Translations under genes and position numbers: made by a program | Shown: piece by piece, positions 1 to 64,000 of the stretch | How positions within the stretch are numbered: the first letter of the stretch is position 1 | Layout: each line of letters opens with the position of its first letter | Source: Shigella phage ESh16 | Reading direction: 5' to 3' (one strand) | Length of the DNA stretch: 64,000 nucleotides | Sequence record: ON528726 | Notes under the pieces: model-generated | Database searches by the model: none | What the model was told of the DNA's origin: nothing | The model's input: only the letters and a program-made list of their open reading frames with translations

Positions 1-3862
<3,862 letters not shown>

Positions 3863-3870
3863 AAGTCCTC

Positions 3871-4527
3871 TTAATAATAGCCGAAATCTTGAACAGAATC
3901 CTTAATAACAATTTGATCAAATCGTGGAACATGTGATGGTTGAGATGCAGGATTCTGCGAAAAAAGGTTTGGCGCGGTTAAGTTACCTGTCATAGTATCT
4001 CCAGAGCGTAATACCCTAGAGTTTGCGTTTGCTGTAACAATATTTATTGCTCCATCGACATAATCTTTCCGCGTGAGGTCATAATTATTTACTGGAGATA
4101 ATGAAGTTGCGCGTATTTGCGATGCTTCAATTACGCCCTTTGAGCTAATATCTCCATTTCGTGTGTTAATTACTACAGTTCTACCTGCTGTTCCTTGTGA
4201 TGATTTAAAACCAATACCATACCACGAAACAATATCCATATTTGTAGTATCATACGTGGCATTATCACCAGGACCAGCAAAAATACCGTTGTCACCTGAC
4301 CCTGCGCCAGGAACAGTCATTCCTTTATTAAAAATTACTTTATTTAAATACGTACCGCCATTAGCTTTAGAAACGAAATCGTTATCGGCAGCTTGTGGCT
4401 TATTATATTCTGAATATATTTTAAATGATTTATAGAGTACATCGTCACCGGCTGGATTCAATGGAAAATTTCCTTGATGCCAAATGACAGAGCCTCCAGT
4501 TGTTGAACCTACTTTTAAATCAGCCAT
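3871..4527 (-). CDS. 36: Long tail fibre distal connector gp36 (218 aa)
   Basis: ORF track; size and position between 35 and 37 as in T4. Confidence 0.85.
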   Translation of the reverse strand: MADLKVGSTTGGSVIWHQGNFPLNPAGDDVLYKSFKIYSEYNKPQAADNDFVSKANGGTYLNKVIFNKGMTVPGAGSGDNGIFAGPGDNATYDTTNMDIVSWYGIGFKSSQGTAGRTVVINTRNGDISSKGVIEASQIRATSLSPVNNYDLTRKDYVDGAINIVTANANSRVLRSGDTMTGNLTAPNLFSQNPASQPSHVPRFDQIVIKDSVQDFGYY

Positions 4528-4550
4528 TGTATGCCCCTTTATTTTAATAG

Positions 4551-4558
4551 TATTTATA
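4551..4558 (-). promoter_or_regulatory. T4-type late promoter (TATAAATA on minus strand) upstream of gene 36
   Basis: Plus-strand tatttata about 25 nt upstream of the gene 36 start codon. Confidence 0.55.
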
Positions 4559-4566
4559 AAGAAAAA

Positions 4567-4584
4567 GGGAACCCGAAGGCTCCC
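4567..4584 (-). terminator. Stem-loop with CUUCGG-type loop downstream of gene 35, followed by T-run on minus strand
   Basis: gggaacccgaaggctccc inverted repeat; minus-strand T-run follows. Confidence 0.45.
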
Positions 4585-4589
4585 TCAAT

Positions 4590-5705
4590 TTAAACTTCTC
4601 TAAATTCTTGTCCAAACACTTTACCAGTTTTAGACGATGCTTGTGTAGGAAGTACCATTATATCCGGAGGTGAAGCAGATTCACAGACATAATTAACTCG
4701 AATACCATTGACGCCAAATTCAGCAGGTTTTGAAATTCCGCCATTTCTTGATACTTCAGAAAAGCTTAAATTTCTCATGCCACCTTGACCTGCTTGCGCA
4801 GTTCTTTGTGCATATATCGTAAATCCTACTGCATTTTCTGGAATAACTACATAATCTTCCTTTAATTCCCATGACCCAGCTTGTCCAGTAAACTCAGCAT
4901 GTGTTGAAGAAATATATCCATTCGATTCATCATAAAAACGGATTGATATATTTGTAGTTCCAAGCGCAAGTAAATCTGCATCAGCGTATAACTGCGCTTT
5001 AAGATAAAGAACATCGCCAGGAATTAAATTATAATCAGAGAGTTTACTTATTGCGGATGAAGTTGGTAAACGTGCAATTTCGTTATTAGTTCCACCGACT
5101 GCTGACATAAATTGCTCCACGCTTTCATATGTTCTTTTAGGAAATCCCGTAGCTCCAACGTCTTCTAAACTGTCAAATACAACATCTAAAATAGTTTGAT
5201 AGTCATCTGTGCTTTTTCTATTACTTAGTTTAACATGTTCTAATGCAATAGCTCCTTTGGAAGAAGTATAAAAGGCAGCATATGATACGTCAAATCTTGA
5301 CAATAAAGAATCAGATGGAAAAGCAGACGTTCCTGCTGCTCTTAACCAAGATACTACTTCAGGAGGAAAATTAACCTTTCCGCTAGTTAATATAGCAACA
5401 AGTCTGTTATTCGCCAAAGAATTCATGAAACTAACAAAAGCAGCTGATGTAGTATCATTTGAAGTCGAAAAAGCATATGACTTACTATCAACTAATGCTC
5501 CAGTGGAAGGGTCAAAAACTCTTAAATGAAGACCTGCGCTAAATGTTTGACTTCCGACAAGATTATCCTGAAATTTAACATATGGTCCTGCTGTAGAAAG
5601 CGGGCAAGAACCCGCTATACTTATTTTATATCTTACTGAATTACTTTCCGATAAAAATGGCGTTTGGACATATCCTTGTCCAAACTCTGCCATAAATTTT
5701 TCCAT
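4590..5705 (-). CDS. 35: Long tail fibre hinge protein gp35 (371 aa)
   Basis: ORF track; size (T4 about 372 aa) and synteny. Confidence 0.85.
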   Translation of the reverse strand: MEKFMAEFGQGYVQTPFLSESNSVRYKISIAGSCPLSTAGPYVKFQDNLVGSQTFSAGLHLRVFDPSTGALVDSKSYAFSTSNDTTSAAFVSFMNSLANNRLVAILTSGKVNFPPEVVSWLRAAGTSAFPSDSLLSRFDVSYAAFYTSSKGAIALEHVKLSNRKSTDDYQTILDVVFDSLEDVGATGFPKRTYESVEQFMSAVGGTNNEIARLPTSSAISKLSDYNLIPGDVLYLKAQLYADADLLALGTTNISIRFYDESNGYISSTHAEFTGQAGSWELKEDYVVIPENAVGFTIYAQRTAQAGQGGMRNLSFSEVSRNGGISKPAEFGVNGIRVNYVCESASPPDIMVLPTQASSKTGKVFGQEFREV

Positions 5706-5713
5706 AATACCTC

Positions 5714-8700
5714 TTATTCAACCCATTCAAATTTAACCGTTTTATTCACTGGGTCAGGAATAATGCGAACATTACCAATTCGTAAGAAATCACGAATAGT
5801 AAGATTCCCCATTATAGCATTATCAGATGGTAAAGCACCGATATCAGATGGCTGAGGAGGGTTACCTCCATCAAATACCTGAACAAAACTTGACCAAGAG
5901 TTTTTGGTTTTCTGCCATGTACGCGTCCAGCGAGTGGTACGTGCTTCTGGAGTCGTTGGATAAGTAATCCAATCTTGGTAAAGTGAATCGAGTGTGTTAC
6001 CAAACTGAGTCAATGTACCAGGAGATTTAACCTCTTCGCCACGTTCTAAGTATGGAAGCCCAGTCACTTCATTAGTTTTTTCAACCATTTCAAAATAACC
6101 CGGGAACTGGTTATAAGTAGCTGAATCATTAATGTCAATTGACCAGAATCCTACAGTATCAGATGTCGGCACACGGGTATATAAGTCAGATGTTTTAGTG
6201 CCCTGAGAACGAATTCTCGAGTTAACAGTTAAACCGCCTGAATTTATAGTAGCACCTTTGGCAATGATTAAGCTTTCACCAATCGTTACTTGACCAGATG
6301 CATTATTAATAGTTAATGGACGTAATCCATTAAATCCACCAGTCTGATCGCCCGATGCAGTAAGCATAAAATTCGTTACTGACCCGTCATTGCGAACAAT
6401 AAAACCATAATTTCCGTTAATAGCACGGAAAGCATTTGCGCTTCGAGAAATAATTTCACCACTTGCAGTGACTGAATTACCAAATGTTGCTACACCATTT
6501 GCATTCAATGTTCCTAAAGCATTCACATTTATTGGCATTACAGTACCATTAATGCTAAATGCTATATTACCATCTTTATCGCGTTGAGAATAAAAGTGAT
6601 AAGATGTTTCATCACTAACTTCAAATACGGTAGAACGTGTTGTGTTTGATTCCCCACTAAATTGATTCCCCCACACGCTGACTGTCATCGTTTGAGCCGG
6701 GTTCGTTCCAGTTTGAGATCCTTTCTCAAAAATCAGACGAGTTGCTGTTCCATCAGTATTAGAAATAGTTAGTGTACTATTTGCCGAAACTGATCCACCA
6801 AACGTAGCAGTACTAGATGATACAAGAGGGGCACTCAGATTCGTTTGTTGAGTTAAGGTTAGTGAACCATTAACCGTCTGCGCAATATCCCTACGAATGA
6901 ACTGGGATGAATCTAGACCATCCAATAAATTCGTGTCAGCAGCTTTTGCCTTTAACGGCAAATAATTTGCTAATACACGGTTTAATTCATATGGCGATAC
7001 TGCATAGCTATTTTTCTCGTACAAGTCTAATGACTGCGTTGAACCAACTGTATCATTACCAACGAATGTAATTGAACCAGATGAAGTTTTAACAAAACCT
7101 CTTACCAAAGTAGTTGCTGCCCAAGTAGGTTCGCTCTGCACAATCCATTTTAAATTTTTTGGAGATACAGCAGTATTTGCTGACGTTCCAGCTACAGTTT
7201 CAGATTGAGTTGCAACTTTAATAACGCCTTCTTGCGCTTCAGTAGATTTAGTACCTAAAAGCTTTTTAGGAGTTATTAGAACATTATCTAATGTTCCTGC
7301 AGCAGCTTCAACTTGTGTAGCCACACGAAGTGTACCACGCTGTGTCTCATTTGCTTCAAGAATATTAAGGGTATAATGGTCCCAGAGAGTTCCTGATTCA
7401 ACTAATCCAGATAGAGCAACAACAGAAGTACGATCAGTACTATTAAATCTGGTTTTAATTTTTAATGGTGTAGAGATACGAGTATCGTCGACGCCTGCGT
7501 CGAATTCAACTTGCGTAGCAATTTCAGCTATACCACTTAAACTTTCAGTTGCTTTACGGTCATTTAAAGTTTTAGGAGTGACTGCGCGAGTATAATCAGT
7601 TCCTGTATTAACTTCGCTTTGCGTAGCAATTTCAATTAAACCAATTCTTCCATCAGTTGATGTCTTTTTATGTAACGTTTCTGGAGTTACAACCGCATTT
7701 GCCCATCCTTCTTGGCTTTGTCCAGCAATTACTTCACTTTCAACTGCTAAAATTACTGCGCCTTGTTGTGTTGGAGTAGCTTTATACTGATCCAGAGCTT
7801 TAGGCGAAACAACTAAATTATTAGTGTTTTTATTGTAAACATTTGTACCATTTAATTCACGACTAGAGGCTGGAGTAGCTCCTGCGGTAGATACAAAGGT
7901 TACAATACCAGATAATGATTCAGAACCCTGACGAGCTTGAAGCTTTTTAGGAGTGATGATCGTAGTATCATCAGTACCTGTATTAGTTTCTTGTTGCGTA
8001 GCAATTTCAGCAACACCTCTACGAGTTTCTGTAGCAGTTCTTTCATTCAGCTTTTTAGGAGTGATGATAATATCGTCAGCAAAAGAGAATGTAGTATCCT
8101 GATTCACTTGGGCGGTAGTTGCTATTCTTGCGATACCTCTACGAGTTTCTGTAGCAGTACGGTTAGCTAACGTTTCTGGAGTAATTGCCAATTCTTTTTG
8201 TGGAGAATTTTCTAAATCAGCATTAGCTTGAGCTTGTGTAGCTAAAGCAATTACGCCTAATCTTGCTCTAGTAGAATCATTTAAAGAATCTACTCTTTCT
8301 ACGGTTGGAACGTTTTGCTGTACAACCCAATATTTTCCATCAGAATCTTCTATATAAGCAAGCTCCAAAACTGGAACATAATTAGTTTCACCGTTAAAAA
8401 CTAATTCTTGAACTGTTACCCATTCAGCTTCAGGTGGATATTCTGAACGTTTTGGGAATTGCAGCAATTGAACTGAAGAAGCAATTTTATCTTCACCGGC
8501 AGCTTTGATTTTAACTGTTTGGCCTTTTCTCATGTAATTCATGGAAATTTTAACAGTATCGCCAATGGAAATATCGGTCGGAAGCTGAAGTTCAATTGTT
8601 TGAGTTGTTCCATTATTCGCACCAAATACCATAACTTCTTCGTTTGGACGAATATTAGAATTAGTTGTTATAACACGTAAACGTGCTTTACTATCCCCGT

Positions 8701-9586
8701 CAAATAATCTCCATAATTTCTCATTATCATCAAACATCAAGAAACCGTCAATCGATGTACGGCCTTCAATGGAATGAGTTCCAACTTCTTGTACTGAAGT
8801 TGTTTCATCATATGTAGTAACAATTGTGTGATAAAGAGGATTTAATTTATCTAAATCAACGAAATTAATAATATCGCCATGATTAGCAAATCTCGGAAGT
8901 TTAATATTTATCGGTGCAGCAGAAGTAAATCTGCGCACGATAAAATCGTTTGACTGCGCCTGGTAGAGACTTGCTGGCGTCACAACTACCGCTTCTCTGC
9001 TATAATCAGCCACATACATTTGCCACAGACGATTACTAAAAATTAAAACTATCTGTGATTTTGGATGTGTCATTAGTACTGAACGTACTTGCTGACCTCT
9101 AAAATTTACAATGCTTTGTACCGGAGCTGTAATTAAAACTTGATTAACTCCAGGTTTTCCTCCAATATCTTGGAGAACGATAGTATCACCGTCAATTGGA
9201 GTAGATGGTAAAGTAAATGTAATGTCATTACCAGCTGCAGTATCAACTGAAATTGATTCGCCCGATTTTAATTGATAAGGTCCTGATGAAACAGTTGTCC
9301 AGTTTGCATCAGTACGTAACGCTCTCCATCGTACGCTATTAAAAGCTCCTGCTGGTTTTGGAATATCATTTATAGCAGCCCAAAAGCGGTTATCATAAAT
9401 GATTACAAAATCTTTTAAATATCCACGAGTTGGATCATATTGTTGAACTGTGTTTTCTTGAATTAGGTAATCAACGTTAACACCGTCAGTTCCTACGGCA
9501 CGATCAGCTAAAGCTACGTTGATTATTTTATCGCCACCTGCGTCCAGACCATCTTCTGCTCTGAACTTTCTTTTAATCTCGGCCAT
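5714..9586 (-). CDS. 34: Long tail fibre proximal subunit gp34 (1290 aa)
   Basis: ORF track; size (T4 1289 aa); internal repeated motifs; synteny next to rnh. Confidence 0.9.
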   Translation of the reverse strand: MAEIKRKFRAEDGLDAGGDKIINVALADRAVGTDGVNVDYLIQENTVQQYDPTRGYLKDFVIIYDNRFWAAINDIPKPAGAFNSVRWRALRTDANWTTVSSGPYQLKSGESISVDTAAGNDITFTLPSTPIDGDTIVLQDIGGKPGVNQVLITAPVQSIVNFRGQQVRSVLMTHPKSQIVLIFSNRLWQMYVADYSREAVVVTPASLYQAQSNDFIVRRFTSAAPINIKLPRFANHGDIINFVDLDKLNPLYHTIVTTYDETTSVQEVGTHSIEGRTSIDGFLMFDDNEKLWRLFDGDSKARLRVITTNSNIRPNEEVMVFGANNGTTQTIELQLPTDISIGDTVKISMNYMRKGQTVKIKAAGEDKIASSVQLLQFPKRSEYPPEAEWVTVQELVFNGETNYVPVLELAYIEDSDGKYWVVQQNVPTVERVDSLNDSTRARLGVIALATQAQANADLENSPQKELAITPETLANRTATETRRGIARIATTAQVNQDTTFSFADDIIITPKKLNERTATETRRGVAEIATQQETNTGTDDTTIITPKKLQARQGSESLSGIVTFVSTAGATPASSRELNGTNVYNKNTNNLVVSPKALDQYKATPTQQGAVILAVESEVIAGQSQEGWANAVVTPETLHKKTSTDGRIGLIEIATQSEVNTGTDYTRAVTPKTLNDRKATESLSGIAEIATQVEFDAGVDDTRISTPLKIKTRFNSTDRTSVVALSGLVESGTLWDHYTLNILEANETQRGTLRVATQVEAAAGTLDNVLITPKKLLGTKSTEAQEGVIKVATQSETVAGTSANTAVSPKNLKWIVQSEPTWAATTLVRGFVKTSSGSITFVGNDTVGSTQSLDLYEKNSYAVSPYELNRVLANYLPLKAKAADTNLLDGLDSSQFIRRDIAQTVNGSLTLTQQTNLSAPLVSSSTATFGGSVSANSTLTISNTDGTATRLIFEKGSQTGTNPAQTMTVSVWGNQFSGESNTTRSTVFEVSDETSYHFYSQRDKDGNIAFSINGTVMPINVNALGTLNANGVATFGNSVTASGEIISRSANAFRAINGNYGFIVRNDGSVTNFMLTASGDQTGGFNGLRPLTINNASGQVTIGESLIIAKGATINSGGLTVNSRIRSQGTKTSDLYTRVPTSDTVGFWSIDINDSATYNQFPGYFEMVEKTNEVTGLPYLERGEEVKSPGTLTQFGNTLDSLYQDWITYPTTPEARTTRWTRTWQKTKNSWSSFVQVFDGGNPPQPSDIGALPSDNAIMGNLTIRDFLRIGNVRIIPDPVNKTVKFEWVE

Positions 9587-9620
9587 TCTCCCGGGCTCCT
9601 ATTGTGTTTTCAATAATAAG

Positions 9621-9628
9621 TATTTATA
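9621..9628 (-). promoter_or_regulatory. T4-type late promoter for gene 34
   Basis: Plus-strand tatttata (minus TATAAATA) about 35 nt upstream of gene 34 start. Confidence 0.6.
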
Positions 9629-9690
9629 CTTGTTTACTTTAAGATTTGGATAGTATATAATAGAAATCTCACTAATTGAACGAGGTTCAT

Positions 9691-10608
9691 ATGGATTTAG
9701 AAATGATGCTGGATGAAGATTATAAAGAAGGAATTTGCTTTATTGACTTTAGTCAAATTGCGCTTTCAACTGCTCTTGTAAACTTCCCAGATAAAGAAAA
9801 AATTAATTTATCAATGGTTCGTCATTTGATATTGAACTCAATTAAGTTTAATGTCAAAAAAGCAAAAACGCTTGGATACACTAAAATTGTACTGTGTATT
9901 GATAACGCGAAATCTGGATATTGGCGTCGTGATTTCGCGTATTATTATAAGAAAAACCGTGGAAAAGCACGAGAAGAATCTACTTGGGATTGGGAAGGTT
10001 ATTTTGAATCCAGTCATAAAGTTATAGATGAACTGAAAGCTTATATGCCATACATCGTTATGGATATTGATAAGTATGAAGCAGATGACCATATTGCTGT
10101 TCTTGTTAAAAAGTTCTCTTTAGAAGGACATAAGATTTTAATCATTTCGTCGGATGGTGACTTTACTCAACTTCACAAATACCCAAATGTTAAGCAATGG
10201 TCACCGATGCACAAGAAATGGGTTAAAATTAAAAGCGGTTCAGCTGAAATTGACTGTATGACTAAAATCCTTAAAGGCGACAAAAAGGATAACGTTGCTT
10301 CAGTTAAAGTACGATCTGACTTTTGGTTTACGAGAGTTGAAGGTGAACGAACTCCTTCAATGAAAACCTCTATTGTCGAAGCTATTGCTAATGACCGTGA
10401 GCAAGCTAAGGTGCTTCTCACAGAATCTGAATATAATCGTTATAAAGAAAATTTAGTTCTAATTGATTTTGATTATATTCCTGATAATATTGCTTCAAAC
10501 ATTGTGAATTACTATAATTCATATAAATTACCACCGCGTGGCAAAATTTATTCATATTTTGTAAAAGCGGGTCTTTCTAAATTAACTAATAGCATTAATG
10601 AATTTTGA
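9691..10608 (+). CDS. rnh: RNase H / 5'-3' flap exonuclease (305 aa)
   Basis: Protein MDLEMMLDEDYKEGIC... recognisable as T4 RNase H; ATG at 9691 with GAGG upstream preferred over the TTG at 9676 used by the ORF track. Confidence 0.92.
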   Translation: MDLEMMLDEDYKEGICFIDFSQIALSTALVNFPDKEKINLSMVRHLILNSIKFNVKKAKTLGYTKIVLCIDNAKSGYWRRDFAYYYKKNRGKAREESTWDWEGYFESSHKVIDELKAYMPYIVMDIDKYEADDHIAVLVKKFSLEGHKILIISSDGDFTQLHKYPNVKQWSPMHKKWVKIKSGSAEIDCMTKILKGDKKDNVASVKVRSDFWFTRVEGERTPSMKTSIVEAIANDREQAKVLLTESEYNRYKENLVLIDFDYIPDNIASNIVNYYNSYKLPPRGKIYSYFVKAGLSKLTNSINEF

Positions 10609-10616
10609 GGTGAATA

Positions 10617-10886
10617 ATGGCTAAAAAAGAAATGGTTGAATTTGATGAAGCTATCCACGGCGAAGACTTGGCTAAATTTATTAAAGAAGCATCTGATCAT
10701 AAACTGAAAATTTCCGGTTATAATGAACTGATTAAAGATATTCGAATTCGTGCCAAAGATGAACTTGGCGTTGATGGTAAGATGTTTAATCGTCTATTAG
10801 CTTTGTATCATAAAGATAATCGTGATGTGTTTGAAGCTGAAACTGAAGAGGTAGTTGAACTTTATGACACAGTTTTCTCTAAATGA
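10617..10886 (+). CDS. dsbA: dsDNA-binding protein DsbA (89 aa)
   Basis: Size and synteny; GAGGTG RBS. Confidence 0.85.
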   Translation: MAKKEMVEFDEAIHGEDLAKFIKEASDHKLKISGYNELIKDIRIRAKDELGVDGKMFNRLLALYHKDNRDVFEAETEEVVELYDTVFSK

Positions 10887-11202
10887 TATTCGTCCGGTCG
10901 ATGAGACCGGTCTTTCAGAAAAAGAACTTTCAATTAAGAAAGAAAAGGATGAAATTGCAAAGCTTCTTGACCGCCAAGAAAATGGATTTATTATTGAAAA
11001 AATGGTAGAAGAGTTTGGAATGAGTTATCTTGAAGCTACAACAGCATTCTTGGAAGAAAATTCTATTCCTGAAACTCAATTTGCTAAATTTATTCCTTCG
11101 GGTATAATTGAAAAAATTCAGTCAGAAGCTATCGACGAAAATCTTTTACGTCCTTCTGTTGTTCGTTGTGAAAAAACTAATACATTAGATTTTCTACTAT
11201 GA
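10864..11202 (+). CDS. 33: Late transcription co-activator gp33 (112 aa)
   Basis: MTQFSLNDIRPVDETGL...; ATG at 10864 gives the T4-like 112 aa product; track ORF starts at an upstream TTG. Confidence 0.88.
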   Translation: MTQFSLNDIRPVDETGLSEKELSIKKEKDEIAKLLDRQENGFIIEKMVEEFGMSYLEATTAFLEENSIPETQFAKFIPSGIIEKIQSEAIDENLLRPSVVRCEKTNTLDFLL

Positions 11203-11852
11203 TTAAACTCCGCATGCCTGCTGGTGGTGAAAGATATATTGATGGTAAATCAGTTTATAAATTATACTTAATGATAAAACAACATATGAACGGAAAGTAT
11301 GATGTAATTAAGTATAATTGGTGCATGCGGGTGTCTGATGCCGCTTATCAAAAGCGAAGGGATAAGTATTTTTTCCAGAAGTTATCAGAAAAATATAAAT
11401 TAAAGGAACTTGCTTTAATCTTTATAAGCAATCTGGTTGCTAACCAAGATGCTTGGATTGGTGATATCTCTGACGCTGATGCACTTGTGTTTTATCGTGA
11501 ATATATCGGACGCTTAAAGCAAATTAAATTTAAGTTTGAAGAAGATATTCGCAACATTTATTATTTTAGTAAAAAAGTTGAAGTTTCTGCTTTTAAAGAA
11601 ATCTTTGAGTATAATCCAAAAGTCCAATCAAGTTATATTTTTAAACTACTTCAATCGAATATAATTTCGTTTGAGACGTTTATCTTGCTTGATTCGTTTT
11701 TAAATATAATCGATAAACATGATGAACAGACTGATAATTTAGTCTGGAATAATTATTCTATAAAGTTAAAGGCTTATAGAAAAATTTTAAATATTGATTC
11801 ACAGAAAGCTAAAAGTGTTTTCATTGAAACTGTGAAATCTTGCAAGTATTAA
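11199..11852 (+). CDS. 59: Helicase loader gp59 (217 aa)
   Basis: Size identical to T4 gp59; synteny 33-59-32. Confidence 0.9.
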   Translation: MIKLRMPAGGERYIDGKSVYKLYLMIKQHMNGKYDVIKYNWCMRVSDAAYQKRRDKYFFQKLSEKYKLKELALIFISNLVANQDAWIGDISDADALVFYREYIGRLKQIKFKFEEDIRNIYYFSKKVEVSAFKEIFEYNPKVQSSYIFKLLQSNIISFETFILLDSFLNIIDKHDEQTDNLVWNNYSIKLKAYRKILNIDSQKAKSVFIETVKSCKY

Positions 11853-11860
11853 TTGCTTAT

Positions 11861-11868
11861 TATAAATA
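11861..11868 (+). promoter_or_regulatory. Late promoter TATAAATA upstream of gene 32
   Basis: tataaata motif about 90 nt upstream of the gene 32 ATG. Confidence 0.55.
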
Positions 11869-11880
11869 GATTATAATTAT

Positions 11881-11951
11881 CTCACTGACCAGCTATGAGG
11901 TCATACATCGTCATAGCACCAACTGTTAATTAAATTAAAAAGGAAATAAAA
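11881..11951 (+). promoter_or_regulatory. Gene 32 autoregulatory translational operator (pseudoknot region plus unstructured A/U-rich tract)
   Basis: Leader ctcactgaccagctatgaggtcatacatcgtcatagc followed by ttaattaaattaaaaaggaaataaaa ATG, resembling the classical T4 gene 32 operator. Confidence 0.7.
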
Positions 11952-12860
11952 ATGTTTAAACGTAAATCTACTGCTGAACTCGCTGCACAAATGGCTAAAC
12001 TGGCTGGAAATAAAGGTGGTTTTTCTTCTGAAGATAAAGGCGAGTGGAAACTGAAACTCGATAACGCGGGTAATGGTCAAGCAGTAATTCGTTTTCTTCC
12101 GTCTAAAAATGATGAACAAGCACCATTCGCAATTCTTGTAAATCACGGTTTCAAGAAAAATGGTAAATGGTATATTGAAAACTGTTCATCTACCCACGGT
12201 GATTACGATTCTTGTCCAGTATGTCAGTACATCAGTAAAAATGATTTGTACAATACTGACAATAAAGAATACGGTCTTGTTAAACGTAAAACTTCTTACT
12301 GGGCTAACATTCTTGTAGTAAAAGACCCAGCTGCTCCAGAAAATGAAGGTAAAGTATTTAAATACCGCTTCGGTAAGAAAATCTGGGATAAAATCAATGC
12401 AATGATTGCAGTTGATGTTGAAATGGGTGAAACTCCGGTTGATGTAACTTGTCCGTGGGAAGGTGCTAACTTTGTACTGAAAGTTAAACAAGTTTCTGGT
12501 TTTAGTAACTACGACGAATCTAAATTCCTGAATCAATCTGCGATTCCAAATATTGATGATGAATCTTTCCAGAAAGAACTGTTTGAACAAATGGTTGACC
12601 TTTCTGAAATGACTTCTAAAGATAAATTCAAATCGTTTGAAGAACTGAGCACTAAGTTCAGTCAAGTTATGGGAACTGCTGCTATGGGTGGTGCCGCAGC
12701 GACTGCCGCTAAGAAAGCTGATAAAGTTGCTGATGATTTGGATGCATTCAATGTTGATGACTTCAATACAAAAACTGAAGATGATTTTATGAGCTCAAGC
12801 TCTGGCAGTTCATCTAGTGCTGATGACACGGACCTGGATGACCTTTTGAATGACCTTTAA
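11952..12860 (+). CDS. 32: ssDNA-binding protein gp32 (302 aa)
   Basis: [48 protein letters not shown]...; Zn-binding Cys/His cluster [15 protein letters not shown]; acidic Ser/Asp-rich C-terminus. Confidence 0.97.
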
Positions 12861-12882
12861 TAGATTATATTACTAATTAATT

Positions 12883-12910
12883 GGGGACCCTAGAGGTCCC
12901 CTTTTTTATT
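12883..12910 (+). terminator. Rho-independent terminator after gene 32
   Basis: ggggaccctagaggtcccc hairpin followed by tttttt. Confidence 0.7.
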
Positions 12911-12932
12911 TCAAAAATTTTTTCACAAAACA

Positions 12933-12962
12933 GTTTACATGTCACAAGGACTGTGGTACTAT
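12933..12962 (+). promoter_or_regulatory. T4 early-type promoter (GTTTACA -35, TACTAT -10)
   Basis: gtttacatgtcacaaggactgtggtactat with about 17 nt spacing. Confidence 0.5.
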
Positions 12963-13005
12963 ACAACTATCGGTAATACTGCTGATGATTAAAGAGGAAA
13001 ATAAT

Positions 13006-13233
13006 ATGGCTAAAGTTGATATTGACATCGTTGATTTTGAATATATTGAAGAAATTATTCGTAATCGTTATCCTGAACTTAGTATCACAAGCGTACAAGA
13101 TTCTAAGTTTTGGAGTATTCAAATCGTTATTGAAGGTCCTCTTGAAGACCTCACTCGCTTTATGGCTAATGAATATTGTGATGGTATGGATTCTGAAGAT
13201 GCAGAATTTTACATGGGACTGATTGAACAATAA
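13006..13233 (+). CDS. Small acidic hypothetical protein (75 aa) in the 32-frd interval
   Basis: ORF with GAGGAAA RBS before ATG at 13006 (MAKVDIDIV...); position where T4 has frd.3/segG. Confidence 0.55.
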
Positions 13234-13277
13234 TTATCAAGGGGCTATAAAGCCCCTATCAAAATGAGGAAACCGTA

Positions 13278-13643
13278 ATGTATATTGGCAAAAAGTATGA
13301 GCTTGTTCCAAGACTTATTGATACATTTATTAGTTATCGCCCACGTTCTAATTCATCAATAGTTAAAATTATTCAAGAAAATGGCGGATGGTTTGAAGTT
13401 AAAGAAGCTTTCTTTGCCGATGGATTTAGAGTAATAAAACACATTGAATGCGCAAATGGAAAGCATTTTTACTTTAACGTTTGCGAAGATGAATTTCATT
13501 GTTTCCGTGAATATAAAGAACCGACTTCTGAAGAAGATGAAGTCAAAGACAAGGTTTCTGGTGTAACAAAAATTCATTGCATTGTTGACGAAAACAATGT
13601 AGACGAAATCATTGAACTTTTGCGAAAAACTTTCAAAAAGTAG
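13278..13643 (+). CDS. Hypothetical protein (121 aa), frd.x-family position
   Basis: ORF track; GAGGAAACC RBS. Confidence 0.6.
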   Translation: MYIGKKYELVPRLIDTFISYRPRSNSSIVKIIQENGGWFEVKEAFFADGFRVIKHIECANGKHFYFNVCEDEFHCFREYKEPTSEEDEVKDKVSGVTKIHCIVDENNVDEIIELLRKTFKK

Positions 13644-13673
13644 TTTACAGGTAGGGTAGTAGTGTGATACTAT
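13643..13673 (+). promoter_or_regulatory. Early promoter overlapping a stem-loop (PeSL-like)
   Basis: gtttacaggtagggtag...gatactattaccctat: -35 GTTTACA, -10 TACTAT, inverted repeat TAGGGTA/TACCCTA. Confidence 0.5.
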
Positions 13674-13698
13674 TACCCTATCAACTAAGGAGAATAAA

Positions 13699-13941
13699 AT
13701 GAGATTACAACGCCAGAGTATTAAAGATTCAGAAGTTAGAGGTAAATGGTATTTTAATATCATCGGTAAAAATTCTGAACTTGTTGAAAAAGCTGAACGT
13801 CTTTTGCGTGATATGGGATGGGAAGATGAATGTGATGGATGCCCTCTTTATGAGGATGGAGAAAGCGCAGGATTCTGGATTTACCATTCTGATGTTGAAC
13901 AGTTTAAAGTTGATTGGAAAATTGTGAAAAAGTCTGTTTAA
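13699..13941 (+). CDS. Hypothetical protein (80 aa)
   Basis: ORF track; AAGGAG RBS. Confidence 0.6.
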   Translation: MRLQRQSIKDSEVRGKWYFNIIGKNSELVEKAERLLRDMGWEDECDGCPLYEDGESAGFWIYHSDVEQFKVDWKIVKKSV

Positions 13942-13951
13942 GGAAAATAAT

Positions 13952-15151
<1,200 letters not shown>

Positions 15152-15195
15152 TTATTAGCTTCATAAAATGTATTATAATTTATATAAGGTACTAA

Positions 15196-16056
15196 ATGAA
15201 ACAATACCAGGATTTAATTAAAGACATTTTTGAAAATGGCTATGAAACCGATGACCGAACAGGCACAGGAACAATTGCTTTGTTCGGTACTAAATTACGC
15301 TGGGATTTAACTAAAGGTTTTCCTGCCGTAACAACTAAGAAGCTCGCCTGGAAAGCTTGCATTGCTGAGCTAATATGGTTTTTATCGGGAAGTACAAATG
15401 TCAATGATTTGCGATTAATTCAACATGATTCATTAATTCAAGGCAAAACAGTCTGGGATGAAAATTACGAAAATCAAGCAAAAGATTTAGGATACCATAG
15501 CGGTGAACTTGGTCCAATTTATGGAAAACAATGGCGCGATTTTGGCGGTGTAGACCAAATTATAGAAGTTGTTGATCGTATTAAAAAATTGCCAAATGAT
15601 AGGCGTCAAATTGTTTCAGCATGGAATCCAGCTGAACTTAAATATATGGCATTACCGCCTTGTCATATGTTCTATCAGTTTAATGTGCGTAATGGCTATT
15701 TGGATTTGCAGTGGTATCAACGTTCGGTAGATGTTTTCCTCGGTCTTCCATTTAATATTGCATCATATGCTACGTTAGTTCATATTGTAGCTAAGATGTG
15801 TAATCTTATTCCGGGAGATTTGATATTTTCTGGCGGTAATACTCATATCTATATGAATCATGTAGAACAATGTAAAGAAATTTTGAGGCGTGAACCTAAA
15901 GAGCTTTGTGAGCTGGTAATAGGCGGTCTACCTTATAAATTCCGATATCTTTCTACTAAAGAACAATTAAAATATGTTCTTAAACTTAGGCCTAAAGATT
16001 TTGTTCTTAACAACTATGTATCTCACCCGCCAATTAAAGGAAAGATGGCGGTATAA
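15196..16056 (+). CDS. td: Thymidylate synthase (286 aa), uninterrupted (no group I intron)
   Basis: MKQYQDLIKDIFENGYETDDRTGTGT...; active-site LPPCHMFYQF; continuous 286-aa ORF. Confidence 0.96.
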   Translation: MKQYQDLIKDIFENGYETDDRTGTGTIALFGTKLRWDLTKGFPAVTTKKLAWKACIAELIWFLSGSTNVNDLRLIQHDSLIQGKTVWDENYENQAKDLGYHSGELGPIYGKQWRDFGGVDQIIEVVDRIKKLPNDRRQIVSAWNPAELKYMALPPCHMFYQFNVRNGYLDLQWYQRSVDVFLGLPFNIASYATLVHIVAKMCNLIPGDLIFSGGNTHIYMNHVEQCKEILRREPKELCELVIGGLPYKFRYLSTKEQLKYVLKLRPKDFVLNNYVSHPPIKGKMAV

Positions 16057-16079
16057 TTTTAATTTAATTGCGAGGATAT

Positions 16080-16343
16080 ATGATTTTACGATTTAAAGAT
16101 ACTTCTGGTGTCGTTCTTTTTACACTTCCTAATCCAAGCGAGTTAGAAGTTCCAGGACCAAATCAGCCTATTATCATTTATGGCAAAAAATATTATACTC
16201 ATAAAATGACTCGTGAGTATTTTGATAATAAAATTTCTACAGTTAAAACTTCTTCTGATTGTTATTATGATATTACTGTTTTAACGGAAAAACAATATGA
16301 CGAATTATCACCGCGCGGGCCGTCTATGTCAGGTAGTGAATAA
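16080..16343 (+). CDS. Hypothetical protein (87 aa), nrdA.2-like position
   Basis: ATG at 16080 with GAGGA RBS (track ORF begins at upstream TTG). Confidence 0.55.
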
Positions 16344-16623
16344 ATATAAATCCGACTTTGATGTTAATATTCACCGTGGTACATTTTGGGGAAATTACGT
16401 CGGTAAAGATGCTGGCAGCCGGGAGGCTGCCATTGAATTATTCAAAAAAGATTTTATACGTCGAATTAAATCCGGAGAAATAACTAAAGCACATTTAGAG
16501 CCTTTACGTGGAATGAGGCTAGGATGCACATGTAAACCGAAGCCGTGTCATGGTGATATAATAGCTCATATAGTTAACCGGTTGTTTAAAGACGATTTTC
16601 AAGTTGAGGACTTATGCAATTAA
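16297..16623 (+). CDS. Hypothetical protein (up to 108 aa) with Cys-x-Cys...Cys-His cluster, nrdA.1-like position
   Basis: ORF track; motif [13 protein letters not shown]; start uncertain (overlaps the upstream ORF by 47 nt). Confidence 0.5.
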
Positions 16624-18878
16624 TTAATGTTATCAAAAGTAGTGGTGTTTCTCAGAGCTTTGACCCGCAAAAAATTATTAAAGTTTTATCTTGGGCAGCT
16701 GAAGGAACATCTGTAGATCCTTATGAATTATATGAAAATATTAAATCATATCTCCGTGATGGAATGACAACTGATGACATTCAAACCATTGTAATTAAGG
16801 CTGCTGCGAATTCTATTTCAGTTGAAGAGCCTGATTATCAATATGTAGCTGCACGCTGTTTAATGTTCGCTCTTCGTAAGCATGTTTATGGACAGTATGA
16901 ACCACGTTCATTTATTGACCATATTTCTTACTGTGTAAATGAAGGTAAATACGACCCTGAATTATTGTCAAAATATTCAGCAGAAGAAATTACATTTTTA
17001 GAATCAAAAATTAAGCACGAACGGGATATGGAATTTACTTATTCCGGGGCGATGCAATTAAAAGAAAAATATCTAGTTAAAGATAAAACCACTGGTCAAA
17101 TTTATGAAACTCCACAGTTTGCATTTATGACTATTGGAATGGCATTGCATCAAGATGAACCTGTTGATAGATTAAAACATGTTATTCGTTTTTATGAAGC
17201 AGTATCTACTCGACAGATTTCACTGCCAACCCCTATTATGGCTGGTTGCCGTACTCCAACTCGGCAGTTTAGTTCATGCGTTGTTATTGAGGCAGGTGAT
17301 TCGCTGAAGTCTATCAACAAGGCTTCCGCTTCAATTGTTGAATATATCTCCAAACGCGCTGGAATTGGTATTAACGTTGGTATGATTCGCGCCGAAGGTT
17401 CTAAGATTGGCACAGGTGAAGTACGTCATACTGGTGTTATTCCTTTTTGGAAACATTTTCAGACTGCTGTTAAATCATGCTCACAGGGTGGAATTCGTGG
17501 CGGCGCTGCTACTGCTTATTATCCTATTTGGCATTTGGAAGTTGAAAATCTTCTCGTTTTGAAAAATAACAAAGGCGTAGAAGAAAACCGTATCCGTCAT
17601 ATGGATTATGGCGTTCAGCTGAATGATTTGATGATGGAACGTTTTGGAAAGAACGACTACATTACTTTGTTCAGTCCGCATGAAATGGGTGGCGAACTTT
17701 ATTATTCTTATTTTAAAGACCAAGACCGTTTCCGTGAATTATACGAAGCTGCAGAAAAAGACCCTAATATTCGTAAAAAGCGTATTAAAGCCCGTGAACT
17801 GTTTGAATTGCTCATGACTGAACGCTCAGGAACAGCAAGGATTTATGTACAGTTCATTGATAATACGAATAACTATACGCCATTTATTCGTGAAAAGGCA
17901 CCTATTCGTCAGAGTAACTTGTGTTGTGAAATTGCTATTCCAACAAATGATGTGAATAGTCCTGATGCTGAAATTGGATTGTGCACGTTATCTGCATTTG
18001 TGTTAGATAACTTCGATTGGCAAGACCAAGATAAAATTAATGAATTAGCAGAAGTCCAAGTTCGTGCTCTTGATAATCTTTTGGACTACCAAGGATATCC
18101 AGTTCCTGAAGCAGAAAAAGCTAAAAAGCGTCGAAACCTTGGCGTAGGTGTTACTAACTATGCAGCTTGGCTGGCAAGTAATTTTGCTTCTTATGAAGAT
18201 GCTAACGATTTAACACATGAACTATTTGAGAGACTACAGTATGGACTCATTAAAGCATCCATTAAGCTCGCCAAAGAAAAAGGACCTTGCGAATATTATT
18301 CAGACACTCGTTGGTCTCGAGGCGAATTACCTATCGACTGGTACAATAAAAAGATTGACCAAATCGCAGCTCCAAAATACGTTTGTGACTGGTCGTCGCT
18401 GCGGGAAGACCTTAAGCTCTTTGGCATCCGTAATAGCACATTATCAGCACTTATGCCATGTGAGTCATCTTCCCAAGTTTCTAACAGTACAAACGGTATC
18501 GAGCCTCCACGTGGACCAGTCTCTGTTAAAGAATCAAAAGAGGGCTCCTTTAATCAAGTCGTGCCCAATATTGAGCATAACATAGACCTGTATGATTATA
18601 CGTGGAAATTAGCTAAAAAAGGTAATAAACCTTATCTTACGCAAGTAGCTATTATGCTGAAATGGGTATGTCAATCAGCTTCAGCGAATACATATTATGA
18701 CCCGCAGATTTTTCCAAAAGGAAAGGTTCCAATGTCAATAATGATTGATGACCTTTTGTATTTTTGGTATTTTGGCGGAAAAAATTTCTATTATCATAAT
18801 ACCCGTGATGGTTCTGGTACTGATGATTATGAAATAGAAACTCCAAAAGCTGAAGATTGTTCATCCTGTAAATTATGA
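16614..18878 (+). CDS. nrdA: Aerobic ribonucleotide reductase large subunit (754 aa)
   Basis: Size identical to T4 NrdA; ATP-cone N-terminus; synteny td-nrdA-nrdB. Confidence 0.95.
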   Translation: MQLINVIKSSGVSQSFDPQKIIKVLSWAAEGTSVDPYELYENIKSYLRDGMTTDDIQTIVIKAAANSISVEEPDYQYVAARCLMFALRKHVYGQYEPRSFIDHISYCVNEGKYDPELLSKYSAEEITFLESKIKHERDMEFTYSGAMQLKEKYLVKDKTTGQIYETPQFAFMTIGMALHQDEPVDRLKHVIRFYEAVSTRQISLPTPIMAGCRTPTRQFSSCVVIEAGDSLKSINKASASIVEYISKRAGIGINVGMIRAEGSKIGTGEVRHTGVIPFWKHFQTAVKSCSQGGIRGGAATAYYPIWHLEVENLLVLKNNKGVEENRIRHMDYGVQLNDLMMERFGKNDYITLFSPHEMGGELYYSYFKDQDRFRELYEAAEKDPNIRKKRIKARELFELLMTERSGTARIYVQFIDNTNNYTPFIREKAPIRQSNLCCEIAIPTNDVNSPDAEIGLCTLSAFVLDNFDWQDQDKINELAEVQVRALDNLLDYQGYPVPEAEKAKKRRNLGVGVTNYAAWLASNFASYEDANDLTHELFERLQYGLIKASIKLAKEKGPCEYYSDTRWSRGELPIDWYNKKIDQIAAPKYVCDWSSLREDLKLFGIRNSTLSALMPCESSSQVSNSTNGIEPPRGPVSVKESKEGSFNQVVPNIEHNIDLYDYTWKLAKKGNKPYLTQVAIMLKWVCQSASANTYYDPQIFPKGKVPMSIMIDDLLYFWYFGGKNFYYHNTRDGSGTDDYEIETPKAEDCSSCKL

Positions 18879-18929
18879 TATAATTTGACTCACGGACGAG
18901 TCACTATCTATTAACTAAGCGGAAAATTT

Positions 18930-20108
18930 ATGAGCACAGTTTTTAATACAAATCCAGTTGATGTTTTAAAAGAACCTATGTTCTTCGGTTCAGGTCTTGG
19001 TATTGCGCGTTATGATATTCAACGTCATAAAGTTTTTGAAGATTTAACCGAAAAGCAATTATCATTTTTCTGGCGTCCTGAAGAAGTAAACTTGATGATG
19101 GATGCTGCACAATTTAACAAGCTTCCCCAGTATCAGCAAGATATTTTTACTAATAACTTGAAGTATCAATCACTTCTAGATAGCATTCAGGGTCGTGCAC
19201 CGTCTGCTGTACTTATGTCATTAATTTCAGACCCAAGCCTTGATACATGGGTTGCTACATGGACTTTTAGTGAAACTATTCACAGTCGTTCATACACCCA
19301 TATTATGCGGAATCTTTATACTGATCCGTCAAAGGTATTTGATGAGATTGTATTAGATAAAGCTATCATGAAACGTGCTGAATCTATTGGTCGTTATTAT
19401 GATGATGTTATTAAGAAAACTAGATATTGGCAGAATGCTAAAGCTGATATTGAGTACCAAAAAGAAATTAACGCAGACGAAGATGATATTAAAGATGCCA
19501 TAGAGCATGAAATGTATTGGAAACGTGAACTAATGCGCTCTCTTTACCTCTGCCTGCACGTAATCAACGCATTGGAAGCTATTCGTTTTTATGTATCTTT
19601 CGCATGTACCTTTAACTTCCATAAAAACATGGAAATCATGGAAGGTAATGCCAAGATTATGAAGTTCATTGCACGTGATGAGCAGCTTCACCTTAAAGGC
19701 ACCCAATATATTATTCGTCAACTTCAACTTGGCACTGATGGTGATGAATGGGTTAAAATTGCCCAAGAGTGTGAACAAGAAGCAGTTGATATTTTCATGG
19801 AAGTTAACCGACAAGAAAAAGAGTGGGCAGTTCATTTATTTAAAGATGGTGATGTTCCTGGATTAAATACAAATAGCATGTGGAGCTTTATTGATTACTT
19901 AACTGTATCTCGTATGAAACAGTGTGGTCTTCCATGCCCAATTACTGATGCTCCGGTTAAACATCCGTATCCTTGGATTCGTGAATACCTTAATTCTGAT
20001 AATGTTCAATCCGCGCCACAAGAAGTAGAACTTTCATCTTACCTTGTAGCACAGATTGATAATGATGTTGATGATAAAGTTATGATGAGTTTTAAAAAAT
20101 ATTTTTAA
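18930..20108 (+). CDS. nrdB: Ribonucleotide reductase small subunit (392 aa), uninterrupted (no intron)
   Basis: Continuous ORF; size and synteny. Confidence 0.93.
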   Translation: MSTVFNTNPVDVLKEPMFFGSGLGIARYDIQRHKVFEDLTEKQLSFFWRPEEVNLMMDAAQFNKLPQYQQDIFTNNLKYQSLLDSIQGRAPSAVLMSLISDPSLDTWVATWTFSETIHSRSYTHIMRNLYTDPSKVFDEIVLDKAIMKRAESIGRYYDDVIKKTRYWQNAKADIEYQKEINADEDDIKDAIEHEMYWKRELMRSLYLCLHVINALEAIRFYVSFACTFNFHKNMEIMEGNAKIMKFIARDEQLHLKGTQYIIRQLQLGTDGDEWVKIAQECEQEAVDIFMEVNRQEKEWAVHLFKDGDVPGLNTNSMWSFIDYLTVSRMKQCGLPCPITDAPVKHPYPWIREYLNSDNVQSAPQEVELSSYLVAQIDNDVDDKVMMSFKKYF

Positions 20109-20113
20109 GGAGT

Positions 20114-20127
20114 GGGCCGCAAGGCCC
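20114..20127 (+). other. Hairpin gggccgcaaggccc lying between the Shine-Dalgarno AAGGAG (overlapping the nrdB stop) and the denA ATG
   Basis: Perfect 5-bp GC stem with 4-nt loop; SD at 20107-20112, ATG at 20136. Confidence 0.6.
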
Positions 20128-20135
20128 ATTTTATT

Positions 20136-21723
<1,588 letters not shown>

Positions 21724-21726
21724 GCT

Positions 21727-21781
21727 GTTTACAAGTCCCTCGCGTTGTGTTACAGTAGTCTTACTGACATAACATGAGGAC
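21727..21781 (+). promoter_or_regulatory. Early promoter plus stem-loop cassette (PeSL-like), copy A
   Basis: gtttacaagtccctcgcgttgtgttacagtagtcttactgacataacatgagga; near-identical copy at 37178-37232. Confidence 0.55.
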
Positions 21782-21787
21782 TTTATG

Positions 21788-22291
21788 ATGGATTTGCAGC
21801 TTATTACTACTGAGATGGTCGTTGAAGCATACGGTGATACTACAGATGGGATTTCTGTATTTAAAGGAAATCGTCGAGTTGGATATATCACCGATCTTAA
21901 GAAAGATTTAGCTAAGCAAGTCAAGCGGAAAACGACCATTAAAGAATATCGAAATCGTCGTCTTGAGCAAGCCCGTGATATGCTTCCTGATGCAGTTGAG
22001 GAGATGAAAGTATTTTTAGAAAATCAGCTTGCGAAATATGATTGTGATGTGTTCATTAATCAGACTCAACCTAATGTTCATATTAACAACTGTAAATGCT
22101 ATATCATCGTTAATCCTTTGACGGGAAAACATCGTCTTGGAATTAGTAATCCAAATCGTAGCGCATCGGATATGGCAGAAGATGTTGAGGCATGCTTTAA
22201 AATTTCTAAATCTCCTGCTGAACATCATATTTTAATTAACGGTCTTTCTCAAGACGATATTATAGAGGTTATTAAAACTTTATGCAATTAA
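21788..22291 (+). CDS. alc: Alc, inhibitor of host transcription on C-containing DNA (167 aa)
   Basis: Size and position downstream of rnlA as in T4. Confidence 0.8.
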   Translation: MDLQLITTEMVVEAYGDTTDGISVFKGNRRVGYITDLKKDLAKQVKRKTTIKEYRNRRLEQARDMLPDAVEEMKVFLENQLAKYDCDVFINQTQPNVHINNCKCYIIVNPLTGKHRLGISNPNRSASDMAEDVEACFKISKSPAEHHILINGLSQDDIIEVIKTLCN

Positions 22292-22635
22292 GTAATACGA
22301 CAACAGGCTTGTTATTAATTGTAATTGCATTGGGCGGAACTTCTTTAATTTTAAAAAATAAAATTGAAAGATTAGAAACGTCTGTTGTAGAAATTACAAA
22401 AACGGCCAATGAAAACGCTTTAGCATTAAATAATTTGCGAATTCAGTATAATTATATTGATGCGATGAATAATAAAAATCGTGAGGCAATTGCTGCTATT
22501 GAGCGTGAAAATGAAAAACTGCGCAAAGACGCAAAGAAGGCGGATGTGGTGGCTCATAAGCCAGGATTGGTTGAAAAACAAATCAACAACTCCTTCAACA
22601 AGTTCGCAGAAGACATCCAGGACCTTTCTAAATGA
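22282..22635 (+). CDS. Hypothetical membrane-anchored coiled-coil protein (117 aa)
   Basis: N-terminal hydrophobic segment GLLLIVIALGGTSLIL; ORF track. Confidence 0.55.
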   Translation: MQLSNTTTGLLLIVIALGGTSLILKNKIERLETSVVEITKTANENALALNNLRIQYNYIDAMNNKNREAIAAIERENEKLRKDAKKADVVAHKPGLVEKQINNSFNKFAEDIQDLSK

Positions 22636-22931
22636 TTAGACTATCAGCAGTAATATTATCTATTGGTCTTCTAGTTGGTTGTTCGACAAAGCCTCTAGAA
22701 GTAAAGAAAGAAACAGTTCATCCTAATTGGCCAGTACAAATAAAGTCATATGATGAAGCTAAACTATCCTGGCAAGTTAAAGTTATTGATGGTAAAGCTT
22801 GGGTCGGTATGCCATTTGAAGATTCTCAGGAATTTCGTATTTGGCTTAATGATGTAAAACGATATGTACATGATCAGAAAACTATGATATGTTATTATCG
22901 CCAAGAGTTAAAAGAGGATAAATGCAAATGA
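22632..22931 (+). CDS. Putative lipoprotein (99 aa)
   Basis: Signal peptide with lipobox LLVGCS. Confidence 0.55.
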   Translation: MIRLSAVILSIGLLVGCSTKPLEVKKETVHPNWPVQIKSYDEAKLSWQVKVIDGKAWVGMPFEDSQEFRIWLNDVKRYVHDQKTMICYYRQELKEDKCK

Positions 22932-23152
22932 TTTCATGGCATCAATTTGAACATCTCAAAGGATTGATTTATGAATCCGAGATGGCTGCAATGATTTACG
23001 GACGCCAGATTCAGCGGTTAGAATCTTTACCTCCAACTAATGATGTTTTATTAGCTCAATCTCGTGCTAATCTTAAAAATGAATACCAAAATAAGTGGGG
23101 TAAAGCATCTAAAGACCTGCATGATTATATTCAATCATTGGTTGAGAAATAA
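22922..23152 (+). CDS. Hypothetical protein (76 aa)
   Basis: ORF track; translationally coupled to neighbours. Confidence 0.5.
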   Translation: MQMISWHQFEHLKGLIYESEMAAMIYGRQIQRLESLPPTNDVLLAQSRANLKNEYQNKWGKASKDLHDYIQSLVEK

Positions 23153-23155
23153 TAA

Positions 23156-24380
<1,225 letters not shown>

Positions 24381-24381
<1 letters not shown>

Positions 24382-24578
24382 TGGCGTGGCATCATGAAAC
24401 TTGGTCTATTGTTATTGTAAATAGTGGTTTAGTTGGTACTAGTAATGGGCAATTTTGTGTATTCACTAGTGAAATCAGAGCTTGGGAGGAATGCCTTAAA
24501 TTAAGAGAAAAGAATCCTGATGTTGAACTAACAGTAAAGAAAACTAAACTGCCTTTACCATGGAAAACTTATGAATAA
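24381..24578 (+). CDS. Hypothetical protein (65 aa), cd.5-like position
   Basis: ATG overlapping pseT stop (TAATG). Confidence 0.5.
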
Positions 24579-24771
24579 CATAGAAAAGATTTATCAACTT
24601 TGCGATAAAATTGAAAAAGAAAAGAAATATCTATTTTGTTTATGGCCTATTGTTGATGGAAGAATAGACTTAGATATTCTTGATTATGAAACAGAAGACA
24701 TAGTAGATGGTTCAACTTTTGATAATGCGTTGGATGTTATTAATTGGCTTGAAGAAAATTATGTGGGGTGA
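24571..24771 (+). CDS. Hypothetical protein (66 aa), cd.4-like position
   Basis: ORF track. Confidence 0.5.
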   Translation: MNNIEKIYQLCDKIEKEKKYLFCLWPIVDGRIDLDILDYETEDIVDGSTFDNALDVINWLEENYVG

Positions 24772-24773
24772 AT

Positions 24774-25049
24774 ATGTTTCCGACTTATTCTAAAATCGTA
24801 GAAGTAGTGTTTAGTCAAATTATCGCTAATAATATGTTTGAAAAGCTTGATAACGCAGCCGAGCTTCGAATTCATGCTCAAGTGACTCATGTATTGAACA
24901 CTTTGCTTCCAGACCAGGTGGATTCTATTGCAATTACGCTGTATCCGGGTTCCGCGCATATCATTGTCGTATTTGGTCTTGATGCTGAGCTAGTCATCAA
25001 AGGCGATATTCGCTTTGAATCACAGACATCAGAATTCAAAGCAATTTAA
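24774..25049 (+). CDS. Hypothetical protein (about 91 aa), cd.3-like position
   Basis: ATG immediately after upstream stop; track ORF starts at GTG 24768. Confidence 0.5.
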   Translation: MFPTYSKIVEVVFSQIIANNMFEKLDNAAELRIHAQVTHVLNTLLPDQVDSIAITLYPGSAHIIVVFGLDAELVIKGDIRFESQTSEFKAI

Positions 25050-25051
25050 TG

Positions 25052-25081
25052 GTTTACTTTATGGTAGAGTTGTGATATTAT
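25052..25081 (+). promoter_or_regulatory. Early promoter with overlapping stem-loop (PeSL-like)
   Basis: gtttactttatggtagagttgtgatattatagctctacc: -35 GTTTACT, -10 TATTAT, inverted repeat GGTAGAG/CTCTACC. Confidence 0.5.
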
Positions 25082-25111
25082 AGCTCTACCAAAACAAATG
25101 AGGAAAACAAA

Positions 25112-25348
25112 ATGCTAAGTGAAAAACCAATTACTGTTAAAGAATTCCAAGAAAAAGTTAAACTATTTGCTCAGGAATTGGTAAATAAGGTTTCTGAACG
25201 ATTTCCAGAAACATCGGTTCGTGTTATTACCGAAACTCCTCGTTCAGTATTAGTAATTGTGAATCCAGGTGATGGTGACCAAATAACACATCTCAAATTG
25301 GATTTTGATGGATTAGTTGAAGCACAAAGGGTGTATGGCGTACTATGA
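25112..25348 (+). CDS. Hypothetical protein (78 aa), cd.2-like position
   Basis: GAGGAAAA RBS. Confidence 0.55.
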   Translation: MLSEKPITVKEFQEKVKLFAQELVNKVSERFPETSVRVITETPRSVLVIVNPGDGDQITHLKLDFDGLVEAQRVYGVL

Positions 25349-25683
25349 TGAATTTAACTGATATAATTGATAATTGTCTTGAAAATGATACTGGCGATCA
25401 TAGAGCGCTTGACTCTGAAACAGCACAGTTCATTAGAATAACTTTAATGAATGACACTCTAGTGAATAGTATTCATCCTTCTGTGTATGATGCTATTATT
25501 GTGACGAAGTACCCAGTTGAGCTTCACAAAAAGATGGTTGGCGCAATTTTTATTGATAAGAAAAACCGCTTTAAAGATGGGCAGAATATAATTAGTTCTG
25601 TTATTAAAAGTATAACTAAACTTCGTCACGAAATTTATCGTGTTGAAACTGCTAAATCTGCTTATCTGGTGATTATGAAATGA
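25345..25683 (+). CDS. Hypothetical protein (112 aa), cd.1-like position
   Basis: ORF track. Confidence 0.55.
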   Translation: MMNLTDIIDNCLENDTGDHRALDSETAQFIRITLMNDTLVNSIHPSVYDAIIVTKYPVELHKKMVGAIFIDKKNRFKDGQNIISSVIKSITKLRHEIYRVETAKSAYLVIMK

Positions 25684-26261
25684 AAGCGAGTACAGTACTT
25701 CAAATTGCATATTTAGTATCGCAAGAATCAAAATGTTGCTCCTGGAAGGTAGGAGCAGTAATTGAAAAGAATGGACGTATTATTTCTACCGGATATAATG
25801 GTTCACCTGCCGGGGGTGTGAACTGTTGTGATTATGCTGCTGAGCAAGGTTGGTTGCTGAATAAGCCTAAACATACTATCATTCAAGGTCATAAGCCTGA
25901 ATGTGTATCGTTTGGTTCAACTGATCGTTTTGTCTTGGCGAAAGAACACCGTAGCGCTCACTCTGAATGGTCGTCTAAAAATGAAATTCATGCTGAACTA
26001 AATGCGATTTTGTTTGCTGCACGAAACGGTTCTTCAATTGAAGGTGCTACTATGTATGTAACACTTTCTCCTTGCCCAGATTGTGCAAAAGCGATAGCTC
26101 AATCTGGTATTAAAAAGCTGGTTTATTGCGAAACATATGATAAAAATAAACCTGGCTGGGATGATATTCTGCGAAATGCAGGTATTGAAGTGTTTAATGT
26201 TCCTAAGAAAAACTTGAATAAGTTAAACTGGGAAAATATCAACGAATTCTGTGGTGAATAA
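25680..26261 (+). CDS. cd: dCMP deaminase (193 aa)
   Basis: Zinc-binding deaminase motifs HAELNA and PCPDCA; size identical to T4 Cd. Confidence 0.95.
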   Translation: MKASTVLQIAYLVSQESKCCSWKVGAVIEKNGRIISTGYNGSPAGGVNCCDYAAEQGWLLNKPKHTIIQGHKPECVSFGSTDRFVLAKEHRSAHSEWSSKNEIHAELNAILFAARNGSSIEGATMYVTLSPCPDCAKAIAQSGIKKLVYCETYDKNKPGWDDILRNAGIEVFNVPKKNLNKLNWENINEFCGE

Positions 26262-26497
26262 TGAAATTTCGTTTGGTACAGCTCACAGCAATTAGTTCTT
26301 ATTCTAACGAGAACATTTCATTTGCTGTAGAGTATAAGAAATATTTTTTCTCTAAATGGAAACAGTATTATAAAACTGATTGGACTAGTATTGATAGGCC
26401 GTATAGTTGGAAATCTGATTTAGAAAAATGCCAAAAATTGCTTTCCACTCTTAAAGAACGTGGAACAACTCATATTAAAACTGTAATAGGTAAATAA
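26261..26497 (+). CDS. 31.2: Hypothetical protein (78 aa)
   Basis: Position between cd and 31. Confidence 0.5.
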   Translation: MKFRLVQLTAISSYSNENISFAVEYKKYFFSKWKQYYKTDWTSIDRPYSWKSDLEKCQKLLSTLKERGTTHIKTVIGK

Positions 26498-26806
26498 ATG
26501 AAACTGACGACTGAACAAAAAGTAGCAATTCGTGAAATTTTGAAAACTAAATTGTCCATGGGGGTTTCAAACGTAGTTTTTGAAAAGTCTGATGGTACTA
26601 TTCGTACTATGAAAGGCACTCGTGATGCGGACTTTATGCCAACCATGCAAACTGGTAAATTGACTGAATCTGCTCGGAAAGAATCTACTGATATGATTCC
26701 AGTATTTGATGTTGAGCTTGGCGTGTGGCGAGGTTTTTCTATTGACAAATTGATTTCCGTTAATGGTATGAAAGCTGAGCATTTGCTTCAATTTATTGGT
26801 AAATAA
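26498..26806 (+). CDS. 31.1: Hypothetical protein (102 aa)
   Basis: Position between cd and 31. Confidence 0.5.
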   Translation: MKLTTEQKVAIREILKTKLSMGVSNVVFEKSDGTIRTMKGTRDADFMPTMQTGKLTESARKESTDMIPVFDVELGVWRGFSIDKLISVNGMKAEHLLQFIGK

Positions 26807-26862
26807 ATGCTTTAAGAATTATTTGTTATTATTAATTCATCTGTTAACAAAAAGGAAAAATG

Positions 26863-27198
26863 ATGTCTGAAGTACAACAGCTACCAATTCGTGCTGTCGG
26901 TGAGTATGTTATTTTAGTTTCTGAACCTGCACAAGCCGGTGATGAAGAAGTTACAGAATCAGGACTTATTATCGGTAAACGTGTTCAAGGTGAAGTTCCT
27001 GAACTGTGTGTAGTTCACTCTGTTGGTCCTGATGTTCCTGAAGGTTTCTGTGAAGTTGGTGATTTGACTTCTCTTCCAGTTGGTCAAATTCGAAACGTTC
27101 CGCATCCTTTTGTAGCCTTGGGACTTAAGCAGCCAAAAGAAATTAAACAAAAATTCGTTACCTGTCACTATAAAGCTATTCCGTGTCTTTATAAGTGA
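26863..27198 (+). CDS. 31: Co-chaperonin gp31 (GroES analogue, 111 aa)
   Basis: [40 protein letters not shown]...; size. Confidence 0.93.
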
Positions 27199-27345
27199 TA
27201 TAAATAATAATATGAATTGGGTGTCGGAATAATAAGTTAACCGAACAATTCTACGTGGTAGTCTACAACTGAGAGATCTGTCGAAAGAAGATGAAATTCA
27301 GAAGAACGTGACTACCGAGTTTTAATCTCTAACGAGAATTTTTAA

Positions 27346-27594
27346 ATGATTAAACAATTACAACACGCTCTTGAACTGCAACGAAACGCATGGAATAATG
27401 GTCACGAAAACTATGGCGCATCTATTGATGTTGAAGCCGAAGCTCTTGAAATCCTGCGTTATTTCAAACATCTGAATCCTGCTCAAACTGCATTAGCCGC
27501 TGAGCTTCAGGAAAAAGATGAACTTAAATATGCTAAGCCTCTGGCTTCTGCTGCACGAAAAGCAGTTCGTCACTTTGTGGTAACACTGAAGTAA
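27346..27594 (+). CDS. rIII: rIII lysis-inhibition accessory protein (82 aa)
   Basis: Size and position after gene 31. Confidence 0.8.
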   Translation: MIKQLQHALELQRNAWNNGHENYGASIDVEAEALEILRYFKHLNPAQTALAAELQEKDELKYAKPLASAARKAVRHFVVTLK

Positions 27595-27990
27595 TTTATT
27601 GGAGATTCACTGCCTTAGTGTGAGCTAAAATCGAGGAGCCGTCGAACTGTCTGATTAATGATTTGCGAATCATTATAGTTTTAAGACCCCGGCAGTTTTA
27701 CGGTGTACCTCTTGAATGTTATTCTTATAGCGGCAAGTGCATGCTACCCCGAGGTGATGGCCAATCGGGAGTACGCCTCAAGGCCTATATATCCATCAGT
27801 ATATATCTTATCCTCGAGAAATCGAACCCGGAACCTTTAAGCTAACGGTGTGCAACAGATAAGAGCTATAAGGTATGTTGACGGGTTTATGGTTATCCTG
27901 TCGGTAAATATTCAAAACCTATGTTCCCCTTGAGGGCTTGCGCAGGCAATGCCAATAAGTCCTGCATTTTCATTTAAAAGAGAATTTATA

Positions 27991-28167
27991 ATGGCAAAAC
28001 AAGCTAAAGCAAAGAAAGCAGTTGAAAAGAAAGTTGGTGATTCTAAACGCGCTGGCTACAAGCGTGGGTCGAACTCTCGTATCAATCAAACTGTTGAGAA
28101 GATCATGCGCCGAGCACGTGCGGTTCTTCGAGATGATGCTTCTCGTTTTGGTAAGCAGAAAGCATAA
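27991..28167 (+). CDS. Small basic protein (58 aa), 30.9-like position
   Basis: MAKQAKAKKAVEKKVGDSKRAGYKRGS...; followed by a strong terminator. Confidence 0.55.
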   Translation: MAKQAKAKKAVEKKVGDSKRAGYKRGSNSRINQTVEKIMRRARAVLRDDASRFGKQKA

Positions 28168-28170
28168 GTT

Positions 28171-28200
28171 GAGGACTCCTTCGGGAGTCCTTTTTTATTT
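28171..28200 (+). terminator. Rho-independent terminator with CUUCGG loop
   Basis: gaggactccttcgggagtcc then ttttttatttt. Confidence 0.7.
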
Positions 28201-28220
28201 TCCAAAGATTGCACAAAGTT

Positions 28221-28250
28221 GTTTACAGCATGGTTCCTTTGTGATAGTAT
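28221..28250 (+). promoter_or_regulatory. Early promoter
   Basis: gtttacagcatggttcctttgtgatagtat: -35 GTTTACA, -10 TAGTAT. Confidence 0.5.
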
Positions 28251-28277
28251 TATCTTACACAAACAAAGGAGAATAAA

Positions 28278-28610
28278 ATGAAAACGATTAATCTGAACGC
28301 TGCAGTTAAAACTAAATGCTTCAACGGTAAATATGATGAAACTATGTGGTTCTTAATGGCAGTTGAAGGTGATATTATTGAAGTAGAAACAACAGAAGGT
28401 ATGGGAACAGATTTCACCTTTACAATTCAAGTTCATAATTTCTTTACTGGTTGGATTTATGAATTGAACACAGTAATCGTTGGAAAAATTGAACAAAATG
28501 AATTGGGTGAATGGTATTATGTTACAGCTCGCCAACGCGCCGAACGCTTAATTGAGAAGATGAAAAAAGTTGGTAAACTTGACATGCAGCACTGGAAAGT
28601 AGTAAAATAA
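28278..28610 (+). CDS. Hypothetical protein (110 aa), 30.8-like position
   Basis: AAGGAG RBS. Confidence 0.55.
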   Translation: MKTINLNAAVKTKCFNGKYDETMWFLMAVEGDIIEVETTEGMGTDFTFTIQVHNFFTGWIYELNTVIVGKIEQNELGEWYYVTARQRAERLIEKMKKVGKLDMQHWKVVK

Positions 28611-28612
28611 TT

Positions 28613-28641
28613 GTTTACTTTGGTACAGGATATGATATTAT
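28613..28641 (+). promoter_or_regulatory. Early promoter with stem-loop (PeSL-like)
   Basis: gtttactttggtacaggatatgatattatatacctgtacc: inverted repeat GGTACAGG/CCTGTACC across the -10. Confidence 0.5.
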
Positions 28642-28678
28642 ATACCTGTACCGCAATTAAACATCTCGGAGAATAAAA

Positions 28679-29044
28679 ATGAACTACATCAACTTTGAAC
28701 GTAAATATGTTTCTAATGGTATTGCAGGTTCTATTGATACTATTTGCCTTTGGAAACATCAAAATGGATCAGTATGCGAAATTGAACAGTATATGACTCC
28801 TAACTACGTTTATATGCGATTTGAAAATGGCATCACAGTTTCAATCACAATGGAAGGTTCCAACTTCAAAATCGCTTTGGATGATGATTTTCGTCAACGC
28901 GATTTAGGGACTCATCCTTGCTGGAATGGCGTTAATCGTAAGCTTCTGGTTAAAACTTGGATTCGTCATATTTTGAGTAACAGAGCTAAACCTGAGCATC
29001 TTGAAGCAATCTTTGATGTAGTTCTTAACGAATTTGATATTTAA
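28679..29044 (+). CDS. Hypothetical protein (121 aa), 30.7-like position
   Basis: GGAGAA RBS. Confidence 0.55.
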   Translation: MNYINFERKYVSNGIAGSIDTICLWKHQNGSVCEIEQYMTPNYVYMRFENGITVSITMEGSNFKIALDDDFRQRDLGTHPCWNGVNRKLLVKTWIRHILSNRAKPEHLEAIFDVVLNEFDI

Positions 29045-29085
29045 AATAAAATGAGGGGCTTCGGCCCCTCATTGAGGAAAATACT

Positions 29086-29373
29086 ATGTTTATGACTACT
29101 TATTTTGATACCCGTAAAAATTTCTGTGAAGTGGTTTTCTCTAAGGCGCCTAAAGACCTTCCTGCTCATTTGCAACCTACCAGTGAATCGATTAAAAACT
29201 ACGTTAATGCAGTCTGTCCTTTAGAGTTCCGTACAGTAAATGGGCGCGATACTTTAGCTATCGCTAAACTCAATCGTGAAATTGACATTGACCCTTCAAT
29301 TGCGCGTGAAATTAATATTTCTGATATTGGCGGAGGTAATGTTAAATCGCATGGTTTTCAGATGAGGTTCTAA
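29086..29373 (+). CDS. Hypothetical protein (95 aa), 30.6-like position
   Basis: ORF track; upstream hairpin gaggggcttcggcccctc. Confidence 0.5.
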   Translation: MFMTTYFDTRKNFCEVVFSKAPKDLPAHLQPTSESIKNYVNAVCPLEFRTVNGRDTLAIAKLNREIDIDPSIAREINISDIGGGNVKSHGFQMRF

Positions 29374-29570
29374 TGAAATTCTTTTTAGGTCAAACTGTTG
29401 AATTAAAGGGAGTTGGTATACCTGGATTAATTTCTAAGGTTTTACCTCCATTTAAATGGAGTGGTGTTCAAATAAAAGAGGCTTATATTGTTTCTTGGGT
29501 AGATGGAAATGAAGACCTTCGTATGGGCGATGAATTATCTCCTATTTACGGATTAAAGGAATTAGTATGA
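29373..29570 (+). CDS. Hypothetical protein (65 aa), 30.5-like position
   Basis: ORF track. Confidence 0.5.
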   Translation: MKFFLGQTVELKGVGIPGLISKVLPPFKWSGVQIKEAYIVSWVDGNEDLRMGDELSPIYGLKELV

Positions 29571-29773
29571 ATATAATTAATAAGATTTTTGGAATTCAGT
29601 ACATTAAGGTCACATATAAAGTAACGTATAAAGGTCCGTATACCGATGAATATGAAGAGCCACAAGTTCAGTCTATTATATTAGAAAAGGACCCTAACTG
29701 GCCAGTTGAATTTCGTCTTCCTTGCTATGGTCATTGGGCTGATGTTGAAATTATAAGTATTGAAAATGTCTGA
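29567..29773 (+). CDS. Hypothetical protein (68 aa), 30.4-like position
   Basis: ORF track. Confidence 0.5.
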   Translation: MNIINKIFGIQYIKVTYKVTYKGPYTDEYEEPQVQSIILEKDPNWPVEFRLPCYGHWADVEIISIENV

Positions 29774-30224
29774 GTTAGAGATTAGAAGCAATTTTAGATG
29801 GCCATCATGCGCATTAAGTAATTTCGCCCAATGGCCTTTTGTTATGGATGGTATCCAATTTGGAGGTCTCGAAGGATTCCTCCAAGGGTGTAAGGTGAAA
29901 AATGTTGAACAGCAACGTCGTATATTTGGGTTATCCGGGCTTGCCGCTCAACAAGCTGGAAGGTCTTATGCTAGAGCTCAGGACCGTGGGACCCTCTTCT
30001 GGCTTGGAGTTCCGTTTTCAAGATACTCTCCAGCGTGGAAAGAATTATATACAAATGCATATTTTGAAGCAGCGTTCCAAAACAAGGGCTTTCGTGATGC
30101 ATTACAAGCCTCGAAAGGAAAAGTTTTGAAGCACAGCATGGCTAATGGTCTAACAAAAGATGATACAATATTAACCGAAGCTGAATTTATTGATGTGTTA
30201 AACCTATTAAGAGACTCTCTATGA
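29760..30224 (+). CDS. NADAR/YbiA-like domain protein (154 aa), 30.3-like position
   Basis: Motif LSNFAQWPFVMDG...LEGF...K resembles the YbiA/NADAR core (FSNFAAWPIKVDG...SEHYFQAQK). Confidence 0.55.
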   Translation: MKMSELEIRSNFRWPSCALSNFAQWPFVMDGIQFGGLEGFLQGCKVKNVEQQRRIFGLSGLAAQQAGRSYARAQDRGTLFWLGVPFSRYSPAWKELYTNAYFEAAFQNKGFRDALQASKGKVLKHSMANGLTKDDTILTEAEFIDVLNLLRDSL

Positions 30225-31060
30225 AGCCTACTATTTTAACTGATATTGATGGAGTATGTTTAAGCTGGCAATCAGGTCTTCCTTATTTTGCTCAGAAATA
30301 TAATCTTCCGTTAGAACATATTTTAAAAATGATCCAAGATGAGAAATTTATTTCTCCAGGTAAACTCTTTAATTGTGATGAAGAACTCGGTGTCAAGCTA
30401 ATTGAAAAATACAATCGATCAGATTTTATTCGTTACTTGTCTCCATATAAAGATGCCCTGTGTGTAATTAACAAATTAAAAGAAGATTATAATTTTGTAG
30501 CTGTCACAGCATTGGGTGATTCTATTGACGCTCTGTTGAATCGTCAATTTAATTTGAATGCTCTTTTTCCTGGTGCCTTCTCAGAAGTAATGATGTGTGG
30601 TCATGATTCTTCAAAAGAAGAGTTGTTTAAAAAGGCAAAAGAGAAATATAACGTAATTTGTTATATTGACGATCTCGCTCATCACTGCGATCATGCGAGT
30701 GAAATATTAAATGTTCCTGTGTATTGGATGGCTCGAGGAGAGCGTGACAATATTCCAAAAACTGTCCAGCGAGTTTATACATGGAATGATATAGAAAATA
30801 AGCTTTTTTCACCAAAGGAAAATAAAGAAAGTTTTGATAGTGAAAAAGCTATAAAAGATTTAATTGAGAAGATGGTTAAAAACGATTCTTTTCCTTGGAA
30901 CACTACCTGGAGAACGCCTGGATTTAATCCTTATAATCATCTATATCATCCATATCAGACACATCCGTTTCAGACATGGAACTATATTAAACCTGGTGGC
31001 ATAGAGTATTTGTATAATAGACCTACTTGTGGTGATAATATTTTCCAAGGAGCATTCTAA
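30221..31060 (+). CDS. HAD-superfamily-like hydrolase (279 aa), 30.2-like position
   Basis: N-terminal motif ILTDIDGVCL (DxDG) and downstream YIDDL. Confidence 0.55.
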   Translation: MKPTILTDIDGVCLSWQSGLPYFAQKYNLPLEHILKMIQDEKFISPGKLFNCDEELGVKLIEKYNRSDFIRYLSPYKDALCVINKLKEDYNFVAVTALGDSIDALLNRQFNLNALFPGAFSEVMMCGHDSSKEELFKKAKEKYNVICYIDDLAHHCDHASEILNVPVYWMARGERDNIPKTVQRVYTWNDIENKLFSPKENKESFDSEKAIKDLIEKMVKNDSFPWNTTWRTPGFNPYNHLYHPYQTHPFQTWNYIKPGGIEYLYNRPTCGDNIFQGAF

Positions 31061-31329
31061 TGTTTGTCGTTCACACTATTTATGAAAATGAAGGTAATAC
31101 TACACGTGATTACGGTCACGTAAATCAATTTTTTAGATGCAATCCAGAATTCCGAGCTCAAAAAGACGAACGAATTTTTAAAAAATGTGTCGAGCAAGGT
31201 TTCATTTATATCAAGCACTGGATGCAAGGAAATAAAGTTAGAACTACATATCATAGGTCTTTAACTGAGCTTAATGATGAATTGATTTATAATAGAGCTG
31301 TAAATCAAACTCTGAAGGATGAACAATGA
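31060..31329 (+). CDS. Hypothetical protein (89 aa), 30.1-like position
   Basis: ORF track; coupled to gene 30. Confidence 0.5.
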   Translation: MFVVHTIYENEGNTTRDYGHVNQFFRCNPEFRAQKDERIFKKCVEQGFIYIKHWMQGNKVRTTYHRSLTELNDELIYNRAVNQTLKDEQ

Positions 31330-32786
31330 TTCTTAAAATTCTGAATGAAATAGCATCTATTGGATCAACTAAGCAGAAGCAAGCAATTCTTGAAAAGAAT
31401 AAAGATAATGAATTGCTTAAACGAGTATATCGTCTGACTTATTCTCGTGGGTTACAGTATTATATCAAGAAATGGCCTAAGCCTGGTATTGCTACCCAGA
31501 GTTTTGGAATGCTGACTATTACCGATATGCTTGACTTCATTGAATTCACGTTAGCTACTCGGAAATTGACTGGAAATGCTGCAATTGAGGAATTAACTGG
31601 ATATATCACCGATGGTAAAAAGGATGATGTTGAAGTTTTGCGTCGAGTTATGATGCGAGACCTTGAATGTGGTGCTTCAGTATCTATTGCAAACAAAGTT
31701 TGGCCAGGTTTAATTCCTGAACAACCTCAAATGTTGGCAAGTTCTTATGATGAAAAAGGCATTAGTAAGAATATCAAATTTCCAGCCTTTGCACAGTTAA
31801 AAGCAGATGGAGCTCGGTGTTTTGCTGAAGTCCGAGGTGATGAATTAGATGATGTTCGTCTTTTATCACGAGCTGGTAATGAATATCTAGGATTAGATCT
31901 TCTTAAGGAAGAATTAATCAAAATGACTGCTGAAGCCCGCCAGATTCATCCAGAAGGTGTGTTAATTGATGGCGAATTGGTATACCATGAGCAAGTTAAA
32001 AAGGAACCAGAAGGCCTAGATTTTCTTTTTGATACTCCTGAAAATAGTAAAGTTAAAGAGTTTGCCGAAGTAGCGGAATCTCGTACTACTTCTAATGGAA
32101 TCGCCAATAAATCTTTAAAGGGAACCATTTCTGAAAAAGAAGCTCAATGCATGAAGTTTCAGGTCTGGGATTATGTCCCGTTGGTAGAAATATACGGTCT
32201 TCCGGCGTTTCGTTTAAAATATGATGTACGTTTTTCTAAACTAGAACAAATGACATCAGGATATGATAAAGTAATTTTAATTGAAAACCAAGTAGTAAAT
32301 AACCTAGATGAAGCTAAGGTAATTTATAAAAAGTATATTGACCAAGGTCTTGAAGGTATTATTCTCAAAAATACCGATGGATTGTGGGAAAATGCTCGTT
32401 CAAAAAATCTTTATAAATTTAAAGAAGTAATTGATGTTGATTTAAAAATTGTAGGAATTTATCCTCACCGTAAAGACCCTACTAAAGCAGGTGGATTTAT
32501 TCTTGAATCAGAGTGTGGAAAAATTAAAGTAAATGCTGGTTCAGGCTTAAAAGATAAAGCCGGTGTAAAATCGCATGAACTTGACCGTACTCGCATTATG
32601 GAAAACCAAAATTATTATATTGGAAAAATTCTAGAATGTGAATGCAATGGTTGGTTAAAATCTGACGGCCGCACTGATTACGTTAAATTATTTCTTCCGA
32701 TTGCGATTCGTTTACGTGAAGATAAAACTAAAGCTAATACATTTGAGGATGTATTTGGTGATTTTCATGAGGTAACTGGTCTATGA
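31326..32786 (+). CDS. 30: ATP-dependent DNA ligase (486 aa)
   Basis: Adenylation motif QLKADGARCF (KxDG); MILKILNEIASIGSTKQKQAILEKN... Confidence 0.96.
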   Translation: MILKILNEIASIGSTKQKQAILEKNKDNELLKRVYRLTYSRGLQYYIKKWPKPGIATQSFGMLTITDMLDFIEFTLATRKLTGNAAIEELTGYITDGKKDDVEVLRRVMMRDLECGASVSIANKVWPGLIPEQPQMLASSYDEKGISKNIKFPAFAQLKADGARCFAEVRGDELDDVRLLSRAGNEYLGLDLLKEELIKMTAEARQIHPEGVLIDGELVYHEQVKKEPEGLDFLFDTPENSKVKEFAEVAESRTTSNGIANKSLKGTISEKEAQCMKFQVWDYVPLVEIYGLPAFRLKYDVRFSKLEQMTSGYDKVILIENQVVNNLDEAKVIYKKYIDQGLEGIILKNTDGLWENARSKNLYKFKEVIDVDLKIVGIYPHRKDPTKAGGFILESECGKIKVNAGSGLKDKAGVKSHELDRTRIMENQNYYIGKILECECNGWLKSDGRTDYVKLFLPIAIRLREDKTKANTFEDVFGDFHEVTGL

Positions 32787-32971
32787 AAGCTTACTTAGAA
32801 ACAATTGTCGTGGCTCAAAAAGAAGGTGGAGATGTTTCTACTTCTGTATCACAAATTATGATTGAATTTATAGATGCGTATGCTTATAATAAATTCACAG
32901 AAACATTTGATGCCTATGAAAAAGGTCCAAAGTTTGAAATATATCGTACTCTCTTACCAATAGATTATTAA
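32783..32971 (+). CDS. Hypothetical protein (62 aa)
   Basis: ORF track; overlaps ligase stop. Confidence 0.45.
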   Translation: MKAYLETIVVAQKEGGDVSTSVSQIMIEFIDAYAYNKFTETFDAYEKGPKFEIYRTLLPIDY

Positions 32972-32992
32972 AGGCCTTCGGGCCTTTAATTT

Positions 32993-33000
32993 TATAAATA
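32993..33000 (+). promoter_or_regulatory. Late promoter TATAAATA upstream of alt, preceded by a CUUCGG hairpin
   Basis: aaaggccttcgggccttt hairpin (32970-32987) then tataaata. Confidence 0.55.
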
Positions 33001-33023
33001 GAATAAACACTAGAGAGGATATG

Positions 33024-35117
33024 ATGGAACTCATTACAGAATTATTTGACGAAGATACTACTCTTCCGATTACAAACTTAAATCCAAAGAAGAAAATACC
33101 GCAAATTTTTTCAGTTCATGTTGATGACGCAATTGAACAACCAGGCTTTCGTTTATGTACTTATACATCTGGAGGTGATACTAATCGCGATTTAAAGATG
33201 GGCGATAAAATGATGCATATTGTTCCTTTTACATTAACTGCCAAAGGTTCAATTGCTAAATTAAAAGGTCTCGGTCCAAGCCCAATTAATTACATCAATT
33301 CAGTTTTTACTGTTGCGATGCAGACGATGCGTCAGTATAAAATTGATGCCTGCATGCTCCGTATTCTTAAGTCTAAAACTGCTGGTCAAGCTCGTCAAAT
33401 TCAACTTATTGCTGATAGACTTATCCGTAGTCGTTCAGGTGGCAGATACGTCCTTCTTAAGGAACTCTGGGATTACGATAAAAAGTATGCATATATTCTT
33501 ATACATCGCAAAAATGTATCATTAGAAGACATTCCAGGAGTTCCTGAAATTAGTACCGAGCTCTTTACTAAAGTTGAATCGAAGGTCGGTGATGTTTATA
33601 TCAATAAAGATACCGGAGCTCAAGTAACTAAAAATGAGGCAATTGCAGCATCTATTGCACAAGAAAACGATAAACGTTCTGACCAAGCTGTAATCGTTAA
33701 AGTTAAAATTTCCCGTAGAGCAATTGCACAAAGTCAGTCATTGGAATCTTCTAGATTTGAAAGTGAATTATTCCAAAAGTATGAATCTACCGCAGCTAAT
33801 TTCAATAAACCTGCTACAGCTCCTTTAATTCCCGAAGCAGAAGAAATGAAGCTTGGAATTAATTCATTAGCTTCTAAAACTAAGGCAGCAAAAATTATTG
33901 CTGAAGGAACTGCAGATGAACTTCATTATGACTATAAATTCTTTCCAATGAGTGAGGTTGGTGAAGTTTCTGAAAAAATTAAAGATGTAATTCTTAATGC
34001 GATTAAAAATGAACCAACTACTTCAATAAAATGTTTAGAAAAATACGCAGCAGCTGTTAATCAACTCTTTGAAGAATATAAAGATAAATGGCTTGATAAA
34101 CATAATAAAACCCGTAAAGGACAGCCAGATGAAGTCTGGGAAGAAATAACTAAAAATTCCTGGAACGCAGCAAAAACTAAATTCCTCAAACGAATGATTT
34201 ATAGCTTTTCTGGAATTGGTGCAGGTCCAATGATTGATATTACTATTGCCCGTGATGGTTCTAAATATACTCCATCACAAAAGCGCGGCATTAGAGAGTA
34301 TTGTGGTTCAGGATATACTGACATCAATAATCTTCTTTTAGGTCGCTACAATCCAGAACGATATGAGGTAATGAGTGAAAAAGAAATTGAATCTGCTATA
34401 AATAACTTAGATTCAGCTTTTGAAAATGGTGATCGTATACCAGAAGGCATTACAGTTTATCGTGCTCAAAGTATGACTGCTCCTATATACGAAGCACTAG
34501 TTAAAAATAAAGTGTTCTATTTCAGAAATTTTGTATCTACTTCTTTAACTCCTATCATTTTTGGACGTTTTGGAATTACACATGCTGGTATTGGTCTTTT
34601 AGAACCAGAAGCTCGTAATGAATTGACAGTTGATAAAAATGAAGAAGGAATAACTATTAATCCAAATGAAATAAGAGCGTATAAAGAAAATCCTGAATAC
34701 GTTAAAGTTCAAATAGGATGGGCAATTGATGGAGCTCATAAAGTTAATGTTGTATATCCAGGAAGTCTCGGAATAGCAACAGAAGCTGAAGTTATTCTAC
34801 CACGCGGATTGATGGTCAAAGTTAATAAAATAACTGATGCTTCTAATAACGACGGAACAACATCTAATAATACAAAACTCATTCAAGCTGAAGTTATGAC
34901 TACAGAAGAACTCACCGAATCAGTAATTTATGACGGTGACCGTCTAATGGAAACCGGTGAAGTAGTTGCAATGACAGGTGATATTGAAATAGAAGACAGA
35001 GTTGACTTTGCATCATTTGTTTCATCAAATGTTAAACAAAAAGTAGAATCATCTCTTGGAATTATTGCGTCTTGCATAGATATTACAAACATGCCTTACA
35101 AGTTCGTTCAAGGATAA
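33024..35117 (+). CDS. alt: Alt-like ADP-ribosyltransferase, copy 1 (697 aa)
   Basis: N-terminus MELITELFD; C-terminal ART motifs YRAQ (Arg), FVSTSL (STS), EAEVILPRG (Glu). Confidence 0.85.
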   Translation: MELITELFDEDTTLPITNLNPKKKIPQIFSVHVDDAIEQPGFRLCTYTSGGDTNRDLKMGDKMMHIVPFTLTAKGSIAKLKGLGPSPINYINSVFTVAMQTMRQYKIDACMLRILKSKTAGQARQIQLIADRLIRSRSGGRYVLLKELWDYDKKYAYILIHRKNVSLEDIPGVPEISTELFTKVESKVGDVYINKDTGAQVTKNEAIAASIAQENDKRSDQAVIVKVKISRRAIAQSQSLESSRFESELFQKYESTAANFNKPATAPLIPEAEEMKLGINSLASKTKAAKIIAEGTADELHYDYKFFPMSEVGEVSEKIKDVILNAIKNEPTTSIKCLEKYAAAVNQLFEEYKDKWLDKHNKTRKGQPDEVWEEITKNSWNAAKTKFLKRMIYSFSGIGAGPMIDITIARDGSKYTPSQKRGIREYCGSGYTDINNLLLGRYNPERYEVMSEKEIESAINNLDSAFENGDRIPEGITVYRAQSMTAPIYEALVKNKVFYFRNFVSTSLTPIIFGRFGITHAGIGLLEPEARNELTVDKNEEGITINPNEIRAYKENPEYVKVQIGWAIDGAHKVNVVYPGSLGIATEAEVILPRGLMVKVNKITDASNNDGTTSNNTKLIQAEVMTTEELTESVIYDGDRLMETGEVVAMTGDIEIEDRVDFASFVSSNVKQKVESSLGIIASCIDITNMPYKFVQG

Positions 35118-35120
35118 ATC

Positions 35121-37178
35121 ATGGAACTTATTACAGAATTATTTGACGGCGCTTCGGCGCCGGTTATTAACTTAAATCCTAAGCATAAAATACCTCAAAT
35201 TTTTGCTATTCAAGCCGGTGAAGAAAGCGTGCTTCCTGGATTTAGATTTTGTACATACACCTCTGGCGGTGATACAAATAAAAACGTTAAGCCAGGCGAT
35301 AAAATGATGCATATCGTAATGATAGGTGTTAATGAGAAACTATCATTAGTTAAACTTAAAAACTTGGGTGGAAATCCAATTGGTGTCATTAATGCTGTTT
35401 TTGATACTGCTCTTCAAACAATGAAACAGTATAAAATTGATGCATGCTTATTCCGCGTACTAAAAAGTAAAACAAATGGCGCTGCTCGTCAAATGCAAGT
35501 TATTGCTGACCGTTTAGTACGTACTAAAGGAGCAGGTCGATATGTTCTTTTAAAGGAAATCTGGGATTACGATAAAAAGTATGCATATATTATGGTTTAC
35601 CGTAAAAATGCCAATTTAGAAGACATTCCAGGTGTACCTCCTATTTCAACTGAGTTATTCACAAAAGTTGAATCAAAGGTTGGTGATGTTTATGTAGATG
35701 TCAAAACAGGTAATGCTGTTCCTAAAGCTGTTGCTGTTGCTGCTTCTATTGCTTTAGAAAATGATAAGCGCACGGATCAAGCTGTTATTCAGAAAACTAA
35801 AATTAGTCGTCGATTAGCAGCACAAGCTCAATATTCTACTGTCGATGCTTCACTCCAGGGCGATAGCTTCGCTGCTAAGAAATATCAAGAGTTTGAATCT
35901 AAAGTTCCGGTATATAAAGCAGAAGGACCAATGAACTCTGGCGTTATTCAGATTGGTTCAAACTTCGGCAAAGGAGCTATCGGTGGTATGAGAAGTGCTT
36001 CTCGTTTTAAATCTAACGATTATGAACTAGAAAGCTTCCGAAATCATATTGCATTGGCCCATGCACGTTTACGTGATCCGTCTATCAGACTGCAGAGCGA
36101 TATAACACATCAAGGTTCTCAAGAATATTTAAAGAATAAAGAATTCTTTGATTATAAAACCGATAAAATTTTGAGCGATCTCGCTGACATTAATATTTCT
36201 AATAGCTTTGATGTTATTAAGAAAATTATCAATGATTTAGTTAAAGGTTCTAAAGCCACACCAGACGAAAAGGTAGCTATTATTCAATTTGTCATGAATG
36301 GCATTTATAAATTGATTAATGAATCTGCTGCTCAGGCATATGAATACGCAAGCACCGAAGTAACTCCAAAAGGACTGACTCAGGCTGAGTCTGATGTAAT
36401 TGAAGATTATTGTGCAGATTCATATGTTGAAATGAACTCGTTCCTTTTAGGTAAACCAGATTCTACCCGTGAAGAATACATGGAACGAGCTATTAAACAC
36501 ATCGAGACGCTGGATTCTGCATTCGCCAAAGGATCAGTTCTTCCTCCAGGAACTACGCTTTATCGTGGACAAGAAGTTACTTTTAAAACTTTACGCCATA
36601 ATATTGAAAATAAAATGTTCTATTTCAAGAACTTCGTATCAACATCGCTTAAACCAAATATCTTCGGTGAGCATGGTAAAAACTATATGGCTCTAGATGA
36701 TTCCGGCGCAGTATTTTCTGGTGAAGGAGAAGGTTCTGTTGATGCTGAAGATTTAATGCATATGGGCAGTCATTCTGCTTATGCGAATGAAGATGCTGAA
36801 ACTAGCGTAGGTATGGTAATTAAAGGGGCTGAGCGAATCAAAGTTATCGTTCCAGGTCATTTATCAGGATTTCCATCAGAAGCTGAAGTTATTCTACCGC
36901 GTGGAATTTTGCTGAAGATTAATAAAGTAAGCACGTACATGATGAAAGAAACTGCTTATAACAAGTATCTAATCGAAGGCACAATCGTTCCTCCTTCTGA
37001 ACAATTAGAAGAATCGGTATATGATGGCGATCATCTAATGGAAACTGGTGAAGTTCGTCCAATGGCTGGGTTTAATCAATTCCTTATAGAAGAATCAAAA
37101 GAAGAGGAAAACGAAGTTTCTCAAATCTTGGCTTCTTTGGTTAACATCAACGGAATGTCTAAAAAGTTCAAGATGTAG
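35121..37178 (+). CDS. Alt-like ADP-ribosyltransferase paralog, copy 2 (685 aa)
   Basis: Same N-terminal about 230 aa architecture and C-terminal YRGQ / FVSTSL / EAEVILPRG motifs; central region divergent. Confidence 0.8.
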   Translation: MELITELFDGASAPVINLNPKHKIPQIFAIQAGEESVLPGFRFCTYTSGGDTNKNVKPGDKMMHIVMIGVNEKLSLVKLKNLGGNPIGVINAVFDTALQTMKQYKIDACLFRVLKSKTNGAARQMQVIADRLVRTKGAGRYVLLKEIWDYDKKYAYIMVYRKNANLEDIPGVPPISTELFTKVESKVGDVYVDVKTGNAVPKAVAVAASIALENDKRTDQAVIQKTKISRRLAAQAQYSTVDASLQGDSFAAKKYQEFESKVPVYKAEGPMNSGVIQIGSNFGKGAIGGMRSASRFKSNDYELESFRNHIALAHARLRDPSIRLQSDITHQGSQEYLKNKEFFDYKTDKILSDLADINISNSFDVIKKIINDLVKGSKATPDEKVAIIQFVMNGIYKLINESAAQAYEYASTEVTPKGLTQAESDVIEDYCADSYVEMNSFLLGKPDSTREEYMERAIKHIETLDSAFAKGSVLPPGTTLYRGQEVTFKTLRHNIENKMFYFKNFVSTSLKPNIFGEHGKNYMALDDSGAVFSGEGEGSVDAEDLMHMGSHSAYANEDAETSVGMVIKGAERIKVIVPGHLSGFPSEAEVILPRGILLKINKVSTYMMKETAYNKYLIEGTIVPPSEQLEESVYDGDHLMETGEVRPMAGFNQFLIEESKEEENEVSQILASLVNINGMSKKFKM

Positions 37179-37232
37179 TTTACAAGTCCCTCGTGTTGTG
37201 TTATAGTAGTCTTACTGACATAACATGAGGAA
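37178..37232 (+). promoter_or_regulatory. Early promoter plus stem-loop cassette (PeSL-like), copy B
   Basis: gtttacaagtccctcgtgttgtgttatagtagtcttactgacataacatgagga; 2 mismatches to copy A at 21727. Confidence 0.55.
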
Positions 37233-37238
37233 CACAAA

Positions 37239-37529
37239 ATGAAATCTTCTTTACGCTTTTTAGGTCAAGAACTTGTAGTTGAAGGCGTTATTCCTGCTGA
37301 TAACGCTTTTAATGAAGCAGTTTATGATGAATTTATCAAAATTTTTGGAACAGATAAAAAGTTCGGAATTTTTCCTTCTGAAAATTTTTCAAAGCCAGAA
37401 CAGACTGAAAGCATTTTCCAAGGTGTAGTAACAGGTAAATTTGAGTCAGAAGCTCCGGTAAAAATTGAAGTTTATATTGAAGACAGTTTAGTTGCTTCAG
37501 TTGCTGCTTTTATTTCATTCCGTAAATAA
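37239..37529 (+). CDS. Hypothetical protein (96 aa)
   Basis: ORF track; preceded by PeSL copy B. Confidence 0.5.
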   Translation: MKSSLRFLGQELVVEGVIPADNAFNEAVYDEFIKIFGTDKKFGIFPSENFSKPEQTESIFQGVVTGKFESEAPVKIEVYIEDSLVASVAAFISFRK

Positions 37530-37534
37530 AAATA

Positions 37535-37556
37535 TGGGGACCGAAAGGTCCCCATT
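37535..37556. terminator. Bidirectional terminator hairpin between convergent ORF 37239 and gene 54
   Basis: atggggaccgaaaggtccccat. Confidence 0.6.
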
Positions 37557-37557
37557 G

Positions 37558-38523
37558 TTATATTGCTCCTAATATTTTACTTTGCGAATTGACAATTCCC
37601 GTCATAGTATTAATGTTTGAAATGCTTCCAGCAGTTCCACCTAATCTACTAAGTCGTGAAAGCGAATTAGATAATCCAGTAACACCTCCACTATTTCCGA
37701 GAACGCTTTGAATGCCATTTATAGCAGCAGATTCAAGCCATTCAAGGGCAGCTTGTCTATCAACTGCTCCAGCCTGCATGACTCTATATGCAAAAGTAAC
37801 ATCAAATGTAGTTATTTGGTTATCTCCATCATATGATAACTCAGGAGCGCTCACTGACACTGGAATGCATCCGGTGAACATCACCGCAGTATGAGGTAAT
37901 CCATTACGAGCATGAAGATTAACCTGAATATCTGCCTCGACATCTTGTGGCAAAGCACGCAGTCCAGTTACTGGGTCTTGAACAGCGTTAACCCAGTCTT
38001 GCATTGCACGATAGTTACAAGCTTCTGAATCCATTCTAAATGAAATAACCAAAGGGTCTAATTCTCTCCCAGTTATACGAATATTAGGAGAGTTATAGTT
38101 CCAGTCAGTTTCATAGGATAATCTATTCTCTGGCATTTTTACAGAATATATCATCAATCCAGATGAGTTATATGCCATGTTAAAGAAGTCAATTAAATAT
38201 GTACCAACTGTAAATGAACCTAATAAACTTTGAACTGTGCGTTGACTCATTGCACCAATAAGATATTTACTAACCCCTGATTTTCTTATCAGTTTTTGTG
38301 TACCAGCAGTAATTAGCGTGGTAATTCCCTGATTAATATCGCCTTGAGTCAATCCTAACCAGTCTGAATTTAGCCCCAAGTTGTTATAAGCAAAGTTACT
38401 AATTGAGCTTATTAATGATGAGCTTTTAGTTGATGGAGTAGTGGCAAAAACGCAGCTAAACATATTATTACGTTGGAAGTCTGCGTTTATTGCTTGGTTA
38501 TTAAATTCCTCTAAAGAATACAT
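37558..38523 (-). CDS. 54: Baseplate tail-tube initiator gp54 (321 aa)
   Basis: Size and synteny 54-48-29-28-27-51. Confidence 0.88.
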   Translation of the reverse strand: MYSLEEFNNQAINADFQRNNMFSCVFATTPSTKSSSLISSISNFAYNNLGLNSDWLGLTQGDINQGITTLITAGTQKLIRKSGVSKYLIGAMSQRTVQSLLGSFTVGTYLIDFFNMAYNSSGLMIYSVKMPENRLSYETDWNYNSPNIRITGRELDPLVISFRMDSEACNYRAMQDWVNAVQDPVTGLRALPQDVEADIQVNLHARNGLPHTAVMFTGCIPVSVSAPELSYDGDNQITTFDVTFAYRVMQAGAVDRQAALEWLESAAINGIQSVLGNSGGVTGLSNSLSRLSRLGGTAGSISNINTMTGIVNSQSKILGAI

Positions 38524-39617
38524 TAGAAAGTCCCCGTATATAAAGAAGCACGGTTTAACGTGATAATCTCTCTCATAGTAATCTCGAGCGTAAAAGAACT
38601 TGGAAGGTTAGGAGCAATAGCTAATCCGTTAAAATTACCATTCGGAGTTTTATCAAATCTAATACTTTGAATTTGACACGGTCCAAACACTTCTGTTTTT
38701 CCGTCAAATTTAGAAGTTGCGCCAAAGTTTTTAACCATCCAAATTGTCGGGTTTGAAACTACAAGAACGTTAGTTAAACTCGATGTCATTTTCTCAAATA
38801 ACGTCTTATTTTTAACTGCATCTTCTGGAGTTAATGGCTCAATAAAAGTAGAGCGATACCACTCATCTAGATATCCTTTTATTTCAGCAGCATATTGAGA
38901 TTTACCCGTTTCACCATAAGAAAAATAGTTAAAATATTGATAGATATTAATAATAGCCATTAAATCTTCCGTGGAACGCGGAGTCAAATCCCAAGTGAAC
39001 ACTTTAGTTCTATTCTCAGCACCACCATACATACTTCTGGCTGTCGTATAAATCTGTTCATTATTATCAGCCATTATACCTTGTGTTATACTTTCCAGTG
39101 CTCCAAATACTGCAGTTGAAGCCATATTGCTTAACACACCAGTAGCAGTACCTCCACCTTTTGTAATAAGACTATCTTGAACATCGTTAAATCTATGTGA
39201 TGATGTATCAACATCGGATTTAGATCTCGGTAAAAGAATATTTGCAACAGGAACTTTACTTATTGTTCCTGAATTATTATCTGATATTAATCCATTTGAC
39301 AGTTTTGATACTGTATTACTGATAGTGTTTCTGGCTGTACGTAAAATACTAGAAGATGAAGAAGAGTAGTTAGATCTCATCGTTCTGAGACTTCCAGAAT
39401 CCCTAGATGACATATTGTATGCAGTAAATAATAATCCATTCTTATATAGATCTGTTACCTGGAAGTCCCCTGTAGTGTCATTCCCACTAGCACGCCCAGT
39501 TGGAAACTGGGCTGTGTATGTTTTAGTTCCTACTTCTGATTTAGTACTCTGTCCAGCTGAAATTGTCTCGCCAGACTTTTTAATTAAATCAGCAGTTATT
39601 TCTTTAACAATTGCCAT
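38523..39617 (-). CDS. 48: Baseplate tail-tube cap gp48 (364 aa)
   Basis: Size identical to T4 gp48; synteny. Confidence 0.88.
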   Translation of the reverse strand: MAIVKEITADLIKKSGETISAGQSTKSEVGTKTYTAQFPTGRASGNDTTGDFQVTDLYKNGLLFTAYNMSSRDSGSLRTMRSNYSSSSSSILRTARNTISNTVSKLSNGLISDNNSGTISKVPVANILLPRSKSDVDTSSHRFNDVQDSLITKGGGTATGVLSNMASTAVFGALESITQGIMADNNEQIYTTARSMYGGAENRTKVFTWDLTPRSTEDLMAIINIYQYFNYFSYGETGKSQYAAEIKGYLDEWYRSTFIEPLTPEDAVKNKTLFEKMTSSLTNVLVVSNPTIWMVKNFGATSKFDGKTEVFGPCQIQSIRFDKTPNGNFNGLAIAPNLPSSFTLEITMREIITLNRASLYTGTF

Positions 39618-39625
39618 ATTATTCC

Positions 39626-41398
39626 TTAATTAACTCCAGTCGCGCCAAATACACCAGGAGCAGTTGTACTCGTAACAGGTGTCATATTATGAACGACAGT
39701 ATTTTTCTTAATAACATTATTAGTATTATTGATTGAAGGAGATGCTTGTTGAACAGGAGCTTGTTGCGCTTTGTTCTTTTCTATTACCTGGACTTGTTTT
39801 GCTTCTGGCGATTTAGCAGAAGTTTCAGGTTTGGCCTCAGGTTGATTTTTCTTAAGCTCTTGATAAGTAGCATCAATTTTAGCAAATCTAGAAGCAAGCT
39901 CCTTTTTAACTGCAGGTGAATTATTTAAATCCGGGTCATTCATCCGTTTTTTAAGGTCTTCATGAGCGGCTTCAATTGATTTAACTGTTGAGTCTTTACT
40001 CATATCAGCTGAATCGGCATATTTTTCAAAACGAATCATCGCAGCACGAGCTTCATTAGCCTTCATTAAAGCGTTTTTTCTTTCTTCTGGTGAAAGTTGC
40101 TTTAATTTTTCTTCTTCTGCTGCGCGTTCTTCATCGGTTGTCAATGCTTCTTTATTATCAACACCACGAATCCAGTTAGATGCACGGGTTTTCCAATTAG
40201 CAATTTTATCTAATCCTTTTGCTATTGGACCAAGATCGTCATTCATTCGTTTATCTTGATAATTTGCTACTTTTTCTTGGTCTTCTTTATTGAGAGATGC
40301 TCCAGTAGAATTTTGGAAATTTTCTAATGCTCTTCCTTCTACTTCATCAGCGGTATCCTTCATACCAGGAATAACTCGAAGAATTGCTGCTGATAATTTA
40401 GCCATTCCAAGTTGAATAAGTTCTCCTAAATTATAAAGAACACTTCCAAGTCCTTCCACAATAGCTACTGTCAATCCACCCCAGTCTCCAGCTTCCCAGA
40501 ACTTTTTAATTTCATCAATAGATTCAAAGATGCTCTGTAATAAAGGACCCCAAGTTCCGGTTTCGCTTGAAAAAGTTTTAAAATCAGTGCTAAACAAATC
40601 CCAGGCTTTTGAAAATTTATCTGACCAATATTTAAAATGAACCATCAGTAGGTCTATTCCAATAACAACAGCCATTATTAATGCAACCATTTTAGCAGCT
40701 TCAATAGCAGCACTGACAGTATACTTAAATAGCATACTTGATATTTTATCAGTAATTGAAATGGATTTTTTAAATCCAAAATCAACAGTCTTTGTTAATT
40801 TATCTAAAGCTTGAGATAATTTTAAATTAAATGCTTCTTTTTTCTGTTTTTCTTCTGGCGATTCTTGTTTGGGTTCAACTGGCTGAGGGGTAGGGAAAAA
40901 ATCAGCATCAGGATCATTATTAACTGCTTCAGGAGCCGGTAATAAAGGACCCACAGATTCAGCTGTATCGTCCTCAACAACTTTAACAGGAATAGCGCTT
41001 TCAACCGTGGCTAAACTAGTTCCAGTCTGTTGAATTCCAGCTGTCTGAATTTTTTGCTCTAGTAAACTTGTTAATTTATCTAATTTGCTCCCGAGCGATT
41101 CGCCGATTTCTTTATTAATATTATTGCCAATTTCAACAGTTTCAGCAATTAACTCAGAACCAGCAGTAGTATCACTCACTGCGCTTTCTACATTGTCAAT
41201 TGCTCCAATTATTTCATTCGATTTTTCTTCGACAGTTTGAGCAATTAATTCTGAAGCAGCTTGAGCATCATCCAATTTCGTAGATATATCGTTAAGTCCA
41301 GATAAAGTATTAGAAGCGGATTTAGCCGCTTCCTGAACTGGTTTATTATCTGAAATAACTTTTCTACGCATCGTTTGCATTTCTTGTGGCTTTTTCAT
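39626..41398 (-). CDS. 29: Tail tape-measure / baseplate hub protein gp29 (590 aa)
   Basis: Size identical to T4 gp29; coiled-coil rich; synteny. Confidence 0.88.
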   Translation of the reverse strand: MKKPQEMQTMRRKVISDNKPVQEAAKSASNTLSGLNDISTKLDDAQAASELIAQTVEEKSNEIIGAIDNVESAVSDTTAGSELIAETVEIGNNINKEIGESLGSKLDKLTSLLEQKIQTAGIQQTGTSLATVESAIPVKVVEDDTAESVGPLLPAPEAVNNDPDADFFPTPQPVEPKQESPEEKQKKEAFNLKLSQALDKLTKTVDFGFKKSISITDKISSMLFKYTVSAAIEAAKMVALIMAVVIGIDLLMVHFKYWSDKFSKAWDLFSTDFKTFSSETGTWGPLLQSIFESIDEIKKFWEAGDWGGLTVAIVEGLGSVLYNLGELIQLGMAKLSAAILRVIPGMKDTADEVEGRALENFQNSTGASLNKEDQEKVANYQDKRMNDDLGPIAKGLDKIANWKTRASNWIRGVDNKEALTTDEERAAEEEKLKQLSPEERKNALMKANEARAAMIRFEKYADSADMSKDSTVKSIEAAHEDLKKRMNDPDLNNSPAVKKELASRFAKIDATYQELKKNQPEAKPETSAKSPEAKQVQVIEKNKAQQAPVQQASPSINNTNNVIKKNTVVHNMTPVTSTTAPGVFGATGVN

Positions 41399-41928
41399 TC
41401 AAATAATCCAATAATATTGCCAATTCCAGTTATTGGACCATTAGGGCCAGGAATTGCTAAAGTTGTAGAAATATCATTTGCCCATTTTAATACAAATGCT
41501 GGCATCTCAAGAAAATTAATTTCTTTAACTTCATCATTGACCTTAAGCAAGCATTTAGATAACATATCGCTTACTGTCAAAAATTGCTCAAATTTTCCAG
41601 GAGGTCTAAAATAAAATGTATTTCCTTGGTATTGAAATTCTAATCTTTGGCACACATAAACATCATTAATGTCATAAGTATAACCATCTATTTCTTTACG
41701 GGATTTAATCTTTCCATTAAATTCCAATAAATGAATGGAAACGAAATCAACTTCTGCTGGTGATAAATTCGGACAAATAGAATCAATAAGAAGTTTTAAA
41801 TTTTCATCAGGACCTTTAACATCTTTTAAAATGTTATAATGTTTAAGACCCATTTTAGGAATAGAAACTTCTTTATTGCTTATTGGAAGAACTACTTTCT
41901 TCAGTGGTAGTATCAGATTTAAATTCAT
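41395..41928 (-). CDS. 28: Baseplate hub distal subunit gp28 (177 aa)
   Basis: Size and synteny. Confidence 0.85.
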
Positions 41929-43048
41929 TTTTAACCTTAACTGGGTCTATTGTTTCCAGTTTCGTTGCATTAGTGAACATATATAGATGAGTTACTGAAT
42001 TATTATTGGATAATTCATGGATAACTTCATCAACGTAAAATTCTGTTTTAAATTGGTTTTTACTATCATTAAAAATAATTTTAACGCCAGGAGTCAAGTT
42101 AAAATTACCGACAGTAGAACATTTAGCATAGCCGTCATATTGCGCCATAGTTTGAAGACGAATAGCTTCTTCATAGCCATTCCTATAAGTCATTTCAGAA
42201 TAAGCACCTGACCTTGACACTACAATAGAGTTTTCGCCCTTTCCTGTAGTAATCATTGGCAATGAAGAATCTAAAAATGAATGAGCATAGATAGTAGCAT
42301 TTTTCATTGGGTCACGTTTGTGAGGATTCGATTTAGTCAACCAAACGAAATCATATGCTAATGGATATTTTAATTCTTGGATGAATTGACCTATTAAAGA
42401 TGGCTCACCGACAATCATTGGATATGGTTCTTGATTTATCATCATATCATAGTCCATCATGTTAACTCCCATGATGTCTTGCCATACAAATACAAATTTG
42501 TCACTTCCTACAGCTAGAGCAACTTCTCTGACATATGACAAATAGTTTTCAAATGTGCTAGTCCATGGAATATCAGGAACATAAGCATTTATAGCATTTA
42601 TTGCTGGAGTTAATAATGTGCGATCCTGGTAAATGACGCCAAGCATTTCCTTTATAGATTCACCTACATCAGAGAAAAACGGTCTGCCAAATTTAAGATT
42701 TTCTATGGAATGAATAGTTCCCAATTCAATAGCAATGATGTTATCGCCCTTTGAATCTACAGATACAGAAAAATGCTTACATCCATAAATTCGTGTTTTA
42801 ACATTATTAATATCGTTTGCGTTAGCTACAGAAATCTGAATTATTTCATTTCCATCCATTTTTGTATGGATATTTTTAGAATCATAAAACTGTAGCATTC
42901 CTTCATTTCGACCATAAAGAGAATCCCGCATAGTTAATGTGGTAATAGTAGCAGCTAATTCAACAAATCTATTATTACTCCAAGCGTCATAACTCTCAAA
43001 TAATTTAACGCTGAGATTTGGATATCCGGGGCGTTGCAACATACTCAT
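41873..43048 (-). CDS. 27: Baseplate hub subunit gp27 (391 aa)
   Basis: Size identical to T4 gp27; synteny. Confidence 0.88.
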
Positions 43049-43797
43049 TATTGTTTATCCTTCTCAATCAGTTTTAATACGAATCCGCGCTCAGCAGGAA
43101 TCATTTTCATTATTGAATTTAAGCTATAATTACTTTTTACAAGTGTGTGATTAATTTGATAAAAAGTAAATATTTCATCTGGGTTAACTAATAGCTTAAA
43201 CACATCTACTATATCAGTGTATTTTTTTACATACTTATTACAACACGACATATGCAGTGTTAAATTAATAGGATTCATTGCATCGAGAATTTTTTCTAAT
43301 GTTTCTATCTCAATGGCGTCAACAAGTTCTATTTGACTTGATTCACTAATTTCCTTCCAATCATACCATATTTCATCTACTTGAACAGAATGAATATTTT
43401 CAGTAATCATCTTTGCTTTATTTTCATAAAACTCAGAAGGAAAATTTAATTTAATTCTAACATTAGCTACGTCAAAAATAGGTTCCTTTAATTCTTTTTG
43501 ATATATTTCAAATGGAACTGTCTTTTCTTTTTTACATTTTGGGCATACAAATGTGACCGGTACTTTAGTTTTGCCTATTGACCCTACAAATACCTGTAAA
43601 AATATAAATGGTTGCCAAGTCTTCGGATAGTCTCCAAAATAATCAGCAATTAAATCAGCAATTATTTCTTTTTGTTCTTGTGGTGACCGATGTTCTATAT
43701 CGTTTCGAACTAACAAAAAATCTCGATAATCTTCTACCGTAAATGGTTTAAAACGATGAACACCATCTGGTAATTTACAACGAATAATGTTTGCCAT
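43048..43797 (-). CDS. 51: Baseplate hub assembly catalyst gp51 (249 aa)
   Basis: Size identical to T4 gp51; synteny. Confidence 0.85.
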
Positions 43798-43814
43798 AGA
43801 TGCTCCTTTTATTC

Positions 43815-43826
43815 TATTTATAAATA
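43815..43826. promoter_or_regulatory. Overlapping divergent late promoters (palindrome TATTTATAAATA) for gene 51 (minus) and gene 26 (plus)
   Basis: tatttataaata in the 50-nt interval between divergent genes 51 and 26. Confidence 0.55.
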
Positions 43827-43847
43827 TGATAAATAAAGGAGCTAAAT

Positions 43848-44474
43848 ATGTATGAATACAAATTTGATGTGAGAGTTGGTTCTAAAATAATCAACTGTCG
43901 CGCATTTACTCTTAAAGAATATCTAGAGCTTATTACTGCTAAAAAGAACGGTTCAGTAGAAGAGATCGTTAAAAAGCTAATTAAAGACTGCACAAATGCA
44001 AAAGATTTAAACCGCCAAGAATCAGAACTACTGCTGATTCATTTATGGGCGCATTCTCTTGGAGAAGTTAATCATGAAAACTCCTGGAAGTGCACCTGTG
44101 AAACTGAAATACCAACCCATATAAATCTATTACATACACAAATAGATGCACCAGAAGACCTCTGGTATACACTGGGTGGCATTAAAATTAAGTTCCATTA
44201 CCCTAAAATTTTTGATGATAAAAATATAGCCCACATGATAGTATCATGTATAGAAACGATTCATGCTAACGGTGAAAGCATTCCAGTTGAAGACTTAAAT
44301 GAAAAAGAACTGGAAGATTTATATTCTATCATCACAGAGTCAGATATTGTAGCTATAAAAGATATGCTTTTAAAGCCTACTGTTTATTTGGCTGTTCCAA
44401 TTAAGTGTCCAGAGTGTGGAAAAACTCACGCTCATGTAATAAGAGGACTCAAAGAATTCTTTGAGCTATTGTAA
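43848..44474 (+). CDS. 26: Baseplate hub subunit gp26 (208 aa)
   Basis: Size identical to T4 gp26. Confidence 0.85.
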
Positions 44475-44872
44475 TGGCAAATATTAATAAGCTTTATTCT
44501 GACATTGACCCAGAAATGAAAATGGATTGGGACAAAGATGTTTCAAGATCTCTTGGATTAAGGTCAATTAAAAATAGCCTTTTAGGAATTATTACAACCA
44601 GGAAAGGGTCAAGGCCATTTGACCCAGAATTTGGATGCGATTTATCTGATCAGCTTTTTGAGAATATGACTCCTCTTACTGCTGATACTGTTGAGCGTAA
44701 CATTGAAAGCGCAGTAAGAAACTACGAGCCACGTATTGATAAATTAGCAGTTAATGTAATACCAGTTTATGATGATTATACTCTAATAGTAGAAATACGC
44801 TTTTCAGTCATCGATAACCCTGATGATATTGAGCAGATAAAACTACAACTGGCTTCAAGTAACAGAGTATAA
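44474..44872 (+). CDS. 25: Baseplate wedge subunit gp25 (132 aa)
   Basis: Size identical to T4 gp25; ATG overlaps gene 26 stop. Confidence 0.88.
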   Translation: MANINKLYSDIDPEMKMDWDKDVSRSLGLRSIKNSLLGIITTRKGSRPFDPEFGCDLSDQLFENMTPLTADTVERNIESAVRNYEPRIDKLAVNVIPVYDDYTLIVEIRFSVIDNPDDIEQIKLQLASSNRV

Positions 44873-44938
44873 TGCTTCACGTATAAACGTGGTATAATGA
44901 ATCTAAGTCCATCCAATAACAATTGAATAGAGAACAAT

Positions 44939-45352
44939 ATGAAATTAGAAGATCTTCAAGAAGAATTGAAGAAAGATGTGTTTATAGATTCGACTAAATT
45001 ACAGTATGAAGCAGCTAATAATGTGATGTTATATAGTAAATGGCTCAATAAGCATTCAAGTATTAAAAAGGAAATGCTTAGAATTGAAGCACAGAAAAAA
45101 GTTGCTCTTAAAGCTAAATTAGACTACTACTCGGGACGAGGAGATGGTGATGAATTTAGTATGGACCGTTATGAGAAATCAGAAATGAAGACAGTTCTAT
45201 CAGCTGATAAGGATGTTTTAAAAGTTGATACTTCATTACAATATTGGGGAATTTTATTGGATTTCTGTAGCGGAGCTCTTGATGCTATTAAATCACGCGG
45301 ATTTGCTATTAAGCATATTCAAGACATGCGAGCATTTGAGGCTGGAAAATAA
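44939..45352 (+). CDS. uvsY: UvsY recombination mediator (137 aa)
   Basis: MKLEDLQEELKKDVFIDSTKLQYEAANNVMLYSKWLNKHSS...; size. Confidence 0.95.
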   Translation: MKLEDLQEELKKDVFIDSTKLQYEAANNVMLYSKWLNKHSSIKKEMLRIEAQKKVALKAKLDYYSGRGDGDEFSMDRYEKSEMKTVLSADKDVLKVDTSLQYWGILLDFCSGALDAIKSRGFAIKHIQDMRAFEAGK

Positions 45353-45576
45353 TGAGATATAGCATTGATGATGCTTTTAATTATGAAGAAGAATTCGAAA
45401 CGGAAATTCAATTCTTAATGAAAAAGTATAATCTCAAGCGTCAGGATATTCGTATCCTGGCCGACCACCCATGCGGTGAAGATGTACTTTATGTTAAAGG
45501 AAAATTTGCTGGATATCTTGATGAATATTTTTATTCTAAAGATATGGGCATTGATATGCATATGAGAGTTATATAA
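45352..45576 (+). CDS. uvsY.-1: Hypothetical protein (74 aa)
   Basis: Position and size; ATG overlaps uvsY stop. Confidence 0.6.
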   Translation: MRYSIDDAFNYEEEFETEIQFLMKKYNLKRQDIRILADHPCGEDVLYVKGKFAGYLDEYFYSKDMGIDMHMRVI

Positions 45577-45604
45577 ATAGATATATAATTTAGAGGAGAC
45601 AATC

Positions 45605-45772
45605 ATGTCAGATAAGATTTGCGTTGTCTGTAAAACTCCAATCGATTCTGCATTGGTTGTTGAAACAGACAAAGGTCCTGTACATCCTGGGCCTTGTTAT
45701 AATTACATTAAAGAACTACCAGTTTCAGAAAGTTCGGAAGAACAATTAAATGAAACACAACTTTTGCTATAG
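45605..45772 (+). CDS. uvsY.-2: Small Cys-containing protein (55 aa), below the ORF-track length cutoff
   Basis: Read directly: GAGGAGACAATC then ATG at 45605; MSDKICVVCKTPIDSALVVETDKGPVHPGPCYNYIKELP...; stop at 45770-45772. Confidence 0.5.
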   Translation: MSDKICVVCKTPIDSALVVETDKGPVHPGPCYNYIKELPVSESSEEQLNETQLLL

Positions 45773-45793
45773 TGTGACCTTTAGTCTATAGTT

Positions 45794-45822
45794 TTGGCCC
45801 TTCCTTTTTGGTTGGGCCTTTT
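45794..45822 (+). terminator. Terminator-like hairpin plus T-run between convergent uvsY.-2 and uvsW.1
   Basis: ggccc...gggcc followed by tttttt. Confidence 0.45.
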
Positions 45823-45827
45823 TTAAT

Positions 45828-46058
45828 TTAAAAACTTTCTTCTACTTCATCGTCTGAATCTTCTAATTCAGCTCTTTTTCCTGCCAAAGCATCTCTCACA
45901 GAGATGTCATCAGTATCTTTTAATTCAGTTTCTTTAACTCTTTTCTTATAATAAGCTTCAAGTTCTTCTAGACCTTCTATCGTTTGACAAGAGGCAATTT
46001 TACCCATAAATTCATCAATAGAAGCTTCATAAAGAAATTGTTTAAATTCTAGTAACAT
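45828..46058 (-). CDS. uvsW.1: UvsW.1 small acidic protein (76 aa)
   Basis: MLLEFKQFLYEASIDEFMGK...; immediately downstream of uvsW. Confidence 0.7.
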   Translation of the reverse strand: MLLEFKQFLYEASIDEFMGKIASCQTIEGLEELEAYYKKRVKETELKDTDDISVRDALAGKRAELEDSDDEVEESF

Positions 46059-46083
46059 CTTTTTCTCCAAAGGGCCGAAGCCC

Positions 46084-47592
46084 TTATAAATTAACTGTTT
46101 TCATTACGTAATTAAATTTTTCATCTGCGTAGCGCTGAATACGATCAATGCCGTGTTTTAAAAGATAGTTCAAATGAACATATTTCTTTTTCGTATTAGC
46201 AGATTTTGGCTTAACACCACAATCATCGATGAGGTCCCAGACTGTTGCGATTGTTTTGGAACCATGCTTACGTAATACGCGACCTATTGTTTGCAATACA
46301 ATAATTTTAGATTTAACACCGTGTGCTAAAACAACGTGATGCAGATTTTTAACTGAAATACCGGTAGAAAATACACCATAACTAGCTACTATAATTATTC
46401 CTTTACCGTTTTCAGCTAAGGTTTTCATTATATTGCGGGTTTCGGTATCAACTTCCCCTGATACGTAATAAACTTTATCGTATTCATTTTTAATTAAATC
46501 GAAAATAGCTTTACCGTGCGATACGTGTTTAAACATGACAAAAGCGTTTTCATCTTTTTGCGCAAGCTTAATAGCTAATTTAGCGATCCATTTATTTCTT
46601 TTACTGAGTCCAGTGATAATTTTTATTTCTTCTTGGTAAGTTTTTCCCTTTAATTTAGTAGTGAACTCATCGGGATAGCGAAGAAAAATACTATTAATTT
46701 TTAACTCAGTTACTTGTCCATCTTCCATTAATTTAGAAGTCGTTACTGGCTTAAATATTTCGCCAAACATTCCAACATACTGCATGATATTAGCTTTGCC
46801 ATCACGTAATGAACCAGACAAACCAAATTTGAACATGCAGTTATTTAAACCTGATATGATAGATGAAATACTTTTTCCTGTAGCAAGATGGCATTCATCA
46901 TTCATCATCATTCCAAACTGTGAGAACCATTCTTTTGGTTGTTTTACTACAGTTTGCCATGTACCAACAACGACTGGTGCATCATTTTTATATTTATCAT
47001 CTTTTGATGCTCCACCGCCAATTTTCTTTATCATTGCATGACTGAATAAACGATAGTCAACAAAGTCATCAGCCATCTGAGTTGTCAGAGCAGTTGTTGG
47101 AACAATGATAAGAATTTTACCTTCATAATTTTCCAAATAATATCGAGCAAGCAAAGCTTGAATTAAAGATTTACCTGCAGATGTTGGAAGATTAAGAATT
47201 CTACGACGATTAACTAATCCTTCGAACACTGCATCTTTTTGATACCAGTGTGGTTCAATTCTTTTATTTCCTGAATAGATTTCTAATTTAGAAAGCCATT
47301 CATCAAAATCTTTTCTTGATAATTCTTCTTTTTCGTTAATTTGCGGGTCAATCCAGGCTTTATAGCCAAAGTTATTACAGAACTTTTTAATTTGCCCAAC
47401 TAAGCCGAATGGAAGAAGGCGATTATAATCTAAAAGACGGATTCGTCCATCCCAGTTGCCATATCTGAAGCGAGGATTAAACCTATATCCATCGGCCTCA
47501 AACGAAAAGAAATCTCTTAATTCGTGGAACGTGCTCTCTTCACAATCGATGCGTACATGACTGAAGTCGTGAAAATGTACTTTAATATCCAT
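46084..47592 (-). CDS. uvsW: UvsW DNA/RNA helicase (502 aa)
   Basis: Walker A LPTSAGKS, DECH box MMNDECHLATG; size. Confidence 0.93.
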   Translation of the reverse strand: MDIKVHFHDFSHVRIDCEESTFHELRDFFSFEADGYRFNPRFRYGNWDGRIRLLDYNRLLPFGLVGQIKKFCNNFGYKAWIDPQINEKEELSRKDFDEWLSKLEIYSGNKRIEPHWYQKDAVFEGLVNRRRILNLPTSAGKSLIQALLARYYLENYEGKILIIVPTTALTTQMADDFVDYRLFSHAMIKKIGGGASKDDKYKNDAPVVVGTWQTVVKQPKEWFSQFGMMMNDECHLATGKSISSIISGLNNCMFKFGLSGSLRDGKANIMQYVGMFGEIFKPVTTSKLMEDGQVTELKINSIFLRYPDEFTTKLKGKTYQEEIKIITGLSKRNKWIAKLAIKLAQKDENAFVMFKHVSHGKAIFDLIKNEYDKVYYVSGEVDTETRNIMKTLAENGKGIIIVASYGVFSTGISVKNLHHVVLAHGVKSKIIVLQTIGRVLRKHGSKTIATVWDLIDDCGVKPKSANTKKKYVHLNYLLKHGIDRIQRYADEKFNYVMKTVNL

Positions 47593-47594
47593 AA

Positions 47595-48212
47595 TTATGC
47601 CTTACTAAATTTGCCTTTAGAATCTCTTTTCATGAGACGACCTTTAATAAATCCGTCGGGAATAATACCGTCTGGTTGTATTAATTTATTTATTGCGCCA
47701 TTATTGACCCAAAAAGTTCCTGTTGTAGTCGGTTTGACTTTACATCCTTTTCTGGACTTTCTATTAGGATGAACCATCCCTTTTACAAATCCTTCTGGAA
47801 CAAGTTCTCCAGGCTTAATAAAAATATTTTTAGTTCCATTAGTGTAACAAGTTGTACCTAATACCGTGCCCGGTGAGTTTTCAAATCTCTTAGCGGAAGA
47901 TTCTTTCATCTTTGCTATAACCTCTGTAGTCATAACAATTCCACCAATTCCACCAGGTTTCATATTATAATAATTTTTGCTTTTTATCAGTTCAGGAGTT
48001 ATAATTTCTTCTTCATACATGTACGCTTCTTCGGAAGTTTTAAACTCTTTTAGTATTTTTCTAGAGAAATTGTTTTCACCATATTTCTTTATAGCCTGCT
48101 GAATTGCCTTACCGGAACCAAGGTAGCCATCATTCAGGTCGTCAGTAGAGTGCTTTCCTATATACTTTTTACCATTTATTAGATTTGTTGTTTCATATAC
48201 AAAGTGGTACAT
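47595..48212 (-). CDS. segE: GIY-YIG homing endonuclease (205 aa), SegE-like
   Basis: N-terminal GIY-YIG module HFVYETTNLINGKKYIGKHS; C-terminal repeated P-x-GF-x-KG DNA-binding-like motifs; position between uvsW and inh. Confidence 0.75.
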   Translation of the reverse strand: MYHFVYETTNLINGKKYIGKHSTDDLNDGYLGSGKAIQQAIKKYGENNFSRKILKEFKTSEEAYMYEEEIITPELIKSKNYYNMKPGGIGGIVMTTEVIAKMKESSAKRFENSPGTVLGTTCYTNGTKNIFIKPGELVPEGFVKGMVHPNRKSRKGCKVKPTTTGTFWVNNGAINKLIQPDGIIPDGFIKGRLMKRDSKGKFSKA

Positions 48213-48261
48213 ACTATTTTCCGAGTAATAAATATATCTATATTTATACTGAGGAAATATT

Positions 48262-48942
48262 ATGATAGATAAAGATTATATTGCAGAGCTGAAGGCTCTT
48301 GATGATAATAAAGAAGCTAAAGCTAAATTAGCTGAATATGCTGAACAGTTTGGTATAAAAGTCAAAAAGAATAAATCTTTTGATAATATCGTTAATGATA
48401 TTGAAGAAGCCCTCCAGAAGCTCGCTAGTGAACCTATGCCAGAGACTGATGGGTTATCTATTAAAGACTTAATTGATGCTGCTGATGCTGCAGACGGATT
48501 AAAATATGACGATGAAGAAGTCAATCCAGAGGCAGCACTTCTGATTGATTCTCCGGTTAAATCTGACATTAAAATTGAAGTAGTAGAAACGGATAAAATT
48601 CCTGAAAATACCGATGTTTTGATTGAAGATACTCCTTTTGTTGAAGAAAAATTCGAGCAGGCTGTAGCTGAGATTATTGAATCTGAAAAGCCGTCCGTAT
48701 TTACTCTTCCGGAAAACTTTAGCCCAAATCTTCAGCTGATTGGAAAAAATCCAGGATTCTGCACTGTTCCTTGGTGGATTTACCAATGGATTGCTGAAAC
48801 TCCAGATTGGAAATCTCACCCAACTAGTTTTGAACATGCGTCTGCACACCAAACTTTATTTAGCTTAATTTATTACATTAATCGCGACGGATCAGTTCTA
48901 ATTCGTGAAACACGTAATTCTTCTTTCGTAACATTAAAATAA
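48262..48942 (+). CDS. inh: Inh, inhibitor of prohead protease (226 aa)
   Basis: Assigned by position upstream of hoc and size; acidic N-terminal half. Confidence 0.65.
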   Translation: MIDKDYIAELKALDDNKEAKAKLAEYAEQFGIKVKKNKSFDNIVNDIEEALQKLASEPMPETDGLSIKDLIDAADAADGLKYDDEEVNPEAALLIDSPVKSDIKIEVVETDKIPENTDVLIEDTPFVEEKFEQAVAEIIESEKPSVFTLPENFSPNLQLIGKNPGFCTVPWWIYQWIAETPDWKSHPTSFEHASAHQTLFSLIYYINRDGSVLIRETRNSSFVTLK

Positions 48943-48951
48943 GGATAACTT

Positions 48952-50658
48952 ATGGCTTTTACAGTTGATATAACTCCTAAAACACCTACTGGAGTTATAG
49001 ATCAGACTCAGCAGTTTACTGCTACACCCAGTGGTCAAACTGGAGATGGACCTATTACATATGCTTGGACTGTAGACGACGCTCCACAGGAAGAAACGTC
49101 AGCAACTTTTAGTTATGTACTAAAAGGACCTGCCGGTCAAAAGACTATTAAAGTAGTTGCAACCAATCAAGTTGCAGAATCTGAACCTGAAACAGCAGAA
49201 ATTAGTACAACTATCACAGTTCAAAATAAGACACAAACAACTACTTTAGCTGTAACTCCTGGTAGCCCTGATGCTGGAGTGATTGGAACTCCAATTGAAT
49301 TTACCGCTGCCTTAGCTTCACAGCCATCAGGTGCAAACGCTACGTATCAATGGCACGTTGACGGTTCTCCTGTAGACGAAGCAACTTCTGCTACATTCAA
49401 TTACACTCCTGCCACAAGCGGAGTTAAAAAAATCAAGTGTATAGCTCAAGTAACCGCGACTGATTACGATACATTGAGCGTTACTTCTAATGAAGTGTCA
49501 CTGACTGTTAATAAAAAGACGCAGACGACTACCTTGGCAGTAACTCCTGATAGTCCTCCAGCTGGAGTGATTGGAACAGCCGTTGAATTTACTGCTGCCT
49601 TAGCTTCTCAACCTGATGGGGCATCTGCTACGTATCAGTGGTATGTAGATGATTCTCAAATTGGTGAAGCGACTTCTGCTACATTTAGCTATACTCCAAC
49701 TACAAGTGGAGTAAAAAGAATTAAATGCGTAGCGCAAGTAACAGCAACAGATTATGACGCAAAAACAGTTACTTCTAATGAAGTATCATTAACAGTTAAT
49801 AAGAAGACACAGACAACTACGTTAGCCGTAACTCCTGCTAATCCTGCTGCCGGAGTAATTGGAACCCCAGTTCAATTTACTGCTGCCTTGGCTTCACAGC
49901 CACCAGGAGCGTCTGCTACGTATCAGTGGTATGTTGACGGTTCTCTGGTCGATGGAGAAACTACTACTACATTTAACTATACTCCTACCACAGTTGGAGC
50001 TAAAACAGTTAAGTGTGTAGCGCAAGTAACTGCAGAAAATTACAATGAAAAGGAAGTTACTTCTAATGAAGTATCATTGACAGTTAATAAGAAAACAATG
50101 AATCCACAGGTTACATTGACTCCTCCTTCTATTAACGTTCAGCAAGATGCTTCGGCTACATTTACGGCTAATGTTACGGATGCTCCAGAAGAAGCACAAA
50201 TCGAATACTCATGGAAGAAAGATTCTTCTCCTGTAGAAGGGTCAACTAATGTATACACCGTTGATACATCATCTATTGGAAGTCAAACTATTGAAGTTAC
50301 TGCAACTGTTACCGCTACTGATTATGATAGCAAAACTATCACAGCAGAAGGCCAAGTTCAGGTAACTGATAAAGTTGCTCCAGAACCAGAAGGTGAATTG
50401 CCTTATGTTCATCCTCTTCCACATCGTACTTCAGCTTATATCTGGTGCGGTTGGTGGGTTATGGATGAAATCCAAAAAATGACTGAAGAAGGTAAAGATT
50501 GGAAAACTGAAGATCCAGATAGTAAATACTATCTGCATCGTTACACTCTTCAGAAGATGATGAAAGACTATCCAGAAGTTGATGTTCAAGAATCACGCAA
50601 TGGATACATCATTCATAAAACTGCTTTAGAAACTGGTATCATCTATACCTATCCATAA
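48952..50658 (+). CDS. hoc: Hoc, highly immunogenic outer capsid protein, expanded form (568 aa) with five Ig-like domains plus capsid-binding C-terminal domain
   Basis: Tandem 96-aa Ig-like repeats (KTQTTTLAVTP...VTSNEVSLTVNK); C-terminal Trp-rich domain; position. Confidence 0.88.
   Translation: MAFTVDITPKTPTGVIDQTQQFTATPSGQTGDGPITYAWTVDDAPQEETSATFSYVLKGPAGQKTIKVVATNQVAESEPETAEISTTITVQNKTQTTTLAVTPGSPDAGVIGTPIEFTAALASQPSGANATYQWHVDGSPVDEATSATFNYTPATSGVKKIKCIAQVTATDYDTLSVTSNEVSLTVNKKTQTTTLAVTPDSPPAGVIGTAVEFTAALASQPDGASATYQWYVDDSQIGEATSATFSYTPTTSGVKRIKCVAQVTATDYDAKTVTSNEVSLTVNKKTQTTTLAVTPANPAAGVIGTPVQFTAALASQPPGASATYQWYVDGSLVDGETTTTFNYTPTTVGAKTVKCVAQVTAENYNEKEVTSNEVSLTVNKKTMNPQVTLTPPSINVQQDASATFTANVTDAPEEAQIEYSWKKDSSPVEGSTNVYTVDTSSIGSQTIEVTATVTATDYDSKTITAEGQVQVTDKVAPEPEGELPYVHPLPHRTSAYIWCGWWVMDEIQKMTEEGKDWKTEDPDSKYYLHRYTLQKMMKDYPEVDVQESRNGYIIHKTALETGIIYTYP
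49228..50091 (+). repeat. Three tandem near-identical 288-bp direct repeats inside hoc (one Ig-like domain each)
   Basis: Unit boundaries at 49228, 49516, 49804, 50092 by codon counting; units nearly identical at DNA level. Confidence 0.85.
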
Positions 50659-50662
50659 TCAT

Positions 50663-50690
50663 AAGGGGCTTCTGCCCCTTTCTTCATTTT
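50663..50690 (+). terminator. Rho-independent terminator after hoc
   Basis: aaggggcttctgcccctt then T-rich tract. Confidence 0.6.
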
Positions 50691-50747
50691 GAAAGCACAC
50701 AAAACACACTCAGAAAATGATGTATATAATGGCATCAACTCGATAAC

Positions 50748-50963
50748 ATGAGATTGATTATGAGAACTGAGGTTGTGGTGTTTACTCTTCATGAGTCTGG
50801 AAAGTCATTCATTGAAATTGCTCGTGAATTGAACTTACAGGCAAAGGAAGTGGCTGTATTATGGGCTCGAGCTATGACTGCTAAGAATAAATTTGAAACT
50901 CGAGAAAAAGTTGTCTATAGAAAAAGACATATTAATAAAAAGGTGAAAAATGGAACAGTATGA
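50748..50963 (+). CDS. 24.3: Hypothetical protein (71 aa)
   Basis: Position between hoc and rnlB; start uncertain (ATG 50748 or 50760). Confidence 0.5.
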   Translation: MRLIMRTEVVVFTLHESGKSFIEIARELNLQAKEVAVLWARAMTAKNKFETREKVVYRKRHINKKVKNGTV

Positions 50964-51228
50964 TCTTTATGAAAATGAATCCTTTGCTAATCGATTACGC
51001 GAAAAAGCACTTAAAAGTAAACAGTTTAAGCTAGAGTGTTTTATTAAAGATTTTTCGGAACTTGCTAATAAAGCAGCTGAACAAGGTAAAACATATTTTA
51101 GTTATTATTGTACTGCTCGCGATAAATTGATTACTGAAGAAATTGGTGATTGGCTGAGAAAAGAAGGATTTAGCTTTAAAGTCAATAGTGATCAGCGTGA
51201 TGGTGATTGGTTAGAAATTACATTTTGA
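50950..51228 (+). CDS. 24.2: Hypothetical protein (92 aa)
   Basis: Position between hoc and rnlB. Confidence 0.5.
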   Translation: MEQYDLYENESFANRLREKALKSKQFKLECFIKDFSELANKAAEQGKTYFSYYCTARDKLITEEIGDWLRKEGFSFKVNSDQRDGDWLEITF

Positions 51229-51237
51229 GGATTAATT

Positions 51238-52242
51238 ATGTTTAAAAAGTATAGCAGTCTTGAAAATCATTACAACTCTAAATTTATTGAAAAACTTTAC
51301 AGTTTAGGATTGACTGGCGGCGAATGGGTAGCTCGTGAAAAGATTCACGGCACAAATTTTTCATTGATTATTGAGCGTGATAAAGTAACTTGTGCTAAAC
51401 GCACTGGTCCTATTCTTCCTGCTGAAGATTTCTTTGGGTATGAAATTGTTTTAAAGAATTACGCTGATTCCATTAAAGCAGTACAAGATATTATGGAAAC
51501 TTCAGCGGTTGTATCTTATCAAGTCTTTGGCGAATTCGCTGGACCTGGCATTCAGAAGAATGTCGATTATGGCGATAAAGATTTTTATGTATTTGACATT
51601 ATTGTTACTACAGAAAGTGGTGATGTGACTTATGTCGATGATTATATGATGGAATCATTCTGCAATACATTTAAATTTAAAATGGCTCCACTTTTAGGTC
51701 GCGGTAAATTTGAAGAACTTATTAAATTGCCAAATGATTTAGATTCCGTCGTCCAAGATTATAATTTTACGGTAGACCACGCTGGATTAGTTGATGCAAA
51801 TAAATGCGTTTGGAATGCCGAAGCAAAAGGCGAAGTATTTACCGCTGAAGGATATGTATTGAAACCTTGTTATCCTTCTTGGCTGCCTAATCGCAATCGT
51901 GTAGCCATCAAATGCAAGAACTCTAAATTTAGTGAAAAGAAAAAGTCTGATAAGCCTATTAAAGCTAAAGTTGAACTGTCAGAAGCTGATAACAAATTGG
52001 TGGGAATTTTAGCTTGTTACGTTACACTGAACCGAGTAAATAACGTTATTTCTAAAATTGGCGAAATTGGTCCAAAAGATTTTGGAAAGGTGATGGGACT
52101 AACTGTTCAAGATATTTTGGAAGAAACTTCTCGTGAAGGTATTACTCTAACTCAAGCGGATAGTCCTTCTTTGGTTAAAAAGGAATTAGTTAAAATGGTA
52201 CAAGATGTACTTCGTCCGGCTTGGATTGAATTGGTAAGTTAA
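51238..52242 (+). CDS. rnlB: RNA ligase 2 (334 aa)
   Basis: [41 protein letters not shown]... with KxHG adenylation motif. Confidence 0.96.
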
Positions 52243-52246
52243 ATAA

Positions 52247-52268
52247 AAAGGGACCGAAAGGTCCCTTT
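52247..52268. terminator. Bidirectional terminator between convergent rnlB and gene 24
   Basis: aaagggaccgaaaggtcccttt flanked by A-run and T-run. Confidence 0.65.
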
Positions 52269-52271
52269 GTT

Positions 52272-53555
52272 TTATTCATCAATGATAATTTTTGGTAGCT
52301 TAACACCTAATAAAACAGACAAATCTGAACGACCCGCCATTTTATCCATGTCTCCACCGTCAATTACTCTTGCTTCTTTTTCATCTTTTGCTACAGTGTA
52401 AGGATTTGCAGATAAAGCATATCTAACTAATAAACCGATAGATGGCTGCAAACTTTCTGGATCAACTACAACTTTAAATGCACCTACATGTTCAGGGTCA
52501 TCTAAGTCAAGACCTTCTGTATACGGAGCATAGAAAATTGACCCAACAATTTCTTTTTCACCGATATTTTCTACTACGCCAACTATTACATAATCCAATG
52601 GGCTGTTGGTATCGCAATAAAGCGGTAAACCATTAGCTAAGAACCCGTAGGCATTTTGTGAAAGATATTTATCATCTTCTGGTTTATGTTTTAACCAACC
52701 TGATGCAGCAAGAATCGCAGCGGCACGAGCTGAAGCAACACAGAACGTTGCTGTATAAGTTGATTCTTTCTGAATATGTGAAACCATTTCACACACCATT
52801 CGGTATAATGAACGACCAGCTTCAGGTGCAGATGCATAACTCAAATCAATGAATCCAGTATCAGTAATTCCTGTAACTTTATAGCGTTTTGATACTGTAA
52901 TCAAAGACTGTAGAATATCTTTATTGATTTCATCCGCCATTTCAGTTGCAAGCAAATCTTCCAAGAAATTAGGAGCATCGAATCCATTTGCTTCTAAATC
53001 TTGTGCTAATTCGACTGTGATGCCAGTTTTAAGTTTACGAGATTTAACTGCGGTTTGCCATTTATTAATCTGGAATCTAGCATCCGCAATTTCACTATCA
53101 GAGCTTTCAAATTTGCTTGTTACTGCAGCATCAGAAAATAGACGAACCTTTAAAAGAACGATTGCAATCTGAAGAGCTAATTCTAAATCACTTTCTTCAA
53201 TATCAGCAAATGGTGTATTTTCTAATACTTTATAAACGATATTATTATATTTGAATAAATCGCCTTTATTGAGAGTTAATTTAGACTCTTCTGTTAATTC
53301 TGTGATTTGTTCTCGGTCTACGTATCCAGCTTCGCCAGCGTAAGTAGCACCAGTTTTAAATGTAAATTCGTTATCTGGGTTAAGGTATTTGATACCATAA
53401 AAAGCAGCAACAGGTTGATTAGTTCTTTGCGTTGCTACAATGTCAGAATATATTAATTTAGTGGTAGCGCGAGTCAAAGCAACGAGATTTGGGCGACCGA
53501 TTGAGTTGCTATTCGTTGTGGTTGATTCGCGCAGAAGTTCGTTGATTTTAGCCAT
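52272..53555 (-). CDS. 24: Capsid vertex protein gp24 (427 aa)
   Basis: Size identical to T4 gp24; synteny next to 23. Confidence 0.93.
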   Translation of the reverse strand: MAKINELLRESTTTNSNSIGRPNLVALTRATTKLIYSDIVATQRTNQPVAAFYGIKYLNPDNEFTFKTGATYAGEAGYVDREQITELTEESKLTLNKGDLFKYNNIVYKVLENTPFADIEESDLELALQIAIVLLKVRLFSDAAVTSKFESSDSEIADARFQINKWQTAVKSRKLKTGITVELAQDLEANGFDAPNFLEDLLATEMADEINKDILQSLITVSKRYKVTGITDTGFIDLSYASAPEAGRSLYRMVCEMVSHIQKESTYTATFCVASARAAAILAASGWLKHKPEDDKYLSQNAYGFLANGLPLYCDTNSPLDYVIVGVVENIGEKEIVGSIFYAPYTEGLDLDDPEHVGAFKVVVDPESLQPSIGLLVRYALSANPYTVAKDEKEARVIDGGDMDKMAGRSDLSVLLGVKLPKIIIDE

Positions 53556-53582
53556 TGCGCTTTCCTTTTGGTTTATATGATT

Positions 53583-53590
53583 TATTTATA
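53583..53590 (-). promoter_or_regulatory. Late promoter for gene 24
   Basis: Plus-strand tatttata about 28 nt upstream of gene 24 start. Confidence 0.55.
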
Positions 53591-53607
53591 CCATAAAAAC
53601 AACTAAA

Positions 53608-53623
53608 GGGACCCGAAGGTCCC
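53608..53623 (-). terminator. Terminator hairpin after gene 23 (CUUCGG loop on minus strand)
   Basis: gggacccgaaggtccc with T-rich tract following on minus strand. Confidence 0.6.
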
Positions 53624-53638
53624 TTAAATCGTCAAAGA

Positions 53639-55204
53639 TTAGATACCTTTAACATATACACGGCGGAAGTAAGCGTTTTTACCAAGGCTATTCAGAATAG
53701 AAGGCATACCGCTCTGGATGCGAGAAGCCGGAGCCTGAGCAGCGGATTCTGCAAATGGGTTGATACCGATACCGTAACGAGTTTTGAATCCCATTACTGG
53801 TTGGAAGTTCTTCGGATCGGAACCACGCAGCGGAGTCAGAGCTACATATGGAGCGTAGTAAATACCAGCATCCATTTCGTTCGGACCTTTATAACCTACA
53901 GTGAAATAATCCTGTTTAGCATACTGGTCGATATATACACGGTATTTACCACCCAGAACACCAGCAAATACTGACTTGGTAGTATCAGTGTTAAAGCCGG
54001 TAGCCAGACCCTGTGCAGCATAAGAAATGCCAGTATCAACTGAAGCCAGAACGTTAACTACGTTACGGGAAGCGATAATGAAGTTACCTTCACCACGACC
54101 AGTCTGACGAGCAATTTCAACTGCTTCTTTGTCAATCTGGAACAACAGAGCTTTAAAGGATTCACCCGCCCAGCGAGCACCACGAATATCAATCGGATCC
54201 TGGAAGTCAAATACACCAGCTTTAGAACCCGGAGTCAGGGTCATACCAGATTTACCAACCTGAGCTGAGTAGTTAATCCAATCAACAACTTCGCGGTTGA
54301 TTTCCAGCATGATTTCGGTAGCCAGAATACCAGACAGTTCAGCATCAGCATCCATACCGTGAACAGCGCGGAGGTCTTGTGCTAATTCGATAGAGTAAGC
54401 AGCTTTCAGCTGACGAGATTTAGCTTCGATAACTTGTTTATCGATACGGAAGCCCATTTCATTCCATGGGTTATCGGTAGAACCGTTGAAACCTTCCTGA
54501 AGTTCAGCGATAGAAGTAGCCATACCTTCAGCGATTTCTACCAGTACACCAGCTTCCATTTGTTTCTTAATTTCAGCATCTAATTTAGCAGCGTCAGTTG
54601 CGCTTGCACTAATTGTTACTTGAGCAGAAGCTTGCAGATACACAGTACCAGTGTCCTGGAAGAAGTGAGTATAGATATCACCTACTGTGGTTTGTGTGCT
54701 AGCAGCCAGAGCTGTGAATTTCTTAGCAGCACCCTGACCAGAGAACATTGCATCTGGACCATACATTGGGTGGAATGCTTCTTTAGCGCCGGCAGCGATT
54801 GGGTCTTTACCATATACTGCGCGCAGTGCGAATACCTGACCAGTCGGGCTGTTCATCGGCTGAACACCGCAAATATCGAAAGCAATCAGGTTAGGAATAG
54901 CACGACGTACCATACCCATAACAGCTGGGCCAATCTGAGTTACTGCGCCAGAAGTTTGACCAGCAGCGATGTTAGTAGCGTTGTAACCGTGGTCACCACC
55001 GATTTCAGCTTCTGTTAAGAAAGAACCGAACGCCTGAGCGATTTTTTCGTCTTTGTATTCTGGAGCTGTCTGGAAATCTTTTTCCTGGTTTTCAAAGATT
55101 TTAGCGATAATCGCTTGTTTGCTATTAGCAATTTCCGGTAAACCTTCACCTTCCAGTAATGGCTTCCATTTGTTCAAAAGTTCAGCTTTAGTTTTGATAG
55201 TCAT
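53639..55204 (-). CDS. 23: Major capsid protein gp23 (521 aa)
   Basis: Size identical to T4 gp23; synteny 20-67-68-21-22-23-24. Confidence 0.97.
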   Translation of the reverse strand: MTIKTKAELLNKWKPLLEGEGLPEIANSKQAIIAKIFENQEKDFQTAPEYKDEKIAQAFGSFLTEAEIGGDHGYNATNIAAGQTSGAVTQIGPAVMGMVRRAIPNLIAFDICGVQPMNSPTGQVFALRAVYGKDPIAAGAKEAFHPMYGPDAMFSGQGAAKKFTALAASTQTTVGDIYTHFFQDTGTVYLQASAQVTISASATDAAKLDAEIKKQMEAGVLVEIAEGMATSIAELQEGFNGSTDNPWNEMGFRIDKQVIEAKSRQLKAAYSIELAQDLRAVHGMDADAELSGILATEIMLEINREVVDWINYSAQVGKSGMTLTPGSKAGVFDFQDPIDIRGARWAGESFKALLFQIDKEAVEIARQTGRGEGNFIIASRNVVNVLASVDTGISYAAQGLATGFNTDTTKSVFAGVLGGKYRVYIDQYAKQDYFTVGYKGPNEMDAGIYYAPYVALTPLRGSDPKNFQPVMGFKTRYGIGINPFAESAAQAPASRIQSGMPSILNSLGKNAYFRRVYVKGI

Positions 55205-55222
55205 TTGTGTTAACCTTTAAAA

Positions 55223-56032
55223 TTAGAAACGAGATGCGACTTTCGCATATACACTTACAATATCTTCTGCACCAGGTGCAGCTTTATCTTCTACAGCTTC
55301 AGTGACGAAATTCAGTCCGGCTGCTTCAGTATCAGGAGTATTTATACCCTCAGTAATAGTGCTTTCATCTTTATTAGACTTCTTCACCATTTCTACGATG
55401 GCACTCAATTTACTTGAGAATGCATCTGAATAATCCATACCTTCGACCAGAGCAGAGACTTTTTCTTTTTGAGACTCAGTCAGATCTTTAGTACTTTCGC
55501 TCAATGCCACTTCACGCTGCACATAATTGATATATGCGTCACGCTTATTGAGTTCTTCGAACAGACGAGCTGATTCTTCTTTATGTTCTTGCAGCTCTTC
55601 TTCCATTTCAGCTACAACATCAACTGATTCTTCTGGAACAACAACGTTGTGTTCAACAAAGAGCTCTTTTAATCCACCTAGCATGGATTCAAACAGTTCG
55701 GCTTTGATGCCTTTATCAACTGCTAATTTATTTTCAGCGAGCCATTCTTTTGCAAGATGGTCGATGAATTTAGAAGCTTGCTCAGCAATTTTCTTCTCAG
55801 CTTTTTCTTCGGCTTCTTCTTTATTTTTTTCTACTTCTTCTTCTGCTTTTTCAGCAATTTTAGCGATATGAGATTCAGCTAATTTAACGGCGTGCTGCTT
55901 GACGGTAGCTTCGAATACAGTGCCGAAAGTTTCTTTTGCTTCCGGAGAAATATTAACTGATTCGAAAATACTATCAAGAGCAACGGAAGCATCAATTTTT
56001 TGCGCTTCAGCAATCAGTTGTTCTTTAAGCAT
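55223..56032 (-). CDS. 22: Prohead core scaffold protein gp22 (269 aa)
   Basis: Glu/Lys/Ala-rich coiled-coil; size identical to T4 gp22. Confidence 0.92.
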   Translation of the reverse strand: MLKEQLIAEAQKIDASVALDSIFESVNISPEAKETFGTVFEATVKQHAVKLAESHIAKIAEKAEEEVEKNKEEAEEKAEKKIAEQASKFIDHLAKEWLAENKLAVDKGIKAELFESMLGGLKELFVEHNVVVPEESVDVVAEMEEELQEHKEESARLFEELNKRDAYINYVQREVALSESTKDLTESQKEKVSALVEGMDYSDAFSSKLSAIVEMVKKSNKDESTITEGINTPDTEAAGLNFVTEAVEDKAAPGAEDIVSVYAKVASRF

Positions 56033-56059
56033 TTTGTAGTCCTGTTGTTTAGATAATAA

Positions 56060-56067
56060 TATTTATA
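56060..56067 (-). promoter_or_regulatory. Late promoter for gene 22
   Basis: Plus-strand tatttata immediately upstream of gene 22. Confidence 0.55.
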
Positions 56068-56701
56068 ACGCTTTTTTCATGGCCTCTGCGAGAGCCATAT
56101 AGGCGTCATCGGCACTTGTATCGGCTTCCGCCGTCTGTGATTCGGTAATTTCCTTAGGAGTTACCCATGCATCTGGAGCACTTGGACCCCATACTGCATC
56201 AACACCTACAGTTAATTTGAATCCTTCGTTTACGATACGATAACCTTTATTTGTGTCAGTCAATGAACCTAATCCACGAGAAGAAACTCCTGGAATCCAT
56301 CCGGCACGAATATTAGCTGCTAATTTATCTCCAGGACCATGGTCACCTTCAATAACACGAGCTCGTCCGTATACGTCATTTCCTTTCCACCACATATCTT
56401 CTATAATGATAGCGGCTTGCATCGGGTCAACATTAGCGCGTGGAGGATGATTTAATTCTCCGAGAGCTTGTTTAGTTAAAACTTGCTCATTGATATAGTC
56501 TTTTACCGCTTTTTCTAATATGCGTTTTGGATAAAGACGTTTATTTCTATTGACGACTTCCGCTTGCATGAATATTCCTTCGATGTATAAACCAGGTTTT
56601 AAACCGAGGTCTTTTCCATCATGAGATTCAAGCATTGGCACACCATCAATAATTTCGCCAGGTTGACCCCAAGTTTCAATTAGTAATTGGGGTTCATTCA
56701 T
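56063..56701 (-). CDS. 21: Prohead protease gp21 (212 aa)
   Basis: Size identical to T4 gp21; synteny. Confidence 0.92.
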   Translation of the reverse strand: MNEPQLLIETWGQPGEIIDGVPMLESHDGKDLGLKPGLYIEGIFMQAEVVNRNKRLYPKRILEKAVKDYINEQVLTKQALGELNHPPRANVDPMQAAIIIEDMWWKGNDVYGRARVIEGDHGPGDKLAANIRAGWIPGVSSRGLGSLTDTNKGYRIVNEGFKLTVGVDAVWGPSAPDAWVTPKEITESQTAEADTSADDAYMALAEAMKKAL

Positions 56702-57126
56702 TAGCTTAATCCTAATGCTTTACGGCGTTTAAGAGCTTTTTTACGCTTACGCTGAGCACGAGATTGACCTGCTGGGTTGGCAATCTTCGTTTTGGTAGCT
56801 TTGCGAGCAATTTGTCTACGTTTTGCTTTAGACAGCCCGGTGGTTTGAAATGCATTACGTTCACGCGTCTTGCGGTCTTTAGTACGTGTAATTTCACCAC
56901 GAGCAGAAACATGTTTAACGATGAATTCATTTAGCGGCATATCTTCATTAATAGAAGCTAATGCAATCGCTAAATCAGTTTCATCATCAAGCATATTCTC
57001 GACAATTGTATTTATATCGTCTTTATTTAAAGCAGAAGACAATTCGTCAAAGCGACCCTGTGCTTCAGGAATAAGTGCTTCGACATTCTCGAGAACTAAT
57101 TCATGAGTTTCAGGGATCAGAAGCAT
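56701..57126 (-). CDS. 68: Prohead core protein gp68 (141 aa)
   Basis: Size and synteny. Confidence 0.85.
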
Positions 57127-57367
57127 TATTCATCCTCGTCTTCGTCATCTTCGTCAGAGTCTTTGTCTTTTTTGTCGTCTTTATCATCGCTATCTTCGTC
57201 ATCATCATCCTCATCATCAGGTTCTTCACCTTCGATTAAGAAATTACGAGCGATAGCGATTTTTTCTTCTTTAATTAAATCAATCGTTCTTGCAGCCATG
57301 GCTTCAGCAAAGAATTTACGAGCGGCTACGAGGTCGTTTGATTTAATAGCTTCAATTAAACCTTCCA

Positions 57368-57368
<1 letters not shown>
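57126..57368 (-). CDS. 67: Prohead core protein gp67 (80 aa) with poly-acidic C-terminal tail
   Basis: [33 protein letters not shown] tail; size. Confidence 0.85.
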
Positions 57369-58993
<1,625 letters not shown>

Positions 58994-59025
58994 TTAAGCA
59001 GGATGGGGATTTCTCCCCATTCATT

Positions 59026-59517
59026 TTATTCCCAATAATCGAGAGCAAGAGTTACTTCAAATGTTTGGATTTCATTGTTTGAATCCCAATCTAATTGAAG
59101 TTCACCCACGTTAGTAGGCCACAGGCCTTTAATTTCGACTTCTTTTGTTACAGTTTTAGCGTCACGAGCGTATTGGCGAACAACAGCGCTCTTTTTATAC
59201 TCTGCTGGTTTTCCACCAGTAATTTCGTTCCCTTGCCCAGCAGCAATGCTTTGCCAATCAACAAACTTCTGGCGAGCATCATGTGCCTCATCGTTCATTA
59301 CTGTAACAGTCCAGTCATCGAATGTACGATCGCCTGCTACGTTAATTTTACGGTTCATAAATCCGACTGGAATTTTTTCTACAATACCAGCTGGTAAAGC
59401 AGTGGCTTTGCATTGAAACGTAAAATTTTGACCAAGATAAGAAATTTCTACTTGGAATAAGTTAGGTCGAGCAAAATCACCAGATTCAAACGCTCGTGTT
59501 ACATCATCTACAAACAT
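59026..59517 (-). CDS. 19: Tail tube protein gp19 (163 aa)
   Basis: Size identical to T4 gp19; synteny. Confidence 0.93.
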   Translation of the reverse strand: MFVDDVTRAFESGDFARPNLFQVEISYLGQNFTFQCKATALPAGIVEKIPVGFMNRKINVAGDRTFDDWTVTVMNDEAHDARQKFVDWQSIAAGQGNEITGGKPAEYKKSAVVRQYARDAKTVTKEVEIKGLWPTNVGELQLDWDSNNEIQTFEVTLALDYWE

Positions 59518-59590
59518 ATTAGCCTCTGTAGTATTTATATCCCTATGTTTAACCTAGGGCATATAGAATTAAAGAATTAAGGATATAGTG

Positions 59591-59598
59591 TATTTATA
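59591..59598 (-). promoter_or_regulatory. Late promoter for gene 19
   Basis: Plus-strand tatttata; adjacent hairpin ggcctgccgaaacaggcc (59600-59617). Confidence 0.5.
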
Positions 59599-59633
59599 TG
59601 GCCTGCCGAAACAGGCCTTTAGAATGCACCGTA

Positions 59634-61613
59634 TTAACCTGCAAGACCAGTTAACTCATCGAAATCTGCACCAGTAGCAGTTGCTACGAAGTTTAAGGTA
59701 ATGTAGTTAATGCTTCTAGCCGGTTGGATGTAGAATGTTGCAACAAACTCATTTCTATCAATTACTGACGGAGTGTTATTTGTTGTATCGCAAACTACAC
59801 GATATTCATAAATTCCACCGAGAGCTTTAATTCCCTGCAAGTACTGGGAAGTTTCTGTGCGGAACGATGAACGAGTAAACGCGTTGTTTAATTCGAACAA
59901 ACGATATTTTGAACTACGTCCGATATTCGTTTTCAACATATTAAACAGACGACGAACGTTAATACGATCAAATGGAGAAGGAACAGAAGTAGCTGTTTTA
60001 TCACCATACAATACGTAACCATCACCACCTGTACCAGTTACTGGGTTGATAGCTTCTTGATATAAACGGTCGCGCTGCGCCTGGCGAGTTTCAATAGCAA
60101 GTTTAATAACGTTCAAAATCTGGCCGCGATTATAACCAGCTGGAGACATCCAAGTCTGAGAAACGTTATCGGTTCTCGCGCATAAACCAGCAATATCAGC
60201 TGCTAATGGAACCCAACGATTTACATCATTATATTTGTCATACTGATACTTGTAGTTACCATCAATTGCTGCGTAGGTTGAACTGATATTAAAGTTATTA
60301 TCAGTGTATGAACCTGTTGCAGTTCTCCAATTGACTAAGTTATCAACAGCACGAGTTACAGGAATTCCAACTACAGTTTCACGCGGTGGCGAGCACAGTA
60401 CTAAGCAATCTTGGCGAGCATCCCCAATTGAAACGACGTGTTTTTGGACAGTAGATGCTGTTTCTAAAGATTCACCGGCACAAGAACCCGCAATAAACAA
60501 CTGAACATCAACAGATTCACGGTCAGCAAAGAAGTCCCAAGCTTCCATCAAATCTCCTGCTGTTACTTCAGCATTTGATGATAATCCACCAGACAGAGTT
60601 AAAATTCCAGAGAAGCCTTCTGGCCAGTTTTGTGCAGTTGCGAAAATATATTCTGAACCACCTTTTGCGAAAAAGTCGTCAATATAGATGTTACTATCGT
60701 AAATATCTTTTTCACCTCGCTTTGTCGAAAGAACAACGCTTTGAACAATAGCATCATTGCGACGAACTATAATAGCATATTGTGAATCAGTTTGTGGTCC
60801 ATATCCAAACACTGCTTTGGCAGTAGATGCGCGTGTTCCGCCACCTGGATAAATTGGGAGTAATGCAGAAGCACCTTTTGCGTAGTCAGCTTTAGATACG
60901 ATTTCAATTTCGATTTTATCGCCCAACTCGCCTGGATAAAGAGCTACTACTCCTGGAATTCCATATTTTTCGAGATTTGCCTGAAAGTCAACAGCTGTCA
61001 TAGCAGCTTCGGCATTTTCAATTTCAGCTAATAAAATACCAGAATCAGTAATAATTTTTCCAAGAGTTATTACTGCGGCTAAACCAGAGGAAGACGAAGA
61101 AATTTCCGCGGTCCAGTTAGAACCTAATGCTGGATATTCGCCTACTTCTTTCGCTTTAGCGATAATTTTTGCGGTAGGAATATTAATTTTCTTAATTTTT
61201 CCATCAGCATCTACTTCGGTAACTTTACATTCTGTTTCAACATCTTCTGAAACATACTTAACCGTGATTTTATCTCCAACCGCGTAGTTACTACCTGGGG
61301 TAGAAATAGTGTATTCAATATTACCAGCAATCGGAGATGAGTTTTTAGCGGTATCTCTATCGACAGCGCGTACAACTCGCAAATCATTTCCGTATTGTAA
61401 GAAATTCATTGCAGACATAAAATAGTCAGCAGTTTCAGCTGTAGGTTGACCAAAAGTATTAACTAAATCTACTTCATTTGTAACCTGTTTAATTTGAAAA
61501 GCAGGACCCCACTGGAATTTACCGGCCAAAGCTGCTGTACCAGTAGAGTTATTAACCACGGTGCTTTGAACCGTAGTTTCTTTGAGCTCAATGCCCGGAG
61601 ATAATAAAGTCAT
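59634..61613 (-). CDS. 18: Contractile tail sheath protein gp18 (659 aa)
   Basis: Size identical to T4 gp18; synteny. Confidence 0.95.
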   Translation of the reverse strand: MTLLSPGIELKETTVQSTVVNNSTGTAALAGKFQWGPAFQIKQVTNEVDLVNTFGQPTAETADYFMSAMNFLQYGNDLRVVRAVDRDTAKNSSPIAGNIEYTISTPGSNYAVGDKITVKYVSEDVETECKVTEVDADGKIKKINIPTAKIIAKAKEVGEYPALGSNWTAEISSSSSGLAAVITLGKIITDSGILLAEIENAEAAMTAVDFQANLEKYGIPGVVALYPGELGDKIEIEIVSKADYAKGASALLPIYPGGGTRASTAKAVFGYGPQTDSQYAIIVRRNDAIVQSVVLSTKRGEKDIYDSNIYIDDFFAKGGSEYIFATAQNWPEGFSGILTLSGGLSSNAEVTAGDLMEAWDFFADRESVDVQLFIAGSCAGESLETASTVQKHVVSIGDARQDCLVLCSPPRETVVGIPVTRAVDNLVNWRTATGSYTDNNFNISSTYAAIDGNYKYQYDKYNDVNRWVPLAADIAGLCARTDNVSQTWMSPAGYNRGQILNVIKLAIETRQAQRDRLYQEAINPVTGTGGDGYVLYGDKTATSVPSPFDRINVRRLFNMLKTNIGRSSKYRLFELNNAFTRSSFRTETSQYLQGIKALGGIYEYRVVCDTTNNTPSVIDRNEFVATFYIQPARSINYITLNFVATATGADFDELTGLAG

Positions 61614-61641
61614 TTTTAATCCTCTTTAATATGCTTTAATA

Positions 61642-64000
<2,359 letters not shown>

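Follow-up and report, generated by a model that had tools for sequence, protein, structure and literature searches.

Four genes of phage T4, e (lysozyme), soc, 49 and I-TevI, carry RBS-sequestering hairpins with an internal promoter. They are the only structured translation initiation regions (TIRs) given in a review of T4 post-transcriptional control, from which alc and alt.-3 are absent (Uzan & Miller 2010, PMC3014915). In these genes a stable helix has the Shine-Dalgarno sequence (SD) or the AUG in its 3' arm, and the promoter transcript begins between the arms; the long RNA is silent and the promoter-proximal RNA is active. The internal promoter is late (gp55), and translation is delayed until late infection. 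According to the same review, an RBS-hiding helix is also found at mobE, a homing endonuclease gene of Aeromonas phage Aeh1 that is embedded in a longer transcription unit of this T4-like phage (Gibb & Edgell 2009, cited in PMC3014915).

T4-type phages also carry promoter-early stem-loop (PeSL) cassettes (Arbiol et al. 2010, PMC2839356; Comeau et al. 2014, PMC4122927). A PeSL, as described there, is an intergenic unit that opens with the stop codon of the gene before it and continues with a strong early promoter, a stem-loop over the -10, an SD and a start codon. PeSLs are repeated within the genome and their copies recombine; the stem-loops are read as terminators or attenuators, and the PeSLs themselves as indel hot spots in hyperplastic regions.

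The present analysis concerns a cassette found twice in Shigella phage ESh16 (record ON528726), of which a stretch of 64,000 nucleotides was analysed (the window). It is a PeSL-like early promoter cassette that probably gates translation, and we propose that it mirrors the late T4 genes described above. As in those genes, a stable helix is predicted to have the SD in its 3' arm, the transcript would begin between the arms (the start having been placed from the consensus), and the long RNA should be silent and the promoter-proximal RNA active. The cassette differs in having a σ70 early promoter, in carrying its anti-SD in the -35/-10 spacer, and in that translation is predicted to end at early-promoter shut-off. 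The late (gp55) promoter motif TATAAATA was absent from both copies. Because its promoter is σ70 early and not late, the cassette would work like this family and is not a described member of it. With mobE, the likeness lies in the hidden RBS and the longer transcription unit, and the differences lie in the gene and the phage, in a helix that does not derive from a promoter spacer and in the lack of a repeated cassette. The literature searched gave no relevant description of an anti-SD/early-promoter design. The features are listed in Table 1.

Table 1. Coordinates of the two cassette copies, their parts and the adjoining genes in the window.
Feature	Position	Strand	Basis or details
Cassette copy 1	21727..21780	+	54 bp, rnlA-alc intergenic; T4 ortholog
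Cassette copy 2	37178..37231	+	54 bp, second alt paralog/alt.-3 junction; T4 ortholog
Early promoter, copy 1	21728..21756	+	Consensus scan; -35 TTTACA 21728-21733; 17-nt spacer; TG 21748-21749; -10 TACAGT 21751-21756
Early promoter, copy 2	37179..37207	+	Consensus scan; -35 TTTACA 37179-37184; 17-nt spacer; TG; -10 TATAGT 37202-37207
Copy 1 hairpin, 5' arm (predicted)	21733..21757	+	RNA fold, -21.7 kcal/mol, z -4.1 to -4.3
Copy 1 hairpin, 3' arm (predicted; = alc mRNA 5' leader)	21762..21783	+	Contains SD GAGGA 21776-21780
Copy 2 hairpin (predicted)	37186..37233	+	RNA fold, -23.0 kcal/mol, z -4.4; 5' arm 37186-37208; loop 37209-37212; 3' arm 37213-37233 with SD GAGGA 37227-37231
rnlA (RNA ligase 1), upstream of copy 1	20599..21723	+	Start inferred from T4 rnlA length, 1125 nt
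alc (inhibitor of host transcription), served by copy 1	21788..22291	+	ORF list
Second, full-length alt paralog (Alt-like ADP-ribosyltransferase)	35121..37178	+	ORF list; annotation in related phages
alt.-3 (conserved protein of unknown function), served by copy 2	37239..37529	+	ORF list

The 54-mer of copy 1, GTTTACAAGTCCCTCGCGTTGTGTTACAGTAGTCTTACTGACATAACATGAGGA, and that of copy 2 were identical at 52 of 54 positions, and both mismatches (cassette positions 17 and 27) were C/T. The original prediction of a near-identical cassette present twice and differing at two positions was accurate; its ends, at 21781 and 37232, were each one base too far, the copies no longer agreeing at base 55 (C versus A). 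The GTTTAC -35 box and the GAGGA SD form the exact ends of each copy. Shuffled versions of the window yielded no 54-mer match. The word-match search that had been recommended returned the two places in the window and, among phage records, 997 places in 499 records, or about two per genome, each with at least 90% identity. These records are essentially all Tequatrovirus-like by name and identity, and no third cassette locus was seen among the ~499 two-copy records. T4 has orthologous copies between rnlA and alc and upstream of alt.-3. Since both loci are occupied throughout a genus of ~499 sequenced genomes, the pair is not recent.

The stop codon of rnlA ends 3 nt before copy 1, and the first G of copy 2 is the final base of the TAG stop codon of the alt paralog, a gene degraded to alt.-1/alt.-2 in T4. 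The alc product of ESh16 was 97% to 100% identical to annotated Alc of T4-like phages; an alternative alc ATG is present at 21785. GAGGA lies 4 and 7 nt ahead of the two alc ATGs and 7 nt ahead of the alt.-3 ATG, in agreement with the claim that an RBS closely precedes both genes.

A T4 early -35 had been claimed for each copy, and the consensus scan recovered it together with the spacer, the TG and the -10. Both copies have GTTTAC at -36 to -31, a spacer of 17 ± 1 nt and a TG-extended TAnnnT -10, as in T4-type early promoters; judged from its sequence, each is a good T4 early (σ70) promoter of the form TTTACA-N17-TAYAGT with TG. T4 early-promoter numbering (GTTTAC = -36 to -31; Nolan et al. 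2006, PMC1524935) places the predicted transcription start at A 21763 in copy 1 and A 37214 in copy 2 (cassette position 37, within the 3' arm of the hairpin described below); the corresponding T4 positions are 136,300 and 123,057 on the minus strand. The cassette has in common with described T4 early promoters the GTTTAC register, the GT-rich stretch and TG ahead of the -10, and T-12, A-11 and T-7 (Hinton 2010, PMC2988021; Nolan et al. 2006, PMC1524935). Ordinary T4 early promoters are alike in consensus only, whereas the likeness of the two cassettes runs over nearly their whole length; over 54 nt, identity to the cassette was 30-52% for the remaining six GTTTAC promoters of the window. On direct reading, positions -44 to -40 are ACTAA in copy 1 and AAGAT in copy 2, and longer A/T runs are found at -76 to -56 (copy 1) and -55 to -48 (copy 2). 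These runs are outside the repeat, as is the upstream A-rich region of early promoters of the UP/-35/TGn/-10 class. The T4 GenBank/RefSeq records are without promoter features at the two cassette sites.

Folded as sense RNA, the whole cassette gave one hairpin of 18-22 bp (-22 to -23 kcal/mol, z about -4), in which the promoter spacer (CCCTCGTGTTGTGT) is paired with the leader and SD. The hairpin covers cassette positions 7-57, the SD included, and its 5' arm (positions 7-31) consists of the spacer and the -10. The -10 had been described as embedded in an imperfect inverted repeat. That repeat is real, its TGTTACAGTA/TACTG..TAACA pairing being one register of the hairpin; its extent had been understated, the SD being part of the larger structure. 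In copy 1 the anti-SD CCCTC (21737-21741) falls within the promoter spacer, 5' of the predicted start. The copy 2 stem has a continuous 14 bp with three G.U pairs and a 4-bp apical stem. Because of the three G.U pairs, sense RNA is more stable than antisense RNA, which was weaker by 4-6 kcal/mol. As single-stranded DNA both strands still fold, weakly (-6 to -10 kcal/mol). The background rate of 64-nt windows of such stability was 0.7%.

RNA beginning at the predicted start folded to only -4.8 kcal/mol (copy 1) and -2.2 kcal/mol (copy 2), with z about 0 to -1. Unpairing of the SD required 6.2 kcal/mol on read-through RNA versus 0.5 on RNA from the predicted start in copy 1, and 11.3 versus 1.6 in copy 2. 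The main feature of the cassette, missed in the original prediction, is on these models that the SD would be hidden on read-through RNA and free on RNA from the embedded promoter. A search against Rfam 15 gave no match that reached the gathering score anywhere in the window; over 21650-21850 there was none even at E <= 1. A scan for further GTTTAC-plus-stem-loop units had been recommended, and five of the eight GTTTAC promoters in the window carry hairpins with z <= -4.2. Equally strong hairpins in which the SD takes no part are found at other early promoters of the window, and the hairpins at these promoters must have at least one further role.

On balance, we favor a self-contained cassette of σ70 early promoter and leader/RBS that ties translation to the promoter of origin. 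The 17-nt spacer, which would not be transcribed from its own promoter, holds an anti-SD complementary to the leader and SD. Transcription from cassette position 37 would give a short, unstructured leader; the SD would be free because the 5' arm is absent from such RNA, and alc or alt.-3 would be translated. RNA derived from upstream, in whatever amount it is presumed to be present, would have both arms and form the hairpin that buries the SD, and the downstream gene on it would be translated poorly or not at all. Synthesis of Alc and Alt.-3 would be confined to the few minutes of early-promoter firing.

Read-through into copy 1 could come from middle promoters of nrd genes, and into copy 2 from alt transcripts. 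The mapped T4 middle promoters PnrdA, PnrdB and PI-TevIII face alc, and rnlA transcripts would enter copy 1. A terminator scan of the stretch from each upstream gene to its cassette found no terminator-like site. The base of the helix might be opened in part by ribosomes that terminate at the upstream stop codon, which lies 0-3 nt ahead of the cassette. In T4 infection data (PMC9697503, supplement), alc and alt.-3 belong to the early RNA/early protein class, to which none of their upstream neighbours belongs: rnlA is early RNA/late protein, denA and alt are middle RNA/late protein, and alt.-1/-2 are middle RNA.

Relatives were sampled from INPHARED records. Judged from these, the anti-SD device at alc appears to span at least eight sampled lineages, seven of which are named Straboviridae genera: Tequatrovirus, Karamvirus, Jiaodavirus, Roskildevirus, Bragavirus, Winklervirus and Gelderlandvirus; the eighth is the unclassified phage LQ5. 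In the lineages outside Tequatrovirus the rnlA-alc intergenic region has GTTTACA followed by a spacer segment of 8-14 bp perfectly complementary to the alc SD, and the helix sequence is different in each. The MAFFT alignment of the alc leaders of the eight lineages was out of helix register, and for that reason cognate and non-cognate duplexes were compared by permutation. Cognate spacer/TIR duplexes averaged -13.9 kcal/mol versus -7.8 for non-cognate ones, and none of 20,000 label permutations matched the cognate pairing. The cognate TIR ranked first among 12 in seven of the eight helix-bearing lineages. Not every lineage has the design: the alc SD is free in Mosigvirus (RB69, NHEP10), in Kanagawavirus KLB31 and in Acinetobacter phage Ac42. 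In Gaprivervirus PSD2001, where an additional ORF separates rnlA from alc, the region upstream gave no clear reading. Scans of IMG/VR returned six loci with the Alc query and five with the Alt.-3 query.

At alt.-3 an anti-TIR was present in only two of nine sampled lineages (Tequatrovirus and Kanagawavirus 305), so gating there may be a by-product of the copy event, and the alt.-3 copy of LF73P3 has three helix-weakening changes. Within Tequatrovirus, the change in folding free energy (ddG) of observed substitutions was compared with that of all possible single substitutions; the hairpin was not significantly spared (p = 0.03 for alc and 0.21 for alt.-3; not significant with transitions only). 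Since this test was weak or non-significant, covariation within the genus is not claimed. We propose from these sequences that the design is ancestral at alc and that, in the Tequatrovirus lineage, alt.-3 acquired a copy of the complete 54-bp unit.

Variation among the copies was consistent with exchange between them. The variant pairs A29+A32, A32+A34 and T11+A16 were seen at both loci, and three genomes had identical copies, two of them with derived double variants. Divergence between paralogs (2.5-2.9 differences) equalled that between orthologs (2.5-2.9), and there was no fixed difference. The hypergeometric p for shared two-site variants was 5e-4 in a naive universe and 0.10 in a conservative one; the test for greater likeness of copies within a genome gave p = 0.058. 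These values are modest, and the genome sample was biased towards divergent cassettes. The shared multi-site variants and the lack of fixed differences suggest gene conversion between the copies, which we propose are still kept alike by its occasional action together with selection. More tentatively, and with slightly less assurance than the linkage of translation to the promoter of origin, the cassette can be read as a portable, promoter-embedded anti-Shine-Dalgarno. It would stop synthesis of early proteins such as Alc along with the early promoters, despite middle and late read-through; it would be conserved with compensatory changes, and gene conversion could carry the 54-bp unit to a further gene (alt.-3).

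It had also been suggested that the pair, as direct repeats, could mediate deletion or duplication of the intervening 15.4 kb. This found no support: copy number was constant in the ~499 records, and in all 15 sampled two-copy genomes the orders rnlA-cassette-alc and alt paralog-cassette-alt.-3 were kept and the flanks conserved. Neither deletions nor duplications nor breaks of synteny were found at the cassettes in this material, the comparison of breakpoints with relatives placed none at either copy in the 15 genomes, and no crossover product between the copies was seen in the sampled genomes. The 15.4 kb carries genes 30, 31 and others that are essential in T4, so its deletion should be lethal. 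The sole rearrangement nearby is a T4 deletion of 1.69 kb in the second alt paralog, which joins the 9-bp repeat CTAAAAAGT; the right-hand copy of this repeat ends 10 nt upstream of the cassette and the deleted block 19 nt upstream. The origin of T4 alt.-1/alt.-2 in a PeSL-mediated event was rejected, the junction being this repeat outside the cassette.

Read as a classical PeSL, the stem-loop would be a terminator or attenuator of upstream transcription, the cassette a site of recombination that shuffles modules, and the repeats a substrate for the 15.4-kb deletion or duplication. The anatomy fits: an intergenic early promoter is combined with a stable stem-loop over the -10, the SD and ATG of the next gene at the 3' side and an upstream stop codon at the 5' side. 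The PST/T4 PeSL consensus TTTACW-N17-TAYWAT is nearly matched by TTTACA-N17-TATAGT/TACAGT, some genomes having TATAAT; both kinds of cassette are repeated within a genome, and the shared variants suggest that the copies here may recombine as those of PeSLs do. The strong hairpins at other early promoters in the window, the apparent exchange between copies, the extra ORF of PSD2001 and the circles found between neighbouring PeSLs in phage phi1/RB49 all favor this reading. A phi1/RB49 stem-loop cut lacZ expression as much as rrnB T1 in a published reporter assay, which, however, cannot tell termination from a translation block. Neither hairpin is followed by a T-run (ACACAAAA follows copy 2) and the terminator scan calls neither; for lack of a T-run, an intrinsic terminator was judged unlikely. 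Indels or replacements between close relatives were not found at the cassettes (15 genomes, ~499 records), and gene content was unchanged; the nearby T4 deletion used a repeat outside the cassette. A pure terminator would also leave unexplained why the 3' arm is the alc SD in eight lineages with co-varying sequence. Compared with PeSLs as published, the pair stands at two stable, syntenic junctions, lacks a T-run and has its SD inside the helix. The original prediction thus recognised the module correctly, its suggested role in gene shuffling found no support, and we regard the classical PeSL reading as unlikely.

Less probable still is that the hairpin serves the upstream message, as a 3' stabiliser or an RNase III/RNase E processing site, with the SD secondary. 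In every lineage examined the hairpin starts 7-11 nt past the upstream stop codon, and similar hairpins at other early promoters of the window exclude the SD. Its 18-22 bp with bulges fall within the range of phage RNase III sites, as in the T7 early region. A stabiliser could, however, be of any sequence, and the SD is kept in the 3' arm in eight lineages despite a changing helix; no matching Rfam RNA family was found, and the T4 post-transcriptional review gives no processing site here (PMC3014915). The least probable of the readings considered is a promoter merely duplicated, by recent duplication or gene conversion, with a hairpin that is incidental or a DNA cruciform without a role in RNA. 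It would agree with the within-genus substitutions, which do not significantly avoid the helix, with the number of the 54 positions already constrained by the -35, TG and -10 contacts and the SD, and with the folding of both strands as single-stranded DNA. Against it are the folding z of about -4, set against the low background of such stable windows, the co-variation of spacer and TIR across genera, and the occupation of both loci throughout the genus, which is not that of a recent event. A cruciform is unlikely, given that the G.U pairs favor sense RNA and that the DNA folds are weak.

If the translational gate works as modelled, it would be an early-gene counterpart to the textbook licensing of translation by a proximal promoter in T4. 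The two copies would be a natural case of ectopic gene conversion, in a highly recombining genome, that keeps a 54-bp regulatory unit uniform. As a compact part that joins a strong promoter to insulation from read-through translation, the cassette could suit phage and synthetic-biology constructs. At least some published PeSL elements would then be translational gates and not terminators. For the phages themselves, the gate would help to explain why some early proteins cease to be made despite middle and late transcription of their genes from upstream, and would supply a second explanation, at the post-transcriptional level, of why early protein synthesis ends so abruptly.

A near-identical 54-mer was found twice in the window, as originally predicted, with two C/T mismatches at cassette positions 17 and 27 (see table); shuffled versions of the window contained no match to it. 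Identity between the copies extends from the G of GTTTAC to the final A of GAGGA and no further, and the repeat unit is therefore promoter, 5' leader and Shine-Dalgarno sequence (SD), the upstream A-rich region and the start codon lying outside it. The predicted early promoter was located in each copy by a consensus scan (TTTACA, 17-nt spacer, -10 box and preceding TG), and so was the stem-loop by RNA folding, which makes each whole cassette one long hairpin. Over window 20500-23000, identity is 100% with Shigella phage ESh34 and 95-99% with about 500 T4-like Tequatrovirus phages; the T4 reference minus strand corresponds to the window + strand. The 54-mer matched 499 phage records at 997 places by blastn (about two per genome, all at least 90% identical), essentially all Tequatrovirus-like by name and identity. 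The T4 alc cassette is identical to window copy 2, and the T4 alt.-3 cassette differs from that copy by a single base change (G40 to A).

Features of the cassettes, their neighbours and related sites (L-numbers are regions of relative genomes)
Feature	Position	Strand	Details
Cassette copy 1	21727-21780	+	between rnlA and alc
Cassette copy 2	37178-37231	+	between second alt paralog and alt.-3
Copy 1 promoter	21728-21756	+	TTTACA-17 nt-TACAGT, TG before -10 (consensus scan)
Copy 2 promoter	37179-37207	+	TTTACA-17 nt-TATAGT, TG before -10 (consensus scan)
rnlA (RNA ligase 1)	end at 21723	+	ORF list and T4/relative annotation
alc (inhibitor of host transcription)	21788-22291	+	ORF list and T4/relative annotation
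Second alt paralog, full-length	35121-37178	+	ORF list and T4/relative annotation
alt.-3	37239-37529	+	ORF list and T4/relative annotation
Strong-hairpin GTTTAC promoters	13643, 21727, 25052, 28613, 37178	+	RNA fold z of -4.2 or lower
GGA-loop spacer hairpin	12933-12962
GGA-loop spacer hairpin, alt.-3			L034, L035, L037, L015, L017, L016
GGA-loop spacer hairpin, alc			L015 (RB69), L033 (NHEP10)
Tequatrovirus alc			5' arm spacer segment CCCTCGTGTTGTGT; 3' arm SD segment GACATAACATGAGG
Karamvirus alc			5' arm spacer segment TCTCCATTTGGTT; 3' arm SD segment AACCAAATGGAGA
Winklervirus alc			5' arm spacer segment TCCTCATTTCGTT; 3' arm SD segment AACGAAATGAGGA
Jiaodavirus alc			5' arm spacer segment TCCTCATCAG; 3' arm SD segment CTGATGAGGA
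Bragavirus alc			5' arm spacer segment AACCTCTCATTTT; 3' arm SD segment AAAATGAGAGGTT
Gelderlandvirus alc			5' arm spacer segment ATCTCCGTTT; 3' arm SD segment AAACGGAGAT
Roskildevirus alc			5' arm spacer segment TTTCTCCA; 3' arm SD segment TGGAGAAA
Phage LQ5 alc			5' arm spacer segment TCTCCTCAT; 3' arm SD segment ATGAGGAGA

The cassette RNA folds at -21.7 kcal/mol (z -4.1) in copy 1 and at -23.0 kcal/mol (z -4.4) in copy 2. In the copy 2 fold, positions 12-25 (CCCUCGUGUUGUGU) are continuously paired with 40-53 (GACAUAACAUGAGG), capped by a 4-nt loop on a 4-bp apical stem (28-31 with 36-39); the SD GAGGA (50-54) lies within the predicted helix, opposite CCCTC of the promoter spacer. With the T4 early-promoter register (GTTTAC at -36 to -31; T-12, A-11 and T-7 conserved; Nolan 2006, PMC1524935), transcription is predicted to start at cassette position 37 (window 21763 and 37214), and the 5' arm is wholly upstream of that point. 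RNA folded from position 36 is essentially unstructured (-4.8 kcal/mol for copy 1, -2.2 kcal/mol for copy 2). The computed cost of exposing the SD is 6.2 kcal/mol (alc) and 11.3 kcal/mol (alt.-3) in read-through RNA, and 0.5 and 1.6 kcal/mol, respectively, in promoter-proximal RNA. Three G.U pairs give the sense RNA a stability advantage of 4-6 kcal/mol over the antisense RNA; the cassette DNA folds are weak. Neither cassette was called terminator-like in a terminator scan, since no T-run follows the hairpin, and an Rfam search gave no match at the cassettes. The ATG within ATGAGGA (window 21774-21788 and 37225-37242) opens an ORF of 4 or 5 codons (MRTL or MRNTK), the TGA of which overlaps the start codon of alc or alt.-3, respectively; it may be a coincidence or a re-initiation device.

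The rnlA-alc junction was compared in 12 lineages, most represented by one genome. The same alc architecture, with a different helix sequence, was present in 8 of the 12, and in all eight GTTTACA is directly followed by the 5' arm, with the -10 box in the loop region. Each spacer was scored as a duplex against each translation initiation region (TIR) of the 12 lineages, using 20,000 label permutations. Promoter spacer and following ribosome-binding site covary: the mean was -13.9 kcal/mol for cognate versus -7.8 for non-cognate pairs, the cognate mean was reached in none of the permutations, and a lineage's own TIR ranked first of 12 for seven of the eight with a helix. Substitutions within Tequatrovirus showed no significant protection of the helix. 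Elsewhere at alc, the spacer pairs with the start-codon region, not the SD (Tulanevirus phiAS4), the hairpin is centred on the -10 box with the SD free (Kanagawavirus KLB31), or there is only a small hairpin within the spacer (Mosigvirus RB69 and NHEP10); no obvious helix was found at the Ac42 junction. The RB69 alc leader ACAACACGAGG (L015 13515-13582, rnlA-alc intergenic) is a perfect Watson-Crick complement of the Tequatrovirus spacer CCTCGTGTTGT (window 21737-21750), with a cross duplex of -20.6 to the T4-type spacer, and RB69's own alc spacer is unrelated to it. RB69 therefore seems to retain the 3' arm and to have lost the 5' arm; its leader appears to be left over from an ancestral, perfectly paired helix with the 5' arm replaced in Mosigvirus, and the Tequatrovirus G.U pairs appear to reflect drift of the leader from C to U. 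Gaprivervirus PSD2001 carries an extra 78-codon ORF between rnlA and alc (L016 17866-18183), annotated 'inhibitor of host transcription', which is the only gene-content change at this junction among the lineages sampled; alc in this phage lacks a promoter immediately in front of it.

Dhakavirus, Marfavirus, Karamvirus, Mosigvirus, Gelderlandvirus and Gaprivervirus share a conserved alt.-3 promoter, with only a short hairpin within the spacer and the SD free; in Kanagawavirus 305 the alt.-3 spacer pairs with the beginning of the coding sequence. With the anti-SD design common at alc and seldom seen at alt.-3, the most economical history would be that the alt.-3 promoter of the Tequatrovirus ancestor was replaced by the alc cassette. 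The short hairpin between -35 and -10 has a GGA-containing loop (e.g. CCAC-ATGGAT-GTGG, GCAC-AAGGAA-GTGC, CACA-AGGAC-TGTG) and is kept at alt.-3 in the six genera with compensatory stem changes. The CsrA binding consensus is RUACARGGAUGU, which this hairpin appears to resemble.

Eight GTTTAC-type promoters lie on the window + strand, five of them with strong hairpins straddling the -10 box; equal stability was reached by only 0.7% of random 64-nt windows taken from the region. These five correspond to the promoter-early stem-loop (PeSL) cassettes of Arbiol 2010 (PMC2839356) and Comeau 2014 (PMC4122927); the alc/alt.-3 cassette fits their loose description, but appears not to share the PeSL properties of termination and indel association. 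In three of the five (13643-13706, 25052-25115 and 28613-28676; hairpins centred on -10, z -4.2 to -5.5) the SD is outside the helix, so early-promoter hairpins must have another role too. The helix reaches the SD in the alc/alt.-3 cassette and, more weakly, at promoter 28221-28284, where the spacer TTCCTTTGT forms a 9-bp pairing with its own SD ACAAAGGAG (z only -1.8).

Of the role in deletion, duplication or shuffling originally proposed for the pair, no trace was seen at the cassettes: their flanks and neighbouring genes do not differ among the sampled genomes, and comparison with relatives gave no synteny break at either copy. The distance between copies ranges from 14.0 to 16.1 kb in these genomes, varying only through indels elsewhere. 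T4 lacks a 1.69-kb block (window 35469-37158) whose junction is the 9-bp direct repeat CTAAAAAGT (35460-35468 and 37159-37167); the cassette lies 10 nt past the right-hand repeat and 19 nt past the block. T4 alt.-1/alt.-2 is therefore a remnant of the full-length second alt paralog, which, judged from the junction, was removed by short-homology deletion. The full-length alt (ADP-ribosyltransferase) paralogs of the window stand in tandem (33021-35117 and 35121-37178), their DNA about 72-78% identical in patches (repeat families D3, D5, D6, D9 and D15; spacing about 2.1 kb). Other repeats are a G+C-rich terminator hairpin GGGACCGAAAGGTCCC present three times (family D4; 37537-37552, 52250-52265 and 53608-53623), bidirectional at 37537-37552 between alt.-3 and gene 54; three 288-nt repeats (96 codons each) in tandem at 49216-50091 (family D1; 75-78% identity), probably hoc Ig-like domains, as placed against the DalCa annotation; and a 68-nt motif in five dispersed copies at 7209-8185 (family D2; 60-72% identity), which the GEP001 annotation would place in minus-strand gene 34 (proximal long tail fibre).

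Exchange between the copies was assessed in 15 genomes carrying both, a sample partly picked for divergence. No cassette position consistently separates the two loci among them. The alc and alt.-3 cassettes differ at a mean of 2.5 positions within and 2.9 between genomes, and same-locus differences are 2.5 (alc) and 2.9 (alt.-3). Five derived states are common to both loci, as are three two-site combinations: A29+A32 (ZCEC15 in both copies, four further genomes in the alt.-3 copy), A32+A34 (both copies of MLP2) and T11+A16 (CJY920 alc and alt.-3 of three other genomes). This pattern is as predicted by ectopic gene conversion, with modest formal support (hypergeometric p = 5e-4 with all changes as universe, 0.10 with variable positions only; p = 0.058 for greater likeness of same-genome copies). 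T4 recombination reportedly requires roughly 50 bp of homology, which the 54-bp repeat fits. A crossover between cassettes would remove genes 30 (ligase), 31 and others, which we take to be essential in T4, and therefore only non-crossover exchanges are expected to survive.

Early in infection, host RNA polymerase starting at the cassette would yield translatable alc and alt.-3 mRNA. Later, with early promoters off, RNA would still cross both cassettes, possibly from PnrdA, PnrdB and PI-TevIII (Hinton 2010 Table 1, PMC2988021) at alc and from alt transcripts at alt.-3. We infer that this read-through RNA, carrying both arms, would hide the SD and block translation. In T4 time-resolved omics (PMC9697503 supplement), alc and alt.-3 are early at the RNA and protein levels, and their immediate upstream neighbours rnlA, denA, alt and alt.-1/-2 are not early at both, alt being middle as RNA and late as protein; this timing is consistent with the gate, without proving it. 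The structured TIRs of a 2010 review (PMC3014915) do not include alc or alt.-3; older T4 literature may already mention the hairpin. The cassette would follow the same logic as the T4 genes e, soc, 49 and I-TevI, except that the promoter is of the early class and the effect in time would be reversed.

Follow-up and report, generated by a model that had tools for sequence, protein, structure and literature searches.

In Shigella phage ESh16 (ON528726), a gene for a putative NADAR/YbiA-like protein lies directly upstream of a gene for a putative HAD-like hydrolase, in a region that also encodes Alt-type ADP-ribosyltransferases. Do the two proteins work as a pair against ADP-ribosylation, including that of host defenses such as DarT, as a first-pass annotation of the sequence proposed, or does only one of them have that role? 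We approached this question through a 64,000-nt stretch of the phage DNA (the window, to which all positions refer), surveys of related loci, and published work on T4. Our answer is that gene 30.3 very probably encodes the anti-DarT1 enzyme AdfN and gene 30.2 a coupled, capped HAD phosphomonoesterase that is dispensable for the anti-DarTG1 function.

Gene 30.3 and the NADAR superfamily

The phage is of the T4 type (Tequatrovirus). From base 29000 to base 32000 the sequence matches Shigella phage ESh34 at 100% identity and hundreds of T4-type genomes at 97 to 98%. On the plus strand the genes run in the order 31, rIII, 30.9 through 30.4, 30.3, 30.2, 30.1, 30 (ligase), alt.1, and two alt genes, and the order from 31 to alt is that of the T4 annotation (Table 1). 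The first-pass placement of the two ORFs in the 30.3 and 30.2 slots, about 2 kb upstream of the Alt genes (which begin at 33021), agrees with this. Genes 30.6 to alt.1 are tightly packed, with stop codons that overlap start codons. At the junction of 30.3 and 30.2 the two codons share an ATGA (30221-30224), an arrangement that points to translational coupling of 30.2 to 30.3. A promoter and terminator scan of 26500 to 33200 gave counts no higher than in shuffled sequence, and we therefore do not claim operon boundaries.

Table 1. Genes, catalytic residues, and motifs of the 30.4-to-alt region in the window
Feature	Position	Strand	Assignment	Basis
Gene 30.4	29567..29773	+	68 aa; overlaps adfN start	ORF, PHROG 2042, T4 annotation
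Gene 30.3 (adfN)	29766..30224	+	152-aa NADAR-fold ADP-ribosylglycohydrolase of the phage gp30.3 subclass (function predicted from T4)	T4 identity, PF08010, AF2 model, Foldseek
gp30.3 Glu36 (codon GAA)	29871..29873	+	Catalytic glutamate	Invariant in 57 diverse family members
gp30.3 Lys43 (codon AAG)	29892..29894	+	Catalytic lysine	Invariant in 57 members
gp30.3 His123 (codon CAC)	30132..30134	+	Last beta-strand	At least 90% conserved in family alignment
AdfN C-terminal helix (about aa 138-152)	30177..30221	+	Intact	Model helix H140-153, full-length T4 alignment
Gene 30.2	30221..31060	+	279 aa; HAD-superfamily hydrolase domain and disordered tail of about 80 aa	
gp30.2 HAD motif I (D8-I-D10)	30242..30250	+	Nucleophile and general acid/base	D8, D10, and G11 invariant in 22 homologues
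gp30.2 HAD motif II (Thr96)	30506..30508	+		Nearly invariant in homologue alignment
gp30.2 HAD motif III (Lys132)	30614..30616	+		Invariant in homologue alignment
gp30.2 HAD motif IV (Asp150-Asp151)	30668..30673	+	Mg2+ ligands	Invariant in homologue alignment
Genes 30.1 (DUF3045) and 30 (DNA ligase)	31060..32786	+	Downstream of 30.2	ORFs, Pfam, T4 annotation
Two alt genes	33021..37178	+	Full-length Alt-type ADP-ribosyltransferase paralogues (698 and 685 aa)	ORFs, Alt after ligase in related loci

The 154-aa ORF of the first-pass annotation is present on the plus strand, but its TTG start at 29760 comes from the ORF list; the true start is the ATG at 29766 (within ATGTCTGA). This gives a 152-aa product beginning MSELEIRSNF and an 8-nt overlap with the 30.4 stop. 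The protein aligns end to end with T4 gp30.3 and is identical to it at 149 of 152 positions (98%). The only three substitutions (I104F, I125M, and S127N) fall at no known catalytic position. Length, E36, K43, H123, the C-terminal helix, and the slot between 30.4 and 30.2 are all as in T4 AdfN; the protein is full length and keeps its helix, unlike the RB69-type truncation.

We then asked whether gp30.3 is a NADAR protein. It matches the Pfam family PF08010 (Phage_30_3; E=1.2e-69). However, it has no match to the Pfam NADAR family (PF08719) at E values up to 1, and the first-pass annotation would have read a missing match as evidence against its own assignment. There was also no match in NCBIfam, and a single-sequence phmmer search of the PDB returned only noise. 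A profile of nine gp30.3 family sequences placed E. coli YbiA first in the PDB at a subsignificant E value of 0.06, with an alignment that spans LSNFA.WP..DG....EGFLQ..K in the phage family and FSNFAAWP..DG....SEHYFQAQK in YbiA. An exhaustive profile search yielded 1,455 cluster representatives of the gp30.3 family, from which we sampled 57 diverse members, mostly multidomain. All 57 matched PF08010, and 18 of them also matched PF08719 (best E value, 1.2e-6; all under the gathering score). Therefore, the two Pfam families are bridged by sequence.

Structure prediction led to the same superfamily. An AF2 model of gp30.3 (pLDDT, 81.5; pTM, 0.81) was compared with the PDB by Foldseek, and the top three matches were YbiA (2b3w; E=7e-5), a G. 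lovleyi NADAR (8bat), and a P. nicotianae (Phytophthora) NADAR (8bau). These are the three solved NADARs and the only PDB matches with a probability of at least 0.95, and the fold TM-scores are moderate (0.44 to 0.55). Because gp30.3 has no direct PF08719 match, its NADAR membership rests on the bridging relatives and the fold. Together with the catalytic residues, they override the missing match, and we conclude that gp30.3 is a NADAR-superfamily enzyme.

The NADAR/YbiA core motif noticed in the first-pass annotation is there, as LSNFAQWPFVMDG and LEGFLQGCK. E36 and K43 align with the Glu/Lys pair of the YbiA segment SEHYFQAQK (E-x-(F/Y)-x-Q-x-x-K), and the catalytic roles of the NADAR Glu and Lys have been described (PMC11543638 and PMC11825919). 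The first-pass suggestion to examine the catalytic residues was borne out: the Glu and Lys do not vary among the 57 relatives, and conservation of H123 reaches at least 90%. In the model, which is numbered from the TTG start, H123 is held by strand E122-125. The residue on this last strand is His in phage gp30.3-class NADARs, Glu in the YbiA family, and Asp in DarT1-linked NADARs (PMC11125620 and PMC11543638). YbiA is thus the best match to gp30.3 by both fold and profile, with FSNFAAWP..DG....SEHYFQAQK corresponding to LSNFAQWP..DG....LEGFLQGCK, but the two proteins are only about 20% identical and YbiA has the last-strand Glu. YbiA is an N-glycosidase of riboflavin intermediates, a physiological role different from that of gp30.3.

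AdfN function and its T-even context

Phage NADARs were listed earlier by Schuller et al. in 2023 (PMC11543638) and by Iyer et al. in 2022. The latter study described the T4-like NADARs as early genes that are expressed together with ADP-ribosyltransferases. A 2024 paper in Toxins reported that T4 gp30.3 removes ADP-ribose from guanine, but not from thymine, in DNA in vitro (PMC11125620). In T-even phages, resistance to DarTG1 was traced to 30.3 by Johannesman et al. (Nat Commun 2025), who gave the gene its new name, adfN (PMC11825919). In that work, deletion of adfN made T4 sensitive to DarTG1, as demonstrated by deletion and complementation, and purified T4 AdfN de-ADP-ribosylated DNA. Activity was impaired by E36A and K43A, and it required the C-terminal helix: a natural RB69 allele without the helix was inactive. 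The first-pass annotation considered both slots uncharacterized. This does not hold for 30.3, which has been adfN since 2024/25, although it does hold for 30.2, for which we found no published function. Its proposal that the NADAR protein reverses guanine ADP-ribosylation and counters DarT has been published for the 98% identical T4 orthologue (PMC11825919 and PMC11125620). Therefore, it is already established that a phage NADAR undoes DNA ADP-ribosylation, and 30.3 adds no new biology here.

The mechanism would be as follows. During infection, the host toxin DarT1 would put ADP-ribose on the N2 of guanine in DNA. AdfN, acting as a stand-alone NADAR-fold enzyme, would hydrolyze the N-glycosidic bond between ADP-ribose and guanine N2. 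This would release ADP-ribose, restore guanine, and let the phage replicate in DarTG1 hosts. From the 98% identity, we infer the same activity and phenotype for the protein encoded here. The allele should be functional, judging from its full length and its retention of E36, K43, H123, and the C-terminal helix. A phage carrying an intact adfN should resist DarTG1-type defense as T4 does, and annotation of intact adfN genes helps to predict the host range of therapeutic T4-like phages.

T4 AdfN had no antitoxin effect in uninfected cells and barely rescued non-T-even phages, and its authors proposed that it depends on a further T-even protein (PMC11825919). T4 AdfN thus gives protection only in T-even infections, a dependence that the mechanism above does not account for. 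The lack of an antitoxin effect in uninfected cells also sets the phage protein (from T4) apart from the NADAR antitoxins associated with DarG1/DarT1 (E. coli C7 and G. lovleyi 8bat; PMC11543638). Those proteins have the fold and the Glu/Lys pair in common with gp30.3 and, going by the T4 gp30.3 data, guanine-N2-ADP-ribose hydrolysis as well. However, their third catalytic residue is Asp, whereas that of gp30.3 is His, and they are about 190 to 220 aa long, whereas gp30.3 has 152 aa and is an orphan, unlinked to any DarT.

T4 transposon sequencing in the HIDEN-SEQ preprint compares control and DarTG1 conditions. In the rows of that comparison that we examined, 30.3 was strongly depleted (log2 fold change, -7.25; adjusted P, 0), and the only other significant gene was 30.4 (log2 fold change, -1.79; adjusted P, 0.014). 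The 3' end of 30.4 contains the adfN start, so this second depletion is most simply explained by a polar or coupling effect. The evidence does not support a cofactor role for gp30.4. We also considered gp30.4 as a partner in a NADAR cassette, and phmmer found it only where a NADAR gene abuts 30.2. However, a locus without a NADAR gene (L060) has a weakly similar ORF, and we therefore do not claim such a partnership.

The HAD hydrolase gp30.2 and its neighborhood

gp30.2 is identical to its T4 counterpart at 270 of 279 positions (97%) and matches PHROG 420 (E=4.5e-93). Searches of Pfam and NCBIfam gave no match, and a single-sequence phmmer search of the PDB gave only noise. The HAD motifs reported in the first-pass annotation, DIDGV (D8/D10) and YIDDL (D150/D151), are both present. 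In an alignment of 22 homologues, the most distant at 35% identity, D8, D10, G11, K132, D150, and D151 do not vary, and T96 hardly does. By sequence, gp30.2 thus carries the complete HAD set (DxD, S/T, K, and (D/E)D). Its model is very confident for residues 1 to 190, where a four-helix cap is inserted into a Rossmannoid core after motif I and before motif II. The HAD domain extends from aa 1 to about 197, the helical C1 cap occupies aa 16 to 75, and the last 80 or so aa are disordered. A conserved GIEYLxxQPT motif lies toward the C terminus.

A gp30.2 family profile found a 5'(3')-deoxyribonucleotidase (2jao) as its top PDB match (E=0.013). Compared with NT5C-type 5'(3')-deoxyribonucleotidases (cdN/mdN and S. 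epidermidis 3bwv), gp30.2 has no PF06941 match, is 15 to 20% identical, and has the extra C-terminal tail. We conclude that gp30.2 is a HAD hydrolase by fold, that its catalytic set is intact, and that it probably stands closest to the NT5C-type enzymes. Capped HAD enzymes typically act on small molecules, whereas polynucleotide phosphatases have no cap. The helical cap therefore makes a small phosphorylated substrate most likely for gp30.2, and gp30.2 itself is most likely a Mg2+-dependent HAD phosphomonoesterase. By analogy with NT5C, our best guess for the substrate is a (deoxy)nucleoside monophosphate. Literature searches on the function of gp30.2 or of phage deoxyribonucleotidases found nothing relevant.

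If 30.2 worked with adfN against DarTG1, its disruption should matter in DarTG1 hosts. Among the HIDEN-SEQ rows examined, however, 30.2 was neutral (log2 fold change, -0.12; P=0.61; 71 insertion sites), as were alt (-0.01), nudE (-0.03), pseT (0.01), modA, and modB. Both 30.2 and 30.3 are nonessential on K-12 in T4 transposon sequencing, and the main text of the preprint names 30.2 as a hit for no condition. Therefore, 30.2 is not required for the anti-DarTG1 function of AdfN, and by the transposon data it is not the missing T-even factor.

We extended the analysis to the neighborhoods of gp30.2 relatives in 80 IMG/VR loci, of which 24 are informative T4-like loci and 55 are distant marine loci. 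The gene 30.2 lies directly upstream of the ligase gene, with or without 30.1 in between, in all 24 T4-like loci, and Alt follows in 22. However, only 10 of the 24 have a NADAR gene within 8 kb upstream of 30.2, and in only four, all T-even-like, does it directly abut 30.2. T4-like loci without a NADAR gene keep the backbone 30.7-30.5-30.2-30.1-30. None of the 55 marine loci has a NADAR, ligase, or Alt gene nearby; their neighbors are heterogeneous (the largest family occurs in 12 of 55) and give no functional clue. At the level of phage records, the 30.3 and 30.2 families occur in 1,510 and 1,456, with almost equal genus distributions, but this may reflect only shared Straboviridae gene content. 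Thus, the adjacency of adfN and 30.2 is a T-even feature and not a conserved operon. On the transposon data and the 10-of-24 count, the first-pass idea of a NADAR-phosphatase pair against DarT is not supported.

NADAR-NT5C fusions and alternative readings

Some gp30.3-type NADARs carry a C-terminal NT5C domain; one of them (P0133) reaches 61 bits against PF06941, and another (P0140) is marginal. We scanned one genome per species and obtained 53 loci, nearly all from gut or rumen Bacteroidales; 27 of these have a fused ORF. The fusions (loci L004 to L039) match PF08010 at E values of 1e-38 to 1e-49, and the HAD domain follows, which is the order of T4 genes 30.3 and 30.2. The HAD motifs are mostly intact, except that the second Asp is lost in a Segatella copri clade. 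A gp30.2 family HMM did not match the best 147 representatives of the gp30.3 family. The fused HAD domains are therefore too distant for plain HMMER, and we turned to hhalign, which aligned the HAD domain of gp30.2 with the NT5C domain of the fusions (probability, 91.6%; E=8e-7) over a common DxDGVLxx(F/W)xSGL. A search of IMG/VR for the fusion yielded a single locus, which matched the NT5C half alone. The fetched flanks contain ADP-ribosylglycohydrolase genes (PF03747) at 16 of the 53 loci and Nudix genes, including an NrtR-type regulator, at about nine, whereas the T4 genes adjoin ligase and Alt. The fusions also differ from the phage pair in being single bacterial polypeptides with a clear NT5C domain, whose cap is shorter than that of gp30.2. 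In the manner of a Rosetta stone, they give a hint that one ADP-ribose-related pathway can include both a NADAR of this type and an NT5C-type phosphatase. That hint is weakened because, among the 57 family members, gp30.3-type NADARs are also fused to many unrelated domains, among them DUF6939, ASCH, LRR, and lipase.

The fusions bear on the main alternative, a functional NADAR-HAD module. In it, gp30.2 would process a phosphorylated compound that the ADP-ribose removal pathway produces or consumes. This could be ribose-5-phosphate or AMP (made by a Nudix enzyme from released ADP-ribose) or ADP-ribosylated dGMP, and the module would aid ADP-ribose detoxification or act on defenses other than DarTG1. 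It is in keeping with the overlapping ATGA of T-even phages, the nearly matching genera of the two families in about 1,500 phage records, and the fusions, with their T4 gene order, largely intact motifs, hhalign link, and ADP-ribosylglycohydrolase and Nudix/NrtR neighbors. However, the product of NADAR hydrolysis, ADP-ribose, contains no phosphomonoester. In addition, 30.2 was neutral under DarTG1 in the rows examined, 14 of the 24 T4-like loci and all 55 marine loci have no NADAR gene within 8 kb, the co-occurrence may reflect only shared gene content, and NADARs of this type have many other fusion partners. We therefore regard a module as unlikely. A broader version is also doubtful. It would have an old, recurrent two-step module of a gp30.3-type NADAR and an NT5C-like HAD that removes ADP-ribose adducts and the phosphorylated products of their breakdown, the two proteins being separate but coupled in T-even phages and fused in gut Bacteroidales. 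gp30.2, or possibly gp30.4, would then be part of the T-even-specific requirement of AdfN or would extend protection to other ADP-ribose- or NAD-based defenses.

Two other readings start from the genes downstream. gp30.2 might be an accessory of DNA ligase, such as a DNA 3'-phosphatase that cleans up the ends at nicks so that they can be sealed. Its constant place before the ligase gene in T4-like loci would fit, as would a weak PHROG match to polynucleotide kinase, which has a HAD phosphatase domain (E=0.0022). However, a four-helix C1 cap covers the active site in the gp30.2 model, the distant marine homologues have no ligase nearby, ligase is essential whereas 30.2 is not, and T4 already has the PseT 3'-phosphatase; we find this role very improbable. 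Alternatively, the proximity of alt might be functional, and the NADAR might have a second and principal role tied to the phage enzymes Alt, ModA, and ModB, for example by reversing off-target ADP-ribosylation or RNAylation. Alt does follow the ligase in nearly all T4-like loci, and the report of Iyer et al. on T4-like NADARs agrees with such a link. Against it, the published activity is specific to guanine-linked ADP-ribose in DNA, and elsewhere among T4-like phages alt and the NADAR gene often lie far apart. In the HIDEN-SEQ rows examined, alt, modA, and modB were neutral under DarTG1 and 30.3 was nonessential without it. An Alt-linked role is thus most improbable, and we favor an AdfN that acts against DarT1 next to a coupled phosphomonoesterase with a separate task.

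With 30.3 explained by AdfN, the locus is otherwise ordinary in its novelty, and the remaining interest lies in gp30.2 and the NADAR-NT5C fusions. The gp30.2 phosphatase family is catalytically intact and widespread, with about 1,450 phage records. The fusions are a new lead from the present analysis, and a concrete one on a possible link between NADARs and phosphatases. A few GenBank records already label members of the gp30.2 family as a HAD-like hydrolase or a 5'(3')-deoxyribonucleotidase.

Gene 30.4 under DarTG1 selection

In the published T4 transposon data, gene 30.4 was significantly depleted under DarTG1 (log2FC -1.79, adjusted p 0.014), and among the rows of that table covered here it was the only gene besides 30.3 for which this was so. 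Because 30.4 overlaps the start of adfN, the depletion is likely to be a polar effect on adfN. 30.4 could also be a candidate for the proposed T-even factor needed by AdfN. With phmmer, 30.4 was matched in only four loci, those in which a NADAR gene abuts 30.2. An ORF weakly similar to 30.4 was found at 6770-6967 of L060, a phage locus without a NADAR gene.

Features of the window and of the bacterial loci
Feature	Location	Details
Gene 30.4	29567-29773	overlaps adfN start
ORF 30.3'	29902-30129	inside gene 30.3, out of frame; 75 aa, ATG start
gp30.2 disordered tail	30812-31057	otherwise variable; low confidence in model
gp30.2 tail motif	30992-31027	aa 258-269; reads PGGIEYLYNRPT
Alt-type ADP-ribosyltransferase paralogue 1	33021-35117	698 aa, full-length
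Alt-type ADP-ribosyltransferase paralogue 2	35121-37178	685 aa, full-length; tandem with paralogue 1
Bacteroidales fusion neighbours	L005 2406-4686	
Bacteroidales fusion neighbours	L010 6209-7411	
Bacteroidales fusion neighbours	L025 6023-7117	
Bacteroidales fusion neighbours	L007 6097-6618	

The gp30.2 tail and other genes of the window

Within the C-terminal tail of gp30.2 there is a short conserved motif, G-(T/G)-G-I-E-Y-L-x-x-Q-P-T. Among 57 long homologues, 15-16 have this motif, and these belong to several phage genera. The motif resembles a docking site. T4 has a single alt gene and the remnants alt.-1 and alt.-2, whereas the window has two full-length tandem Alt paralogues; two copies also occur in several related loci. 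The 30.3' frame annotated in T4 is kept open in the window.

Architectures of the gp30.3 family

We looked at the architecture of gp30.3-family representatives P0123-P0269, with fusions counted among 57. Many close phage relatives of gp30.3 (e.g., P0123, P0125, and P0126) are about 290 aa long and have their NADAR domain C-terminally, in the second half of the protein; the PHROG 652 profile has a length of 296. Further fusion partners were DUF6939 (6/57), ASCH (3/57), and LRR (3/57), with single cases of a dual-specificity phosphatase domain and an alpha/beta hydrolase (1/57 each). A published construct named "E. coli T4 phage NADAR (gp30.3)" comprises residues 1-208 (Toxins 2024 methods; PMC11125620), whereas T4 gp30.3 and the window protein are both 152 aa. 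Therefore, the protein assayed in that study may have come from another T4-like phage or carried extra sequence.

NADAR-NT5C fusions of gut Bacteroidales

In gut Bacteroidales, genes for NADAR-NT5C fusions have ADP-ribosylglycohydrolase (PF03747) and Nudix genes as neighbours, one of the latter encoding an NrtR-type Nudix/winged-helix regulator. This neighbourhood suggests an ADP-ribose-responsive gene cluster. The phosphatase half of the fusions may be inactive in some lineages. In Segatella copri and relatives (loci L016-L022), HAD motif I is DMGG rather than DMDG, and therefore the general acid/base Asp is lost; motif IV (IDDRG) is retained. The HAD half is more degenerate in the family representative P0140 and in the group of fusions from L026, L027, and L029.

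Follow-up and report, generated by a model that had tools for sequence, protein, structure and literature searches.

Alt is the textbook case of a phage enzyme that is packed in the head, injected and reprograms the host, and nearly all work on it has been done in T4. There, about 40 copies are carried per head and injected (PMC9026906), and Alt modifies Arg265 of the RNA polymerase alpha subunit as well as other proteins (PMC2988021). T4 Alt is cut by gp21 at ITE-6 and LTE-619, the latter cut removing 63 residues (PMC5694885), and its E577A mutant (numbering of that paper) is inactive (PMC11404850). Tandem alt paralogs of the same family, ORF187c and ORF188c, occupy the same ligase-gene 54 locus in Aeromonas phage 44RR, and a terminator upstream of alt was reported in five of six T4-like genomes (PMC1524935). 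The C3, iota, CDTa, VIP2 and Vis toxins share the catalytic fold and the R, STS and ExE motifs with the two genes described below, but they lack the Tevenvirinae N-domain, the center and the propeptides, and use a toxin translocon rather than the phage-head delivery of the Alt type. T4 also has ModA and ModB, which are short, made early and not packaged. Both are mono-ADP-ribosyltransferases of the R-S-E clade acting on host proteins, like the Alt family (PMC5512222, PMC2988021).

The window analyzed here, a 64,000-nt stretch of Shigella phage ESh16 (ON528726), belongs to Tequatrovirus and is 100% identical to Shigella phage ESh34. Two neighboring ORFs of 697 and 685 aa on the same strand (ORF1 and ORF2; Table 1) are present as the first-pass annotation had reported, although the spacer between them is 3 nt (ATC) rather than the 4 nt given there. 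The 697 aa of ORF1 are counted from the second ATG, which corresponds to the annotated start of T4 Alt; from the ATG at 33021 the protein has 698 aa. The pair lies between gene 30/alt.1 and alt.-3/gene 54, and the order 30, alt.1, ORF1, ORF2, alt.-3, 54 is common to the window, T4, T2 and T6. ORF1 and ORF2 are 41% identical in BLASTP, and because the E-value is 9e-157 their likeness reflects homology and not chance. The duplication is ancient, because the ORF2 lineage is found at the equivalent relative position in a Dhakavirus. We consider it probable that the two genes arose by an old duplication within the T4 Alt family, ORF1 being Alt, ORF2 being the paralog that T4 retains only as the alt.-1/alt.-2 remnant, and both being packaged ADP-ribosyltransferases (ARTs). 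As such, the pair is nothing unusual: it is the common Tequatrovirus state, including T2 and T6, and existing records annotate it, which the first-pass annotation had not noted; what is new here are the hybrid genes, the likeness of the ORF1 catalytic module to a Dhakavirus one, and the weak GNAT resemblance of the N-domain.

Table 1. Features of the alt locus in the window (+, strand as given;., both strands).
Feature	Coordinates	Strand	Basis or remark
gene 30 (DNA ligase)	31326-32786		directly before alt.1
alt.1, 62 aa, upstream flank	32783..32971	+	ORF list; PF24647 Phage_blade E 7.5e-29; order as in T4 30 / alt.1 / alt
Hairpin AAAGGCC-TTCG-GGCCTTT with T-rich tail, terminator-like, alt.1/alt interval	32970..32987	+	read from sequence; identical in T4; terminator annotation in phage G4498
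TATAAATA, match to T4 late-promoter -10 motif	32993..33000	+	pattern search; motif match only; conserved upstream of T4 alt
Shine-Dalgarno-like GAGAGGA for ORF1	33013..33019	+	read from sequence
ORF1, alt, T2/T6-type allele, 697 aa	33024..35117	+	PF03496 E 1.2e-37; phrog_802 full length
ORF1 I-T-E, aa 4-6, N-terminal gp21 cleavage motif	33033..33041	+	
ORF1 N-terminal alpha/beta domain, aa 7-238, PF26846 Tevenvirinae_ADPRT	33042..33737	+	67% identity with ORF2 N-domain
32-nt stretch shared by ORF1 and ORF2, ORF1 copy	33466..33497	+	encodes WDYDKKYAYI; crossover site of ECML-134 hybrid
ORF1 central all-helical region, aa 239-412, A-type	33738..34259	+	35% identity to T4 Alt center; helices in AF2 model
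ORF1 ADP-ribosyltransferase domain, aa 413-632	34260..34919	+	R480 34461-34463; STS 34536-34544; E587-A-E589 34782-34790
Second TATAAATA, within ORF1 (codons for A-I-N-N)	34397..34404	+	pattern search; possibly chance
ORF1 L-T-E, aa 630-632, C-terminal gp21 cleavage motif	34911..34919	+	
ORF1 predicted C-terminal propeptide, aa 633-697	34920..35114	+	conserved YDGDxLMETGE and terminal KF; invariant alignment columns; low pLDDT
Shine-Dalgarno-like AAGGA for ORF2, within ORF1 end	35110..35114	+	read from sequence; 6 nt before ORF2 ATG
ORF2, second Alt paralog, 685 aa, intact form of T4 alt.-1/alt.-2	35121..37178	+	PF03496 E 3.2e-20; pN/pS 0.044
ORF2 I-T-E, aa 4-6, N-terminal gp21 cleavage motif	35130..35138	+	
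ORF2 N-terminal alpha/beta domain, aa 7-237	35139..35831	+	
CTAAAAAGT, left 9-nt direct repeat at T4 deletion junction	35460..35468	+	blastn of T4 remnant against window; coordinates verified
32-nt stretch, ORF2 copy, identical to 33466-33497	35560..35591	+	
ORF2 central all-helical region, aa 238-414, B-type	35832..36362	+	no BLAST or hhalign similarity to A-type center
ORF2 ADP-ribosyltransferase domain, aa 415-631	36363..37013	+	R482 36564-36566; STS 36639-36647; E587-A-E589 36879-36887
ORF2 L-E-E, aa 629-631	37005..37013	+	aligned with Alt LTE C-terminal cleavage motif
ORF2 predicted C-terminal propeptide, aa 632-685	37014..37175	+	alignment, AF2 model
CTAAAAAGT, right 9-nt repeat at T4 deletion junction	37159..37167	+	blastn of T4 remnant against window; coordinates verified
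alt.-3, 96 aa, DUF5498, downstream flank	37239..37529	+	ORF list, Pfam, T4 gene order
Bidirectional terminator-like hairpin, interval between alt.-3 and convergent gene 54	37534..37555	.	terminator annotation in G4498

ORF1 is the Alt ortholog, a point that the first-pass annotation had missed. It resembles T4 Alt (682 aa) in its position after alt.1, the upstream hairpin, the late-promoter motif, and the ITE/LTE and catalytic motifs, but differs in the effector part: identity is about 99% over residues 1-250, 20-70% over about 250-600 and about 95% after 600 or, by module, 35% in the center and 63% in the ART domain. In its effector part, ORF1 is therefore a distinct allele, of the T2/T6 type.

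In ORF2, the gene known from T4 as the alt.-1/alt.-2 remnant is present in full length, which had likewise been overlooked. The translation of T4 alt.-1 matches the ORF2 N-terminus, and two short families, phrog_23015 and phrog_15247, which we take to be the alt.-1 and alt.-2 products, match ORF2 at 6e-40 and 3e-38. In blastn, the alt.-1/alt.-2 DNA of T4 aligns with window positions 35102-35468 (96.5%) and 37159-37252 (97.9%); about 1.7 kb is missing in T4 between the two CTAAAAAGT repeats, and a 1-nt gap leads to a frameshift. In T4, alt.-1/alt.-2 is annotated as an old partial duplication of alt. The deletion of a full paralog is a better reading of the T4 sequence, the gene lineage being whole in the window. 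The junction of this deletion is carried by about 91 records, and since ORF2 is missing from T4 and these 91 records, it is not essential, at least for growth in laboratory hosts. Both paralogs are present in T2, T6 and roughly 80% of the deposited relatives, T4 being a deletion variant with one; T2, T6 and about 350-400 other Tequatrovirus records have the 697-aa plus 685-aa pair at 97-99% nucleotide identity, with no material difference from the window. Many of these records label both genes 'Alt-like RNA polymerase ADP-ribosyltransferase', usually in the form "Alt-like ... (x2)".

The T4 counterpart being a pseudogene, ORF2 might itself be a decaying or catalytically dead pseudo-paralog. 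However, this is most improbable, given that an intact 685-aa ORF2 occurs at at least 95% identity in about 396 records, that its pN/pS is 0.044 (7 genomes; 0.028 in the ART domain), and that R482, S507, S509, E587 and E589 are invariant. For ORF1, pN/pS is 0.042 (6 genomes), and the values are low in every domain of both proteins; third codon positions account for 138 of the 170 variable sites in ORF2 and 122 of the 144 in ORF1. Both genes are thus under strong purifying selection.

Membership of the ART family is indicated for both proteins by PF03496 (129.7 bits for ORF1 and 72.8 bits for ORF2, against a curated cut-off of 23.4), which places them in the R-S-E clade (Alt/VIP2 group); both have the ART fold as well, and phrog_802 matches residues 1-696 of ORF1 and 1-685 of ORF2, corresponding to the full-length Alt architecture; PF26846 and PF03496 are precomputed for homologs of the two. 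The catalytic motifs previously claimed for both C-terminal parts are all there: YRxQ (YRAQ at 479-482 in ORF1, YRGQ at 481-484 in ORF2), STS (505-507 and 507-509) and EAEVILP (at 587 in both). Neither copy lacks the catalytic Glu or Arg, a possibility raised in the first-pass annotation, as R480/R482, STS and E587-x-E589 are intact. The catalytic columns are invariant across 10-13 diverse homologs, and ORF1 aligns with the YR and ExE motifs of CDTa/iota toxin. Judged by these residues, ORF1 and ORF2 are intact Alt-family ADP-ribosyltransferases with a complete catalytic set and predicted activity.

The two proteins differ strongly by domain. Compared in 30-residue blocks, they are about 67% identical over residues 1-238, in line with the shared N-terminal 230 or so residues noted before, and MELITELFD occurs in both; identity falls to about 15%, with many gaps, over residues 240-430 or so. 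The catalytic domain is about 36% identical (40-55% in 30-residue blocks), and the C-terminus is partly conserved. The centers had been called unrelated, which holds for sequence, since A-type and B-type centers gave no BLASTP match at E<=10 among 120 homologs and an hhalign probability below 1%; however, AF2 models built from shallow alignments of 10-13 sequences with both paralogs mixed (mean pLDDT about 75) predict a bundle of about 7-8 helices for each, and the two centers may share a fold. The ORF2 center matches that of the P0013-P0015 group (including Salmonella phage KM16) at 98% hhalign probability and is 46-49% identical in BLASTP to those of P0011 and JS10 P0012; among 1.84 billion cluster representatives it had no match.

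Exchange of these modules can be seen in nature. Isolates such as ECML-134 have, at the alt position, a single hybrid gene in which the Alt N-domain is fused to the ORF2 effector part, and such hybrids support the view that N-domains are interchangeable. The ORF1 ART domain is 95% identical to that of a Dhakavirus paralog whose N-domain is only 46% identical. Dhakavirus has three alt copies at the same locus, differing from the window in copy number and module content, and in Dhakavirus phage 04086 a third lineage has a center unlike that of either window gene.

ORF1 and ORF2 share catalytic residues, architecture and operon, and T4, still a successful phage, lost ORF2, so that ORF2 could be redundant, maintained only to supply more Alt against identical targets. 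We regard this as unlikely, because dosage copies would be expected to stay alike, whereas here the centers have no sequence relationship and the ART domains have diverged to about 36% identity; further, both lineages were separately kept since before the Tequatrovirus/Dhakavirus split, and ECML-134-type phages retain the effector part of ORF2 only, not that of Alt. From the unrelated centers and the divergent ART domains, it follows that ORF1 and ORF2 probably differ in the host proteins that they modify, although this is the least certain step of our model and we infer it from divergence only. The same divergence might have arisen because the injected protein evades recognition by host immunity, and not through new substrates, as T4-type and T2/T6-type Alt differ only in the center and ART domain between nearly identical flanks, the modules are exchangeable as in the Dhakavirus paralog, and the locus has been repeatedly gained, lost and fused. 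This too is rather unlikely in our estimate: within each lineage the center is under purifying, not diversifying, selection (pN/pS 0.06-0.09), and we found no report of a defense system that senses Alt.

With regard to expression, TATAAATA directly follows the hairpin and lies 20 nt upstream of the first ATG (33021), an arrangement that also precedes T4 alt. A single late promoter had been proposed for the pair; the motif at 32993-33000 is consistent with this, but "single" is not strictly correct, as TATAAATA recurs inside ORF1 at 34397-34404. The internal match is kept in all six ORF1 sequences of the alignment (window, ime09, T6, T2, CrRp10 and IsaacDaniel) and overlaps a conserved coding motif, and one match per 2 kb fits chance expectation, so that it is possibly fortuitous. 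Apart from it, ORF2 has no late-promoter motif of its own. The AAGGA inside the end of ORF1 suggests coupled translation of ORF2. Going by these motifs, the two genes would be transcribed late as one message from 32993, and ORF2 would be translated through coupling over the 3-nt gap.

A search for gp21 sites (L/I-x-E near the N-termini), as suggested in the first-pass annotation, identified, at the motif level, ITE at residues 4-6 in both proteins, plus LTE at 630-632 in ORF1 and LEE at 629-631 in ORF2. In the alignment they correspond to the sites mapped in T4 Alt; E6 does not vary among distant Alt homologs, and E631 of ORF2 is an invariant column. Both proteins therefore look like head proteins that are packaged and processed by the protease. 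Both would enter the prohead core and be trimmed by gp21 after I-T-E (residue 6) and L-x-E (632 and 631), as demonstrated in T4 Alt only, giving mature proteins of about 625 residues. Ejection with the DNA would follow, and, to judge from the ART fold and the R, S-T-S and E-x-E residues, both would then use NAD+ for the mono-ADP-ribosylation of host proteins at arginine. For ORF2, packaging and a different target range, as the first-pass annotation had suggested, are plausible; our literature search found no paper characterizing the ORF2 lineage or its presence in virions. As T4 has the non-packaged ARTs ModA and ModB (PMC2988021), ORF2 might alternatively be made late and stay unpackaged, with a role inside the cell that makes it, where its late targets could for instance be proteins of the host or the phage. 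However, ORF2 has kept the ITE and LxE motifs, the YDGDxLMETGE propeptide motif and an Alt-type N-domain, and in the natural hybrids, which occupy the place of alt, its effector part follows the N-domain of Alt, making this quite unlikely.

The proposed design is therefore modular, with a conserved N-domain and C-terminal propeptide that would frame a variable effector part (helical center plus ART domain). The shared N-domain has weak GNAT acetyltransferase-like fold matches, and its K118-T-A-G121-Q-A, located in a loop between strand 109-115 and helix 123-137 in the AF2 model, can be compared with GNAT motif A, Q/R-x-x-G-x-G/A; G121 does not vary and K118 is conserved to at least 90%, but distant homologs have K-G-Q-E without the final G/A, and there was no Pfam GNAT match at E<=0.1. 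We tentatively propose, as a possible but doubtful extension, that the Alt family consists of modular injected effectors, in which a GNAT-like N-domain (a second enzyme or a head-targeting module) is joined to an exchangeable center/ART part, and that T-even phages other than T4 inject two of them with different targets. If two enzymes are indeed injected, five decades of work on T4 Alt would cover half of the ancestral system; should ORF2 be packaged and have separate targets, an uncharacterized enzyme would take part in the early stage of host takeover in most T-even phages. On a small scale, the Alt locus also illustrates clearly how the gene of an injected effector can exchange modules, fuse with another gene and undergo microhomology deletion.

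By gene order, the region that encodes the two ORFs is the T4 alt locus, in a window that represents a segment of a Tequatrovirus genome and is, over 4.9 kb, 100% identical to Shigella phage ESh34. Alt.1 and alt.-3 border the alt genes in all Tequatrovirus loci that we inspected, and no tRNA genes were found in the window. The ORF1 stop and the ORF2 start are separated by 3 nt, rather than by the 4 nt given in the first-pass annotation. The identical stretch of the ESh34 record (ON528744.1, 127898-132798) is unannotated, and both genes are annotated in near-identical genomes.

Genes of the alt locus in the window, and related features in compared loci (L-numbers, in their own coordinates)
Feature	Coordinates	Remarks
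Gene 30, DNA ligase	31326-32786	
alt.1	32783-32971	Pfam 'Phage_blade'
ORF1 (alt)	33024-35117	697 aa when counted from the later of two neighbouring ATGs, as is done for T4 Alt
ORF2 (second Alt paralogue)	35121-37178	685 aa
alt.-3	37239-37529	DUF5498
Baseplate genes 54, 48, 29	after alt.-3	convergent
T4 alt.-1/alt.-2 remnant	L002 (T4) 4066-4451	about 1.7-kb deletion and 1-nt frameshift
Hybrid gene, metagenomic contig	L010 4501-6555	
Hybrid gene, metagenomic contig	L009 5001-7061	

The alignment of the two proteins spans their full length, with 41% identity (E = 9e-157). Measured over blocks of 30 residues, the identity is about 67% at residues 1-238, in agreement with the earlier description of a paralogous pair with a similar N-terminal ~230 aa, falls to about 15% with many gaps at residues ~240-430, and is 40-55% in the catalytic ADP-ribosyltransferase (ART) domain, with a partly conserved C-terminus. 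MELITELFD, YRxQ, FVSTSL and EAEVILPRG occur in both ORFs where they had been reported. In ART toxins of this class, Glu-x-Glu is associated with specificity for arginine. Alignment found the catalytic Glu and Arg, whose loss from one copy had been considered beforehand, intact in both. The pN/pS ratio is 0.044 for ORF2 (seven genomes) and 0.042 for ORF1 (six genomes). Domain values are 0.02-0.04 (N-domain), 0.06-0.09 (centre, the predicted helical region between the N-domain and the ART domain), 0.01-0.03 (ART domain) and about 0.05 (C-terminal tail). Neither copy is decaying, and the intact catalytic residues together with a pN/pS of 0.04 led us to reject the reading of ORF2 as a pseudo-paralogue.

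The first-pass annotation described the two centres as unrelated, and this is borne out at the sequence level by BLASTP and by profile-profile comparison. Among 120 homologues, BLASTP (E<=10) gave no match in either direction between the ORF1/T4-type centre and ORF2-type proteins, and hhalign gave a probability below 1% for the ORF1-type against the ORF2 centre. The ORF2 centre did match, at 98% hhalign probability, that of a group of Alt homologues which includes Salmonella phage KM16 (P0013-P0015). With phmmer, the ORF2 centre (window 35814-36380, aa 232-420) found no match among 1.84 billion cluster representatives, that of ORF2's own cluster included, which shows no more than that none of the representatives is similar to this centre; the representative of ORF2's cluster is presumably a protein whose centre differs. 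Hidden homology between the two centres was not revealed by BLASTP, hhalign or phmmer. In structure models built on one mixed, shallow alignment, each centre is nevertheless predicted to form a bundle of about 7-8 helices, spaced similarly in the two proteins, and a common, very diverged fold is therefore possible. A profile search for wider homologue diversity recovered the same near-identical Tequatrovirus proteins again, ORF2 has no direct sequence match to solved structures at E<=1, and NCBIfam has no family for either ORF.

ORF1 is Alt. Its identity to T4 Alt is about 99% across residues 1-250 and about 95% across the final 100 residues, and drops to 35% for the centre and 63% for the catalytic domain. 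Therefore, ORF1 carries a different allele of the effector part (centre plus ART domain), one that is common to T2 and T6. ORF2, in turn, represents T4 alt.-1/alt.-2 in intact form. The translation of T4 alt.-1 corresponds to the ORF2 N-terminus, and two short PHROG families, interpreted here as the products of alt.-1 and alt.-2, match ORF2 with E values of 6e-40 and 3e-38, far better than they match ORF1. T4 DNA matches window 35102-35468 at 96.5%, with one frame-shifting 1-nt gap, and the match resumes at 37159-37252 (97.9%). The junction falls within a 9-nt direct repeat, CTAAAAAGT, whose two copies are at 35460-35468 and 37159-37167. The jump in the match and the position of its junction therefore indicate that a complete paralogue in T4 lost about 1.7 kb through microhomology deletion. 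This fits better than the GenBank notes that read the T4 remnant as an 'old duplication of the first part of alt' and the T6 gene as having an 'apparent insertion in alt.-2'.

Alt duplications in T4-like phages were noted previously (Nolan et al., 2006; PMC1524935), and both genes are already named Alt-like ADP-ribosyltransferases in many records. At least 80% of the 4.9-kb region is covered in 353 phage records. ORF2 is encoded at >=95% identity in about 396 records and ORF1-type Alt, at the same threshold, in about 292, while Alt at 60-80% identity (the T4 type) was found in 212; the T4 deletion junction occurs in 91 of the 485 matching records. Based on these counts, the gene pair is the majority state and T4 the exception, and the pair is probably also ancestral. 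T4-type Alt and intact ORF2 occur together in phage G4498.

The locus also contains natural recombinants. ECML-134 has, in place of the pair, one 686-aa gene between alt.1 and alt.-3 (L011 2601-4661), which resembles ORF1 over its initial ~470 nt (91-100%) and ORF2 thereafter (90-100%), so that an Alt N-domain is joined to the centre, ART domain and tail of ORF2. The switch falls at the only 32-nt identity between the window genes (33466-33497 and 35560-35591). SCS4 (93.8%) and PST (89.3%) each show a single match to the first 900 nt of this hybrid, a 65-kb metagenomic contig has one hybrid gene between alt.1 and alt.-3, and in another metagenomic contig the switch lies near nt 660. An assembly artefact is an unlikely source, since the hybrids come from complete isolate genomes (ECML-134, SCS4 and PST) as well as the 65-kb contig, and their breakpoints differ. 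These natural hybrids suggest that the two N-domains are functionally interchangeable. Further, Alt is present as three paralogues in tandem in Dhakavirus phage 04086 (L005 7097-13648). Compared with ORF1, the middle paralogue has 95% identity across the ART domain and 67% across the centre, against just 46% across the N-domain; the last, whose annotated start is shortened by an ambiguous base, belongs to the ORF2 lineage (centre 47%, ART 52%). Such identities point to a duplication older than the Tequatrovirus/Dhakavirus split, and to movement of effector modules between the two genera.

A late-promoter motif, TATAAATA, is present at 32993-33000, directly after a GC-rich hairpin (32970-32987), and the two elements precede T4 alt in exactly the same way. 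The first-pass annotation placed a single late promoter ahead of the pair; 'single' does not strictly hold, as a further TATAAATA lies on the + strand within ORF1 (34397-34404), although one such match can be expected by chance. It is kept in all six aligned ORF1 sequences (window, ime09, T6, T2, CrRp10 and IsaacDaniel), and it might drive a separate late transcript of ORF2 or simply supply codons for a conserved A-I-N-N. An AAGGA element lies 6 nt before the ORF2 ATG. Sigma-70 promoter sites in the region were no more numerous than in shuffled sequence. Between the ORF2 stop and alt.-3, a site resembling T4 early promoters (37179-37207; TTTACA-17 nt-TATAGT with an upstream TG) raises the possibility that alt.-3 has early expression of its own.

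About 40 copies of Alt are contained in the head core of T4 and are ejected along with the DNA (PMC9026906), and mass spectrometry showed that the prohead protease gp21 cuts T4 Alt after ITE-6 and LTE-619, with loss of 63 C-terminal residues (PMC5694885). Both ORFs have the N-terminal site that the first-pass annotation had proposed to look for (ITE, 4-6), and at the C-terminal position ORF1 has LTE (630-632) and ORF2, aligned with it, LEE (629-631). Glu6 is invariant even among homologues from Acinetobacter, Aeromonas and Proteus phages, as are Glu 631/632 and the subsequent YDGDxLMETGE motif in the family alignments. The conservation of these motifs makes it likely that ORF2 is packaged and processed; the searchable literature holds no functional study or virion proteomics specific to this second paralogue. 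An inactive T4 Alt mutant was published as E577A (PMC11404850). In the 682-aa translation of T4 alt (L002 4455-6503), E-x-E is E574/E576, and the published numbering therefore appears to be offset by one, possibly through counting of the upstream ATG. The N-domain carries K-x-x-G-x-A, with an invariant Gly, in the strand-helix loop that in GNATs binds acetyl-CoA. In distant homologues, motif A is without its final G/A and hence incomplete, so that GNAT activity remains a weak lead; Pfam gave no GNAT match, and no paper describing a GNAT-like motif in this N-domain was found in the searchable literature.

Taken together, both genes are real and functional-looking, and the proposal of two packaged modifiers with differing specificity is a reasonable reading of the sequence. 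The sequences establish the gene structure, membership of the family, catalytic motifs, purifying selection, conservation of motifs and history of recombination, whereas expression, packaging and activity are proposed. We hypothesize that ORF1 and ORF2 would be transcribed late as one message, with translation of the two coupled, and that both proteins would join the prohead core, be trimmed by gp21 at both ends, and be ejected with the DNA to ADP-ribosylate arginines of host proteins. Most tentatively, the divergent centres and ART domains may give the paralogues different target ranges. The tandem pair itself is already known as the ordinary, annotated state of T-even phages, to which our analysis adds the hybrid genes and the turnover of modules. 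Its main value is that T4 is without a paralogue which, although uncharacterised as far as the searchable literature shows, has been kept by most of its relatives.

Follow-up and report, generated by a model that had tools for sequence, protein, structure and literature searches.

The hoc gene carried by the stretch of DNA analysed here (64,000 nucleotides, hereafter the window) is, with a probability of roughly 0.85, a long natural length variant of the known Tequatrovirus capsid fibre, built of old and diverged Ig-like cassettes and belonging to a recombined allelic series with one, two or three copies. As a copy-number allele of Hoc, it is an ordinary member of an already described kind. 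Indeed, that Hoc joins a conserved C-terminal anchor to Ig-like domains in varying number is a published principle (PMC10385173, PMC11853027), and other domain counts with a conserved anchor occur in Serratia phage Muldoon (1174 aa, 10 Ig domains), in PhiPNJ-9, whose Hoc lacks domain 3, and in RB49. These are distant sequences, whereas the window gene is part of a recombining series found in genomes that are otherwise 96-97% identical. In the literature searched, which did not extend to subscription journals, no description was found of this series (376, 472 and 568 aa) or of a duplication of domain 2 in Tequatrovirus Hoc.

A preliminary description had named the gene hoc and contrasted its product of 568 aa with the 376 aa of T4, and the comparison with T4 Hoc confirms both statements. 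T4 Hoc from the PDB (5vf3_Z; further entries include 8t1x and 8t9r) matches the window protein with E=9.4e-249 in a phmmer alignment that extends to the final residue, the gene lies at the same position in T4, both products are acidic PKD/Ig-like fibres, and the hoc genes of relatives are annotated 'Hoc-like head decoration'. The whole window shares 100% nucleotide identity with Shigella phage ESh34, and ESh36 encodes an identical Hoc protein. The product of the T4 gene (1131 bp) aligns to residues 1-190 and 285-568 of the window protein and thus lacks two of its 96-aa units: T4 Hoc has three Ig-like domains, with a single cassette of the domain-2 type, whereas the window protein has five, with three such cassettes, followed by a T4-type C-terminal capsid anchor (Table 1). 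The two proteins also differ in net charge (-29 in the window, -14 in T4) and in the number of NEVSLT segments (three and one, respectively).

The earlier proposal that five Ig-like domains precede the capsid-binding domain and lengthen the protein is borne out by Pfam and by structure prediction. The protein scores 54.6 bits against Pfam PKD (cut-off 23.5) and also exceeds the cut-offs of PKD_4, PKD_3, Ig_2 and BiPBP_C, while Ig_3 (29.2 bits against 30) and I-set, which match at aa 385-469 within Ig-like domain 5, stay just under theirs. The AlphaFold2 model contains five all-beta blocks (pLDDT about 80-93). Its C-terminal domain is predicted with low confidence (pLDDT 38-66), probably owing to a shallow alignment, so the fold assigned to it rests on the 97% sequence identity with T4; dN/dS relative to T4 is 0.05 in this domain. 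A Foldseek search of the PDB with the whole model returned multi-Ig/MG strings as top matches, at low TM-scores that indicate fold class only, as would be expected of a flexible beads-on-a-string model.

Table 1. Coordinates of hoc, its domains and neighbouring features in the window
Feature	Position	Strand	Description
segE	47595..48212	-	Free-standing homing endonuclease of the GIY-YIG type, located between uvsW and inh; Pfam SegE_GIY-YIG, E=5.9e-9
inh (hoc.1)	48262..48942	+	Upstream of hoc and co-oriented; annotated inh in RB69
hoc CDS	48952..50658	+	ORF of 568 aa, stop codon included; head decoration (highly immunogenic outer capsid) protein
Ig-like domain 1 (aa 1-88)	48952..49215	+	Orthologue of T4 Hoc D1, 69/88 aa identical; all-beta, pLDDT 83-92
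Repeat unit 1 (aa 89-184)	49216..49503	+	PKD/Ig-like, type B, the usual first-slot type
Repeat unit 2 (aa 185-280)	49504..49791	+	PKD/Ig-like, type F; closest of the units to T4 domain 2
Repeat unit 3 (aa 281-376)	49792..50079	+	PKD/Ig-like, type E; holds the best Pfam PKD stretch (aa 292-361)
Ig-like domain 5 (aa 377-472)	50080..50367	+	Orthologue of T4 Hoc domain 3, 84/96 aa identical
Predicted C-terminal capsid-binding domain (aa 473-568)	50368..50655	+	93/96 aa identical to T4 Hoc 281-376
Candidate terminator hairpin and T run	50663..50690	+	5 nt past the hoc stop; 7-bp stem with 5 GC pairs and a T-rich tail; consensus match only

Tandem Repeats Finder reported a single array (49216-50097; period 288, 3.1 copies, 77% matches, 0% indels, score 1009), and a second repeat search returned 3 copies at a spacing of 288/288. 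At 49216-50079 this array consists of three in-frame tandem units of 288 bp, each encoding one 96-aa PKD/Ig-like domain; the interval given in the preliminary description (49228-50091) delimits this array 12 nt further on, both registers being in frame. The three 288-bp repeats reported there are thus real, but their supposed near-identity is not: the units share 75.0, 78.1 and 78.5% of their nucleotides in pairwise comparison (75.7-79.2% in the 49228-50091 register) and 79, 72 and 75% of their amino acids, and the longest in-register run of identity is 17-24 nt for any pair of units and only 17 nt for all three. Divergence at synonymous sites among the units (dS 0.53-1.33, dN/dS 0.10-0.35) is greater than that separating the window gene from T4 hoc over the domains that are not repeated (D1, D5 and C; dS 0.25-0.40), and the duplications are therefore old. 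The three units are old paralogues, which split before the present T4-like coliphage hoc alleles did, and all three are held under purifying selection. Predicted loops hold a disproportionate share of the variable positions (20/44 versus 12/52, p=0.03). Ig-like domain 5 shares about 35% amino acid identity with the repeat units, which indicates an older duplication.

These values bear directly on the origin first suggested for the array, namely that unequal recombination had recently duplicated units in tandem and left an unstable repeat whose copy number shifts readily within the phage population. Such an origin would fit the exact 288-bp period, in frame and without indels, and past unit-precise unequal exchange is indeed implied by the exact 288-bp multiples that separate relatives. 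It is nevertheless highly improbable, given the low identity and short identical runs of the units, their dS above the divergence from T4 hoc and the existence, for every unit, of a closer orthologue in another phage: the window units are not closer to each other (75-78% nucleotide identity) than to units of other genomes (93-100%). Moreover, no pair of units exceeds 83% amino acid identity inside any of the natural multi-copy alleles sampled (0/53 within-allele pairs), so that no fresh duplication is seen among them. On these three grounds (inter-unit dS, closer orthologues elsewhere, the within-allele maximum of 83%), recent duplication and concerted evolution were both rejected. The related claim that the locus is prone to copy-number change holds on the evolutionary scale and in mixed infections, but a clonal stock is unlikely to be unstable, since perfect identity between units is limited to 17-24 nt.

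For every unit, some other phage carries a far closer counterpart than the array itself does. Unit 1 is 95.1% identical in nucleotides to unit 1 of the two-copy allele of ESh33, against 75-78% to window units 2 and 3. Unit 2 is identical to ESh33 unit 2 (288/288 nt) and shares 89.2% of its nucleotides with the single T4 unit, 83/96 residues being the same as in T4 D2. Unit 3 is 92.7% identical to the sole unit of the one-copy vB_Eco_Geo allele, its 3' half being the same in both. The window D1 likewise follows vB_Eco_Geo (99.2%); since the ESh33 D1 is only 91.7% identical, the window allele is a mosaic different from that of ESh33, which also lacks the third (type E) cassette. In allele comparisons with the window hoc, blocks without any mismatch alternate with blocks of dense mismatches, and among 162 units all four haplotypes were observed at 304 of 496 informative site pairs. 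Judged from these sequence patterns, recombination among alleles has reshuffled the unit sequences heavily, the window allele being one of the resulting mosaics.

The preliminary description had also raised an assembly artefact, that is, a repeat collapsed or expanded during assembly, here of the ESh34 genome, as a result that would overturn its reading. The ESh34 record (ON528744) is indeed flagged UNVERIFIED and carries no annotation. However, the units differ at about one position in four, which allows unambiguous placement of short reads, the frame is intact with purifying selection on each unit, and ESh36 encodes the identical protein. The three-unit, 1707-bp gene is furthermore present, ungapped and with 94-100% nucleotide identity, in at least 13 deposited records from 12 named phages (YUEEL01 having been deposited twice), several of them named independently of the ESh series, as well as in several metagenome and Logan contigs. 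Its presence in at least ten further named phages means that the array is not an assembly artefact, and this explanation was rejected as next to impossible. The other three-cassette alleles, of 568-570 aa (YUEEL01, TOPO13, ECML-123-2, OMNI12, ESh26, KMB26, EC101, UGKSEcP1/2 and T4_ev151), have the same length and slot order as the window allele, to which they align over 1707 bp without gaps at 94-98% identity, but they differ from it in their middle and last cassette types (BCE, BCF and BCH, against BFE in the window).

Within Tequatrovirus, Hoc falls into discrete classes of 376, 472 and 568 aa, which correspond to one, two and three units of the T4 domain-2 type, and the hoc genes of relatives differ in length by exact multiples of 288 bp. 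A uniform domain count among related phages had been named beforehand as an observation that would contradict the early reading; the comparison across relatives was made, and the count is not uniform, since related phages differ in it. Among the best 120 of 696 homologues, cluster representatives of 376, 472 and 568-570 aa numbered 81, 29 and 8, respectively. In 60 evenly spaced records out of 678 phage records, the hoc span was about 1131 bp (1131-1137) in 35, 1419 bp in 15 and 1707 bp in two or three, the three-copy form being the rarest class of this sample; these frequencies, being based on a sample and on score-ranked cluster representatives, do not amount to a full census. An IMG/VR scan yielded 21 loci, among which close alleles were too scarce for a census at the nucleotide level. 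No allele with four or more cassettes was present among the best 120 of the 696 homologues, the longest protein being of 570 aa (8000 candidates were scored, and rare longer alleles are possible), nor was any truncated or degenerate cassette seen in these 120 representatives. The two-cassette Hoc (472 aa; for example in ESh33, HP3, ime09, phiD1 and pSs-1) shares the architecture and cassette types of the window protein, and in the genomes whose backbones resemble the window most (96-97% over 12 kb), hoc is of the two- or one-copy form. With regard to unit types, the first slot is always of type B in three-cassette alleles, while one-copy alleles carry A, C, E, G or B.

A comparison from a neighbouring genus is provided by RB69 (Mosigvirus), whose Hoc of 471 aa is encoded at the same locus and runs from D1 through two middle Ig-like units to a final Ig domain and the C-terminal domain. 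Although RB69 belongs to a different genus, the last ~310 nt, including the terminator-like stretch, are 97% identical to the window, whereas the Ig part reaches only about 51% nucleotide identity. The two middle units of RB69 are only 43% identical to each other and are thus much older paralogues. All three window units match unit A of RB69 better (51-53%) than its unit B (41-43%), which argues that the cassettes multiplied inside the Tequatrovirus lineage. It is possible, although clearly the less probable course, that a hoc with three or more cassettes was ancestral in Tequatrovirus, that the one-copy T4 form arose by repeated unit-precise deletions and that the window retains the old state. 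Such a history would agree with a paralogue divergence older than that of the alleles, with the several unit types of one-copy alleles and with the four Ig-like domains of the neighbouring genus; in addition, the unit resembles a first-slot unit in its 5' part and a later-slot unit in its 3' part in 11 of the 81 one-copy representatives, the footprint expected of deletion by unequal crossover. Gene conversion, however, can yield the same hybrid patterns. The proximity of the window units to RB69 unit A, the rarity of the three-copy class and the appearance of the window allele, which looks built from two-copy (ESh33) and one-copy (Geo) blocks, also speak against retention of an ancestral state. 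Slot-type analysis found only one strictly slot-diagnostic position, and relaxed criteria gave suggestive hybrid patterns without clean single breakpoints; as the units reticulate, neither slot assignment nor the units themselves discriminate between gain by unequal exchange and loss from a three-copy ancestor.

The order of genes around hoc (uvsW-segE-inh-hoc-24.3-24.2-rnlB-24) matches annotated T4 and RB69. Pfam Phage_Inh_N/C were matched by an ESh36 gene identical to the window inh, the stop codon of which overlaps the Shine-Dalgarno region of hoc (AAGGA at 48941-48945). No exact copy of the T4 late promoter TATAAATA was found immediately in front of inh or hoc on the + strand. Downstream, the putative terminator lies in a stretch conserved with RB69, and a 'terminator' is annotated at the matching place in Yersinia phage fPS-2. 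In T4, segE is annotated at the same position as here, and it is listed at inh/uvsW, with demonstrated mobility, in a review (PMC2988022); this neighbour may be a driver of the exchange of hoc alleles.

With regard to function, the C-terminal domain of T4 Hoc binds the gp23* hexamer, as seen by cryo-EM (PMC10385173). On the strength of its identity with that domain, the C-terminal domain of the window protein would attach a single monomer to the middle of every gp23* hexamer. The two extra domains repeat the PKD/Ig cassette (96 aa, 288 bp) of the T4 domain-2 type. Homologous and unequal recombination in mixed infections has moved cassette sequences from allele to allele and from slot to slot. 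If each extra domain adds roughly 40-45 A to the fibre of about 180 A in T4, the window fibre would measure about 260-270 A; it would be longer and more acidic, and would present the domain-2 surface, including NEVSLT, three times. Ig-like Hoc domains have been linked to adherence, either to mucin glycans or to the surfaces of bacteria (PMC11853027, PMC10385173). In PhiPNJ-9, the Hoc of which is more distant, residues S183/L184/T185 of domain 2 are reported to bind MUC2 (PMC11853027), binding of MUC2 fucose in a related Hoc being ascribed to the NEVSLT segment, and small differences in Hoc alter adhesion (PMC11853027, PMC13390416). The longer fibre would extend the reach and raise the avidity of an adhesion that is weak and reversible, whether to mucin glycans or to bacterial surfaces, and the early suggestion that fibre length affects adherence to mucus or host is plausible.

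The extra domains could instead be neutral spacers in a dispensable protein, the copy-number classes drifting without selection. Hoc is non-essential in the laboratory, with a marginal effect on capsid stability (PMC10385173), and all three classes occur on nearly identical backbones. Neutrality is nonetheless unlikely in view of the dN/dS of 0.10-0.35 and the intact frame of all units despite their large dS, the concentration of variable sites in predicted loops, the discreteness of the classes, with no degenerate or truncated cassette in the 120 representatives, and the published data on mucin binding and adhesion by Hoc cited above. A stronger selective proposal, put forward tentatively and itself rather doubtful, is that the series is a maintained and shuffled polymorphism that would tune fibre length, charge and loop binding or antigenic surfaces to niches such as mucus, host surfaces or antibody, with exchange possibly promoted by segE and possibly reaching across genera. 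Exchange between genera is suggested by an RB69-like cassette found in one Tequatrovirus-type allele and by the 97%-identical C-terminal anchor module shared with RB69.

Hoc is the best-studied mediator of mucus adherence in phages and a widely used display platform. The hoc repeat is genuine, yet it is old, stable and ordinary, and to handle it as a hypervariable or artefact-prone locus would be a mistake. The natural series of one, two and three copies on near-isogenic T4-like phages offers a ready test of fibre length and valency against mucus retention, aggregation, immunogenicity and therapy.

The product of the hoc ORF aligns with T4 Hoc (376 aa; PDB 5vf3, 8t1x and others) over residues 1-190 and again over residues 285-568 (E=9.4e-249); exactly two 96-aa units are therefore absent from T4 Hoc. 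The Pfam PKD score is 54.6 bits (cut-off 23.5), PKD_4, PKD_3, Ig_2 and BiPBP_C also pass their cut-offs, and Ig_3 and I-set score slightly under theirs. The gene order, namely uvsW, a SegE-type GIY-YIG endonuclease, inh, hoc, DUF2774 (24.3), 24.2, RNA ligase 2 (rnlB) and gene 24, is that of T4 and RB69, and the identification as Hoc in the preliminary description is thus upheld. An AlphaFold2 model built on an alignment of 26 homologues comprises five all-beta domains (pLDDT about 80-93), which are D1, the three repeat units and the orthologue of T4 domain 3 (D5), followed by a C-terminal alpha/beta region of low confidence (pLDDT 38-66). The C-terminal 96 aa share 93 of 96 residues with the T4 capsid-binding domain. 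The earlier count of five Ig-like domains before the capsid-binding domain is therefore correct, and the product is a Hoc of the T4 type whose anchor is conserved. Foldseek returned generic Ig/MG strings (complement C3, MDGA1, Dscam, five-domain ICAM-1). D1, the units and D5 share about 35-38% aa identity (27% for D1 versus D5); the entire Ig string therefore stems from older duplications.

Features of the hoc region of Shigella phage ESh16
Feature	Position	Strand	Remarks
segE-type GIY-YIG homing endonuclease	47595-48212	-	flanked by uvsW and inh; 740 bp upstream of hoc; T4 has the same arrangement
hoc ORF	48952-50658	+	1707 bp, 568 aa
Tandem array	49216-50097		Tandem Repeats Finder: period 288, 3.1 copies, 77% matches, no indels, score 1009
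Unit 1	aa 89-184		
Unit 2	aa 185-280		
Unit 3	aa 281-376		
C-terminal domain and terminator region	50395-50708		matches RB69 sequence L026, about 2495-2823
Hairpin AAGGGGC-TTCT-GCCCCTT, then T-rich tail	50663-50690	+	GC-rich, 5 nt past hoc stop

The array is the only strong one reported by Tandem Repeats Finder for the ORF region, and a gapless repeat finder gave 3 copies with spacings of 288/288. It lies far beyond chance expectation. The period is divisible by three and keeps the reading frame of the ORF, so every unit accounts for 96 aa. The three in-frame 288-bp copies reported earlier are real; their former placement at 49228-50091 is a register 12 nt off. They had also been called near-identical, which does not hold: pairs of units share 75.0, 78.1 and 78.5% nt identity (75.7-79.2% in the 49228-50091 register) and 79, 72 and 75% aa identity, and the longest in-register identical run per pair is 17-24 nt. 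Only one stretch of at least 12 nt is common to all three units, namely 17 nt at the unit 3' end, GTTACTTCTAATGAAGT, coding for VTSNEV where one domain meets the next.

A recent, unstable duplication, as had been proposed, is likewise contradicted. Indeed, dS between the units is 0.53-1.33 (dN/dS 0.10-0.35, Nei-Gojobori), versus 0.25-0.40 between the window and T4 in the unrepeated parts of hoc; the paralogues thus arose before these hoc alleles diverged, and purifying selection still acts on all three units. Every unit is far closer to a unit of another phage than to its neighbours in the array: unit 2 agrees at 288/288 nt with unit 2 of the two-copy ESh33 allele, unit 1 shares 95.1% nt identity with ESh33 unit 1, and unit 3 shares 92.7% with the single unit of vB_Eco_Geo. 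None of 53 unit pairs from the 38 multi-copy alleles sampled exceeded 83% aa identity within one protein, and the sampled diversity appears to hold no recent duplication. All three units are nearer to the first middle unit of RB69 (51-53% aa identity) than to the second (41-43%), and they therefore multiplied within the Tequatrovirus lineage. In short, the feature is real, and the descriptive view of an expanded Ig array differing among relatives is right; the mechanistic view is wrong.

Hoc homologues fall into discrete length classes in steps of exactly 96 aa, and the domain count does vary among relatives: of the 120 best-scoring clusters, 81 are in the 376-aa class, 29 in the 472-aa class and 8 in the 568-570-aa class, and none is longer than 570 aa. 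In 60 evenly spaced records out of 678 matching phage records, the hoc span was about 1131 bp (1131-1137) in 35, 1419 bp in 15 and 1707 bp in 2-3. An assembly artefact is excluded because the ungapped 1707-bp gene recurs at 94-100% identity in at least 13 deposited records, which represent 12 named phages (YUEEL01 was deposited twice); carriers include YUEEL01, TOPO13, ECML-123-2, OMNI12, ESh26, KMB26, EC101 and UGKSEcP1/2. Shigella phage ESh34 (ON528744, Tequatrovirus) matches the window at 100% identity in hoc and across the 12 kb around it, and ESh36 encodes an identical Hoc protein. In the closest 12-kb backbones after ESh36 (96-97%), hoc has two unit copies or one, so copy number varies independently of the genome around it.

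Several public records called for separate remarks. ON528744 is flagged UNVERIFIED, and a single annotated feature spans the genome, leaving hoc and all its neighbours unannotated. In ESh36 (ON528746), 12689 bp correspond to the 12001-bp query (window 44000-56000), so an insertion of ~690 bp, which could be another mobile endonuclease gene, lies somewhere within the region. MG010123 ('Staphylococcus phage SAJK-IND', 32 kb) matches the full 12 kb of window 44000-56000 at 97.1% and looks like a Tequatrovirus fragment that was mislabelled or is a contaminant. Finally, in records including FriedrichMiescher MZ501066, vB_EcoM_G29 MK327940, 101117BS1 MZ234018 and UFV11 OP555982, the annotation of hoc is split into two CDSs ('Hoc part 1 / part 2', 'PKD domain protein x2'), which suggests that this non-essential gene is truly disrupted there or that the genomes contain sequencing errors.

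Clustering of 163 units at 13% aa distance gave about 11 types, designated by letters in slot order. The window allele reads B-F-E. The other three-copy alleles combine the types as BCE, BCF or BCH; with two copies, the combinations DA, BC, BE, BF, DC, BA, CE or DI occur, and alleles with one copy mostly have type A, some having C, E, G or B. In nucleotide comparisons with ESh33, Geo, an IMG/VR allele and T4, zero-mismatch blocks alternate with dense-mismatch blocks in the window. All four haplotypes occur at 304 of 496 informative site pairs (162 units), so the unit history is reticulate. Furthermore, in 11 of the 81 one-copy representatives the 5' residues are first-slot-like and the 3' residues later-slot-like; such hybrids could be the expected trace of unequal-crossover deletions, and gene conversion could equally produce them. 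Common variable positions are found in 20 of 44 predicted loop versus 12 of 52 predicted strand positions (Fisher p=0.03), chiefly in patches at unit positions 50-59 and 82-88. In P0042, a two-copy Tequatrovirus-type Hoc from Logan contigs, unit 2 shares 80% identity with the RB69 first middle unit and 54% with its own first cassette, and looks like an import from a Mosigvirus-like hoc. In mixed infections, hoc alleles could be exchanged in part through SegE-driven double-strand-break repair that co-converts the flanks.

RB69 belongs to a different genus (Mosigvirus), yet the ~310 nt covering the hoc 3' end and hairpin are about 97% identical to the window. Identity is much lower in the flanks (hoc Ig part 51%, inh 73%, 24.3 71%, rnlB 73%), and the C-domain DNA is 97.1% identical to RB69 versus 94.9% to T4. 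This suggests either that the capsid-anchor module was exchanged between genera or that an unusual constraint acts at the nucleotide level. The hairpin, conserved in RB69, looks like an intrinsic terminator.

A variable Ig-like string on a conserved C-terminal anchor is a published Hoc trait (PMC10385173, PMC11853027): PhiPNJ-9 Hoc has two Ig domains and that of Serratia phage Muldoon ten, versus five here. Database proteins of 568 aa are already labelled 'Hoc-like head decoration'. No paper on the series of one, two or three domain-2 cassettes or its mosaicism within Tequatrovirus was found in a literature search of incomplete coverage. T4 Hoc is non-essential and acidic; 155 monomers decorate each head, one in the middle of every gp23* hexamer, where they project ~180 A, and their Ig-like domains give weak adhesion (PMC10385173). 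By analogy, the ESh16 protein would attach to the capsid in the same way, would reach roughly 80-90 A beyond T4 Hoc, and would display the domain-2 surface in three copies. It has a pI of 4.49 and a net charge of -29, versus 4.74 and -14 for T4 Hoc. NEVSLT occurs at aa 180, 276 and 372, versus once in T4; the S-L-T of this segment is a reported MUC2-fucose contact in PhiPNJ-9 Hoc (PMC11853027). The longer three-copy fibre would be expected to adhere to mucus or surfaces with more reach and avidity, possibly with altered antigenicity. Specialists are unlikely to be surprised by these findings; the natural allelic series is a handy experimental tool.
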